The notes below the pieces were generated by a model. It worked only from the letters and a program-made list of their open reading frames with translations, was not told where the DNA came from and did no database searches. Of a DNA stretch of 64,000 nt, positions 1 to 64,000 are shown piece by piece. The stretch spans positions 124,001-188,000 of the forward strand of contig JALMLS010000231.1 of the NCBI GenBank assembly GCA_038496445.1, in the 5' to 3' direction. Every line of letters begins with the position of its first letter. Within the stretch, counting starts at the first letter, position 1. The position numbers and the translations under genes were made by a program. The DNA comes from Trichosphaerium sp. ATCC 40318 (Eukaryota; Protista; Tubulinea).

Positions 1-444
1 TTTTTTTGGAGTACCAGTTTTTTTGATATTGACACGTGTTTTTTTACAGTAACAATACCACTTATTTTTCATACCCAGACCTACAAAAAAAGATGCAAGT
101 ATCTACTGAAGTATGTGTTAATAGCAAACGTTGAAAATTATAGTCCAATGTTAGATCTTAACAGTGATTTGTAGAAATCACCATACTCTATTCGATACTC
201 GCCAACAAATCAACTTGTTGCTTTTGTTACACGTGGTGTTCTTCATATTACTGATCCTGAATCACATGGAATCAGTAATGATCTATCAGATATCCAAGTA
301 TTGAAACTAGAAGGAGAAGCCACTGGCATGTGTTTTTCAAGAGATGGTCGGACTCTTTTTGTTAGTACGTATAAACCAACACACATGTGGTCAAATAACA
401 AAAAAAAAATCACAACAATCTACTGCCATGCTGTGGTAATTTAA
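1..444 (+). CDS. 3' end of a beta-propeller (WD40/TolB-like) protein, partial
   Basis: Terminal exon ~175-444 reads KSPYSIRYSPTNQLVAFVTRG...GEATGMCFSRDGRTLFVST...VVI*. The YSPT..LVA and FSRDG.TLFV motifs are propeller-blade-like. Begins upstream of the window. Confidence 0.5.
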
Positions 445-689
445 ATTAGCGCCTTTTCCTTTACAACAAACAAAACAAATTGATAGTGTACATAAGTGCC
501 TACTATCTATTTTACATTTGAAAAGTACAGGGCAACTATTCATTACTTTCAATCACTTTTTTTTTTTTCAGAGTTTATTGTAGAATACTTAACAGTTAGT
601 TGTTCAGTTCTATTCATTCAAACCAACTTTTTTTCCCTCCCTACACAGAAACACTTTATGTTGTTTCGCTTACAAAACACCATTTTCAA

Positions 690-987
690 ATGGGGAGCAA
701 GGAAAAAAGTTGAAGAATTTGAACGATTTGAAGTGAATTCTTGAGTTTTACATAAAACGAAAAAAATTTTTACAATTAAGTTTTCTCACCTTGTGTTTTT
801 AGGTACAACAAAAGGAATAAATGAATATAAACAAATCGGAATACCTAAATTATCTGATATTTGTATTTCATTTATATCATCAAACTTGGGTAAATTTGTG
901 CACATTGATAATTGGAATAATATTCTACCTATTTCTCTTTTAAGTCGTATATTCCCAAGTGACTCACCTTATATAACATTTGAGTAA
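690..987 (+). CDS. small protein or fragment with a BC-box/SOCS-like motif
   Basis: Exon ~803-987 after a ttttag acceptor encodes IPKLSDICISFISSNL...ILPISLLSRI, resembling (T/P)L..LC...I plus LP..L cullin-adaptor boxes. Start and first exon uncertain. Confidence 0.3.
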
Positions 988-1432
988 TAATAATAAAAGA
1001 ACACTTTGCTGCTACATACGAAAAGTACTCTTAAAATCTGTAAAACAAACTTACCCTACAACGAACATGGAGTCCGAAAATGGGCACCACAACTCCCTAG
1101 AAACTACGACGTACTTCGTGGGTTCAAAGTATCTAGTAGCGATCATGTGATTTATCAGTTAGACACAAGGCGAGTGGCTATTTTTACGGCAAATTGATTC
1201 GTTTTTGGTTTTACCACATCAGGCAAACCAACCCAAAAAACAGCCTACATTTACCAATTTTACGTTGCAACTACAGTGCTACTCTCCTTATTATATTATA
1301 TTCATATAAGTACATTATCTATACATAGGCACTTAAGAGATATCCGAGAACTCAAGCAGTTACCATCATTTCATCTTCATCTTTTCCTCTTTTTTTCTGG
1401 CTTTTTATCTTAAAAATTTCTTGTTGCACGTT

Positions 1433-4400
1433 TTACTTTCCTTGTGCGTGGTTCAATTGAACTTTTTTTCGCCGACCTTTCCTCTGTCTATTAGACCATG
1501 GAGGTTGAATAATAGGTTTAACCATAGGTGCACTATTAGATCGTGCAGTTCTCTGAGCTTAACAAAGACGTCAGTACAACAATGATGGGAAAAGAAAAAA
1601 GTAAGAAAAAGAAAAAAGCAAGCTGATAATAATCTATTTTATACTAGCAAAAAAGCTACCATTTAGATTAGTGTTAACGTACTCTCAATTGTTGAAACAC
1701 GTAAGAGATCATTTTTTGGTCTTGTCAAATGACCACTATGAGATTCAAGTGAAGATACTTGAAAATCATTTGTAGTATTATCACAACCACGGTAACTCTG
1801 AGAAATACCAGATGATTCACCTCTATAATTATGTTGTGCAAACCTTGCTGGTTCTTTAGTAGAACGATTATGTTGTGAAGGCACAGTCATTGGTTTGCTA
1901 CGTATAGCAGGTATAGTAAATGATTTTGGGTTTGTGGAAGTTTTTGAACTAGAACTTCCTGGAGCTCCATCTGATACAGATTCTCTTTTCTTTTTAGTAT
2001 TATCTCCTCTATGAATCTTAGACTGACTTCTAGGACTACCAATAGTAGGTAGGAAGGTATCAGACTACTCATAAATCATTAAAAGAAGAACCTCACAAGC
2101 GAAACCAAAAAAGTTGAAAAAAAGGTTTATCAAAACACAAGTGTATAACGTACAGCTTTACGCCCTGATTGTGTTCTGCTAGAAAGACTTCCAGAGCTTT
2201 TTGATGGCACCACACAAGACCATTTTGACTTTTTACTAAGAATAGAGAGGTTGAGAATGTGAAAAACATGTGTACATATTAATAATATTCCGCTATTGCT
2301 AAAGAAGAACGTACCTTAATGATCCAGTAGAACAACGTAGAAGAGGCATAGGTTTATTTTTATCTTCCATACCAACACTAATTGGTAAATACTCATTACC
2401 TTGACGTGGAGATAACTCAGTAAAGCTAGTAGGGGACGGTGTATCTCCTCGAGCTTTAGGTTGAAAAAAAAAATTAGTAAAAATCAAACATTTGTATAGT
2501 ATACACAAAACGATATCACACTCTGACTCTTTGAGTATCCCTCCAATGGTCATAAAAATCAACGCGTATACAATATTATAAAACAAACATCTACATACCT
2601 GACGTTGGTAAAAACGAGTAAAATTTCTCGGAATCGTCTTCATTGGAAACACTAAAAGCATCTTCTGCGCAAGCAAGGTGATCATTTAATTTCTTCATAT
2701 CTGGCTTTGAAATTATACCTTTAAATAAAACAGGTTAGGACAAGAAATGCTTGAAGAAGCTAAGAATTAAGAAAAGAAGAAGAAAAAAAGAAGATACCTT
2801 CAAGTCTTTTCTTAATTGCAGCCAAACTAAGCGCTAAAGAACTGAAAAGGCTTTGTTGAGGATTAGGTCTAGAGAGCATATAAAGCAATAGCGTTGTAAG
2901 GTCATTATGGACCATAATGTAGCGTAGTACTAAATATAAGGTTATTGTTTACTCGTCAACTGTGATGTTTAGCTGTTGTACTTACTCTCGTTTTTAATAA
3001 GTTTCTCAATAACGGACATTGCTGTGATGATTTCTTGCTCATCTTTAGATGAGAGGTACTTTATGATTTCCAAAGCAGCTATTTCTCGCTCAAACCCTAC
3101 AACATCACATTAGAACAACCTCAGTGAGCGTAAAACCAAAAAACGATTTTCGCTGTGAGTCTACAATTTTTCATTAATTGGTTTAAAAACGTACTTGAAC
3201 GCTCAGAAAGCTGTACTAACATTGGTAGTGCTAAATTGGTTGTAAGCAATAATGACTTAATGATTTTAAGGAAGGGAACCGAAACAATAGCGTACAAAAA
3301 GGGTAAGGAGTATCTATTGCTGCTTCTGTAAACTCAGTTCGAACATTGATCAAGTGAGTAAGCATATCAAATGATTCATTTGCCAAAACAAACTGATCTT
3401 CGTTCCCTGTACGTGTCAAAATAGCATGTTGATCAGTGTTATTCTGCATCCAGGATATAGTTAAAACACCAGGCTTTCGTGAGAACCGAAACAAGCAGCT
3501 AATACCATTCACGGTTAATATCAAGCGTAATAATCTCTAATGCACGTACATTCCGTCAGGCGACCCGCTTAAAATTGTAGCAGCGCCATGTCTATTGCAA
3601 TTTGGATGGAAGTATCTACAAAACACCATCAGCGTTTAATATTACTATACCCATCGTAATGCCCATGCTAACTAGTTCTTATATGCGTACCTATGACGAA
3701 TATACGGTGCACGTAGTGGAAACTGCAAAAAGTCGCTGTACGCCCTTACAACATCAGAAATACTCTTAAAACAGCTACCATCTGGCAAGTGAAATAAATC
3801 ATCGTGACACTCAAGTTGAATACGTTTGATTGTGCCATCGTGGCTGTACGCTTTAAAAGAAGTAAGAAACACGTCAAACTAGACCAAAAAATAAAACAAA
3901 GCGTACTCAGACTGACATGAGGAGAATCTTCCGCTAACATTGCGCAATATGTACCCTGAGGTTTATCTAGTTGTTTGATAAGTATTTAATTCATCATAGA
4001 AGCTATAGAACAATATTTTTTTGGTTTTTTTGGTTTTCGAAAAGGGAAACTGTACTTTCTTTTCTTGGGTATGCTTCAAATAGGTAAAGACAAAAAAAAC
4101 ATGAAACGTAACGTACTCGATAGTATCCGTCTTACGTCTTGGATTGTTAAACAACCGTAGAAAAATTCTTCTGAGAATACTGATTTAGCCTAAAGGGTTT
4201 ATGAGACTAAAGAGTAAACGTGATAACGTCTACAGCCAAAAGAAGAAATTAAATAGTTATGTACCATCTTTATTACTCTGTCGTTATCGCCAAACGTAAC
4301 CATGAATGTATAAAACTTCTCCCTGCTTACTTCTGAAGAGTGTTGTTCACCTTTTATGTTTTAATACTGTAATTCCTGATAGTTCGGATAATGCGATTTC

Positions 4401-4649
4401 TGATAGTAGCAGTGCGTTTAGTTAAACGTACGGAAGTAATATTTGATTATTTGCAAGCCCCAACAATCTAAGTTGTATTGTGTTCTCATTTCGCTTACAA
4501 AGTTAGACAGAGGCACAGCTCCAACCTGTACACAAGTTAGAGTAGAGATAAACAAAATCATTTTTGAGTACCGAGCCAAAATGTTGATGCCATAGCTCAT
4601 ACTTGACTGATGTGACTTTACGGGTGCGTGTTGGTCGCTGTGGTAACAT
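1433..4649 (-). CDS. multi-exon protein: Cbl/STAT-like EF-hand region, two SH2 domains, helical region, Ser-rich tail
   Basis: Spliced N-term MLPQRP...ELWHQHFGSVGAVPLSNF resembles Cbl FW..FG...VPW..F. SH2-1: LDKPQGTYILRNVS...FKSISDVVRAY. SH2-2: YFHPNCNRHGAATILSGSPDGM..LFRFSRKPGVLTISW...FDMLTHLI. 3' end approximate. Confidence 0.7.
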
Positions 4650-4869
4650 TTAAGAGTTATTGTTCCAAACCGTCCTTCTCGCCGTTTTTTATGAATGCGG
4701 TCACAGATCAGAGCAAGTTTTGTGGATTGTTTTGGTGTTTTAGCGATAATTACGACTGAACGTTTGTAATGGCCTATACGTTGCTCTGTACGTTATTGAG
4801 TGCGCAGTGCGAGTTAAAAAACGGTTCGCTAGTACTATCAAAGTCAACAATTGTTAACTATCTACAAAA

Positions 4870-5449
4870 ATGGCGGAGCTTAAAATGCAAGAGGCACAAC
4901 CAGATCCTGTACAACAGGCAGTTAAAGATCATGGCATTGTCAGACCACCGTCATTTTATCAGATAATACGCCCATTAGTTGCGCTAGTGTACGAGTATTA
5001 TTACATAGCGTGGATACTCATTGTCGTTACAATTGCTGTTTTTTATTTTGGTACGCCACGTTTACAAATGGTCACTAACGCGCGAAGACATCCCAGCATA
5101 CCTTAGAAGGCGCTTTTTAGCGTATTATTATTCAGAATCAAGCAAACCATACGGTGCGTCATCAATGAATCGTTTACAGTGTTCTGAATCTTCAATATCT
5201 GATCTACTTTGCCGCAGATATTGCAAAACAAGCTGAATTGAGGCGCAGCATGAATTCTATACGCGAACAGCAACAAAAGAAATTGTTGGAGCAGAGTAAA
5301 CTTGTAGAAGAAGCCGAAAGAGAACGTAGGCGAGTTCTGAGTCAAGCAGCTGCTAAAAACCCTTACACATCAGGTACCATACAAATTGGATTTGACACTT
5401 TGCTGACACTTGCATAGCGGACTCCAGCGGGGTGCGTCAGCGCCACTGA
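4870..5449 (+). CDS. small single-TM plus coiled-coil protein (SelS/VIMP-like layout, no evidence of Sec)
   Basis: Three exons: TM YYYIAWILIVVTIAVFYF, charged helix KQAELRRSMNSIREQQQKKLLEQSKLVEEAERERRR, ends ADSSGVRQRH*. Confidence 0.5.
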
Positions 5450-5634
5450 AGCATTTGTAAGTTAACAATAGTTGTACATAAAGCAAATTGAGCAAAGCTG
5501 AACGCTATCACTTGTGTCACGTTTTTATATGCTGGTTGCAAACGCCATGATGCCTCAATTTTCAGGCGTAGAACAGCAAGTTTTACCTTTTTTGACTTTG
5601 CTCCAGTGAAGGTAAACCAAGCACATCTGTTACA

Positions 5635-7941
5635 ATGATGCTTTGCCGCGGGCTAAAAGCCAATGCGGTGGTAGCTAAACGCTCAAAAAGGTCTAATGTG
5701 GCCACAACACATACCAAGAGAGCCTATGTTGAATACCTGCATGAAACTCACTGGGACGCCGATGGAAACCCAACTAACAAGCCACCATTCTTTTTGGCTC
5801 GTGATATAGCTAAAAAAGAACCACTGGAGGAAGAAGAGCCAAGGCGTGAACTCGTGGAGGGCGGCGAAATGAATATCAAAGCAACTATGATAACTTATGA
5901 GCAAACTGCAGAAATTAAGCGCCATCACTTCGCGAGCGAGCTAGTGAAGTTTCGTAAGGAATACACAGCACCTTACATTGAAAAAATTCAAGACGTCAGG
6001 TATTGTGCTACAAGCGCCTCTTTTATACTAAAAACTGTCAAGAGATAACTGGATAACCGAAGAAATGCGTAAAAAGCGTCGAGAAGCGTACAGGGAAAAC
6101 AAAAGAAGGAGAGCCGCTGAAAAGAAGGAGTACGTATAACTGATAGCGCCAGCAGTAGCCCTGGCTAAAAATTTCGAACTACAAGCTTGCTAACACATCT
6201 GACAGAAAGCATCGCTTGTCTCGTAACTACATTGGTGATATTATCAGTAAAATATCTGAAGAAATAGATTCTGCGCGTGTTATGAACAGAACAACCGATA
6301 GTACGTCACAAATTTTTTTGAAAGCGTAACCTCTTGTTTTTGTATGAAATGAACTAACATGGTTGTAGTACCTGATGAAATTGCACAGGATGCCAAGATA
6401 AGTGATGGATTTTTAAGAAGGTTCCATGGCAATTTTAAAGAGATGGTATACCTTGAACCAGCGGAAAATACAGCCGAGGGTCGTTATCAGATGATGGGTT
6501 TCCGAGATGGTGAAGTTGGTGTATGTCAAAAAAACCGAAAAACAACTTGTTTTATTTTCTTGTTTTTTTAATGAGGTTGATTATTGATGTAAGCTATTAG
6601 CATTTGCGCCAAATTAGAAACAGACATGAGATTGTGTATTGGATGGCATTACCTGAGGATGTAAAGCGTGAGAACATAAGGTAATATTGAAAGCGACAAC
6701 AACGTGAAAACTTTAGTACTTTTTGAGTTTAGAATGTTGAATTGTTATATTAATCGCTTTACATAGGCAAAGCTTACGTGATTCTGGTTTTGATGTTCGC
6801 GAAATGTTGAAAGATGAAGAAGTTGGTAAACGAGTACATCAAGGTTTCAGAGCTGAAATTAAGGATTCTGTTGATGGTAAGATAACTACTACTTTCTTTT
6901 TTTTTTGGTTTTATTGCTGTTTCTTTAACTTACCTTTTTTTTCCCAAATAGATGTCAGCAAGTCGTATAAATTTGGTGAAGAAGATCATGAAATCGATAC
7001 ACCATCTGTTAGATCTCCGCCTGATATTTCAACAATTAAACAATTGGAAATTGAGCGCGCTCAACAGTTCTCATTACCTCCTATCGAAAAGAAAATGAGT
7101 CTTGATTTACCAGTCAAATGGATAACCACTGATTGGCCTGGTCAGCATGGAAAGCATGATGTTCACCCTACTCCTGATTGGATGAACAGAAAATCTAAAC
7201 TTCAAATTTATGTACGCACCTTGTTCACAAGCTTTTTGATTTAACTCAAGTTCTCATGATTCTTTCTCAGGTACCAGCACTTAAGTTGATGCCTGTAGCT
7301 GAGCATCGTCTACGTATACTCGCAGGACCACGATACAATATGAAAAGTGAGGTTATAACTATTACATGCTCTAAGAAGAAGAATCTTCATGAAAATCGGT
7401 ACAGTGCTTTTTTCTCTTTTTGATTTTTACTGCTTGAGAAATTACTTATGACCCTTTAGTGTTGAGTGTGTACGTATACTAAGATGTATGATTAATGAAG
7501 CATGGAAAGCAGATTTGAATTATATCCCTGTAGACGAGGAATACCTACCACAATACAGAGTGCGCGATAACATATTTCTTTTGGTTCACTTAAAAAAAAA
7601 ACCTTCAAAATGAATTCAAGCTTTTGGCCACGTGTCTCTTTCAATGGTGATTTTATTAATATACTAACGACCATTTTTAAAATTAGTTCGAGTGGGAGCT
7701 TGATGATGAGGAGGAGCGCTTGCAGAACGAGGATCCGCTTGATAATTATAAAAAGGGAGACTTTACATTTTTCCGTATGCCACTTCATGCGCTACCTAAC
7801 CCAGAGAGCGAGGAGTACCAAGAAGAAAAACAAGATCTTGATGATGTACTTGCTAAGGTTAAGAAATGGAAGGTAGAAGTTAAAGATCTTGAAGTACAAG
7901 AAGTACCTCGAATGTCTGAAGACATTACTGCTGAGTTGTAA
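5635..7941 (+). CDS. MRPS35: mitochondrial small-subunit ribosomal protein mS35 (MRPS35/RSM24)-like, with long N-terminal extension
   Basis: Basic presequence-like N-term. C-terminal MRP-S28-type domain HPTPDWMNRKSKLQIYVPALKLMPVAEHRLRILAGPRYNMKSEVITITCSKKKNLHENR..C.RIL..MINEA. Exons join in frame by GT-AG introns. Confidence 0.75.
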
Positions 7942-8276
7942 AAAAAAAAATAAATAAGAATCCAAAAAAAATCAAATGTTTTGTTTTCTTCGTCCTTCAC
8001 AAACAAAGGCTCTTTAGTTACGGAAAATGTACTAATGCGGATGTCAAGCGTTAAGTTGTTAGTTTTAGGTTGGCTGTTATGCCTTTGAAGCCACTAGAAG
8101 AGCTAATCGTTCAAAAGCTGAATTTGGCTTTTTTGTCTTTGTTCGCATAAATGTAAATCATGAGTTGGTTTATTGACAAGGTTGTACTTGTTGATTTCTT
8201 TGGGCAAAAGGTTGGTCTGTTATTTTCTTGTTTGAGCAATATTACAGTTGTGGTATGTAATCAACGCTACAGGCGT

Positions 8277-10938
8277 ATGACCGACCCATCTTACGAGAAT
8301 TGGCTCAACGCTCAGCTGAATGGGGGTGAGGAGCATCAAACAGAAGACCCCAGAGCGAGTACTATACCGTATGATACAGTAGAGGCGTTCACTAAGGCTG
8401 TAATTGGCGATATGGACTTTGTACGCTTATGAGTCAATAAACTATTATTAATGTATTAGGTCGAACCTGAACCTGTTAATACGACTCCTGGTAAACTAAT
8501 AAAAGCCGAAGTGCACGGACCTGGTACAAAGCACTTTTAACCATCTCTATTATTTATATTCGCACAAAAACCGCGTTACCTGCGTGCTACCAAGATGTTT
8601 TGTGCACTATTTTTTTTTTGGTTCAGAATTTCAAAGCTTGAGTGGTTCCTTGCATTGATTATACAATAGTCTATGCGGAACACGTATCAATTACGCGCAA
8701 TTTGTCATTTCGAATGTAATTTTCACAAAACATGTCATTTTTTTTTAAACCAACGGATTTTTACGTTATCTCACATATTGTAGGCTTGGAGGAACCTATT
8801 GCTTCAGAGGAGACTTTTTTCACAATTAATTTTTTGGAAAGAGTTGATTTAAGTATTGTTGATGTTGAAATATTTGGTCCTTCGCCTCCTAAAGCACAAG
8901 TAAGCCATTAGGAACAGTAGATGTGTTGACTCTATTTTTTTTTTCATTTTTTTTTTTTCATTTCAGTTCAATCAGTCGAACTGTATTCTCTTGTACTGTT
9001 TTCTTTTCAATCTGCTCTTGTCTGTAAAAATACAAGTTAATAATCATTGTCAGTTGATGCTTTTTTAAATTATTATTTGGCGTTCAACGTAGGAGTAATG
9101 TAAATAGCTTGGGGTTTTTGTAGTTCGTATTTTTTTTTGTTCTAATTTAATTGTAGATGTTTAAAACATCGGATACATGTCTTGATATTAGCTACTCTGT
9201 AGCAAAACCTGGCGATTATGAAATAGATATTTATGTCGGTGATACACTAGTTGAAAACTGTCCATTCAAAGTTAGAGTATTATCAAAAGGTAACAAACAA
9301 ACACATGCACAAAACGTTTCAACAAAAAAAAAGAGAAATATCAAAATGTCACGTTTCAAAAAACGTGGATTTCTTTTCTTTTCATGAACACCGCTTTAGC
9401 TATAAAAGCTTTATATACGCTTATTAACACTTCATGCCTTCGTTTTCAAAGAATCAAATGCGTTGTTCTTTTGCACGTGGTTACGAGCTTATTGGCTTAA
9501 TTTTTAATTTTTTTTTTCTTGTTTAGAGGAGGAAATGGATATGCTTGCTGCTTTTAATAAAATGGCTATGGCTGAACCAGATCCAGAACCACAAGAAGAT
9601 CCTTTAGCACTCTTTGATCTTCAAGCAGCTGATGATGGTGCTGTTCTTGGTCAATTGATGAACGTACTTGGTTCAATGGAACAGAGATTTCAAGACCTTG
9701 TACAGAAAACTGGTGCTGGTTCGTGAATCTTTATTAATATTTTGCCTAAACAAGCGCATTACCCTTACTATCGCTTTTATATATGCGTTAGGTTTAATGG
9801 AATCTGTTTTTTAATCTGTTATTAGGACAATCATCAGAAGAGATTCGTCAAGTGCAAGATAACATTAAAGATATTCGTGAGGTAATTAGCGTCTTTCTAT
9901 CTTCTTATTTCTTCTATCATTTAGTCTATTTAATGCCTGTTATTCACTGTAAATTTAGATGGCTGCTTTACAGAATAACTCTTCTCCACAACTTAACACT
10001 CAAGCATATAATAGTGCACCAACACTAAACACAAATGTGAATAAGATAAAACAATCTCCACAGCTTCATAGAGTTGCTAGTAATCCAGTTGATAATCCAC
10101 ATATGCAGCACTCTCATAGTGACTCAAGGATTCCAGAGTCATCTTCTACAAAAAAATCAGAGCAGTTCATTAAGAGAACTCCAAGTTACGGTAAGTAATA
10201 GATCATTTTATATTTCTTGTTAAAATGTCAAGTTGTAATTTTTTTAACTTTTGGTTAGAGCCAAAGTCTTCTAAGAAACGCTCGTCTCCAGTTACTGCAC
10301 AAAACAAGAATGCACATGTACCTCCTGTAAAAACAGCGTCTGCTTCAGGTGGTTCCCCTGTGACCAAAGGCCGTAAAGATAGCGCAAAAGCAGAAAAAGT
10401 ACGTGCCATTTTTCTTAACAAACTCCTTCCGTTCTTACTTGTCTTTAATTTTTGGTATATTCTTTCATTAACAGTTTCTTTTTCGTAAAGGAAATTGTTA
10501 TTTATTTTGCCGATGGTTCAAGAGAACCCTTTACGGTGCGTAACACGCTAACGGCAAATGCACTAAAGTTCCAAATATTGAAGAAAAAGGTAAGTGTTGT
10601 ATCTAGTGTTCTATTAGCATACCTTGAGTTTTTTTGCTTATTATATTCGTTTAGGGTATTTCAGCAAAAGAATTCGAAGCGTACGGGCTTTACTCAACAG
10701 ATCAACGGAGTACGTTAACCACATACATGGATTTCTTTCTTCTGGTTGAAAAGATATAAGTTTTTTTCTTTATTTTTTTTGAACTTACGAAGGTACTGTA
10801 GATGAAACAGAAGTTACAGAACGTATGCGTCCATATAATATACAACTTCAGAACGGTTGGTCATCATCACATAAGTTTGTTTTCAAGCGAGCACCTAAGA
10901 AAAAGCACAAAAAGAAAAAAGATAAGAAGAAGCGCTAA
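8277..10938 (+). CDS. filamin/ABP280 Ig-repeat protein with C-terminal ubiquitin-like (RA/FERM-N type) domain
   Basis: AEVHGPGLE...FFTINF...VDVEIFGPS...ISYSVAKPGDYEIDIYVGDTLVENCPFKVRV is a filamin repeat. Coiled coil and S/P/N-rich linker follow, then IVIYFADGSREPFTVRNTLTANALKFQILKKKGI..EAYGLY and a Lys-rich tail. Confidence 0.7.
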
Positions 10939-11720
10939 CAAAAAAAAAACAAAAAAAAGAGAAATTTCCTTAAAGCTTGTACCGATGTGGTGATGGATGA
11001 TCAGAAAAAAAATCTCCCAAACAAACAAGCGTGATTGATTGTATTCGTTGTGTAAAAAAAGTAACAAATGTAAATGAAAACTGGCAAAAAAAAGCGACAT
11101 GTGTTGTTTCTTTTTTATCGAACAAGTGGCTAGCTCCTACTTTATTACATAGCTGGTTACTACCCCAAAGGGGTAGTGAAAGATACTACAATTCAAGATG
11201 ACGTTTACAGCACGTAAGCCTTTGTGGATGCAGACATGTTATTAGTTCCCAACAACAAATGTATGTATCCTTACTCAAACCAACTACAGACAATCAACAC
11301 TAACAAATGTTTTCGGAGTGAAGTTTTGAATCGAGCTCATATCGCTTTTGTCGCTACCAATCGAAAGAAAGAGCGAAAGAGAGCTGTAGTTTAATGTTGA
11401 GCGTCGCTAAAAAAAGAGGAACAGAAAATAAAGAGAACAATCCCTGGAAAATTTCCAGGGCTGTACAAACAATGCCGAAACCAGTAACAGACTGTTATGC
11501 GTTGTTATCAGTTAAAAATCTCCAAAAATGCGTGTTGGCCTCAGTTTTGTATGATAAACTCAAAAGCAGACATCGTAAACACCATTACAATGATAACTAT
11601 CATTTACGGGTTCTCTACGCGTAGAAATATCTATTCCGCTTAAAATTAGCACTAGTGCACTGTAAACCTTAACTGTCATTTATTCAAACCTCCAGCACGC
11701 CATACACCTCTCTGTACTCA

Positions 11721-13826
11721 ATGGAGAACTTAAAGACCTTGATAGTAGCCTTCCTTCTTTGTCTTACTTTCGCTCTCGCTGCAGAACACTCAGAAGGTAC
11801 GTACCATTCCCTTCCTCCAGCTTCTACGACTCCTCAGTATCTAACTTACACCTAGAGTGCCCACATGCCAATATAACTCTAAACACAGCTGAGGTACGTC
11901 TTCAGTAACGTTTTGGCGTAAGAGCACGTGTTTTGATTTCTAGTCTTTTTTGTTTTACTTTTGCGGCGAAATTTGAAGCTGACTTACTCTGTAGGTCATT
12001 GAGAAGTTTGACAATGATACTGACAGCAAATTGGATGCAGAAGAATTCGCCCTTCTTTTTTCGACATTTTTCCCTTTAGCCCATGACGAACATGATCACG
12101 AAGATGAGGATGCTCATGAAGAAGAAGAAAAAGCAAACTCTACCGATATACACGATGAAGTAAGATTGTTTTTTTTGTGCAGTTTTCCTTTGAACTTTCG
12201 GCATTTCATCTCGTTGTTACTTCGTTAAAAATGATGCTGACGTAGTAGTTTGAAACCTTTTATTCAAGATTTTACGATAACAGAGTTAGTTCGAAGTTAA
12301 CTTTTTTTGAAATAGCATGAACACGAAGGGAGTTGTATTGATGCTGCTGAACTATTTGAATGTTTAGATGAAGATGCTGATTCTTTTCTTGGCTCAGCTG
12401 AAGAGATAGTTGAAGCTCAACATGCTTTATTTGCTATGAAATTAGACGGCTGTTTTAGTGAGGAGGCTCACGAAGAACAACAAGAGTGTAAAAAGCCAAC
12501 AACAGGACAGGTACATTTTGTAGAATTTTCGGCTATTTGTTCCTTAATTTCGCCTTTGTTTGAAGGTTTGGGGTTATACTATACTATCGACAGTAATAAT
12601 ATCAGCTGCATCTCTTGCTGGTGTCCTATTGATACCTATAAACGTACGTACAGTTACTGTAAGATACGTACAAAACGTAAAACGACTAACTGTTGTACTA
12701 GTCAAAATACAAGGAGCTTGTTATGGAAATCATGTTATCTTTCGCTTGCTCAGCTCTTCTCAGTGATGGAGTCCTACATTTGGCTCCAGCCATATGGGGC
12801 GATCATAGTCACGGCGGCGTATCTTCAGATACTCATGAACACGGTGAAGAAGAAGAGAAGTCTGAAGAAGAAGAGAAAGTAAGCCATCATCAAAAAACTG
12901 TTGCGGTGTTACTAATAGTAGCTGCTAGAGCGAAGCTCTCTTCCTTGGTCTTACAGTTATTATTACAATTGTATTATTCATCATCGTAGAGAAGGTATTA
13001 AAGTTCTGGGTAGAAAAAAAGAGGCAAGCCAAGCGAGAATCTACAACCGGAGTTGTGAATACGGCAAAAAAAAAGAAACTTGATGAAGAATCTGGTTCTA
13101 TACAATCTGTAGGTTCCACTGACGGTTCCTCTTCATCCGGGTAGGTTCCTTCTATGCCTTCATCATCTCACGTAGTTCTTAGAGAAATTGAAGCTGTTGC
13201 GTACCTTGTTCTTATTGGTGACGCTTTCCATAACTTTGCTGATGGACTTGCACTCGCGTATGTTAATTAATGTTATTGATTACAATACCTCATCCTTCTT
13301 ATTTGACATAGTGCATCGTTCTCTATATCTCCTTCTGCTGGATTAAGCACAAGTATAGCTATATTTGTACACGAATTCGCTCAGGTAAGTACATTTAAAC
13401 ACGTGTTCAGACCATAAAATAGAAGCTAACAATTTGACGAAGGAACTCGGCGATTTTACTGTTCTTGTAAATGCTGGTATGGCTAGATGGCAAGCTATAC
13501 TATGGAACTTCTTGAGCGGTTGTACAGCGTTATTGGGAGCTGTTATAGGTATTGCAATATCAGGGGTACGCAGTCAATGATAAGAATACAAAAAGCCCGA
13601 AATGAACTTTTTTTTGCAGGTTGGTGATGCCGAGAAATATCTGTTTGCAATTACTCTTGGTACTTTCTTGTACATTTCACTTGTTGATATACTACCTGAG
13701 TTGCAAGCAAAAGATAAAGTTAGCCCGAGTCATATCATTATACAGCTCATTCCTTTCACTTTTGGTACACTTGTACTGTACCTTCTTGGATACTTTGAAA
13801 GCGAAGGAAGTTGTACTTATGCGTAA
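11721..13826 (+). CDS. ZIP (SLC39, LIV-1-like) metal transporter with signal peptide and His/Glu-rich, EF-hand-like ectodomain
   Basis: Signal peptide MENLKTLIVAFLLCLTFALA; DNDTDSKLDAEE loop; TM motifs LLSDGVLHLAP, GDAFHNFADGLAL, HEFAQELGDF, GTFLYISLVDILPEL. Confidence 0.9.
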
Positions 13827-14027
13827 GCACCATACAGTACCAATAAATGTTAGTTTAGAACAAACACTGTTTCATCTTGTAGCACGTGATCAGCGCTTAC
13901 GAGCATCAGTAAACAACTTTTCTTTCCGGGAGATTTTTTCGCGGAAGGTCATGCATACTGTTGGTCAAAGCTCTGGTCAAAAAAACCGTTTTGGCAAACC
14001 CACTATTCTACTACTGCACTTTCCAAA

Positions 14028-17000
14028 ATGGCGGACTCAGTACAAGATGATTTTTCATCGGAAGAGCGCGTTCCATTGGTTAACGCAAAGCAAACAACAG
14101 AATCGCCGTTGAAAACAATCATTATTGTCGTATTAGCTCTTTTACTGCTTGCTGCCATCATAGCGATCATAGTAATGGCTATATTACTTCCAAAAGATAA
14201 AGACAGCCCAACTAACCCTTCAGTACGTATTTTCGCGCTAAACTAAGAGCGAGAACCAAAAAAAGAGGGAAAAACCTTTAGTTTCGTTTTTTTTTCACGT
14301 TTCCGTAAAAGCCAAGTCACGTGACATTATAAAGTGTTTATATTCTTATTTTATAGACTGGAGGTGTGTTTAGTGATAGAAATGTGTTCCCGTTAAACCC
14401 ACCACAACCTTGGAATTTTACGTATGATTATTCTCGTAAACTTCAAATAGATACAAATGAAGGCACTTGGTAAGTATTCACTCGTAAATGTCGTAATACT
14501 TTAGGATATGCTAACTGTTATACTTTTATTAAAGGATGGCACTTGCTCTGTCTCCTGGTTTTAACAGCGAGATCCTTTTCGATATGCTAGGCGATATATT
14601 CGTTATGCCCATAACAGGTAATAAGCAGTGTTTTTTTTGTAAAACTAAAAAAACACTGACACCTTGACTGAAATAGGTGGCGTTGCGACTCCTATTAAGA
14701 CAGGACCTGCTATGCAAGTTATGCCAGCTTTTAGTCCAAATACTGGTAAATGGGTAGCATATGCATCTGATGAAAGCGGGTGTACAAACATTAGAATCTT
14801 TGAAAGAGCGAACCTGAGTACGTTTTTTTACAGCGTTCTGGTTCTTTTTGTTTGACACTTTTTCAGCGAATGACTGGGCGCTTACGGATGACAAGTATCG
14901 CTATATACATTCTCCTACGTTTCTTAATGATTTTACTGAACTTGTTGCTGTTAAATGGGTTACAGCTGGGACAAGAAGTATTGCTGGTGGAGAAATATGG
15001 ATTTATGATGTTGATGTAGAAGGTCATACTGTTAGTTCTGGTAGACTTATGATAGATAAGAATTCTCCTGTAGCGCAAGTGCGTATTTATGTCTTATCAA
15101 TCGTTGTATTGAAAAACTGATGAGTCTTCAGGTTGGTCCGGAAGAGCCACATCACCAATTAGATACACACTTTTTATTTTATAGGTAATTATTTGTTTGA
15201 TCTTGGCTATTGTTGTTTTGGCTAATGTATTTACGTACAGTAAGAATATTGCTGATTCTATATATTGGAATTACAATAAAGATGTTCACAAGGGAATTTA
15301 CAATATCTTCAGAAGAGATACGACAACAGTACAACTTCTTTTGGTTTAGTAAAAAACGTCATTCTTGTTAACCATACTATTTTCTTAGAACCAAACTATT
15401 ACTGTCACCGGTGGGTCAGGTGGTGCAGCTCGCCCTGTTATATCTCACAATGGGTCTACGCTTGCTTTTATCCGGGTAAAAACGTCTTAAATCAAATACG
15501 AACCAACTTAACATCCAATCTAGAGAACAGAGTACAAAACAAGCTTATTCGTAAGAGATATGGTCTCTGGTAATGAACGTGTTCTCTATGATGATCTATC
15601 ATGGGATATGCAGGTACTATCATCTTGTCACGTGCTTGATAAAAGCAAATTCGCGAACTTTTTACTTGGAGTAATCTGACCTTTTTGTTTTTACCTCTAG
15701 GGTTGTTTTGCACCTTCTGGTGTTTATCCAAAGTTTGAGTTCACCCAAGATGATGAGAATATCTTCATTTGGTCCAAAGGAAAGATTATAGAAATTAACA
15801 TATCTTCTGGTGTTGTTATAGATATACCATTTAACAGTAAGTGTAAACCAATAACGAACTCAACAAGCAAAACAGTTTATCTTTGTTTTGTACTTCTGTT
15901 TCTTGTTTTTTTCTTGTCAAGATTGTGTTGTTGAGCTTTGTTTAGTTTCATATGAGATTGATCTAGCGCCTACTGTCCGAGCAAAACCTTCAGTTGATAC
16001 AGGATCACAATTTACGGCAAAAGTAGCTTCTGCACCTTCTCTTTATGCTCATGATGATGGGCAACATTCCGTTCTTTTTACATCGATTGCAACTACATAT
16101 TGTATGTTGCTATCAGTCTTCTTGATTTTTTTAATATGTTTTAGTGCTAGAACCAAATAACTCAGTATCTGTACCTTTGGTAAACCCAGAACCAGAAACA
16201 TTCTATTCGTCACCTTGTTGGAGCTCAAAGTGCGCATAAACAAGTTAAATTGATTTTCCAGTTATTAATTTCGTAGCGGCGAGTTTGCTGCTCATGTAGT
16301 TTGGACTGATGCCGATCTTGGTTCTATAGTAGTAACTAGGTTATCAGATGGGGATAATATCACAGTAACCAGTAAAGGACGGTAAGGATAAGAAGTGATA
16401 TAAAGTATTTTATTAAAGTACTTCCTAGGTACTCAGAGATAATCTTCTCGCCTGATGATGAACATATCTACTTCAGACGTCAAGGTGGATCATCTCTAAC
16501 TGGATACACATATCCATCAAACCCAGGGGTAATGACTTAATGGCCTGTTGTGTAAATGAATTAACGGTTTGTTTAGTTATACGTCGCTGATTTTGATGCC
16601 GAAGAATTCACAATTGAAAATGTAAGAATGTTGTCAAGTTCTGGATATTCTGGCCTTCACTTTGTCGGTGATAATCTACATGGTTTCTCCGGAGGATATC
16701 CAAGTGTTAGAGTATCAAGTATAAGCTCTGGAGGAGGTACGTTCTTTAATATTGAGACAAAGACTTTCGAAAGATATTGACTATTTTTACTTTGTTTAGC
16801 TTCTAGAACAGTTGGACAATCAAATTATGCTACAGAAATGAAGATTTCTAAAGATGGAAGATACATGGCATTCATAGAGTTCTTTCAAGTATATATTGTA
16901 CCTTATAGCGAAGATACTGAAATATTCTCAGCAAGACCAGGTAAAAATTCTTACGACTGTTATTTTAGTTTAACAATAATATCACGTGATATCGAGCAAG

Positions 17001-19659
17001 GTCTCGAAATTCAAGCGATCAGAAAACCTTCACGTGCACAAAAAATTTATGAACATTAAACGTGTTGTGCTATTTACAAAACACGTGCTTGCACCCTTTC
17101 ATGTGATTTTTAAAGTAACTTTTCACTATCAGGAGTCTAACGTTAAAAATTACTAGGACATTCTCCTGCTGGTGTTCAAAGAGTTTCTGTTGATGGAGGT
17201 AGATTCCTTGGATGGACCCAAGAGGTTTGTTTTCTTTGTATCATTTTCCTTTTCAAGATTCCACTGACAGTTAAAAAAGGGAGGAACATCATACCTGAGT
17301 TGGGCTCTCGGTCAAAACCTTTTTATTATCGATGTTGATGCTGCAAGAACTTGCAAAAGCGAAGATGAAGAATGCATCAAGTCTATTACACAAGTATTGG
17401 ATCTCGGTGTTGTAGTAAATACCAATATGCCTACTACTACGTATGTCATCAGAGGAGGTACTATATATACAATGAATGGAGAAGAAACAATTGTCAATGG
17501 AACTATAATCGTTACAGGTAAAGAAAGACATTTGAATAGAAAAACACTTCTTTTCTTTGTTCTTAGTCGTTTTTTTTTCTTCTTCTTTGACTTGTCTTTG
17601 TAGGTGACACTATCGTAACTGTTGGGGATAATACAGTTCCTGACCCTCAACCACCATTTCAAGAAATAAACCTTAATGGTTCGTTAAAGTGTTTTGAACA
17701 CAACTTGATAAAACCTTTAAACTGACTTATTTCGAAACAAAGGCGGATATGTTCTTCCCGGTTTCATTGATGCACATGCTCATTTCTCTGGTTCAATGAC
17801 ACCAAATGTAGTAACAAATTGGGGTCTTGCTCTTAATCTTGCTTTTGGCGTAACAACAGTGGCACGTGTGAATTTTTCGACATAGAGAAGTTGTCTCAAT
17901 ATTCTGTTGCTGACCTTCTTTTTTTCTTTCAGCATAACCCATCTGCTGATAGTGTTTCTGTATTCAGCGATGCAGAACTTGTCAAATCTGGTAAAAAGAT
18001 AGGTCCTAGAATGTTCAGTACTGGTACCATCATATACGGGTAAATACTATGTCTTGTTCTTGTTTCAGAACCCAAAAAAACTTATTGGCTGGATTTCGCT
18101 CATTCACTGCTTTCCGCGACTTAATTGTTACAATTCTCATTATTTTAGCGCTGGTGGTCCAGGTCATTGCGATATAAGCAACTTAGAAACAGCTATGGCT
18201 CACTTAAGGCGCTTGAAAGGTGAATAAGACATTGTTGTTTTAGGGTTTTTTTAACCGTTTTTGTTAGCTTATGGCGCTTGGTCTGTAAAGTCTTACCAAC
18301 AATCATGCAGAGCTGCAAGAATACATATTCTTCAAGCAGCTAAAAATTTAAATATGAGCGTTGTACCTGAAGGAGGAATGCAATACTATTGGTACCGGCA
18401 TTTTGACGAAAAAATTATTTGAACTTTGAAGAAAACATACTTTTCTCAGTCATTTTGATCGTCAGTGTACGTTTTGACTTTTAAACCAAAGGGATCTGAG
18501 TTTCATTGTTGATGGACACACTACAATAGAACATAATATCCCAATGGCACCGCTTTATAACGGTATGAGAAACGTTACAAATAACATCCTAAGGATTTTT
18601 ACTATAGACGTATTGACTTTGTACTCTGCAAGTGGTACTGCGTATACCCCAACGTTTGTTGTCAATTTTGGTGATTTACAAGGAGAACAGTACGACCATC
18701 ACAATCACGAACATTCTATTTTATGTTGTGGGTTACAAATTGTGTTTTTTGGCTTCGAATATTTTTAGTAATGTATGCACATGTGAAGCTTAACTGTTTG
18801 ATCGTAGCTGGTACTATCAACATACAAATATATGGGAGAATAGTAGACTCATGTACTGGGCACCACAGTCATCTATAAGATCTCAAACAATGCGTCCACC
18901 TCAAGCAGCACAAGAGGATTACTATCACTTTAAAACTACAGCAGCTGCAAAAGACCTCATTCGCAGAGGAACAAAGGTATTCTTATTCTTACACAAATAG
19001 AACGCTATACACTCTAAACACGTGGAATATAGGTCAATACCGGCGCTCATGGGCAAATGCAAGGTCTAGGATTTCACTGGGAACTTGGGCTGTTTAAACA
19101 AGTAAACATTCGTTTTGTCTTTCCTGTAAAGACGTAAGAGCTAACATTCTTTTAGGGAAATTTGACTAACTTTGAGACTCTTATGGCAGGTACTATTTTC
19201 CCTGCTGAGTCTCTTGGTATGGATGAACAGTTGGGTACAATACAACCTGGTAAATTAGCAGATTTGATCACGTTTGATGCAGAACATGATCCTGTAGCTG
19301 ATATTAATAATGCTCAGTCTGTTCAATATGTTTTTAAAGGTACACAAGAAACCAAACCAGTTTTTTATTGTTCTCTTTCCATCGTTACAGCAATGCAAGA
19401 AACCCAACCATACTTTTTTCTCTTTTTCTTGGTGTCCGATCAAATGTTTTTCTTTCGTCCTTGGGTTCAAAGCCTAACTTAGCAGAGAAGAGTCTTTTTT
19501 TTTTACACTTGTACTGCTGTCTGACTAACTCTTTTTTTTAATCTAGATGGTATTGTTTATGACGCTTTAACACTAGCGCAATTATATCCAACCCAAAAGC
19601 CTGGTCCAAAACCTCCTGAGCTAAATCCAAGCTGTAACGGTTGTGGTAGTACTCAATAA
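14028..19659 (+). CDS. type II membrane-anchored TolB-like beta-propeller plus amidohydrolase protein (~25 introns)
   Basis: N-term TM IIIVVLALLLLAAIIAIIVMAILL. NEGTWMALALSPG...FDMLGDIFVMPITGG...MQVMPAFSPNTGKWVAYASDESG propeller start. GGYVLPGFIDAHAH metal motif, GVTTVHNPS, GAHGQMQGLGFHWE, LGTIQPGKLADL. Confidence 0.9.
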
Positions 19660-19888
19660 ACTGCCAAGCTTTTTTTGAATAGTTACAAATTCTGAGCATT
19701 GTATGTGACACTTATACCTTTTGCTTCCGGTTAGCCCACTGCCAAGTACAAAATGAGTGTAAGATGGAGAAACCATTGTATCAATTTGCATAGTAATGGC
19801 GAGGAGGGCAAGAGTGGTAGCACTATAAAGTCAACAGAAAAAGTCACAAGAGTAATACATACAAGACAGTATTTGGTGTTATTATTAT

Positions 19889-21114
19889 TTACATCAGGGT
19901 ACACTTGCTGTTATCAACTTGAGGAGGAATTTTAATAAGACCCAATTTGTGCATCTTCCAAGTTAACACCTCATTGATTACTACTCATAAAATATAAATA
20001 ATTGGCTTTTTTGAAATCAAAAAGAAAGAAATTTGTTGAACTTGTTTACGCACATGCTTGAACACCAACATTTTTTTTTGAACTACATTCTACGTAGCTT
20101 ATTGCCTTAAAAATAAAATTAGAGTTTTTTAGGATGACAATGATAGAACCAGAAGGATAAGAGAGTTTTGTTTGAATGTCTTTTTTTTACCTTTATTTGT
20201 ATTGCTGCTATGATACCTTCTTCTTTGGAAACATACTTTTCCCTTTTCTTCGGATCTATCTCTTCACCTATGTTTTCTCTCGTATCTGATTTTAATCCAG
20301 CAAGTATAAAAATGGCATCTGGGTAATGTACATGCACATCTGGTACAAACTAGGCAAGGTTTTTAACAGTCTAACTTGTGTACAAGTGTCTTCTTGTTCT
20401 AAGAAAAATTGTAGCATCAAGTGTACCTTTTGAATAATATTGTTCAAGCTTGTTCGATTATTAACACTAAAGCATAAGAGGAATACATCAGTGCCCTAGA
20501 ACAGTATAAGAGAAGAAATCTTGATCGTGGACAAAACACATGTGTTTGTTTTTTTCAATGGAAACCTCTCACGCATACCGGATAGCATAACGGACGTAAT
20601 CTATCATAATCTTCTGCTCCCGATGTGTCCCAAGGAGCTAAAACATATGAGATATCAAATAAAGCAAAATTTAGAAGAGACTGCGAACAAAGTCCAAAAA
20701 AAACCCATAAACAAAAAAAAACAAATTAAAAAATCAGAAAAGTATTCTTCTTATGTCGAATTATCTCAAAAATGCTAATTATAAGCTAGCTACACTCACA
20801 GAACGAAAAACAGGTTGAGCCAAATCTGACATTGCAACTAAACCGTCATTCATACGCATGGTCGTAAAGGTACAAAACGAACCTGTAATGGTCGAACGTT
20901 GTTGGCACTGTAAAGGAAGAATGAGTTTTTTAGACTAACACATCTAATATGTGTACCATACTCAATAGGAAACCTATTACAGGCGTATCGTATACATAAG
21001 GATGTTTTACCTTAAAAATAGCTTAATACTCGTCATAAATGATTGTTGTGACTTGCCTACGCCATCATCACCCAGTAAAACTAGTTTCACAGGATTAAAA
21101 CGGATATCAGTCAT
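19889..21114 (-). CDS. Rho-family small GTPase (atypical, G12D/Q61A-equivalent)
   Basis: Spliced: VKLVLLGDDGVGKTSLCIRYACNRFPIEYVPTTFDHY...[28 protein letters not shown]...LAGLKSD...YVECSSK...CTLM* (CAAX). Confidence 0.92.
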
Positions 21115-21275
21115 TGATCACGAATGTACTGTAACATTAGCTGTGTAGAATATAATAAGGTAGGATTAGAGAGTAAAGGGTCATTTAGCCTAAATCACCT
21201 AAGTGGGTTTCGCTTAAAACTGTTTACAAAAATTACGCCGTTAACGCAATCCTGAGCCTCTGCTACAGTCACAAA

Positions 21276-22692
21276 ATGGAAAAACGTCATTATCAGAAAC
21301 GCTATGATGCTTTGGTTACAATGCGTGAGCTAATAGCGAATAAACAAGGGAAATCTCCTCGTAGAGTGTTATCTGATGTGATACTGAAAGAATTAGCTAA
21401 AGTACGCCATATTGATAGCTATTTAAGCACTAGGAAGATAACAACCGCTACTTTAGAAATTACCAACGACAGAAAAGGATTTGAAGGCTATTAACGGGTT
21501 AAAACGACGTAAAATAGACCAATACGGAGGTCCATTGCTTTTGGTATTGAAAGGAGGCGATCCAAGAGAGATTGTCAGTAAATTCAAGATAAAGAAAAAA
21601 TCAACTAAAAAAAGAAACAAAGAAAAGAAGAGCCTGTACGAACTACCAGATGAGATTTTGGAAATGGTTTTTTTCCAAATGCCTGCGAATGATATCCCTG
21701 TTATTGAGCTTGTTTGTAAGAAGTGGTCTAGCTTTACTACATCAGATACCTTCTGGAGACTTTGGGCCTGCACAAGATGGTACGTTTGGCAAACTTGTTT
21801 GTCTGTATTTTTTTTGCTCGCTGATCTTCAACATCCTTAACCTGGCTTAGGAATTGCTCATTTCTTAATGCAATCAAGTTGCCACAAGTACTCAATAATA
21901 CTTACAAAGATTATTGTCTAAACCGAAGCAAAATTGAGAAAGAAAGCAAACAAATTGAAAATCACGTGCGTTGGCATCTTTGTTTTGCAAGGCTGGAGTG
22001 AGATTCAGTTAGGCTCACAAAACATTCTGTTAGAGTTACCTACGGAGGGCAAAGCCCGGACGCGGTTCAATGGTGATGGATAAAAATGGATATGGGTACA
22101 CAGAGATAGATCAATTCGTAGGTACGATATAGTGAATGTAGAAAACACAGTTGTTTTCTTATACTTTGATCTTTAGATTTCTCAGTATTTTCTGAAGTTC
22201 AACCTATTTGTATTAGTATTGATTCGACAGCATTTTTGACTACTACAAGAAATGCAAATGGTAGTAGAACTAGATTATATCGATTTGATTACAAGATATC
22301 ATCCTTTAATGCAAAGGACATTATCAACGTAGGTAGAAGTTGCGAAATAGAACTAGAATCCATTGCAGCAAAACTTTTTGCATTGTTGATAGGTACCTAC
22401 CTCTCCTTCCTTATACTTGTCTGTATACAATATTCAAAACAAAGTAAATACTGATCTTTGTCTAGGTGGTGTTCCTGACTCGTTTGTGGTTGATGTTGAC
22501 AAAGTAAAGGACGGGTTCAACAAGGTTTGGTGTGCATATCAGGCTTTGTTCCCAAGCGAGAATATTCGTGATTGGGAGGTTGTAGAAGAAAATGGCGCTA
22601 GTTTATCGTTAAGACCTATACTAGACAATTTCGTAACGTTAAAATACCATAATATAGCATTTCCTAAAACAGGTAGAGCTAGGAGAAGATAG
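21276..22692 (+). CDS. HRDC-domain plus F-box protein
   Basis: RYDALVTMRELIANKQGKSPRRVLSDVILKELAKKLPTTEKDLKAINGLKRRKIDQYGGPLL (HRDC), then LYELPDEILEMVFFQMPANDIPVIELVCKKWSSFTTSDTFW (F-box) and an unknown C-terminal domain. Confidence 0.8.
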
Positions 22693-24855
22693 AAAACCAA
22701 ATTCCTGTTTTATTTCGAAGACAAAACCAAGGTTGTACTTTGGAGTTTATTTTGTAATCTCATGTAAAACAATGCTTGTTCTTATTAATGTTTTCTTCAA
22801 AGTTAGTAGCTATGGTGTAATTTGTATATTCTTTATGTTTGAAGTGCCGTTGCACAATGGTTTGTTACCAACAATGAAAAACCACAAAACTTTAGCCAAA
22901 AGAGGTTGATGACTCAAGAAGATTAATGAGTCGGTTGAGAACTTTAATAGTATTAACAACCGAAACCACAATAACCAATTTAAAGTTCTTTAAGGAGTTC
23001 ATTACACTTTGTATTACTTCCTTTTATAGCATGTAGTGGGTTTTAGAATGATTAATATTGTACTGCGTACAAAATACTCATTGAGTGCAAGCAGCATAAT
23101 TTTATTGCTCTGAGTTTTTGCTGTCACTTTTTGTTACAGTCATTGTTGGGTTTATTACTTGATCAAAGCAATCACGAAAAGCGCTTTCTACATTTTTAGA
23201 CCAACGCGTATTTGCTAGTCTGAGAAAGTCTGAAAATTCAGCAACTTCAGAAACTTGACTTTCTTCATCACTTGTTCTACAATAGTATTTTGTTGTCGAA
23301 ATTAAGTTCTACTTATTCCTTTCAATACTATATGAACACCACCATACTGCGATTTTGTGTTTTCCTTGAAAATCATAGCCGCAATAGTCGGTATCATCAC
23401 TTGCACATGTGTAGGGATACCCACACATTGAATTGTTTGTTTGTCACTGTAGGGAAAAAAATGTCTATGAGCTCAAACGCTATTGACATGTGTATTTTTA
23501 CAATTGCTCACAGTGGTACTATATCGTATACTTTGTTTTAAAACAAGAACAGTGTATAACATCAGTGTAGATTAGTAAACTTGACATGTCTTTCAACAAA
23601 ACTCATTCAACAAACTCCCACATTTGAGGCACTCTATTGTGAAGTTACTTTTCAATAGAAACATATTAAGCTATTAAACACAACCATTAACATCTTCAAA
23701 AAGTGACAAAAACAAAAATGATAACCTGTGGAGGATGATTGTGCTAAAAAACACTTAAAAAGTAAAATATAATACACTTTTTTAGTTGTTGTAGACATCA
23801 CTTTGTGAATACATAATACATGACCAAAGTTATTCTCAATATGTGTGGCTACTATGTCCTCTAGCGTCAAACATTAAAAAAGATTTTTAAGAGTGTAAAT
23901 GTGACTGGATCCTTGAATAGGGAGCTACACTGTCAGGAAGAATAAAATGCTCGCAGTTGAGGGTTCGCTATATTGTCAACAAGTGTTTTTTAAAACGCAT
24001 GGCAAATGGCTAAAAGTGTTTATTGATATTGGGAATAGTGGCAGTATTGAAGCCAAGTTTAGAAAAAATAAATACGTAGGTTGTTAAAGTCTGACACGCG
24101 CACGTTCCTAAACTTTGTTAACTTCAGAAAGCCTGAAACTAAATTACTAGCCTGCGCCAACACAAGTTCAAGAAATAACAAATGAGTTGCTTTCAAGCTT
24201 TCATTAAAAGTTTGGCTGTATGCAATGTAAAACGCATTGGTTACATTGAATTGGGCTATATTAGCAATTACATAATGTAAATAATACACAGTACGCTGAA
24301 ACAGATGTCCAATGGTAAAGCTTTACTGCTACTCATCCAACAGTGGCAGACAGTGGATGATAGTGGTGAAGTGTTTACGTAAAGTAATAATTTGACTTCA
24401 GGGCTTCAAGCTTGGAGAATTAACAGCCGAAAACGAATATGGCTGGATATCCAATAAATAATATTACTTGTTTGTCAGCATTTAGAGCGTTGTTTCTGAT
24501 TCATCAAACATTAAATGAACGTTTCGTCGTTTCCAATGTCAAATGAAAACTACTAGCTCTCGGGTAAACGTTCAAATTCCGCACCAAAAACAACCGTTTT
24601 TTTCACGTAAAAATTGCAAAAAAGTGCCAAATCCACCGTTTGTAGAGCTTCACGAGACTTTGCAAAAATTTCACCTAACACGTTTTAACTACGTTTGCGG
24701 CATTTCTTTATTTGAAAATAATGAAATTTCTAAATTGGCAAAAAATCGATGATTGACCGAAAACAAAAGAACTATCACTTTTACATATCACCTCACTGAT
24801 ACACCACTCTTCCTTTCTTTTGGGTTTAATACAGTTGTATACATAATTTAAAACG

Positions 24856-27800
24856 ATGTCGCTCAGCTTACGTGCTACTACTGAGTACAGGAAGTTGTCG
24901 TTTAATGAATCACACGACGTACTTGTTTCCGCCGACATTGTCGCCTCTGCAGTGTCTGATGGTAATGAACGTGCCAAAGCAGCTATTGTAGCAGTAATAG
25001 ATAGGTCAGGATCCATGTCTGGAGTACGATCTTAAGCATTCTAGTACTATAGTTAACAACCTTTTAGGATCTTGACTTGGTGAAACAAAGTTTGAAATTC
25101 ATTATCGACAGCATGAAGGTTGGCGATTTTTTCGGAATTGTCACATTTGGAGACACCACTAGAACAGTTTTAAGATTGACTTGTATGGGCAACAAAGGTA
25201 TGTTTTGAAGGTTAATATTCAAGAGGTTTTTTTTGTTGACTTTGATAGGAAAAATCCAGGCAAGACAAGCTGTAGAACGAATTCGCATATCTGGATGTAC
25301 AAACTTATCTGGAGGATTATTTGACGGATTGAAGCTACTACAAGAATCAAGGAATGCATCAATACCTAAGAACCAAACAGTTCTTTTGTTCACTGACGGA
25401 GGTATGATGAACACAAATTGAGAGTAGCAATTGACTTTTTTTTTTTTTCTGTAGAAGCCAACTTGGGTATAACAAGTCTTCCTAAACTCCTAAAGGAAAC
25501 AAAAAAATATGTTTCTATAAATAACATGAATCCTTCCATTTTCACTTTTGGCTACTCTGACGGGCACAATGCTTCATTCTTGCGTGGTATTTGTGATGCA
25601 CATAGTGTACTTATCTTTTTCTAATATTCTTGACTTTTTGGTTTGACTCTTTACTCCGTAGGGCATGTACTACTACATCAAAGATAAAATGATATTAAAG
25701 CTAGCTTTGCTGATTGTATTGGAGGTTTGCTTAACGTTGTTGCTACAGACGTAGTTTTAGAGATTGAAGCAAAAACAGGCAACATTTTGTTTTGGCAGCG
25801 TTGTTTTCTCATAAGTGCTTTAGATGTCACCATCAAGGAAGTGCTTACAAAATACCCTACTGAAAAAATACGTGCAGGTAAATTCTATCAGCACCGTGTT
25901 ACAATTGGCGATATATATAGTGAAGAAGAGAAGAACATACCTGTACGTGTTTGACCACTTCAAGTTTTTCATTTTTCCTTTTTTTTTCCTTGGTCCTTAC
26001 TTATGTTTGTAGGTTCAACTCGTCATTAAAGCGCTATCTAATCCTGGTGAGCAAACAATAGTATCGTTCCTTGTAAGATATACAAACACAGCAACCAAGA
26101 TTACAGAGTTTGAGAAGAACAAAATCGGTCTATGTCGGGTTGAAGAACATCAAGTTGACAAAGAAGCTACTCCTGCTACACTTGATATGGACATGCAAAG
26201 AAACAGAATACTTGTTGCAAAGGCTCTTGAAAACGCTGCCTATTTTGGTAAACAAAGGAACCTAAACAAAGCTAAAATTACGTTGACTGAATGCTTGGAT
26301 AAAATCGAAGTTTCGGCCTCTTCTCAATGCAATTTTTCTCAGAGTTTGATTCGCGATTTGAAGCAAGCTATAGCGAATATGGTAACTTCCTCTTGATTTC
26401 ATTTTTTGCTATTTATTTTTCGAAACTAACACGTGATTTGTTGTTAGTCTTCTCAATCTCAGTTTGAGCATGTTGGTTCAAAGTATATGTACAGTTTATC
26501 AAGAACATTGTACACGCAACGCTCTTCTGGTATTTCAAGGTACAATCGAATACCCGTTTAATTCTTCTGTTTGCACGTGTTTAACTTTCTACTAGTGCTG
26601 CTGCGATGTCGTTCGTTACAAATAGTAAACGTGATATGATTAACAAAGCAAGAGCAGGATCTGGAATCACACTTCAACATAAAGCCAAAGCGTACGTCTT
26701 TATTTACATACAACAACTAATAAAGTACTAGTTCTGGTGGACCAAAACCTGTATCCAGTAAGAAAACACAACATTCTACACCTGCATACGGTGTCAAAAC
26801 AACTACCTCAACGCCTAATAAGAAGACATCTACAAAGCAACAAGCAGCTGTACTAAATCCAAACAAGAACGCCCCTCGATTTGCTGCTTCTATTTCGCCT
26901 CTAGCTGGTCCTGTATCTAATGGGTTTGCATCATCTGTCAGAATCGGAAGAGCTGTTAGACGTTTAATGATGGACTTTAAAGAAACGAAGCAACTCAACA
27001 TCAACAACGTACACCAAAAACTCTTTCTCATTTTCTCATTCTATTCTTACTTGTTCTCGTTTTAACTTCTATTTTTTGTTCAGGTTGTTGCTCAACCTCT
27101 AGAGTCAGATATCTTCGAATGGCACTGTAATCTGAAAGGTCCAGAAGGATCTCCGTACGCTGATGTTGTTTTCCATTTGATTCTGCAGTTTCCAAACACA
27201 TACCCTTTCAATGCTCCATCTGTGTACTTTTGCAGTTACATCAGTCATCCGCATGTCTTTGGAAGGTACGCAAAAAATGAACAAATAGCTATTCATTCGC
27301 TTAACTGTTCTACTTAAGTTGGGTTTGCCTTGATCTTCTACAAGAAGCTCAGTGGGGATCTTCTATCGAGATGGATAAACCTTATACTGGTTGGTCTTCT
27401 GCTTATTCTGTATCGAGCATTCTATTACAATTACAGTCGTTTCTGTTCGATGAAGCTGGAAAATCCGAAAAGGTACACATGATATTTTGTTTTATTTGTT
27501 CGCACAACAGCGCCTAACATGTATGTTAAGGAAGTTGAAAAAGCTGCTTTGAGTGCTAAGAGATTCAAGTGCGGAACGTGCAGTCATTGTACAGGAAAAT
27601 CTTGGCCAGAGTTTGTCAAGACAAAGCGTGTTGTCAGATACAAGAAGAAGCAACTTACAATACCTGAAACCAGAAAACCGAAAGTTGTTGAAGGATACAA
27701 TGAACCTTCTTCACAACAATTGATTCCAAGCGTTCAATCTAGTCAAGAAACACAAACGAGAATCAATTGGGAACGTGTTATTTCCTCTATGAAACGTACA

Positions 27801-30032
27801 AACGGACAGATTCGTGGAACAAACTATCAACCAAGAAATAGCTATCAACGACCGTCACCTAATAGGCCACCTCCTCGATACCAAGCTCAACCAACACCTA
27901 CACCTAAACCTGTTGCTAAAAAACCACAAGCTACTAAAGCAAGCATCGAGATTGCAGGACGCTATACAAGTTCTAAGGCAAGCAACTTTTACAGTGTTCT
28001 TGTTATGGAAGAAAAGTCAAAACCTTCAAGAAGAAGAAACCCACGACCTCAGAGAAATCCTCCACAGAGCGCTACAAGACATTCCTTTCCGAAGAAATAT
28101 ACTCAAAGTCAACAACCACAACGTAGAGCAAGTTCGACATCTCAACAACCTAAACAAAACTACAACATTAAGATTGTTCCTCAAGCCGAAAGATACCAGC
28201 CACACCACAGATGGAGGTTCCAAGCATCAGCCGAGACTAGCTACTATGAAAGGGATCTAGTACATAATTCACGACCATCAGGTAAACTCACTCTGGGAGA
28301 TTTTATTGTCAAAGGACGCTCGTCTAAGAAGAAAACTGGAAACAAGAGAAGAGGAAAGTGGAGAGAAGTCGTTTTGGCTACACCTGAACCTGAAGTAAAA
28401 AAAGTCGTATTATCTCCTTCTATTCTGTTACCATCAACTTTGGAAACAAAGCTACAAGAGGTGCGTTGATTACATTGTTTGTAAATCACGTACTGACTTT
28501 TTTGTTGTAGGAATTTTCTTTGATTGTTAAAGATACTTCTTCTTGTTTTGGAGGGATAGACTCAAGTCTTTTTGCCTATGTACCAGACGAGATCATCATG
28601 CACGTTTTTGGATTTTTACTTCCAGAAGAATTAAACGATCTCTCTTCCGTTTGCAAGGAGTTTGTACGACTCTCAGGAGACAAAAGGTAAATACTAGACA
28701 CGTTGTTGAACTTTCATTTCTTCTAATGTTCAAAGTGCCTTTCTAACGTTATATCTAGGCTATGGCGATCACTCTTCCGTCAAAGATACTCCGCATATGG
28801 TATTTACAACCAATATACTATCCAAGACTGGAAAACAGTGTTCGCACAGGTAATTATTCTGTCTGAATATTGCTTTTTTCTTTTCAACTCTGACCGCCTC
28901 CCTAGGAAATAGCTATTGGTAAAGGTGGTCTACTATGTTACCATAGTCGCGTATCATTCCGCGACGACATTCTTGGGATACCTATTCAAATCTCTAGAAC
29001 CGGAAAGTTCGATTCTTTATCATCAACAGTTGAGTTTTTGAGCCTTGAAAGTTTCAGTGAAGATGGTGTTAGAAAGACAGTCTGGGGTGAGAAGTTTACC
29101 CACTGGCTTCCTCTATGGATTAACAATGAACACGGAAATCGAGCTGTGCCATATATTGAGCAAGCTATCGCTGATCTATACACAAACCGAAGCGGCGCTA
29201 GAACATCTTTCAACGCAGATATGGTACTCAAGATAATTCCGAGATTAATGAATACTATGGTTGTCAGCGTAATGAAGGGTGACGAACATGCCTCTATCAA
29301 GGCTCTAGAAGGTAATAAAAGCAGTCAAATCATCAACCACTTAAGCTGTAGCTAATGACATCTTACAGGTTACTGCGCTTTGCACAGACTTCTTATTATG
29401 TTCATCAAACGTTATCCTGCTCTTCAGGGCAAGGTTAACCTCATAACAAGAAGGTTTGCTAGACAAGCAGACGCAAGAATAAAGAGTAAGACACCTAACC
29501 TTGGAGAATTCCTTCCTCTTGTTGCTGTCTCACAACACGTTGATTGGCAAGATGTCTGTTGGCCTTACCTAACGGAAACCTTCGACCGTAACGTACTGTG
29601 GGCATCTAAAAAGTACCCTACTCTCGCAAAAGTACCAAAACACACGTCTATTGCAGATCCAACAAGAAACAGACTTACCTTGGATGCTACTTTAGTTAGC
29701 ATGCGCTTACTTTGCTTCCACGTGTATTTCTTTAAGCATATTGCAAAGCCAGGAGGTATTTCCTTGTATATATGAACCTTTCTGTGTCTTACTCTCTACT
29801 AGGTATAACGCAAGATGAAATAGCTGCTTCGTATGATAAGTTCTATGGTTTACCAAGTACTCAAATGAAAGAAGCACTTCAGAAACACGTGTTTAAGATT
29901 TTGAAGATTTCGACGTGGAATGACGTATTTAATGCTATAGAAGTACCTCCTCCTTCTCCTGTACATCTCACAAGATGGCTTGTACAAGCGGTTAAAAACT
30001 CAGAGAGAAAGAGATACCATGGAAGGTTCTAA
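24856..30032 (+). CDS. VWA - UBC(E2) - low-complexity linker - F-box - conserved C-terminal domain fusion protein
   Basis: MIDAS VIDRSGSMSG, GCTNLSGGL, VLLFTDGEAN. E2: RRLMMDFKE...DIFEWHCNLKGPEGSPY...FPNTYPFNAP...HPHVFGSWVCLDLL...WSSAYSVSSILLQLQSFL. F-box: YVPDEIIMHVFGFL...VCKEF...KRLW. Exons splice in frame. Confidence 0.85.
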
Positions 30033-30820
30033 GTTGTATTTTAAAACAAAATAAATTCTCATTGGGAACAAGTACATTGTTTCTTTTTTTTTACTATGTT
30101 GATGCTTCCGAGATTAACAAAACTGTCTCAAAAGCGATACAGGTATCGCTTAGTTGTTCAGTATCCTGTAACACGTGAATAAAAATACAGGTTAAAGTCG
30201 CTATACTGAATATTTTGGTTTACATATCCTTCTATTATTTTAGCTACTATATTCCGTTCAAGTATGCAGTGTCTGTAGTACAGGAACACAATACAATGAA
30301 TGATTAATCTCTCGAACTTTTCATTCTTGATGCTTTTTGCTAGCGAGGGGCGTTGTAAGTAGCCGTACACAAAAATCCATACAACAAAAAGAATCGTTTA
30401 CTGCAAGATTATTCATTTTTTGTCAACAAAAGTCCTTCTGGCCCAGTTGGGGCGCTGGAGATTAACAAAATAGTCTGAAATAAGAGACACAGCCAGTGTT
30501 TCATAGTCGACCGTGTAATAATAGTTGGCCGAACCACGCACGACCAGAACTTGTGAATGCTGAATACTGCAAGAAAAAGCTATGCAGTCTTGCTTAAAAC
30601 CTCGTTTTGTTAAGCGCACATTTTTGGTGTTACAAGTCGTTCACGGTTAAAAATACGAGTGGTAAATAAACGCAGGGAATACCGAAAACGTATTAGTATA
30701 ACAAAATAAAATGGTCATCAATTCTGTGTCAAAAAACTCCGTAGTTAAAAATTATTATAAAATTGTCACGGTTTTGTATTTATACCAAAAAAACATAACG
30801 TTGAGGGCGCTACGTCATAA

Positions 30821-33800
30821 ATGAACCTACACCTGTATATCTTCATAGGGTTATTATTTCTACGCGTTCATGCTAGCCAGCAGAATGCTCAACAGACTAA
30901 AACTATAACGCTTGTTGGGTCTTTAGACTTGAGGCCATTAACCACCACTTCTGATCTTTCTGCACGCTTTGAAAACGCTATTTACAAAAGCTTCAAGTTC
31001 TTTGAGCATTGGTTTAATAACATCAGAAAAACTCATGGAATGACAAAATATGTTGTTCAGGTCAACTTTACAAGCACAGGGGACAATGTTACTGCTAAAA
31101 TTAACGCACGTGATAAGTTTTAATTGCGCTAAAAAAAAAGGTTCCGAAAAATAGTTCCCTGACTATGGTCGTATGTAAATCTTGAAGCGCTAAGCTTCTT
31201 TATAGGATTACAAATACTGGTGTAAGCAGATACAGAACAACGAAGCAGTATTCCTTTTTGGCGGATTTGAGTCATGGCTTGTTAATATATCACGTGAGAT
31301 AGATGAATACAAAGAGTGCTTCAGGGTAAGCAAAAGCAACAGAAAATAATTCTTCTAGTTTGTGTGTTAATTTTATTGTGTTTCGCGTAGATTGATACAG
31401 CCGCTGCGGATGAGAGTACTTGGAGAGACTTTAAAAATGTTCTACCAATGAGAGCCTCGTTAAAACAGTAAGCACATTTATTTTAACTGCAGAAACTGCG
31501 AAAAAATAACTACAGAAAAGTGTTCCACGTGTGACGTGGAGGTAGTTGTTCTTACTTATTTTTTTCACTAACTTTTCTTTAAATAGCTATTTCGAGAGCA
31601 CGTACCCTTACTTGAGATTACATAAAGTCAAGAGAGTAATCGTTATTCGCCAACTACGACCAAACTTGGTGCCTTATGAGGAGGTACGAAACCTAAAAAA
31701 ACCCCAAAAATACTAACTTTCGTGGTGTCAGAACTTACTTGAAGGTCTGGATCTCAACGTTCGTATACAGCCAGAGGAAACATTCTATGTTATGGATACA
31801 AATGTTACAATATTACAATTGCCATTGGAAGAAATGGTCGAGCAAAATGTAACTGCGACCATAACAGAAGCAGCGAAAGTAAGTTCAATGTGTTTTTTAT
31901 GTTATTTTTATGTACCTTTTAAGAAATACCCCGATATCGATTGTGTGTACGTGCTCATATGGGAAAGAGTAAACCAAAAAGTTGTAGCTGTGATGGATGA
32001 TCTAGACTGGTAAGTAAACTTTCTTAGTGCCGATAAAATTAGTTTGACTTTTTTTTCACAGGGCGCCAAAAATGGTTATACACGTTCAGTCAGGTCGGTT
32101 CTTGCGTAGGCCTTCAGGTAAACGTTTTTACTCAATATGGTTTACTTATTCCTATCCCTAAAGGCAACATGCACTCTGGCATAAATGAACGGTCAGCGCG
32201 TACAGCTTTTAAAAGCGATGAGTTCACAGGTGGTAATTATACTACCTTTCTGACTCAACTGGCGGACTATTACAATACAACAACAAGTGCAGTTAATACA
32301 CTGTTTTATTTGAACCCATTTATGGCTGGATCGCTACTGCTCCGAACAATAGAAGTGAGTTTTTTTATACAGAGCAATTCTTAAGTTAGTTAGTAATGCT
32401 ATTTTAGGAACTTGATTCATTAAATCACAAGGATATCAGAGATAAATTATTTCGAAGCAAACACCCGTACGAACTATGAAAACACGTATTGCCATTGTTA
32501 TATTAACTTTAAAAAAAATCACGTGGCACATTTTAGGAAAATAACAACTTTTGATTGCAAAACTGAGTTTCTGAGCCTCTTTGTTTTAGAACTTTCAACG
32601 GTGATTATTCATGGGATATCACTCACGGACAAAAATGGAGACCTTACTTTCTACAAGTTCAAAATCGTGATGGGAATTATGACGGTGAAGAATACCTTGA
32701 GATCCTTGGTCCTATAGAAGGTAGAGATTTTTTGTATTCTTCTACAAAGTGTGCTAATGTGTTGGTGATAGCGTCAACAGGAAAGATGGTATATCCTATG
32801 ATACCTTTTAAAGACCGCTCAGCTAATCTCTCGTGGAATAAAAATCCCTTTGGAGAGATAGTGATTACTGTGATAGCTTGTCTGGTTATGCTACTTTGGG
32901 TCATATTCACAGTATACGTCATTTACAACGAGAAGGTACTTTCTTGGTTTTTTAAGTCACGTGCCAATTTTTTTGGATTGTTGTTTGTTAAATGTTGTTT
33001 GTTCACTGCAACCAGTCGAAACTACTTTTCTATTTCACCTTTGATGAACGCAAGACCGAGAGTCTGACGTCTTTTTTAGAGAGCGTCGAGGCAATTTCCT
33101 TGTTTCCATGTATTAGTTTCGCTTGGTGCTATCATAATCCTGTATGTAGTTTTTTACTTTACCTTAGAACAATGTTTAACATTGTTTTAAAAGGTTTACA
33201 ACTATTTTTTGGGCACCCTCCATAGAAGTATCATCAATGTGTCATCTATCTCTATACCACTTCCATATTGGATTCACACTTTTGTTTGGGTACAAACCGG
33301 TAAATCTGTACTACCTTTCGTTCACACTATTATAGAACGTTCTTGTCGAAAGCTTTATTGATAGTCATTGGTCACAAGGACCAAGAAAATAAAGTCAGAG
33401 TGCGGTACGGAAAAATAAAACAGTGCCGAACATACATTCAAGCGAATATTTATCTTCTAAGTTAAATGTCGTTTACTCAATTCATACTGATGTAGGCTTG
33501 ATTTTTGTTTATTCAAAGAATTTTAGCTTAGTGGTTCACACATCCATTGCAACCACTAATTTTTTGTTTTAGACCATTGTCCGTTGCTGTTGTTGTTCTC
33601 GGACTTGTTGTGATAGATATTGTCATTCTGGTTTTATACTCGATAATATACAACCCAGTGGTAGTTAGAGTCTCACCAGATGAGTTTGACATGTCCAAGT
33701 CATACATCATCTGCGATGGAAACGAAACAGCGGAAACAGTATTCGAGATTGTATTTGCAACAGAAAAGGTACTCGTTCACTGGCTTCTGTAAAAATTGTT

Positions 33801-34560
33801 CTTAACTCTTCCTACAGATCCTTATGGTTCTTATCGGATTTGTACTAGCGTACTTTGTTAAAGATATTGCTAGCTGCTGTCGTCATCATACAAAACTTAT
33901 AGCCGTTTCGATTTACAATATTGGTATCTTCTTCATCGTCATTACAGCTGTCCGGATAAGTCTGGGTGATTTTGGTCGTGATGTGGTAACACTAGTTTAT
34001 GTCCTCTCTTCGATGGGTATCATATGTGCTGTGGGTACGAAAAATCACGTGACAAACAGATTAACCACTTGCTATTTTACTGTTTAATACCATCAGAGTT
34101 TAACTTTGTTTTTACTTCTAGTGTTCACACTGCTCGGTTGCGCAGTCCAATATGTGTTTTGGGGAAACGATACAGAGATGGTGTCTAAAATGGATACAGT
34201 AGGTTTCAATTTAGAAGCCACAGCGATAGCAACACCAGTACGTACACCAGGTGTAAATACGAAGTCAACAGGAACTTCTGGGGGAACACTGGTCACAACA
34301 GGATCTAAAGCGACTTCGGATTTAATACAAAGAATAGAAGAGACAACAGCAAGACTTGAAGAGTATGTCATAAACTTCAAAGAAAAGTGTCAAATACGCA
34401 TTGACTTTTTCCTTCTTTTTTTTTTGTCTCTTTGTTTCATTTAGTAACCATTCTTTTTAACAGGATCGAAGAAAGGATTTCAAATGCAAAGAATGATAGA
34501 AATAAATGGAAGAAAAAGTTTGAGGATGAAGAACAGCGAATGACACTCATCGAAAAGTAA
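30821..34560 (+). CDS. class C (GABA-B/Grl-like) GPCR with Venus-flytrap-like ectodomain and C-terminal coiled coil
   Basis: Signal peptide, N-glycosylated ectodomain, seven hydrophobic segments with IGFTLLFG.FLSK..L, LIGFVLAYFVKDI and TKLIAVSIYNIG (GABA-B-like TM5/6), S/T-rich tail, coiled coil. Confidence 0.8.
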
Positions 34561-34792
34561 ACAAGACAATGAACTGTTTGTACAATAAGTGTAAAAAAAA
34601 AAAAATTCAAAAGAGTTTTTTACTCATTGACAGTAGCGTTTATAGTTCATTGTTTCTTCTCATTGATTTACCCAGCATTGCATTAAAAAACAGAAGTGTC
34701 TATGATATCACGTGTTAATGTGTACTGCTTGGGTATCTATGACAAGATAAACAATACATAAATATGCATACTAGTTTATTCAGTGTTAACAA

Positions 34793-35733
34793 CTATTCTT
34801 TCCAGTGTGAAGGAATATCATCTGATTGCAGAATCGACGCTGGCAAACACGCTGGTGCAAGCTTAGCAATATACTTGGTGATATCAACAGGCAAGGTAGG
34901 CAATGACTGGTGTTCACGTGCAAAAAAAAGCTGGAGAAGACGCTCTTGCATCTTGACTCTCCAAGATGTCGGGCATACTTCATTGAACTTTTCAGATATA
35001 GTGCAGTCACGCAATACCACACTAACTATCTTCTCGAACTGGTGATTAAACCTGTAAATATTGGTCAAACAAGCATGCTCTTTTACTTCTTCGTCAGAAG
35101 GAAAGTCATCAAAGTCTTGCCAAGCCTTGAAAACAGATGAATCAGAAACACCATAAATCACGTTTGTACAGTCACTCTGGTTATCGATAACCAAGCATAC
35201 TAACTCTCTTGTTTGACGATGACGTATAGCTCCCCAGCAACCAGTATTACTATCAGCATGACCATCATTCATGTTAAACCGAAGAGGAAAGACTTGACCG
35301 GCACCATCAATAATGTCAATGTCCGTCCATTGATATTGAAGGTATTCTTCCTTTTCATCTTCATCCCATTCCTCAATTTCTTCACCCAATATGATTGCAG
35401 CGTCGCTTGGGTCAACGTTCTGGGTAATGTACCGTACAAGCGTGTAATGGAACTTTGCGTTGTGCTGAGGGTTTTTAACTGATTTAGCGTGTCTGTATTG
35501 ATACCAGAGATCTTCTGAGAGCGTAAACTTTGGTTTAGAAGTTGTAGAGCGTTTCGCTTCGTTTATTATCGCGTTCGATACAAAATCAGGCCAAGAATAC
35601 TATAGATATGTTAAATAGGCGGTTAATGCTATTATTAGCGTACTTCAGCTTTACGTTGCTTTTTTCCGCTTTCTAAAGCTTCTGAAACTGAGTCGTTGCA
35701 CTCCATAAAGGCTTCACTGGCTTTTCGCTTCAT
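34793..35733 (-). CDS. uncharacterised protein with C-terminal F-box-like motif
   Basis: Two exons (MKRKASEAF...KAE | YSWPDFVSN...) continuous with ORF 34793..35389. Ends ...LPTLPVDITKYIAKLAP. Confidence 0.6.
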
Positions 35734-36509
35734 CTCACAAGTTGTCACGAAATAATACTTTTGTAGACTTTAACAAATCACAACAATTAAATAAAACTGA
35801 TTAAAATTCTTCAGTGAAACTTTTTGTCAGATACCATTCCCAGAATTCTTGACATCCTTTGCATCAAACCCTTACACGCATTAATGCAGTCAGCACCATA
35901 GGTTAAGACCTTACCTGAAGGTTATTAAAGACAGTTGTAAAGCGGTTTTTGAAGACCGAAAAGTGTCCTAATTTTCGGTCTTCGGTTTTTTGTAGGAGTA
36001 CTTTCTGTTGGTGTTATTTTTGAAGTCGGCTGTCCAACTTCCTGAAGGTTTTCGAAATTCTCTCGTTTTGTATAAATTACGTACTGTCACAAAATTGTAG
36101 TAGTGCTGGAAATTATGTTGACACATTGTTCTTACGAAATTCGTAAATAAAAAAGTCAATCAACTGCCTTTTGTTTTGTGGCTCTAAGCCAAGCCAGCTG
36201 TTTCTTTTTATAATGCATAACTTGTACATTACCAATATGCTAAGAGTCACAAACCGCAGAGTTACTCACCCTACAACGAACATCGAGATTATACTTCAAG
36301 ACAATTGCATGTAAGAGAAATAACTGACGAAATATCTAGCTGACAACCTTGACTGCAACACAATCGATAAAAATGATTGGTGCAAACTAACACCAAGCCC
36401 TGCTGTATTGTAGCAGTTAATGTTAGCAGTAAAAAAGGCGAACGGGCTTAACTGTTTTGATTAAAAAGGAAGTGGCTCGTAAAAAAGACAAAGCAATCCG
36501 CTTGTTGAT

Positions 36510-39082
36510 ATGCGGATTAGAAGCGTGATTTTCGCAGTTCTGATACTTATCTTTACGAATGGTACACTTTACTGCTTTTTTGATTGTACAATAAGCTAAC
36601 TACCCACCAGTCGCCATGGCAGTGTTTAGAAACCCGCAATTCAATGTTTTTATGAACGCTGCAGAAATTAATGCTTTCGGTTCTCCAGCTGTAGCAATAG
36701 ATGTGACATACGGCATTCCAGACGATGTACCATCGTATTTTTACGTTGTTGAATGTATACTACGTTTTTGCTTTGTATTTGTATTTGCTTAAACTTCCCT
36801 TAGCATTGCCCGATACAGTATTAATACAATCAGCAATACCTGAGAGTACGTTAAAAACTATTTGTAGCACTTTTTCAACAGGTTTATTCTATCCGCCTCA
36901 CAAGACTTTCTCATGCGCTTGCAGCGCGCATAGTCACACCATACGACTATTTTTGCTTGTTTTTTTTCTGCACAATCAAACACTCTTTAAAACACCTTTA
37001 ACACATCGTAATAGGCTTCTTTGAGGGTGAAAGCACCCGTGATGATATTTTAATACACCATGCGACCGGTCCAATGGTACAATACGGAAAAAACCAAGCC
37101 GTATTTTTGTTTGTTAATACAACAAGTGGAATGCTCGCTTACAGAATCCTGAGTCACCTGGGCGAAGATGTACGTGGATTTTTGAAAGCATTTGATATTT
37201 GTTTTTTGCAATGACACGTGACTATGTGTAGGCAATAAAAATGGAAGATGAAGTAGAGCTAATAGATTCCAGAAGTATTCCTGGAATTAAATACTTTGTT
37301 GAGTTTGACAAACATAAGTTTGAAGGTATGCTTAAAGACTTACACGAACAAAAAAACTTGTTTTCAAACGAAAAAAAAAGCACAGCCTCTATTTTTGAGT
37401 ACACGTGCTACTATCTATTTTGATCTTTCCAGAAAATATCACACTGCACAGTTCTTATTCTCTATAAAATGTTTTGGCCACGCAGGGTGTTCATTCGCTC
37501 GAGTTTTGGACAAAAAAACTCTGTTTTGTGACTTCGATTTTTGTTTATCTGTGCATACAATGTCTCACCTTTCTTAGCTTCTGGAAAAGAAGAATTTCTG
37601 GTCAATATAGAGTCTCCTTCAAATACCTCTCATTTCTTTAAAATAAGCAATGATACTTCTCCTGTGGGTGTCATGTACAATGGAAGTAAGTTACTCTTTC
37701 CAACAAAAAAAACATGTAACAAACTTTTTTTTGTCTTTTAGCTTACCCCGGTAATGACTTTGGTATTACTCATATGAATGAACCAGAATGCTTTGCAAAA
37801 TTATTTGTTGCTGAAATAAATGGAGAATTTAGAGTGGAGTATTCTATTCCGTTCACATCAAATGTAAGTTGCTTGAAACAACTTTAGAGGTTTTTTTTTT
37901 TTCTAATCTAGTTAAGGTCTCTCAGTTGATTACTTCATCAGTTATGCCTTCTAAAATATCCACTGTATTCATTGAGCGCTCTTTGTATAGTGTGTTGCTG
38001 TTTGGGAATATAGTATTAGTGATCCAAAAAAATGTTGATTGCTCAGAGCCACAGCCATTTAACAAGGAGGTTGAATCTGATTTTACACAAGTGCCTAGCC
38101 CAGAAGCAGTTGATATTATTGTATTGACAAACACAACAGATGAGAATTTATTGATTGTCCACAATGATGCGGTCTCTGATATTACAATCCATGCTTTTGA
38201 TGTATGTTCAAAAAAAAAAGGAACAAATGCACACAAAAAAAATTAATGTTTGTTTAGCGGAATTCTCTAAATTTTCTTAGTCCAAGTTTCACAACTACTC
38301 TACTAAGCAGTAGTGCCATAAAAAAATTAGAAGCTACATTTGATAGATCGGAATGTATAGTAACAGTATGTTTAGTTCAACTAGTGCAAAAAAAAAACCA
38401 GCTTATTAATTCAACAATTGGAACTCCAACCTTACTTTGTCTTTTGTTTTTATAGGTAGTTGCAGTGTTTGTTGATGGTACATCTAACATTATATTTTAT
38501 AATGAGTCCACTGGTGTTTTCTCTTGTGGTGCACCTCTGCCAACAACAGTGTCTCCACCAACACTTACACCAACCACAAGACCGCCTATAATTCCTGAAG
38601 TGTCTCCAACTTTACCTCCTGTAATACGGAGGGTGTTTACCCTTATCATCAACGAAGATATTGTTGTACTTCCACTTAATGCAACCTTTGATGACATAGA
38701 AGTCATCTTCACAAGAAACGCAAGACCAGTCAATGTAACACATTGCCCAAACATCTCAACTATTTCTGTATCATTTGAAAACAAGAGAGTATTTGACTCA
38801 ATAATTCAACAAGGTAACTTCACACTACTGACATTCTCAGAGTTGTGTGTAAATGATGGTACTGTTGATGTTAGGGTGGTTAGCCCTGATAATGAACAAT
38901 GTCAAACCGATACAATTGTTTCAAAATCAAGGTCTCTTGTGGTGTTAATATCTTCTTGTAGTCAAAGAGATAATCAACGTGATAATTCTCAAGTGATTTA
39001 TTATGGAGTTGGTGTCTCTTTAGTAGCAATAATTGTTGCTGTATTAATTGTCATGTACTTGGCATATAGACGGAGACATTAA
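36510..39082 (+). CDS. type I single-pass surface protein (beta-rich ectodomain, P/T-rich stalk)
   Basis: Signal MRIRSVIFAVLILIFTN; many short exons; PLPTTVSPPTLTPTTRPP stalk; TM IYYGVGVSLVAIIVAVLIVMYLA followed by YRRRH*. Confidence 0.65.
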
Positions 39083-39681
39083 AATAAATACCATGCATTA
39101 TACAACTCTTGTATTTAAGTAGTACAAATCTACAATTATAGAAAAGAAATAAAAGTACAAAAATACATATTACAGTTATAGTACCTTAACACTTTCCCGA
39201 TGCAATAGCTTATTTGCAAAATGAGGATGTACACCCCACCTGGCTTCTGTGATAGTGCCAGTATGAGGTAACAGCATTGTTGTTAAAGCCTCATTGATGC
39301 ACGCATTGAGTCTACGCATAACTCTTCTGTATTGTTGGTCTTATTCTTGCAGCGTGCATTGTTGTTGTTTGAGTTGAGTGTATGTTTGGTGTTTGATTAT
39401 AGTAGCGGTAATTGTGGTATTGCACCTTACGCTAGAGTCAAAGTTACATGTAAAACTGACGTACGGCAGCGGATGTCAGAAGTCATGACGAATAATCACG
39501 TGACAAGTGGTGCCTTTCAGAGCCCAGTGTATATCGCAAATGTCTCCTCATGCTATCACACAGACAAAACTAGAAAATAGTACAATGACCAAATTCATGC
39601 GACTTTTCTACTCTACACAAGAACAAGTACCTTTCATTGAATGGACTTAACAACAATGTTGAAGCGTTTATAGTATCCAAG

Positions 39682-40699
39682 ATGGCGTGTAATAATCGAA
39701 GCACCATTTCTACGCACAGCGAAAGCCAATTGTATGTTTTGTTTGTCAAAATACCACACTCACGCGCAACCAAGGTCTACAACCCTACTAGACTTGCCTA
39801 TCGAGATTTTAACGCTTATTCTTACAAATACTGAACAAGCGCGTTTCTCAGCTGCCCAAAGCTGTCAACTCATTAGTTCTATAATCCATAACATCGTTGG
39901 GTATAACAGAGTGACAATAAGAACGTTTTCCCAAGCATACTTGTTTAACGAAGTGTTTCCTTACGAAACAGCAAGAAGGAACACACATATCGTCGTTAAA
40001 GTAAGTGGAACAATAGACAAGAACAACCCCGACGGAGACGACATTGTAACAATTCTGGGTGGCTTCAAGACATCAGGTATTGAAGGTCTCTTTGATGGTC
40101 GTCTATTGGCTCTGAACTCTAACTCTGAAGCTCTTGATAGTACTACTGAGTCTGGGTTACGTTCAATAGACCTAAGCAAAGCTTCAGCGTCTGATATGAG
40201 CATGAAAATGCTCTCTGGCATCCATACAATAAATCTAAGATCGTCATTCGTTACAGACGAGGGACTTCAAGCTCTTGCTGGTGTACATACTATAGATTTA
40301 GCGCTTTGTAGGGAAATACTTGATAAGGGTGTAATGGCTTTAGCTGGTGTACATACTATCAACTTGGAAGGTTGTTACATCACAAATAAGGGTGTAAAGG
40401 CTTTGGCTGGTGTTCATAAGATAAACCTTTCAAGAACACATGTTACTGATGCATGTCTTAAATACTTAGTTGGAGTACATACCTTGGAGGCTGCTAATAC
40501 TTGTATTAGTGATAAAGGTATTAAGGTATTAACAGGTATTCATACATTGATAGTTTACAAAACGTATGTCACTGGGAAAGTTACAATTCCTGGTATACAA
40601 GTATTTATTTATGAAGAACCAGTTAAGGAGTATATTCTTCCTTCAAGCTCTTCTTCGGATGATGAACTCTCATTTTTTGGTTCTTTTAATCATGTTTAA
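39682..40699 (+). CDS. F-box plus leucine-rich repeat protein ('GVHTINL' 22-23 aa repeats)
   Basis: LLDLPIEILTLIL F-box-like. About 6 repeats of (V/I)TD.G(L/V).AL.GVHTI.L. A single short 5' intron. Confidence 0.8.
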
Positions 40700-41029
40700 A
40701 AGTTGTATTAACATTAGAGGAAAGGTAAACCTTTTTCATCCTCTTAGTTTGCAAGATGGATGTTCTGTGGTAACTAAAACATGATGAAATAAAAAAGCGT
40801 GTTAAACTGTCAGAGGCTTCTAGAAGTAAATGCTACAAATCATTATATAGGCGTGTACTAACTTCTGATACTAATGACACTGACAGCGATTACCCTGTAA
40901 GTCAGGAGGTAGTACTGAACTGATGTCTGTATTTGGGTTTTTTAAAATTTTTTTATTGCTGGTTTTTTTTTGTTTTTTCCAGAAGTAAAAAATCAGCGTA
41001 AATATCTTCTTCTTGGTGTCATCTTTGGT

Positions 41030-43281
41030 CTATTGGTAAGTTACATTGCTTTCATAAGGCTCTGTTTTAATAAGTCCTGCATCTTCTAATTGGCCAACAA
41101 TGGTATCAGGACTAATAAGCTAGAAAGAAGAACATAAGCGTTTGACAAAGCCAAAAAAAAAAAAAACAACTTTAACATTCTCCAGGTTCTTGTCTCTGCA
41201 AAAAAACTTGACGATGTGGAGATGATAATACAATGAAGTGATGAATTTACTATTTGTATTTGGGGGAAATAAGAGCGTACTTTGGTTACAATGCATAATT
41301 GTTTTAAGCAGTTTTGAAGAGACTAAGTATGTATTAGCTAGAGTGGTTTTTTGGGTTTGTTTGAACGTACTGCTGGAGATCGTGGAGTGTTTGATGGGTT
41401 CATGACCCATACTCTACATCTATCATAGCATTCTTCTGCTTCAGTTTCATCATCGAATGGAGATGGAGGGCAATCGAATGCTTCACCTTTTTTTCGAAAT
41501 AAGTAAAAAAAGAGAATAATTAATAAAAAGTTTCGTTTGGTACCTTTCATGAGGTATTGGACTTTCTGTTTCTCAGGGTTCTTCTCATCTTTAACGTACT
41601 TGATGAATTTTTCTTCAAGCTAAATTAAAAATCACGTGTCAATACAAACCAGCAAGAGAACAAAACAAGAGAGAAAATGAAAAAAAAATGGGTAAACAAA
41701 AACAATAGAAGAGTTTGCTTCATAACATCTAACGTACCAACCGGTTTAATATTTCATCTGCCTCAATTGGTACTGTTTTGACATGGCAAAACGGTCTGAT
41801 AGAGCTAGCAAGTGCTTTTGTTGTCTTAGGCAACTTATTGCGCTTACTTTGAGTGCGAAGCCATTTCCTCACACGTTTACGAACAAGAGCTTCTGGGCTA
41901 AGCTTACGCCTGTTCTTTTCTTCAGGGTCTACCTCATCAATCTTAAGAGCGGTTTGTTCAGGTTCTTCTACAAGAAACAAGAAGGTAAGAAGGTAAGAAA
42001 CTCTGATTTAGAAATTTTTTTCTTTTTTTTTGTTTTCTGTAAAAGATACGTACTCTGGGCTTGCGCTTCGTTTCCCCATGCTGGTTCGCCCAATGTACTA
42101 GTACTTGGACTGTTCCAATCGTTCGATCGTTGGCTTGCTCGCTTCTTAGATTCTTCTTCGAGGTTTCTGCCTTCATCGTAACTCAGGTCGACACTTTCTA
42201 ACGATAAAGTAAGTAAGGATGAAGAAGGGTTCATTTTGTAACAATAACAGAAAATTAATAATTTAGAGTATAAGACATACCAATGATTTTAAATGGGTTT
42301 ATCCCTGAACGAGCAATAAGATGGATTTTATCAACAGTAAACTCGATTGGTTGCCATGTCCGGTTGAATTCAGCTTTTTTTCTGTCTAAAGCGGCCTACA
42401 CGAAATTAGCACGTTTACGACTAGTTTCCGAAGTTGTTGTTGACAGAGTGCGTGTTTGGTATTTTTTGGATAAGAAAAGTTTTTGTTTTCAAAAAAAGTG
42501 TCAACGAAATGTTCGCTTGCAAGAAAAATCCATACCCGTCCTTGAAATTGTCCAAGAGTGAGATGTCCATGGAAAGTACCATTACCTCTTTCAGATAGAT
42601 CCTTGCAGTTTGGAAATTCACCTTCCAACTCACGTTGAAGCCTAAAAAAAGACGAATCAATACAAGAGAGCACCAAATAGCAAAAGCCATCCAAAAAAAA
42701 ATTCTCTGATTTCACAAAGCCGTTTAAACCACTTTAATAAATTAAATAAAGGTTGAAAATCTCTTTTCCATGCGTAGAATAGACGATTAGATACGTTTAT
42801 TCTTATCCAAGAAATTTCGTTTAACGCAAAAGAATAAAATCAAATTTATCTGGTGTACAGCGAATAGTGCCTATTTTTACCTTGTGAGAATGTTTTTATC
42901 CTGAGGAAGGACTGGCTCCAGGAATAGAGTACAACTGCGCTTGCCATGCTCAAAAAAGCCAAATTCATTAAAAACGACCTTAAATTGAGGGAAATCGCCA
43001 AGTGCTGAGCGCAGTTTGGATGCAGCGTTAGGAAAATCTACACTAAGGTTAAAACAGTCTAGTAGAGTTAAAAGTACCTTTTTCAGGGAGGAATGGGTAC
43101 AAAAGATTGATATCTAGGCCGTTATTAGCGTTTACGTTTTGTAGGTAATCAATTAGCGTTAAAACATACGTGGCATCCATCTTCTAAACGACTTATCGTG
43201 TCTTTGCCTGATAGCTTGAATTTTAGTCCAAACTTCTTGAGGAGGAATAATACAAACAGCAGAGGTGTGTACTTTTGACAT
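41030..43281 (-). CDS. 2H phosphoesterase / 2'-5' RNA ligase-like (LENG9/AKAP7-type) protein with duplicated C-terminal domain
   Basis: MSKVHTSAVCIIPPQEVWTKIQAIRQRHDKSFRRWMPH.INLLYPF; second HxT motif FHGHLTLGQF; WQPIEFTVDKIHLIARSG..PF. Confidence 0.85.
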
Positions 43282-44181
43282 TTAGCGTTTGTAACGGGAG
43301 TAGAGGCGGTTTGGTAGAACTGTGCTATGTTCTGTTCTTGTTCGTGTGGACGGAAATTTGACGTTTTTTCGAATGCTCAAGTCCGTTTTCATGAAAGCCA
43401 GTTGTAGTTTTATTTGAAATCAATATATGCCTACCAATAAGCCGTAAGTCAATGGATTATGGCTTGATGTAGGCAACGTAGTGCCTAAGTTTTTGTCAGA
43501 GCGCTGTATTGAGAGTGGTAAAGTTCTTCACCAACAAATATATCCATCACTATTAGCTTGGCATATTTCTGTATAAAGTGTATGAGTATATGAGAAGTGT
43601 TATTAATAAAAAAATCAACCGTTGTGGGTTGTACCTTGTACTGTTTTTACCTAAGAATAACAAGTATCCTCCGTTTGATTCCCATAATATTCTCGTAAAC
43701 ATAGACTTGTGAAACAATTAATCCGGAAAAAGATGCCGGCCTAGTTAAACCAAGTAGCATGGACGTGAGCATCAACCTTTGATCTAACCAGTTTCTGGTA
43801 CGAGCTGATGCTTAATCTTCAGCAATGAAACACTCAAAATCCTTCAGCGAGACTCGTTTTTCAGTTCTCCATATGGACTCTCTTTAGTTCCTAAGACAAG
43901 TACATGGGAGGACTTACGTACATACAAATCCTCATCGATGGTTTTTTGCATAGGAATACAATTAAATGGAAAATAAATAATCAAGCCTCAATCTTCATGA
44001 AAGTCAACAGTATTCATTTTTCTTATTTTGTTTCTCGGTACGCATTTCATTATGAAATTTCCGCTAGCGGCTTTTACTTCCCTTTGTTGGAATTAGAATA
44101 ATACTGCAAGCATTTTGTTTTAACTTTAAACGCTTTTGTAATTGTTTTGTGTATTAACTTTCGTATTAAGGCCACAACACC

Positions 44182-44757
44182 ATGTCAGGACCTATTACGC
44201 TCATTCAGCTACCCGCAGAGCTCCAAGATTATATGACAAATTTGAGCCAAGACGCATGCAGATGTTGGCCCGCTTTATCAAAAAAAGCAGCTCTTCTAAC
44301 GCGCTTCGATAACAATTTAAACCAAAAAGGCAAATGGGTAAAATGGCAAAACAACTCAAAGCTTCACGAGCAATACATGAGTAATAACCAACTCAATGGC
44401 CAAACGAGAAGATATTATAAAAGTAACAACGTTCGTGGTCCTTCTCTTTACTTTGAATGCTATTACAAGGACGGTAAACGCGAAGGCGAGTATACAAAAT
44501 ACTATGGAAGTGGTAAAGTACACGTTCACTGTTTCTACAAAAACAACAAAAGAGACGGCGCTTGTGAGATGTTTGACTTTAATGGAGCTTGCACACAAAA
44601 CTGTAATTACTCAGAAGGAAGACTACACGGAGAATGCAAAAGATGGCATTCAAACGGCGTATTACGTCAACATTGTTTTTATGAGGATGGTAATATGAAA
44701 GGAGACTGTAAAACATGGAACGAAGAAGGGACACTATTGACACATTGCATGTACTAA
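44182..44757 (+). CDS. intronless MORN-variant (YwqK-like) repeat protein with F-box-like N-terminus
   Basis: About 5 repeats of C.Y..G...G....(Y/W)..NG; N-term LIQLPAELQDYM. Confidence 0.8.
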   Translation: MSGPITLIQLPAELQDYMTNLSQDACRCWPALSKKAALLTRFDNNLNQKGKWVKWQNNSKLHEQYMSNNQLNGQTRRYYKSNNVRGPSLYFECYYKDGKREGEYTKYYGSGKVHVHCFYKNNKRDGACEMFDFNGACTQNCNYSEGRLHGECKRWHSNGVLRQHCFYEDGNMKGDCKTWNEEGTLLTHCMY

Positions 44758-45040
44758 TCTGACACTTGTTTTTTGATCATTACACGTCATCGTATCAGAA
44801 TGCGAACGGGAACACGTCTCACTTCCAAAAGAAATTTTTTTTATCAATAAAGTTTGTAGTTTAGTATCTCTTTCTTACGGTTTGTTTCAACTGATATAGC
44901 TTGCTAACGTTATATAAGGGGATCGTTTATTTTTCTGAGTAGTTTTAGTAGTATTGACGCGTTGTGACAGCGTAAACCATCGCAACAATCAAGACTTTTA
45001 ATGATAAAACTTTTTGCTCAGAAAATCATTTTTTGGGCAG

Positions 45041-46048
45041 TTACTTCTTTGCGTATACTTCGGGTTTGAGCTCTCCTACGTAAGGAAGTGTACGCAATTG
45101 CTCTGCATAATCGAGACTATAAGACAAAGTGTTAGAAGGCGAGGGAAATGTACAAAAAAATAAATTGTTTAAAAAAGAGGAGAAATCGTCAAAACAACGC
45201 CGTACCCGTATCCAACCAAGAAAGCATCAGCTGGGATTTCAAAACCAACGTATTTTACTTCAACAGCAACCTTTGGGCTTGGTTTGCGGGAGAGTACGCA
45301 TACCTACAATCGATTTTTAGGAAAAAAAATCCAATAACAAAAAAACTACGACTGATCACACTGTACGAACCTCTAAACTTTTTGGGTTTCTACCACCAAG
45401 TAATTCAAGCAAATACTTAAGTGTCAGACCTACAAATACCTTTTTAGTTTTCTGAAAAATACAAAACGTTTACGTAGTTGTTGCTGGATTTAAAACTAAG
45501 GCTAGAAACGCGTACCGGAATCAATAACGTCTTCAACAATCAACACGTGTTTGTTTTCAATGTTTGTTCTCAAATCCATTACAATTTTAACAATACCCTA
45601 CGTAACCCTGTCAGCTTTTGCTGGAAGCGACAAACTCCTTTTTTGGCCCGTTTGGAATAATTTTTATGTACCGAGGTTTTTGTTCCCTTGCCGTAGCTGG
45701 AAATGGACATAAAGTCTACGCTGTGAGGAATCTATGCTTGGTTAGTTTAAACTACAGCGATAAAAATGCGTACAGTTAGCTCTCGCGTTAGATCCGCGCA
45801 AAAAATGAAAGCTCCCTTCAATATTGCTACTACTACAAGTGGTTCTCCATCAGTGTAGTCAGCATTAATGCGAGTGGCCAAGGATTTTACTTTTGCCTTA
45901 ATTTCCTCCTCTAGCATTATTTCAGCTTAATAATGTGCTAAAACTTACCTGATAGCACTACTTTATCGATCCATTTGTGAATAACTCTTTTGTTTGATGT
46001 TTCTAGAAAATGTTACAATTGTGCGGACGTAGTCATAATACCTGTCAT
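45041..46048 (-). CDS. HPRT: hypoxanthine(-guanine) phosphoribosyltransferase
   Basis: [33 protein letters not shown] motif [42 protein letters not shown]. Confidence 0.95.
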
Positions 46049-46262
46049 TTTTTGGTAGTCGCTGTTTACGTAGTGAGTCAAACACAAAAGATTGGCGAGA
46101 AGTACTCTGACTTTTTCTAAACGTTCGAAAACGCTTGAAGCTACATCTCCTTGGTGCAGCAGACGCCCAGCAAAGGCACAAGAGAACGTTAGCTCTGCGG
46201 ACGTTGAAAAGGCCGTAAAGCTCCAACTCATCACCCCTGGATGGGGTAGTAATAACAGTTGA

Positions 46263-49200
46263 ATGGTAAGCAGATTTGGATTTACGAAAAATAATTACCG
46301 TTTATGAATTATCCTTACGATATATAGGGCGTGAAAGAGAGTAAAGAGAGTAAAGTCGACGCTAGTAACACAAAGAAACAAAATACTGCTTCTCCTTTAA
46401 AGAGAGTACTCAGCCCTCGCTCTCCACGCGTTGTACGATCTTATGGATCATATGTTTTAACTAACAAGGCACAGGAAGAAATTCAAGAACCGGAATCAAA
46501 GATACTAGACGCTTTACCCAAAGTACGCACAATGTAGTTGTTCTTGAGTCTAAATAATCATTCAAGGCTTTGCCTATTTATTACAACAAGAAAGTAGCAA
46601 AAGTACTTTGGTTGAATCGTCCAGATGTGGCTAAGATTAGAAAAACACAACAAAGTACGTACAAACAAAGCGAAATAAACGGAAAGAAAAAACAAAAAAA
46701 AAAACCTTGTTTTCCCAAAGAGTTGATTTTCGTTTAAAACAAACGGAGCGAGTACAATGCGCTTGCATTGTTTTAAATAATGCGATATCAATTCGCCTCT
46801 TCGCGTCACGATTGCGTGAGCTTTTTCTTTTTTGTTCCCTTTTTCTTCGATCTGCTTTCTACTACATTCACTAAATACTGCATTGTGTACTACTTCATTT
46901 GATGGTATTTTGGAACCAAACGCCAAACACCAAAACGGAATTAAAACAAAACATCAAAATTGATCGTTTTCCTGTTGGTTATACTAATACTGAATAAGGT
47001 GTGGGTGAGTGTGATCCTGAAGCTCAACTTAAATTATTACGTCAACTTAAAGAAACAGTAAATGAGAGCAGCTTGCGTATAGATGCGAAGCAGGTAAGCT
47101 AAAAGACAAAGAAAAAATATGGAGAAAAAGATCTTTCTGATTCTTTGGTTTCTTGTTTTGTTCGTTTTTATTCATTTATTTCTTGTTTAGTCCAACATCA
47201 ATGCAAAGATGACTACAGTAAGACCTACATTCTTGCGTGTATTTAGGTCATTGGGTCATTGGGGTTCGGAGATTGGAAAGTTTGAAGTTGAAATGCTTCA
47301 AGGTATTTTTTTCTGTTTCTGTTCCAAAAAAAACCTCACCATCCAAACGTCGATGAACCTATGAATTGTAATTTTTTAGTGTTCATTTCACGTAACACTA
47401 GATTCATTGGGTTTATTTTATGGTCAAAAAACAATCTTTTTTTTTTTAATTTGATTTTTGTTTTGTTTTTCCTCTCTTCTTGCGTTTCTTTAACTAGATA
47501 ATTTAGTGCATGATATTGCTGAACAGATAAACAAGACTCGTCGTACTATGGCTGATATTGTTTTCTTTACAGAGAGACTATTATCCCAACTTCCAAGTGA
47601 TTGCTTGGATGGTTTGGACTTTCCATTTCAAACAGGAGTTAATTCAAAGGTAGTGCTTAAATATTTCTTTATCCTCTTTGTTTATTCTCTATGGTTGCTC
47701 ACGTGATTTTTTAAGAGTATTATATTGAATTCAGAGTTACAACTCCTTGAACAAGAACGCGCTCAATTACGTGCAAAGACAAACCAGCTTGAGTCTTATA
47801 AGACAGTTGTACAAGAACTACAAGCTAAAATGCAAGATCTTACAGCTAAAGTTGCTAATACACGCACTGTGCGACGTAGAAAAAAGGTACTTAATTTGAC
47901 ATTTAATTAAATGACTTTCCGTAACGTCAACCTCCTTTCAATGTGATCATAGTTGCGTGGATATTAACTGTAATTTTTTCGTTAGGGAAGTGGTAATGAA
48001 GCAGCAGAAGAAGAATATGAAGAGGAAGAAGAAATTTATGAGCAAACGGATGAACAAAAAGAAAATGCAGAGGAAGCTAAAGCACTATTATGGAAGCCAG
48101 CTACACATTATATGCTACCTGATCCTTCAAAAGTTGTTGGTAAAGTACGTAACCACGCACCTAAAAAACTTCGTTTTGTTTGCCGATTACAGCCCACGTG
48201 TTAATTTTTTTTCGTTCGTTTTTTTAATACCTTAAATAGGGTGGTGCTTCTGGTGGTGCTATTGCTGAATTAAAAAAGAGGCAAGGTGCCGATTTCTTTA
48301 AAGATCGTATTGAAGAAATGGATGAGCTTCTCCCTGTTTTTGAAAAGCTTTTAGCTGAAGCAGACAGTGCGTTTTAATATATTGTGACTAACAGTTCTTA
48401 TTATTAACAATACTTATAGAATTAAAGAAGCCTGATGTTCCTGTGTTCGACTTGAATAGGAGAGATCTTTCTCCAGGTGGTATAGGACCTGCAGGAGGAC
48501 CACCACCACCACCACCACCTCCTCCAGGTATGGGCGGCCCTCCACCGCCTCCACCACCTCCAGGCATGGGTGGACCGCCTGGCCCTCCACCGCCTCCACC
48601 CCCACCCCCAGGTATGGGTGGGCCTCCACCGCTTCCACCACCTCCACCATTACCGGGTGGTGCTCCACCACCACCACCATTACCTGGTGGTGCTCCACCT
48701 CCTCCGCCACCTCCAGGCATGGCCGGTGTTGTTGGTGTACATTCATCTGGACCACACTCACCACCTGCTTTACGAGTTCGTGTATTGCCAGAAACTGTTA
48801 AAAAGAAGTTATCCAAAGAGGCGAAGCATGGATTAGCAGCAGCAGAACTAATGACTAAAGTCATTGCTACTGCTAAACTCGTTTCTGATATAACGTTTCA
48901 TCCTACAAATAAACCTCCACGGAAGCTTCAAGTTCATGAACTAGCTGAATGTGCGAGGCTATTCAAGGAGAGAGCACCAGTTCGTTTAAAAGAATTGAAG
49001 GCTGAGTTTGCTGAAGCTGACAAGAAGAAGAAATCAACACCAGCGCTCTTCACAAGGAAGAAAAAAGCTAATCCTTACATGGCACATATCAAGACGTATG
49101 AACGTTCAAAGGAGCTTGCAGATCGTCTTCATAGGCGTCTAAAGCGTAGTCATAAAGATCATAGCTTGGCTCAGGTTTTACATAACAGAGAGCTTAGTAA

Positions 49201-52200
49201 AGTTCAACTTGACATTGGCGATTTAGCTGCTATGGAAAAACATACTGAAGCTATTCAAACAAGTAAAGAAGAGCTTGATCGTAAGACACAGGCTATTGTT
49301 GATTATGAAAAGAAGATTAGAAAGACAGAGGAGAAGCTAAAAAAGAGTTATGAGGCATTAGTTAAATACTCTGGTATGCCTGAAGCAAGCTTCTCTCATA
49401 TGAAAAAACGTGTTCTTGAGCTTGTTGAGATCGATAGAATAGCTGCTGAGAAGGCAGATGAGGAAAAGAAGAAGCAGATTGCTATAGATATAAAGGAGGG
49501 TAGACGTACTCCTGATGGTAAACTGATTCGTAAACATCATCGTATTGACGATGAAGATGGAAACCGTCTTGGTTCTAAATCAAGTTTATTCGGTTTCAAA
49601 CAACGTAAAAGACGTAGTAATACTACCAATGATAGACCTAAGGAAGGCATGTTTGGTATTGATCTACGTAAAGTACTACGTCCTCGAAGAAAGGTACAAA
49701 CCAGCTTTTTTTTCTCTTTTCTCTGAATCTATTTTTTTTTCCGTGTTGTTTGTTCGCTTTACTTACTTTTATCCCTTTTTAGACACCTCAACAGAACGCT
49801 CTTAATAAAATCGGCGGTATTGTCAACTTTGCGAGAGGTAGAAAGAAGTCTCCAATTGATTTTGGTGCCTCCAAAATTCACCAAGCTGTTTTTGCTGCCA
49901 AGTCCGCAAGGATGACAGATGAAGAACGTGCAATTGCTGAAGAAGAGCGTAAGATTGCTGAACTTGAATCACGTTTATCCGCACGTGCTTCTGGTAAGCT
50001 TGGGGAGGATAGTGAACTACTTGATGAAGAGAGAGAAATAGCAGAAATGGAAGCCAAACTCAAAGCAATGATGGGTGGTGAGGATCCTGAACTCGCTGCT
50101 GAAGAAGCTGAGATTGCTCGTATGGAAAAACAGCTTGCTCTCGAAGGTGGTACTATGACCGAAGAAGAGAAAGAAATTGCAAAAATGGAAGCTGAGATTG
50201 CAGCTGAAGAAGCTTTATTAGCAGAAGAGCTCGCTATTGCCAAGATGGAAGCTGAACTTAAAGAAGCACTATTGAAGGCTGAAGAAGAAGAAGTTGCCAA
50301 GATGGAGGCCGAACTTAAGCGCCAGATGCTCATTAGCGCTGGTGTTGATGTAGTTTCACTTGAAGAGGAAGAGAGACAAATAGCTGAACAAGAACGTATG
50401 ATGGCATTAATGTCAGGTGCAACTATTGGTGACGATAGTGATGACGATGATGACGAAGATGAGCTTGAGATAGCAAGACTTGAAGCTGCTCTTATGGCTA
50501 GCGAAAATAGCTTATCATTAGATGACTTAGATGAAGCTGAAGCCTTACGTCTGCTCCAAGAACAAAGGTATTTTCTTTCTTCTTTTTTTCTTTTTCTTTC
50601 GAAGCTTGAGTTTTGGTTGTTAACTCCTTTTGTTAGTCGTCGTACACAGTCTGCTTTATTAGATGAAGTAGATGTAAATGATCCAGCGTATCTTGCTCTT
50701 AAAGAGGATGAGCGTAAACTTCAAGAAGAAGAGCGCATGTTTGAATTAATGCAAAGAAGACTTAACGGTGAAGACATTGATGATGAAGATGATGATGAAC
50801 TTGATGAAGATGAACGTGAAATCGCTGAAATGGAAGCTGCATTGGCTAAACTCGATAGCGGTGCTTTAGATGGTGCATCTTCAATAGAACAAGAGAAGCT
50901 AGAAATAGCGCGTATGGAAGAACAATTACGCCTTCTCTCTGCAGGTGATGATATCACAAAGGATCCTGAGGTTCTTGCTCTTGAGAAAGAAGAACGTGAG
51001 ATTGCTTTAATGGAAGAACAACTTCGTATTGCATCTACAGGTGGATCCCTTAGTATTGGAGAGAAAACCGCAGAAATACTTGCACTTGAAGCTGAAGAAG
51101 CTGAGATTGCTCGTATGGAAAAACAACTTCTTCTTGCTTCTGCTGGAGAGAAAGATGCTGAGATACTTGCACTTGAAGCTGAAGAGGCTGAGATCGCTCT
51201 TATGGAGAAACAGCTTCTTCTCGCTGCTGGTGGTAGTATTGAAAAAGATGCTGCTACTCTTGAACTTGAACGAGAAGAACAAGAGCTTGCAGAGATGGAA
51301 GCAGCTCTACTTCAGATGAATAGCAATGGATCACTTCCAATCATAGATAATGAAGAACGTGAACTTGCTGAAATGGAAGCCACCTTAGCTCGAATGTCTG
51401 GCGGTCCAGTACTACTACCTGAAGACTTGGCTCTTGCAGATGTACGTGAACTTCTTCTATTTTTAGGTTCTTCCTTGTTGAAAGCTTGGATTGACTTGAG
51501 TCTTTTAGGAAGAGCGAGAGATAGCTCGTATGGAAGCAGAGTTAAGACAAATGAGCGCTGATCAAGGTGTTCAGAAGTCTCTTCAAGAGTTAGAACTTGA
51601 AGCTGAGGAAGCAGAGATTGCACGCATGGAAGAACAACTGCGGCTTGCTGCTACTACTGCTACTGAAGAACAAAGTGCAGCAGCACTTGCACTTGAAGCT
51701 GAAGAAGCAGAGATAGCTCTTATGGAACAGCAGCTTCTTCAAGCTTCTGGAAGCGGTAGTGTTGGGGAGAAAACTGCTGAAATGCTCGCACTTGAAGCTG
51801 AAGAGGCGGAGATTGCTCTTATGGAGAAACAACTTCTTCTAGGTGGTAATGTTGAAAAAGATGCTGCTACTCTTGAACTTGAACGAGAAGAACGAGAGAT
51901 TGCAGAGATGGAAGCAGCTCTGCTACTCCAGATGGGCGGTGGTAGTGCTAATGAAGAGGAAAATGGTGATACTACAGACACAGAGGGCGGTGAGATCCGC
52001 CATGCTTCTAGCGGTAGTATGACGCCTGATGATGTTGAAGCTGCTCTTGATCTTGAGAGAGAAGAACGTGAGATTGCTGAAATGGAGGCTCAGTTGCTAC
52101 AGTTCAAGGATAGTACTATCACAAAAGAAGACGTTGAAGGGCTTGACTATGCAGAAGCTCTTGCTCTTGAAGCTGAGGAAGCAGAGATCGCTCGCATGGA

Positions 52201-53291
52201 AGAACAACTTCTTCTTGCTTCTGGTGGTATAGCCGCTGAAGAAAAAGATGAACAGACACTTGCTCTTGAAGCTGAAGAAGCTGAGATTGCTCGTATGGAG
52301 CAAGAACTTCTTCTAGCTGCTGCTGGCGCTGGTGAAGAAAAAACTGCAGAAATGCTTGTGCTTGAAGCCGAAGAAGCCGAGATTGCTCGTATGGAACAAG
52401 AACTTCTCAGTGCTTCTACAACGGAATCTCCTGAGCTCTCAGCGTTAGAAGCAGAAGAAGCTGAGCTTAAGGCTATGGAAGCTCAAATGCTTTTAATGTC
52501 AAATGCTGGTACCAAAGATCCCTCAGACGTTACTTCTGAAACATACACGGAAGAAACTGATGGTATGTCAAAAAACCTTTAGTCAACATTGTTCTCTTCG
52601 TTTTTTTAGTACTAACTCCTCTTGTCTAGTTCATAAGCTACTGAAAGAACAAAGCGAATTGAATAAAGAAGAAAGTGATATTGCCGACATGGAGGCTCAA
52701 TTGCTCGCCATGCAATCCGGTAATGTTAAGAAAGACGAAAACATTGTTACCATTCCTCAAGAAGGTAATGAACAAAGTGACGTCTCATTTGATCATCTTG
52801 ATGATCATGAAGATTCTTTACAGTCTGTAGATAGTCTTGACATACTATCTAAAGAAGAGGATATGCTTCAGATAGAACATGAGGCTGCCTTAGCTTCTGA
52901 AGAAGCTGAGATTGCAAGAATGGAAGCAATGTTAGCTAAAATGTCCGGATCATCCGACCTCCCAGTAACGTCTCCGTCTCCTGTGGTTGACTCACAGGAC
53001 AATTTTATGGATGGTGACATAATAAATGAGGCATCTGATAATGATGCTTCTAAACTACATCACTCAGTACCTGAGGAAGCTTCTTTGGATCAAAAAGAAG
53101 ATGATAGTGATGAAGAAAAAAATCCAGTTTTGGTTTTAGACAGATCGTCAGAAATGGACGCTGTTTTGAGCCATGCGATGTTAGGAGATTCTTCTGGTGT
53201 TAAGCGTCTGTTAAAAGATGATATACCAATTGAATCACGTGAAAGCGACACTGAGTTGTCGTCCCAAACGTCGACAAGTAATGAAGAGTGA
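46263..53291 (+). CDS. very large protein: N-myristoylation motif, coiled coils, FH1-like polyproline tract, ~30 acidic helical repeats
   Basis: ATG micro-exon (46263-46265) splices to give MGVKESK. Polyproline 48490-48720. Repeats LEAEEAEIARMEEQL in 49912-52940. In-frame introns interrupt the large ORFs. Confidence 0.7.
48490..48722 (+). repeat. coding polyproline repeats (G-M/L-G-G-P7-9)
   Basis: Tandem CCA/CCT/CCG runs separated by GGT ATG GGT GG or CCG GGT GGT GCT. Confidence 0.95.
49912..52940 (+). repeat. coding imperfect tandem repeats encoding (A/E)LE(A/R)EE(A/R)EIA(R/E/L)ME(E/K/A)QL
   Basis: Recurring nucleotide unit CTTGAAGCTGAAGAAGCTGAGATTGCTCGTATGGA. Block GAAAAAGATGCTGCTACTCTTGAACTTGAACGAGAAGAAC present at ~51241 and ~51854. 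Confidence 0.95.
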
Positions 53292-54100
53292 GAGAAAAGG
53301 TAATTTTTTGTTTTCACTTTTTTTTTTCTTTCTTACGGCACAAAACAATCAAATAGTGTTTGATTTTGATCGTGTAATCTCTTTACAGTGTTTTTGCATA
53401 CTTTTCAAAAATGTCTGTTTGTCAACAAGTCTAGAAATACTTGTTCTTTTTCGGTTTTCCTAATATATTCTTATTTTTCACAAATTCTTTTTATCTTCGT
53501 TACCTCCCTTATGTACTCTCTAACTCTTTTTTCTCAGGTTCTTATTAAAACCTTGATATCAAATACTTCTTGTAATTAGTATAAGTGAAAAAAAAAATGT
53601 TGTAAATGATTAGAATCGTGAAATGTAATCTGTAAAAATAAATTTGTTTATTTCTTATTATCAAAAAAACCCTCCATTGGACAAGTCGTTTTAATAGTGT
53701 AGTATGACGATATTCAGTCAACGGGTTCTGTGAGTCCTGTAACGCCTTACGTATATATATACTAGTAGAGCTAACTCACACGTACCACTCCTCTTGTTAT
53801 ATCCTCTCCGTTACAAATAACTTAGTTTTACACTGGAGAGAACTAAATCTGATAGTCACGTGATGTAAATCGTTTAATGGCGTTTCATTTTTACGAGATT
53901 TCAGATGATCTATCATAGACGCTACAAAAGACAGACGCAGTATGGCAGAGGTACTGGGTTTAGCTCGGTTTACATTTCACAGAAGCCGGAATATTCCCGA
54001 CTAAAAGAGAAGAACCGTTCGGATTACCTTCCTTTTTTAGAAACTGTTCCGTCTTGCTGACTTGGCAAACACTTGATCATTATCTCAAACTATACCTCCA

Positions 54101-55018
54101 ATGGCTACTATTCATTACCTGTTTCTATCCGCTCCATGTCGTATTGCTCACATTGGTGCTCTTGCTACTGGGACTGATGTAACTCTCAAGGTACTCAGCG
54201 TCAAACAGTACCAACTTAGTTGCTAATACAGCATCCGTTAGCCTGTAGATTTGCTCAACGGTGAGCATAAACAAGATGCCTATTTAAAAATAAACCCAAA
54301 GCACCAAGTACCATCTGTGACTGAAGGAGATGTTGTAGTACGCGACTCAAGTGCTATTCTCAGGTACATTCAAAAACAACATTTTTTTCTCCGCAAATCC
54401 ATAAAACAAATTAACCGCTTACACCCAAATAGGTATTTTAGCATTCAAAATCCATCGCCTGTTTACCCAATAAACAACGCAGTAGCACTCGCTCCAGTAC
54501 GTTTACAACTTCATATGAAATCGAGTTGAAACGTAATATCACGTTTTTTTTGGAAACGACACCTAACGATTTGTTTTTTCCGTAGATTGACTCAGCGTAT
54601 GAATCTATTCGTAGTGATATCTTCAACACTTGCAATATGTTTGCTGTTGAGAATTGCTTTGTTTCAAAGGTGTACAAGCAAAGAGATACATGTCCTAAAA
54701 AGCTGAAAGAGATCACCGACAAACTGCAAGCTGAGGTATTTTCAACACTTTTTTTTTTGGTATTCCTTGTATTTGCTTACCTTTGAATAGCTAGCATTCT
54801 ATGAGAAGAACTACTTCAAGAACTCACGTTTCTTGGTTGGGTACTCTGTGTCCATGGCTGATTATGCACTATGTGTTTCTCTCGCTCAAGCTACTGGTAC
54901 TGGATACAAGGACGCTCTTCCTAAAAAGATTGCTTCGTTGTTCAAAAAAGTTAAGAAAGATCCTGTGTACAAGGAAGCACACAAAGCTTTCTTCGAGTTC
55001 GCCACCACTATGGAATAA
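54101..55018 (+). CDS. cytosolic glutathione S-transferase (theta/delta-like)
   Basis: SAPCRI N-terminal motif, VDLLNGEHKQDAYLKINPKHQVPSVTEGDVVVRDSSAILRY, FLVGYSVSMADY. Confidence 0.9.
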
Positions 55019-55392
55019 TCAAGCATCATAACTATGTACCTTGTTAATAAATCCACATCAAGAGCAGCAAGTTAGCTTCAAGTCTTCACTTTTCTTCTTG
55101 TCAATGCAAATGAAATTGTACTTGAACTCAATACTTGACACTTAATCGATAGTAAAATAATACGTGACTAGCATTCCACACTTGTTAGTTCTCAGTTGTT
55201 TTTAGTTTTGTATTTCTCGGTATTAACAGACAAATTAAAACCAAAGACTTCAAATCACTGCAGAGCATACTCATTTTTAATCACATGCAGCCATAATCTT
55301 ACCACTGTGGCACACTATTTTCTACTAAGGACGATAGTGCACGCTCTTAAAAGGCGCGTGCCATTTGCTAAAAAGTAAATAACCAACTTGGC

Positions 55393-55768
55393 ATGCAACA
55401 AAAACAACTCATTATTCTGCTCTGCTTGTATCTGTTGTGCATAGGTTCGACAGTAATCGTGTACTCGTGACAACTTTACTAAGAAATATACAATAGATGT
55501 ATCAACATCAACAGAATCTTCATCTGAACAAGAAACTGCAGCTAGAGATCTCCCTGTTACATTAGCTCCAACAAGAAATATTCCAGTCCCACCAACCCCT
55601 CCTGTAGTTCGTATCAAAGTACCATGTCATAATAGTCATCAATGTTACCTCCTTGCTCAACAACATTTATGTATTTTTGGTGCTTTTTGTAACAATGATG
55701 GGTTTTGCAGTACAGCTTGCTATGGTGATCCTATGTGTAAAAGTGACCCGTATTGTCCAGGCTATTAA
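55393..55768 (+). CDS. small secreted cysteine-rich peptide (8 Cys), not in the ORF track
   Basis: Exon 1 MQQKQLIILLCLYLLCI, phase-1 intron gttcga...caatag, exon 2 open to TAA at 55768: ...VPCHNSHQCYLLAQQHLCIFGAFCNNDGFCSTACYGDPMCKSDPYCPGY*. AATAAA ~6 nt downstream. Confidence 0.7.
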
Positions 55769-56029
55769 CAACAAATAAATCTCTTTGTATTGTCATTGTA
55801 TTCTCAGATTCACAATTTTGTTAGAGTAACAATTCACGTGGTTGCCACTACTATCACGTAGAGCCCACTTCATGATCTTGCTGCCGATTCAGGTTTTATA
55901 GTGTTTTTACGTCGTTCCTTGGTGTATGTTGTTTATTAGGTATGTTCTTCTGTGGTACACCAAAGGTATTTGCAAAAAAAATGACTATCATCAGATGTTG
56001 TTAAATTATTTGAAGATACACTCATTGTG

Positions 56030-56200
56030 ATTCAAAAATACAACACCCGATGCGCTTTCAATGCTTTGATACCTTCGTCAGTTACTAGAGTGTATCTAAG
56101 GTCAATAGTATGAACTCCAGCCGTTAAGTTATGTTTTTAAGCAAACATATTTTGAGATCAGCGTCAACCAACGTTCTACAATTGGCGTACCAACTAAGTT
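56030..56200 (-). pseudogene. orphan fragment of the GVHTIDL-type LRR family
   Basis: Reads NCRTLVDADLKY...AGVHTIDLRYTLVTDEGIKAL, the same repeat type as 39682-40699. No start codon; bounded by stops. Confidence 0.6.
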
Positions 56201-56312
56201 GGAAAGTGTCAGATTACACGTTATTTAACATCTAAGGAAACTCAGGTTGGCGATGGTGGTTCTTTATTCAGTGTAACATAAACAACATTACGATGTGGCA
56301 TGATAGGTCAAC

Positions 56313-57224
56313 TTACATAAATGAATTGGCAATCATAAAAGCAAGTGCTACTGGAAATGGAGCAGCATAAAGGTAGTTCATTGGTAGATCCTTCATGAGG
56401 CCTGTAGCCATAGTATACTTCAGTGCACCAAGGTAATACAGGTAGAAAGGTAGAAAAGTCGTTGGCACGTGATAGCAGAAAATACGTAATCCTACCAAAA
56501 GACCTCTCTTTGATGCATTCAAATATGAGTACACATATCCTATTAAAAAAAATTTGATATTAATCACGTGAATAGGTAAAAACTCGTCAAAAGTTTTAGT
56601 GCATTGATATTCTATATCAATTAAAGTAGGAGATAGTATTCTACCTCTTGCTGGAACAATTTTTTGATGTGGTTGTCGATGACGTTAAAAAACGTTGAAG
56701 TTTTTTTTGGATTTGCTTTGGGAAATAAAAGGTCTAAACGGAGATTTGAGATGAAATGCCGTACCACAGCGACAAAGGAACATAAATAAGCTCGCATATT
56801 CCATGACGGTCTTGTCAACACCTACGGTCATGCAAACGATCGTACAAAGACCCCAATGTAACATTGCTATAGTACAAAGTTAAAATAACGTTGTTTTAGC
56901 GTGGGAAAAAGCGTTTTCCTTTGTGAAAAGTTTTTTGTGCTTTATATGGTGATAAAGCGTTTGCTTGCCTTCTCTGCTATTTTGCAAGCAACTCTTAACG
57001 CGAACGAGAAAGTCTGACATTTCTTGGTTTCCTTTTCCTTCTTTTTCTATTATAGCATCTATCTCTGCGCGTGGGGAAACACCCTTGTAGTACAATTAGC
57101 ATTGCAGAATTAAAACCAAGCTTACTTTCATAATCTTTCTATTTCTCCCCAGATATTTGCTTAAAACGCCCCATGTTATCCAATGTAAGCCTTCTAGGCC
57201 AGCTAAACACAGTACAGGATTCAT
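56313..57224 (-). CDS. MAPEG-family membrane protein
   Basis: FLVRVKSCLQNSREAMLHWG (R...(H)N..E motif)...ASLFMFLCRCGYVYSY...GLRIFCY; several TM segments. Needs one GC-AG intron. Confidence 0.7.
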
Positions 57225-57428
57225 TGTCTTTCTTGGGCTTAGTGGTCCACTAATATGGAATGTTAAGTCGGATGAAGCTTAAGCTAAAATTGCAGTCAGG
57301 TGTCCAACAGTAGATCAAGGCAACTAGTGAAGCTCTCAAAGAATTCGTGGTACACGAACGACCACAGAAAGAGAACTTTTCTGAAAAAATAATGTGTTTA
57401 TTTTAAGAGTACAGAAATCACTTAATAT

Positions 57429-57812
57429 TTAGTCTAGTTCTATCAATTCTTCTACAAATGTCTTTCCAGATACCAGTTTTGTGGTAGCAATAATAAACTT
57501 TCGATCTACATTAATCATTACCAATGGAAAAAGCAAGAAAAAAAAGAGAAAAAAAAAGCACCGTACGAACCTTCAAACTTTTGTGCTAAAAACCGGACTG
57601 CTGATATTTCCGTAAACGTAACACCTAGACCTTACATTAATGTGACAAAACAAAAGTAGAATATCCTTACCTCCAACAAAGAAAACTAATGTCAATTTCG
57701 ACTGCCCATTAGTACGAAGTACGGTTGTTTTCTGCACAGCCGAAAAGCTTGGTCCTGGTACTAGTTTTACGGCTTCATCCACTTTACTTCCTGCAAAGGA
57801 CCAGTCTTGTTT
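57429..57812 (-). pseudogene. isolated 3' exons of a Vps33 (Sec1/Munc18 family)-like gene
   Basis: W...VKLVPGPSF...KLTLVFFVGGVTFTEISAVRFLAQ...FIIATTKLVSGKTFVEELIE* matches the Vps33 C-terminus. No upstream SM sequence found. Confidence 0.7.
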
Positions 57813-57981
57813 CTGTAGCGAAAGATTAAACAAAACTGAGTAGAAAACAAAGGCAAGAAAGGGCTACCATTACTGCTTTCTGTTGGATTTTTTTTGAAGT
57901 CGGTATATCGCTGGTTTATAGTACTAGAACCTACTGAGGTGGTACTACCAAATTGTCTCAGTGTTCTATGTTTTATGTTAA

Positions 57982-58521
57982 GGGGGCACGCTGAGAATGA
58001 AATGACCTTAGCCCCACGGGCATCTTCGGGCTTTAAACCCATCTAAAATCGCGTAAAACGCTGAAAAAATAGGATAGCGAACTGTGTAGATTGATTACTT
58101 GAGTTCAAAGCCCGAAATGTCATTTTTTTTCTCAACTTTTTGACCTTAATTACACGGATTTGAAACAACTTTTAAAGCTATTCGTCCGCTATTTCACCAC
58201 TTGGAGACGCATTTTAGGTGGTGTAGAGCAAATTCGTTATTTTTTTTTGCTTTCAAATTGAGACTTTTTATTGAAAGTGTACCCATAGCATGTAATACGT
58301 GTGTAGATGCTATGGGTAACGTAGTTTTGAACAAATGTGCTTTTAAACAGAAAGATTGAAAAAATGCAGTCGTTTTTTGAAAAAAAAAACTTTTGCAACA
58401 AAAAAACGTCACAAAAAGGCACACGCTAAAAGTTGGGTTTTTCAAAAGCCCTCATGTCAAAGATATAGGCACGAAAATTTGAGCCGATTTGAACAATTTC
58501 TGCACATCTCAGCGTGCCCCC
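57982..58521. mobile_element. 540-bp non-autonomous DNA transposon (MITE), TTAA target duplication, Kolobok-like termini
   Basis: Perfect 15-bp TIRs GGGGGCACGCTGAGA (57982-57996) and TCTCAGCGTGCCCCC (58507-58521), flanked by TTAA at 57978-57981 and 58522-58525. No transposase ORF. Confidence 0.9.
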
Positions 58522-59160
58522 TTAAGCCTTAACCTCTCTAGGTCAATTTTGGCATTGTTCAGCAACGGTGTGCCTGTAGTGGTCATGTCTTTAGTATTGT
58601 AGAAAAGTAGATTGTTTAGCCGTATTAGCAGTGATTGTTCAGTGAAACAGACTCAATAATTGAAGAACAACAAAGCTTCTACAAGTCACTGTAATTGTTT
58701 GCAAATCATAGTATATGTTTACCCGCTTTAATACATTGTGGTGAGGAAGAAAAACTGGCAGTCATGCTTATCCAAAACAACTGAAGTCCAAAACTACGTA
58801 CTTTTTTTCCACTTTGACCAAAAGTAAAAACTCCGGATTTTGTTGGCATAGTCCTATAAGATCCATACCATGCTCTCAAAAGGATTATAGCAATAATAAG
58901 TACAATTCACAACCACTAGCGGGTTGTTATCCTAACATGAAAGTGCGAATTGCCGGAAGACAATAACCTTTTATTCGTGTTGTTCCAGGACTATTGCAAA
59001 GCGTTTTTTTCCCACTGTTAACAATAGTTGCTAGTTTCAGGTGCGTTTTCGGTTTTGATCTTTTGATGACCACAGTTGCCAATAGTAGAGTGATTCGTTA
59101 AGAGAATACATGTCTGATTCTCATGAACATTTTTTCAACAATTATTCTTCATTCTACTAC

Positions 59161-60318
59161 ATGATGCATCTCTCCTTTGTTCTTCCTATATTTCTATGTA
59201 TCGCCATCGTGGCAGGAAACCTACAACAATGCCTGAGCAACTTCAACGTCTATCCAACTGGTACAAAAAAAACCTCTTTTCAACTCTCGTTTGGCTCGCA
59301 TTGACGCTGTCTTTGTAGGCGTTGATGATAACTACAACCTATTATCTCGTCAAGGAACACACTACGATACTCATTGGAGTATATGCGATAGTTCAAACTT
59401 ACCTGCATTCAATACATGCTTTGGCGCTGGCAGTAGCCCAAATCCTTGTTGTCCTACAAAGATTACAAACTGGGCTCCAAATTCATGGGAAGATCCTGTT
59501 GACAACGCAGGCATAACAAGCGTATGTACTACCACCTCTCCTTTTGAATTCTTATTCCAACGAAGGGTTTCTGGATTGAAGCTTCAAGCACCGATATTGA
59601 GACGTCAATGTTATTGTTCGCTCATACTTTCAATGTACCTGCAAGTACGCCAAAGTTCTGCAATGTAGATTATCAAGTAACCTTCCTTTAGACTGCGCAA
59701 CAGCTACTTTGAAAGGAAGGTGTTGGGCGGATAATATGGTTAACTGGGGTGGTTTGAATGGTGTTATACAACCACTTCCGTGCTCTCCTTATGATGCTAG
59801 CTCAGACTATACCAATTCTCCTTCTTTTGAGTTGAACGCTTCTACAGGTCTTGTAGCTGGTGACAATACTCTTACGTTCTTTGTACGTAACTACCAGGAT
59901 AAAGAAGGTTTGTTAGTTATCTGGGACGAGTGTAACTGCGAAATTACGCCAACAGTAGCACCAACGCCTGAACCTGTTTGCGTACCTCATTTAACAGGAA
60001 CATCAACAGTTAAGAGTTGCAATGAAACCTATGCTGTCGAAACTGCAACTCTTGAAGCACGTGACGATTGTGAAGCGTAAGTTTAATTTGTTTTAACGTA
60101 TGCCCGTTCATACCTGACTTCATTGTAGGCAATGCTTTGCTCAAGGCAAGCATCTTAAAAGTATCGGAGGATGTGGTGTTGAGGATAAACAACTTGGTCT
60201 TGATTGTTGCGATGATGGTCTTCTTGATATTGTGTCGGTTGAATGCGCCTGTTGTTGTGATTGTAATCCTACTCCAGCGCCTGCATACGCCACTAGACCA
60301 CCTGCTAGCCATGAATAA
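59161..60318 (+). CDS. secreted protein: beta-sandwich (lectin/galactose-binding-like) domain plus Cys-rich C-terminal domain
   Basis: Signal peptide. YPTGVDDNYNLL...DTHW...FWI...HTFNV...LKGRCWADN...LNG...GLVAGDNTLTFFVRN...GLLV. PTVAPTP linker, Cys-rich tail ending ...PPASHE*. Confidence 0.7.
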
Positions 60319-60757
60319 ACAAAAAAAAAAGCTGCTATTTGCAGCACAAGAATTGCCTTGTGAGAATTGTTCTAGTTACAAGTTTAATGTAAGTGTCAAT
60401 ACTAAAGTAATAGTGAGCGCTGATTATCAAGAACACTTTATTATCCTACACAACCAACAACCACAGTGTTTATCTACGAATACTACAACCAATAAACCCT
60501 GCAGCTATATGGAAATGGAACTCAACACGCTATTCAGCCTTTAGCCCATGTAAACAGCATAGTCATAGCGCCATGGAACTTTGGTTTCAAGTGTAAAGTT
60601 GCTAATCTACAGAATAATGAGTCTTCTAGAACGTAAATAATAAATTATTGTTTATTACTTTGTTCTGACCGAGGCTGACTCTTACAGGTAAATTCGCTCT
60701 CACATTACATTCAAAAATGTACACAACATTACTTGTCAGGCATTTAATAGCGTTTTT

Positions 60758-63700
60758 TTAAACCTTCAATGAGCTGCCTGAGCTATTGCTCTCTAGATAT
60801 GCAATTCGGGCAAGTAGTTTGGCATTTTCTTTCTCCAGTTTAGTGATTCTGTAAAGGTGCTTTTTGTTTGCTTGTTTCAGTTCTTCCAATTCATTTTTAT
60901 GGTCTTGCTTTGGATTTGCAACTTCTTCATTGAAAGATGATTGATCAGTTTGATTTGGATTTGCAGATGCCCATAATTGTCTACATTTAAAATCAGAGGC
61001 CGTTTATTTTGAGCAGTTGTACCGTTTGGTTTTGAAATCCTCATATTCATCAGACAACTCATCACACGACCCAAATGATTTTGAAAGCTCTTGGCTCTTT
61101 TTAGTAGTCGGTGGCTTTTTTGATGTCATCTTTGTTGTGTCACTTGATTTATTCAGTTGTTGTTTTTTGGGATTCTTGACAACCTTAATGACATAACGTG
61201 CAACAGCCTGAACATCTATAGTACTAATTAAAATGCATAGCTACAGATCTTTTGCTGTGTTACCTTGAGCCACAACTAATTCATCATGTTGCCGGTTATC
61301 AATATTATCTTTAACTGCTTCTCCCTTATTGTTTACCACAGCATAATGACTTTGATATCCTGGTTTTATAGGCTTACCCTTAAAGTTAATGTTGTCTCTT
61401 GGTTTTTCTACTACCTAATATTACTTAAGCAGTATTTATAAATGTTTTTACATACAGGATACACATTCCCTGGTGTAACTAAACTTAGAATAAGTGTTTT
61501 TTCAGGGTTTCCAGAAGTGTCATAAGAGCAAGCATAATTGATACTATTCTATTCAAAAACATGTTAACAAAATTGGAGATAGGGATAGTGATAAACCATA
61601 CTGTAAAGTAGATCCCTTGTCCATAAAATCCAGCATCTAGTGCACTTACTGTTCCAAAACCAGCTTTAACAATACTCTCGGCTGCCTCAGCACTTGTTCC
61701 ATGGACCATTAATACAACAGGTATCTGAACAATTGGTTATTAGGTAAGGCTTGTTTATGTTACAAGGTACCTGTTCTAAACTAATACAAGTCAAACTATT
61801 TTTAGAAATCAGGTGCAAAAACTTGTTGGCAATACTTGTCCGTTGGGTATGATAAGTATTGTGTTTCCAACTGTCCTTACAAAACAAAGTAGGTAGCTCT
61901 CTAAAATAAATCAGTACTATTGACAATACTTTTGTACATACTGGTGCCTGTGTTTCAGTATTTTATTGTACATCCCAAAGTTTTGAAGCAACACATCATT
62001 GCAAACAAGATGTGCTGATACAACAGTGACTTTATCATATCCATGCATTTTAGACAGCTGGTCATGAAGAAGCTGCAATTCACGTTTGGCCACAGTATCA
62101 GTCTTGTCAAAAAGGTTCAAGCTTCTGTAATGTGTAGCTTTTTCAACAAAACCCCTTTTAAAGTATTAACAATAACATGAAGAAATGAAACAAACAAACT
62201 TGTTTTTTGATCTATCCCAGCCAGTTGCATACTCCAATCGTGGGTTTAAGTCCCATGATGTTTTGCTGTTTAATCCTTGTACTTGATAAGTCACAAGGTC
62301 TAAAAACAAAGCTGGTGTGCCTGCTATGGTATCGCCTAATGCTTGATTTGGTACAATAGGCTGAATTGCATAAGCTCCGCATTTACACTTGACGGTTCTG
62401 TCAGAAATCTACCAACGAAGTTTAACAATATATTGTTTGTATGTTGTGTACATTAGTTCCATCATGTGTTTGCTGGCTGCAGTAACTGCATATGAAATGC
62501 TCCTTGAAGGCTGTACAAAAGTAAGCATTTGTATATTGTTTTGGGTCATACTTCGTTTATCTGGTTGAATGGAGTTTATACACCAACCTTCTTGTATACA
62601 CTGTTGATAAATAGTACCAGTTTGTGTTCTTTTACTCCACATATCACGTGGCGTATCATACAAAATACCTTCCATCAGTTCTCCTTGCTGAATCCAAAAT
62701 GTCTAATAACAGAAGTTTTGCTCTTGAACCTTAAAAAAAAGACTATCACGTACTGATGATTGAACAAATATGCGGTTATAAGTGCAGATTAAATAGCGTA
62801 TACCTTTTTGCATCGCAAGTTTAAAGTAAGAGCGTGTGGGCTTGTGAGATTAGTTAAAGCAATTTGTACAGTATAATCTGTACCAAGTATTGTAGCCATC
62901 TCGCAAGATTGCATCTCCATTGTGGATAGCACTTGCCCATGTGCGCACAAGATAACCATAATAACTTACGTTGTTGTTTATTTGTTGGGAAATGTGTCAA
63001 CAGAGTTTCAAACACTTTGGTGTATGCAGGATCATTATCTACCACCTTTATCAAAATAGTTTTAAAACCAAACTTCTGTTTGCTCATTGTCTGTGAAAAA
63101 ACGTCATTTGCGTTTGATAAAATGAGAAACACTGAAGTATCCTCCAATTGAGCTAGTGATCGTCAAATTCAAGGTATTATAAAGCTAGTATCACCTGCAT
63201 AAAGTAATGGCGTCCATCCCTTATTATCTATTGCTTCAGTGTTGGCTTGAGATTTCACTAGCTGCTCAGCAACTCTACGGTGTCCATGTTTGGCTAGTAA
63301 TTGTTATTAATATAGTAGAGAGTAATTGCACCAGCGAAATGTAAAGCTGTATTGCCATCACAATCTGTAGCGTTGACATTTAAATTTGCATTGATCAGTA
63401 TTTCAACGATGCTTGTATATCCCCGATAAGCTAATATCTATGATTAGTTTACATTGTGTGCAATAATGCCACCTGCAAGATGTAAAGTTGTCCGTTTTTT
63501 ATCATCTATAGCATTGATGTTTGCTTGTTCATTGATCAATAGACTAACAATACTTGTATATCCACGATAAGCTGAAAAAGTGTTAGTAATGATTAATTCA
63601 CTTGAATGCTAATACCTGCATAATGTAAAGCTGTGCATCGTTCACAATCTGTAGCGTTGACATATGCGTTGGCTTTGATCAATAAGCTAACAATATCAAC

Positions 63701-64000
63701 ATGTCCATAAGATGCTTAGAAAATGTGAGTAATTCACTCATTACCAAAATTACTATATACCTGCATAATGTAAGGCTGTACATCTTCTATCATCTGTATC
63801 ATTGATATTTGCATTTGCTTTTATCAATATTTCAATAATACTTGTGTATCCACGATATGCTAATAACTATTGGTAAAGTGGCGTTTAACAGTATGACATA
63901 CCTGCTTTGTGCAAAGCTGTCCATTCTTTATCATCTTTAGCGTTGATATCTGCTTTAGCCTTTATCAGTAAACCAATGATGGCAGTGTGCCCAGTAGATG
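60758..64000 (-). CDS. ankyrin-repeat protein with C-terminal PARP-like ADP-ribosyltransferase domain and terminal coiled coil (5' partial)
   Basis: At least 6 ankyrin repeats (TALHYA..RGY..IV.IL....A.INA.D). ART: VHGTS...GFGTVSALDAGFYGQGIYFT.SINYA...KPGYQSHY...HDELVV. Tail LEKENAKLLARIAYLE. Confidence 0.88.

Follow-up and report, generated by a model that had tools for sequence, protein, structure and literature searches.

The locus lies on the plus strand of the window, which is the whole stretch of 64,000 nucleotides that was analysed, and it is one 17-exon amoeba gene encoding a protein of about 1,424 amino acids. The features are given below in window coordinates.

24856..30032, + strand: whole gene, 17 exons and 16 introns; conceptual product of ~1,424 aa
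24856-25023, 25068-25197, 25249-25401, 25455-25606, 25662-25942, + strand: exons 1-5
26013-26381, 26448-26539, 26596-26691, 26732-27008, + strand: exons 6-9
27084-27265, 27319-27472, 27531-28460, + strand: exons 10-12
28511-28686, 28759-28849, 28906-29311, 29369-29755, 29803-30032, + strand: exons 13-17
24856..25942, + strand: VWA domain (exons 1-5), from Pfam VWA/VWA_2 matches on the exon pieces
25686..25689, + strand: A4 run with a 1-base frame slip inside the VWA domain, in exon 25662-25942
26013..26539, + strand: Vwaint-like extension of the VWA domain (exons 6-7), ending YMYSLSRTLYTQRSSGIS; tblastn match to P0151 residues 322-436
26596..27008, + strand: junction exon 8 (AAAMSFVTNSKRDM...) and exon 9, linking the VWA part to the E2
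26940..27472, + strand: UBC/E2 domain (end of exon 9, exons 10 and 11), UQ_con
27570..27587, + strand: CGTCSH, part of the conserved CxxCxH-x(3-8)-[WFY]P, following the UBC fold
27588..28460, + strand: basic linker of 310 residues, S/K/P/R/Q-rich by composition
28511..28849, + strand: F-box (exons 13-14), VPDEIIMHVFGFLLPEELNDLSSVCKEFVRLSGDKRLW
28906..30029, + strand: C-terminal domain (exons 15-17), with the fold of the UBR4 hemiRING-UZI E3 module in the predicted structure

The exon model was derived from reading frames and splice candidates, together with tblastn colinearity with the relatives P0151, P0001 and P0017. The domain-coding pieces are spread over three frames, and 16 GT..AG introns of 40-75 nt are needed to join them. 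The exon lengths sum to 4,274 nt, 1 base below a multiple of three, and residues of the product are numbered as if the frame break had one base more. The resulting domain order is VWA(MIDAS)-Vwaint, a short linker, UBC/E2, CxxCxH, the basic linker (~300 aa), the F-box and the C-terminal domain. The first-pass annotation had placed the start at 24856 and the stop at 30030-30032, limits that hold, and the motifs it named (VWA with MIDAS, E2 Cys, HPH, CxxCxH, basic linker, F-box and C-terminal domain) are all present. Its description of these parts as all in frame is incorrect: they do belong to one gene, but they occupy three frames, with 16 introns and a 1-base frame break. No paralogue of the VWA-E2-F-box gene was found within the 64,000-nt window, and colinear relatives served as proxies for the joined 17-exon protein in searching and folding.

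RNA-like contigs came from three Logan runs of a relative, none of them recorded as RNA, and their identity to the locus is mostly 95-99%, with a few contigs at 90-95%. Six of the 16 introns are spliced in these contigs, among them 26382-26447, and the 5' and 3' untranslated ends are also present. The stretches 25470-26245 and 26481-26735 have no cover by contigs from the three runs. Between the locus and the relative's contigs there are 20 synonymous and 13 non-synonymous differences. Those in the domain exons are mostly synonymous, as are all three in the inter-domain exon 9, and non-synonymous differences cluster in the basic linker, where the relative's contig also has 9 nt inserted in frame.

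The connection of the VWA part with the E2 runs through exons 8 and 9, the latter encoding an S/T/K-rich linker that leads into UBC helix 1 (RLMMDFKE). The predicted intron 26540-26595 is bridged by residues 436/437 of P0151 (tblastn), and the peptide across the predicted splice junction, QRSSGIS-S-AAAMSFVTNSKRDM, is conserved in P0151, P0017 and P0002. P0151, a Trinity transcript ORF of 1273 aa from the testate amoeba Pyxidicula operculata, is colinear with 24862-30023 (tblastn). Both this ORF (by local HMMs) and a further Pyxidicula transcript ORF, P0001 (by Pfam), contain VWA, UQ_con and F-box, and both are colinear with the locus. P0017, from another eukaryote, encodes the four domains together in an unbroken ORF of 3,765 nt and 1254 aa, with VWA, UQ_con and F-box detected by Pfam. 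Since no RNA contig crosses 26481-26735, the claim of a single transcript rests on the relatives and the conserved junction. As judged from these sequences, the VWA, E2, F-box and C-terminal domain sit on one polypeptide; the first-pass annotation had put the first three of them on one chain, and the colinear P0151, the uninterrupted ORF of P0017 and the conserved junction peptide bear this out.

The VWA exon pieces of the window score 18.1 and 16.8 bits, under the profile cut-off because the domain is split over exons; in the colinear relatives the domain matches with E 2e-15 and 57.8 bits (P0001) and E 2.5e-18 and 67.4 bits (P0017), the latter also giving a weak match to Vwaint. The MIDAS is intact, with DRSGS (DxSxS) at 25000-25014, and with the T in GCTNLSGG and the D in LLFTDG in the exon translations. 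Around the A4 run, GMYYYIKDK is read in frame 1 and NDIKASFADCIGGLL in frame 0, the overlap being one base. After the slip the window's VWA continues NDIKASFADC, one base out of frame, and the relatives are unbroken across this position (GMYYYIPDTTMVKQSFADC). The site itself (25686-25689) has no RNA contig cover.

Two readings would deny the locus an intact single product. A VWA gene might end at TAA 26559 and an E2-F-box gene begin at ATG 26606, as a retained intron 26540-26595 would bring in that stop, the ATG is present and the stretch is not bridged by any contig. However, the spliced peptide matches three relatives residue by residue, the Met of ATG 26606 aligns with E, C or A and not with a start, the intergenic gap would measure only about 45 nt, and the whole is encoded by an unbroken ORF in one relative and by one transcript ORF in another. 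Two adjacent genes were rejected on the conserved spliced peptide and on the candidate Met, which is not a start in relatives, and we regard this arrangement as highly improbable. It is also improbable, if less extremely so, that the frame break is real and marks a decaying copy that makes no full-length protein. The break does stand in the sequence, and 25470-26245 has no RNA contig; against this, the 4.3 kb of coding sequence and the 16 introns show no other defect, the break sits in a homopolymer, spliced RNA-like contigs lie on both of its flanks, and the domain exons differ from the relative mostly by synonymous changes. We think it most likely that the 1-base break arose from misassembly of the homopolymer.

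The E2 domain matches UQ_con (PF00179) above the cut-off, with E 3.3e-16 and 59.6 bits on 27066-27314, the second half lying on 27305-27514. The nearest solved E2s by sequence are UBE2D/Ubc4; the core resembles UBE2D, and its RING-binding loop is normal. The catalytic Cys is Cys637 in VCLDLL (27326-27328) and is invariant in 36/36 aligned relatives. The HPN triad is absent and replaced by HPH (27246-27254, residues 628-630), as in the Pyxidicula orthologue; of the 35 relatives with the motif, 24 read HPN and 11 read HPH. Gap columns of the alignment show an insertion of about 11 residues after the active site. The CxxCxH motif that follows occurs in 45/78 relatives, 55-116 residues past the catalytic Cys and mostly at ~60-70, and the equivalent region in the model of P0006, a compact relative from Mastigamoeba, has a pLDDT of 84-91. 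The basic linker, probably disordered, ranges from 1 to 784 residues across relatives. The F-box is found by F-box-like (PF12937; E 4.3e-07, 30 bits, cut-off 24.3) and F-box (PF00646; 20.6 bits, cut-off 20.5), both on 28511-28687.

The C-terminal domain of about 370 residues belongs to no Pfam family. Its AF2 model has a pLDDT of 90.8 and a pTM of 0.87, and Foldseek matched it to the UBR4 structure 8b5w with E 1.4e-05. The predicted fold matches both subdomains of the hemiRING-UZI module, a RING-like beta/alpha part and an 11-helix UZI bundle. The hemiRING-UZI module of UBR4 docks an E2, and according to its 2024 description the UZI fold has no relatives outside UBR1-4 (PMC10873205). On the evidence of the model, the likeness to UBR4 is structural only. 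A profile of F-box plus C-terminal domain run against PDB sequences returned F-boxes and no UBR4, and Pfam on the C-terminal domain of six relatives, with E up to 10, gave nothing relevant. With the C-terminal exon, a word-index protein search (probably on account of its length window) and an ESM Atlas feature search were blank. The family-invariant Cys (CYHS) lies at 28936 and the invariant His (NNEH) at 29131, and Cys1095 and His1160 are residues of this module. The only conserved Cys and His residues of the domain are C82 (36/36), H84 (29/36) and H147 (36/36); the Cys of CFH is kept in all 36 relatives, and so is His364. The C2HC zinc site of UBR4 (Cys4838, Cys4841, His4887, Cys4890) is not kept, the CxxC and HxxC pairs being absent and only the first Cys aligning, in a comparison mapped by alignment offset and not at residue level.

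The family has a constant core of E2 and UBR-type module, and F-box, VWA, TerD and CCCH are optional. Among 153 relatives, 46 showed UBC only, 31 UBC-F-box, 12 UBC-F-box-TerD and 5 VWA-UBC-F-box, and one Atlas cluster has UQ_con without an F-box. Sister subfamilies bear a C-terminal TerD, instead of which an N-terminal VWA is found here. The family is represented in amoebae, in chytrid and ascomycete fungi and in Naegleria, where XP_002679196 is a compact member; Atlas clusters are labelled rotifers and ciliates, and all members are annotated as hypothetical. The complete VWA-E2-F-box-C-domain design was found in at least 2 other eukaryotes, and an architecture special to the present genome is thereby contradicted by colinear relatives. 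In the relatives covered, no sign was seen of giant viruses or of the part in host-virus conflict that the first-pass annotation had considered possible. In the mostly open-access literature covered, including two surveys of ubiquitin-system architectures, no account of an E2-F-box, E2-hemiRING or VWA-E2 fusion family was found. The full-length model of P0006 has a pTM of 0.84, which suggests that E2, F-box and C-terminal domain are packed in a defined way.

E2 and E3 are normally separate proteins. We propose that the locus encodes a one-gene VWA-E2-F-box-UBR-type fusion whose core is a single-chain E2-E3 enzyme, a reading to which we give a probability of roughly 0.55. E1 would load ubiquitin onto Cys637, and the C-terminal module would dock and prime the E2 of its own or a partner chain, as UBR4 does with UBE2A, so that E2 and C-terminal module would together form the single-chain enzyme. 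The MIDAS face of the VWA would bind a substrate or regulator, possibly in a metal-dependent manner, and the F-box would bind Skp1 and might connect the enzyme with Cul1-Rbx1. Hints of binding between C-terminal domain and E2 are limited to their constant pairing in the family and the pTM of the full-length P0006 model. The first-pass annotation had suggested a self-contained ubiquitination module, an idea now strengthened, but the reason is the UBR4-type E3 fold and not the F-box or SCF.

Two other functional readings have to be weighed against the single-chain enzyme. In the model first put forward, the protein is a conventional F-box receptor for substrates and supplies an SCF with an E2 from its own chain; Rbx1 serves the E2, and the C-terminal domain or VWA only selects substrates. 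A canonical F-box directly preceding the C-terminal domain, as in ordinary F-box proteins, would fit such a receptor, as would the UBE2D-like core with its normal RING-binding loop and a flexible linker long enough to span an SCF. However, the predicted fold of the C-terminal domain is that of an E2-docking E3 module and not of a known substrate-binding domain, which replaces the anonymous substrate selector of that model. In addition, many relatives keep E2 and C-terminal domain without an F-box, and SCF therefore cannot be the core logic; we consider the receptor model unlikely. Still less probable is that the E2 is a non-catalytic or weakened ubiquitin-binding module. The Asn of HPN is regarded as important in isopeptide formation, and here it is replaced by His. 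Yet the catalytic Cys is invariant, and the same HPH is kept in the Pyxidicula orthologue and in 11/35 relatives beside the 24 with HPN. These alignments suggest that HPH is tolerated and is no sign of decay.

A wider form of the single-chain proposal is more tentative. The E2 and a zinc-poor hemiRING-UZI core might constitute an ancient class of single-chain E2-E3 enzymes across eukaryotes, with the E3 module priming the E2 on the same polypeptide. The F-box might then dock this ligase on Skp1-Cul1-Rbx1 as a two-ligase assembly, and VWA(MIDAS) or TerD might give calcium- or metal-dependent targeting. The family joins a canonical E2 to the type of module that UBR4 and Ubr1 use for docking Rad6-type E2s, and an F-box often stands between the two. 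The UBR-type module would predate the N-degron ligases and have a wider use than they do, and a UZI fold in small, tractable amoeba, fungal and Naegleria proteins would give a simple system for E2 activation. A ligase carrying its own E2 into an SCF would become a directly testable idea, and the presence of VWA or TerD on the chain hints that control of ubiquitination is linked to a metal or to calcium.

Comparison with known systems shows which parts are shared. UBE2O and BIRC6, both E2/E3 hybrids, likewise hold an E2 inside a large multidomain chain with targeting parts, and a single chain can carry and direct ubiquitin; their E2s belong to other subfamilies, whereas the E2 here is UBE2D/Rad6-like. 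To our knowledge, neither has a RING-like E3 module or an F-box. The SCF F-box proteins Skp2, Fbw7, FBXO3 and FBXO31 share the canonical F-box motif, and its predicted fold matches as well. Substrate binding in ordinary F-box proteins falls to WD40, LRR or other domains, and no E2 is present, whereas the F-box here is an optional insert between E2 and E3-type module. The plant WAV3/WAVH/SOR1 proteins have the domain order RING, VWA, Vwaint. These E3 ligases (PMC11047095, PMC5924906) have a cytoplasmic VWA-Vwaint on a ubiquitin-ligase chain, as here, but with a RING finger and a separate, recruited E2 in place of an E2 on the same chain. The C-terminal domain has its fold in common with the UBR4 module (PDB 8b5w, 8btl; PMC10873205) and the RING/cap-helical module of yeast Ubr1 (7mex), with no detectable sequence similarity and with the other three C2HC ligands not conserved; in addition, the present protein is without a UBR box or giant scaffold, and its module follows an F-box with the E2 on the same chain. 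In Dictyostelium, an amoebozoan, the intracellular VWA protein Vwa1 works with the F-box protein FbxwD, but these are two separate proteins without an E2 or UBR-type module, and Vwa1 is of the VIT-VWA type (PMC10539598).

The open stretches of 24856-30032 (+) are stop-free and spread over all three frames of the translations, instead of all lying in one frame as the first-pass annotation had stated. The GC content is 36-40%, which together with short GT..AG gaps between the open stretches points to an intron-rich eukaryote. In the gene model, 17 exons are separated by 16 introns that measure 40-75 nt and have GTA-rich donors. Contigs from three public runs, called RNA-like and belonging to a relative mostly 95-99% identical, were mapped on the locus. 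They include 28 nt of sequence ahead of the ATG and 33 nt following the stop, and skip six predicted introns exactly.

Introns spliced in the relative's contigs, from contig alignment
25024-25067, + strand, spliced intron
25198-25248, + strand, spliced intron
26382-26447, + strand, spliced intron
27473-27530, + strand, spliced intron
28850-28905, + strand, spliced intron
29756-29802, + strand, spliced intron

The summed exons amount to 4,274 nt, 1 nt below a multiple of three, owing to a base absent in the A4 run at 25686-25689. At this break the window gives GMYYYIKDK and then NDIKASFADCIGGLL shifted by one base, where the relatives read uninterrupted (GMYYYIPDTTMVKQSFADCLGGLL); the run lies under no contig of the relative. 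Because the gene has no other defect, the break most likely stems from misassembly of the homopolymer. The exons were left unjoined and no base was inserted at the break, all search queries being single exons or natural relatives. Exon 12 has two possible 3' ends (28395-28510), with donors at 28395 (GTAAAAAA) and 28461 (GTGCGTTG) each in frame with the F-box exon; an RNA-like contig ends at 28397.

The single chain proposed in the first-pass annotation has its weak point at 26481-26735, which lies under no contig. Retention of the predicted intron 26540-26595 would bring in a TAA at 26559; with the ATG present at 26606, the locus could then be read as two genes. With the C-terminal exon as query, a full HMMER search recovered P0001 and P0151, ORFs of Trinity transcripts from the testate amoeba Pyxidicula operculata, in which VWA, UQ_con and F-box-like domains were found by Pfam (P0001) and local HMMs (P0151). 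P0151 is colinear with window 24862-30023, and its residues 436/437 span the doubtful intron. P0017, a relative with the same domains, is encoded by a single uninterrupted 3,765-nt ORF that neighbours PI3K, symplekin and Rad21 genes on a eukaryotic contig of 1 Mb. In addition, P0151, P0017 and the further relative P0002 conserve the spliced peptide QRSSGIS-S-AAAMSFVTNSKRDM residue for residue, and the Met of the alternative start pairs with E, C or A in these proteins. The Pyxidicula colinearity, the P0017 ORF and the junction peptide together decide for one polypeptide over two genes. The P0017 gene (6001-9765 of its contig region, ENA ERZ26167977), encoding VWA, E2, F-box and C-domain, has no introns, and its three neighbours were called in pieces.

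The individual domains named in the first-pass annotation were recovered. Pfam matched VWA/VWA_2 on 25068-25418 in exon pieces, below the cut-off as the domain is split; the MIDAS residues were read from the translation as DRSGS, the T of GCTNLSGG and the D of LLFTDG. F-box-like matched 28511-28687 with an E-value of 4.3e-07, exceeding the family cut-off. UQ_con matched 27066-27314 (E 3.3e-16) and continued on 27305-27514, with the active site split by an intron (HPHVFG-S-WVCLDLL). The HPH in place of HPN also occurs in the Pyxidicula orthologue and in 11/35 motif-bearing relatives, and the catalytic Cys is invariant among the aligned relatives. The reported CxxCxH motif was read as CGTCSH downstream of the UBC fold; CxxCxH-x(3-8)-[WFY]P occupies this position in 45/78 relatives, in a region modelled with confidence in the predicted structure of the relative P0006. 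The nearest E2s by sequence are UBE2D/Ubc4 (E ~1e-19), and by structure several are near-tied with Rad6/UBE2A chains at the top of the list. Gap columns in the alignment to solved E2s revealed an insertion of ~11 residues immediately after the active site, where E2s of the Cdc34/UBE2G type carry their acidic loop.

Contigs of two runs, X1 and X3, match only to window 27380-27411 and then diverge into dissimilar sequence of 255 and 93 letters; that of X3 resembles a shortened AYSV..LLQLQS stretch of the UBC domain, and this sequence suggests a paralogue or divergent allele of the E2 in the relative. The Vwaint-like exon 26013-26393 gave a sub-threshold Pfam match to RSLD_CPSF6 (E 1.9e-05; 25.3 bits, cut-off 27), as did P0001, probably a shared helical motif. 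Exon 12 encodes 310 residues rich in S, K, P, R and Q. The contigs differ from the window by 20 synonymous and 13 non-synonymous changes, the latter clustering with an in-frame 9-nt insertion in the probably disordered linker. The insertion (AAAAACCAG) lies at window 27918 in the basic linker, adjoined by a substitution cluster at 28065-28091; by this sequence comparison the linker evolves rapidly with its frame kept.

The last ~370 residues (28906-30029) gave no Pfam match in exon pieces, and relaxing the threshold to E 10 still left the domain without a family; the HMMER search with the C-terminal exon yielded 791 relatives at E <=0.001. An AlphaFold2 model of P0001:795-1225, 48-58% identical to the window's C-domain exon pieces, was built from an alignment of 36 relatives plus these pieces (mean pLDDT 90.8, pTM 0.87). 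In Foldseek the only significant matches, 8b5w (E 1.4e-05) and 8btl, were both crystal structures of the E3 module of UBR4. This module consists of a one-zinc 'hemiRING' docking UBE2A and an 11-helix UZI bundle, the latter described as absent from solved structures and, among AlphaFold-database models, present only in human UBR1-3 (PMC10873205). The likeness seen in the model is structural only, and the C-domain profile found no UBR protein among PDB sequences. Unlike the UBR4 hemiRING, the family does not retain the C2HC zinc ligands. The first residue of both structural alignments precedes the invariant Cys of the family by five positions, an offset that places this Cys on UBR4 Cys4838. Besides it, only H84 (29/36) and H147 (36/36) are conserved among Cys/His residues, and equivalents of all three residues are present in the window (CYHS, NNEH).

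The 153 retrieved proteins were scanned with local profiles of the four domains.

Domain architectures among the retrieved proteins
UBC only, 46/153
UBC-F-box, 31/153
UBC-F-box-TerD, 12/153
F-box-TerD, 10/153
VWA-UBC-F-box, 5/153
Remaining proteins, mostly fragments

By these counts the constant pairing is the E2 with the UBR-type module, whereas members may have or lack the F-box, VWA-Vwaint, TerD and CCCH parts, and the VWA version, including the window's gene, is rare. Members were found in Amoebozoa (Pyxidicula, Arcella intermedia, Mastigamoeba balamuthi, Protostelium nocturnum), Heterolobosea (Naegleria gruberi), chytrids (Entophlyctis, Rhizophlyctis rosea) and Ascomycota (Orbilia, Arthrobotrys), all annotated as hypothetical or 'UBC core domain-containing'. 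In the ESM Atlas, the same fold occurs in a cluster labelled Ascomycota with UQ_con (98%), TerD (82%) and F-box (69%), and in one labelled Rotifera with UQ_con only; the C-domain fold is also in a cluster labelled Ciliophora. One relative, P0012, carries a CCCH zinc finger at its C terminus, and very long forms reach 2331 and 1828 aa (P0121, P0064), one of them annotated with a YgcG-like membrane part.

Beyond the established anatomy, single chain and conserved core, we propose by analogy to UBR4 with UBE2A that the C-terminal module may dock and prime the E2 of its own chain, while the F-box would bind Skp1 and the MIDAS face of the VWA would pick a partner. The linker from the E2 side to the F-box ranges from 1 to 784 residues among relatives, so any E2/C-domain contact needs a specific interface rather than a fixed spacing. 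The earlier suggestion of an SCF carrying its own E2, with the C-domain selecting substrates, is weakened by the identity of that domain and by the relatives lacking an F-box. None of the results on the locus and its relatives hinted at giant viruses. No description of the E2/UBR-type module family was found in the literature, including ubiquitin-system architecture surveys, in a coverage that is incomplete and does not prove absence; as far as found, the family is widespread and apparently undescribed. It is a new combination of known modules, and the rare VWA appendage is a local peculiarity of the window's gene. Downstream, the next + strand ORF (30821-31123) has a hydrophobic signal-peptide-like beginning (MNLHLYIFIGLLFLRVHA) and probably represents exon 1 of a gene for a secreted protein.
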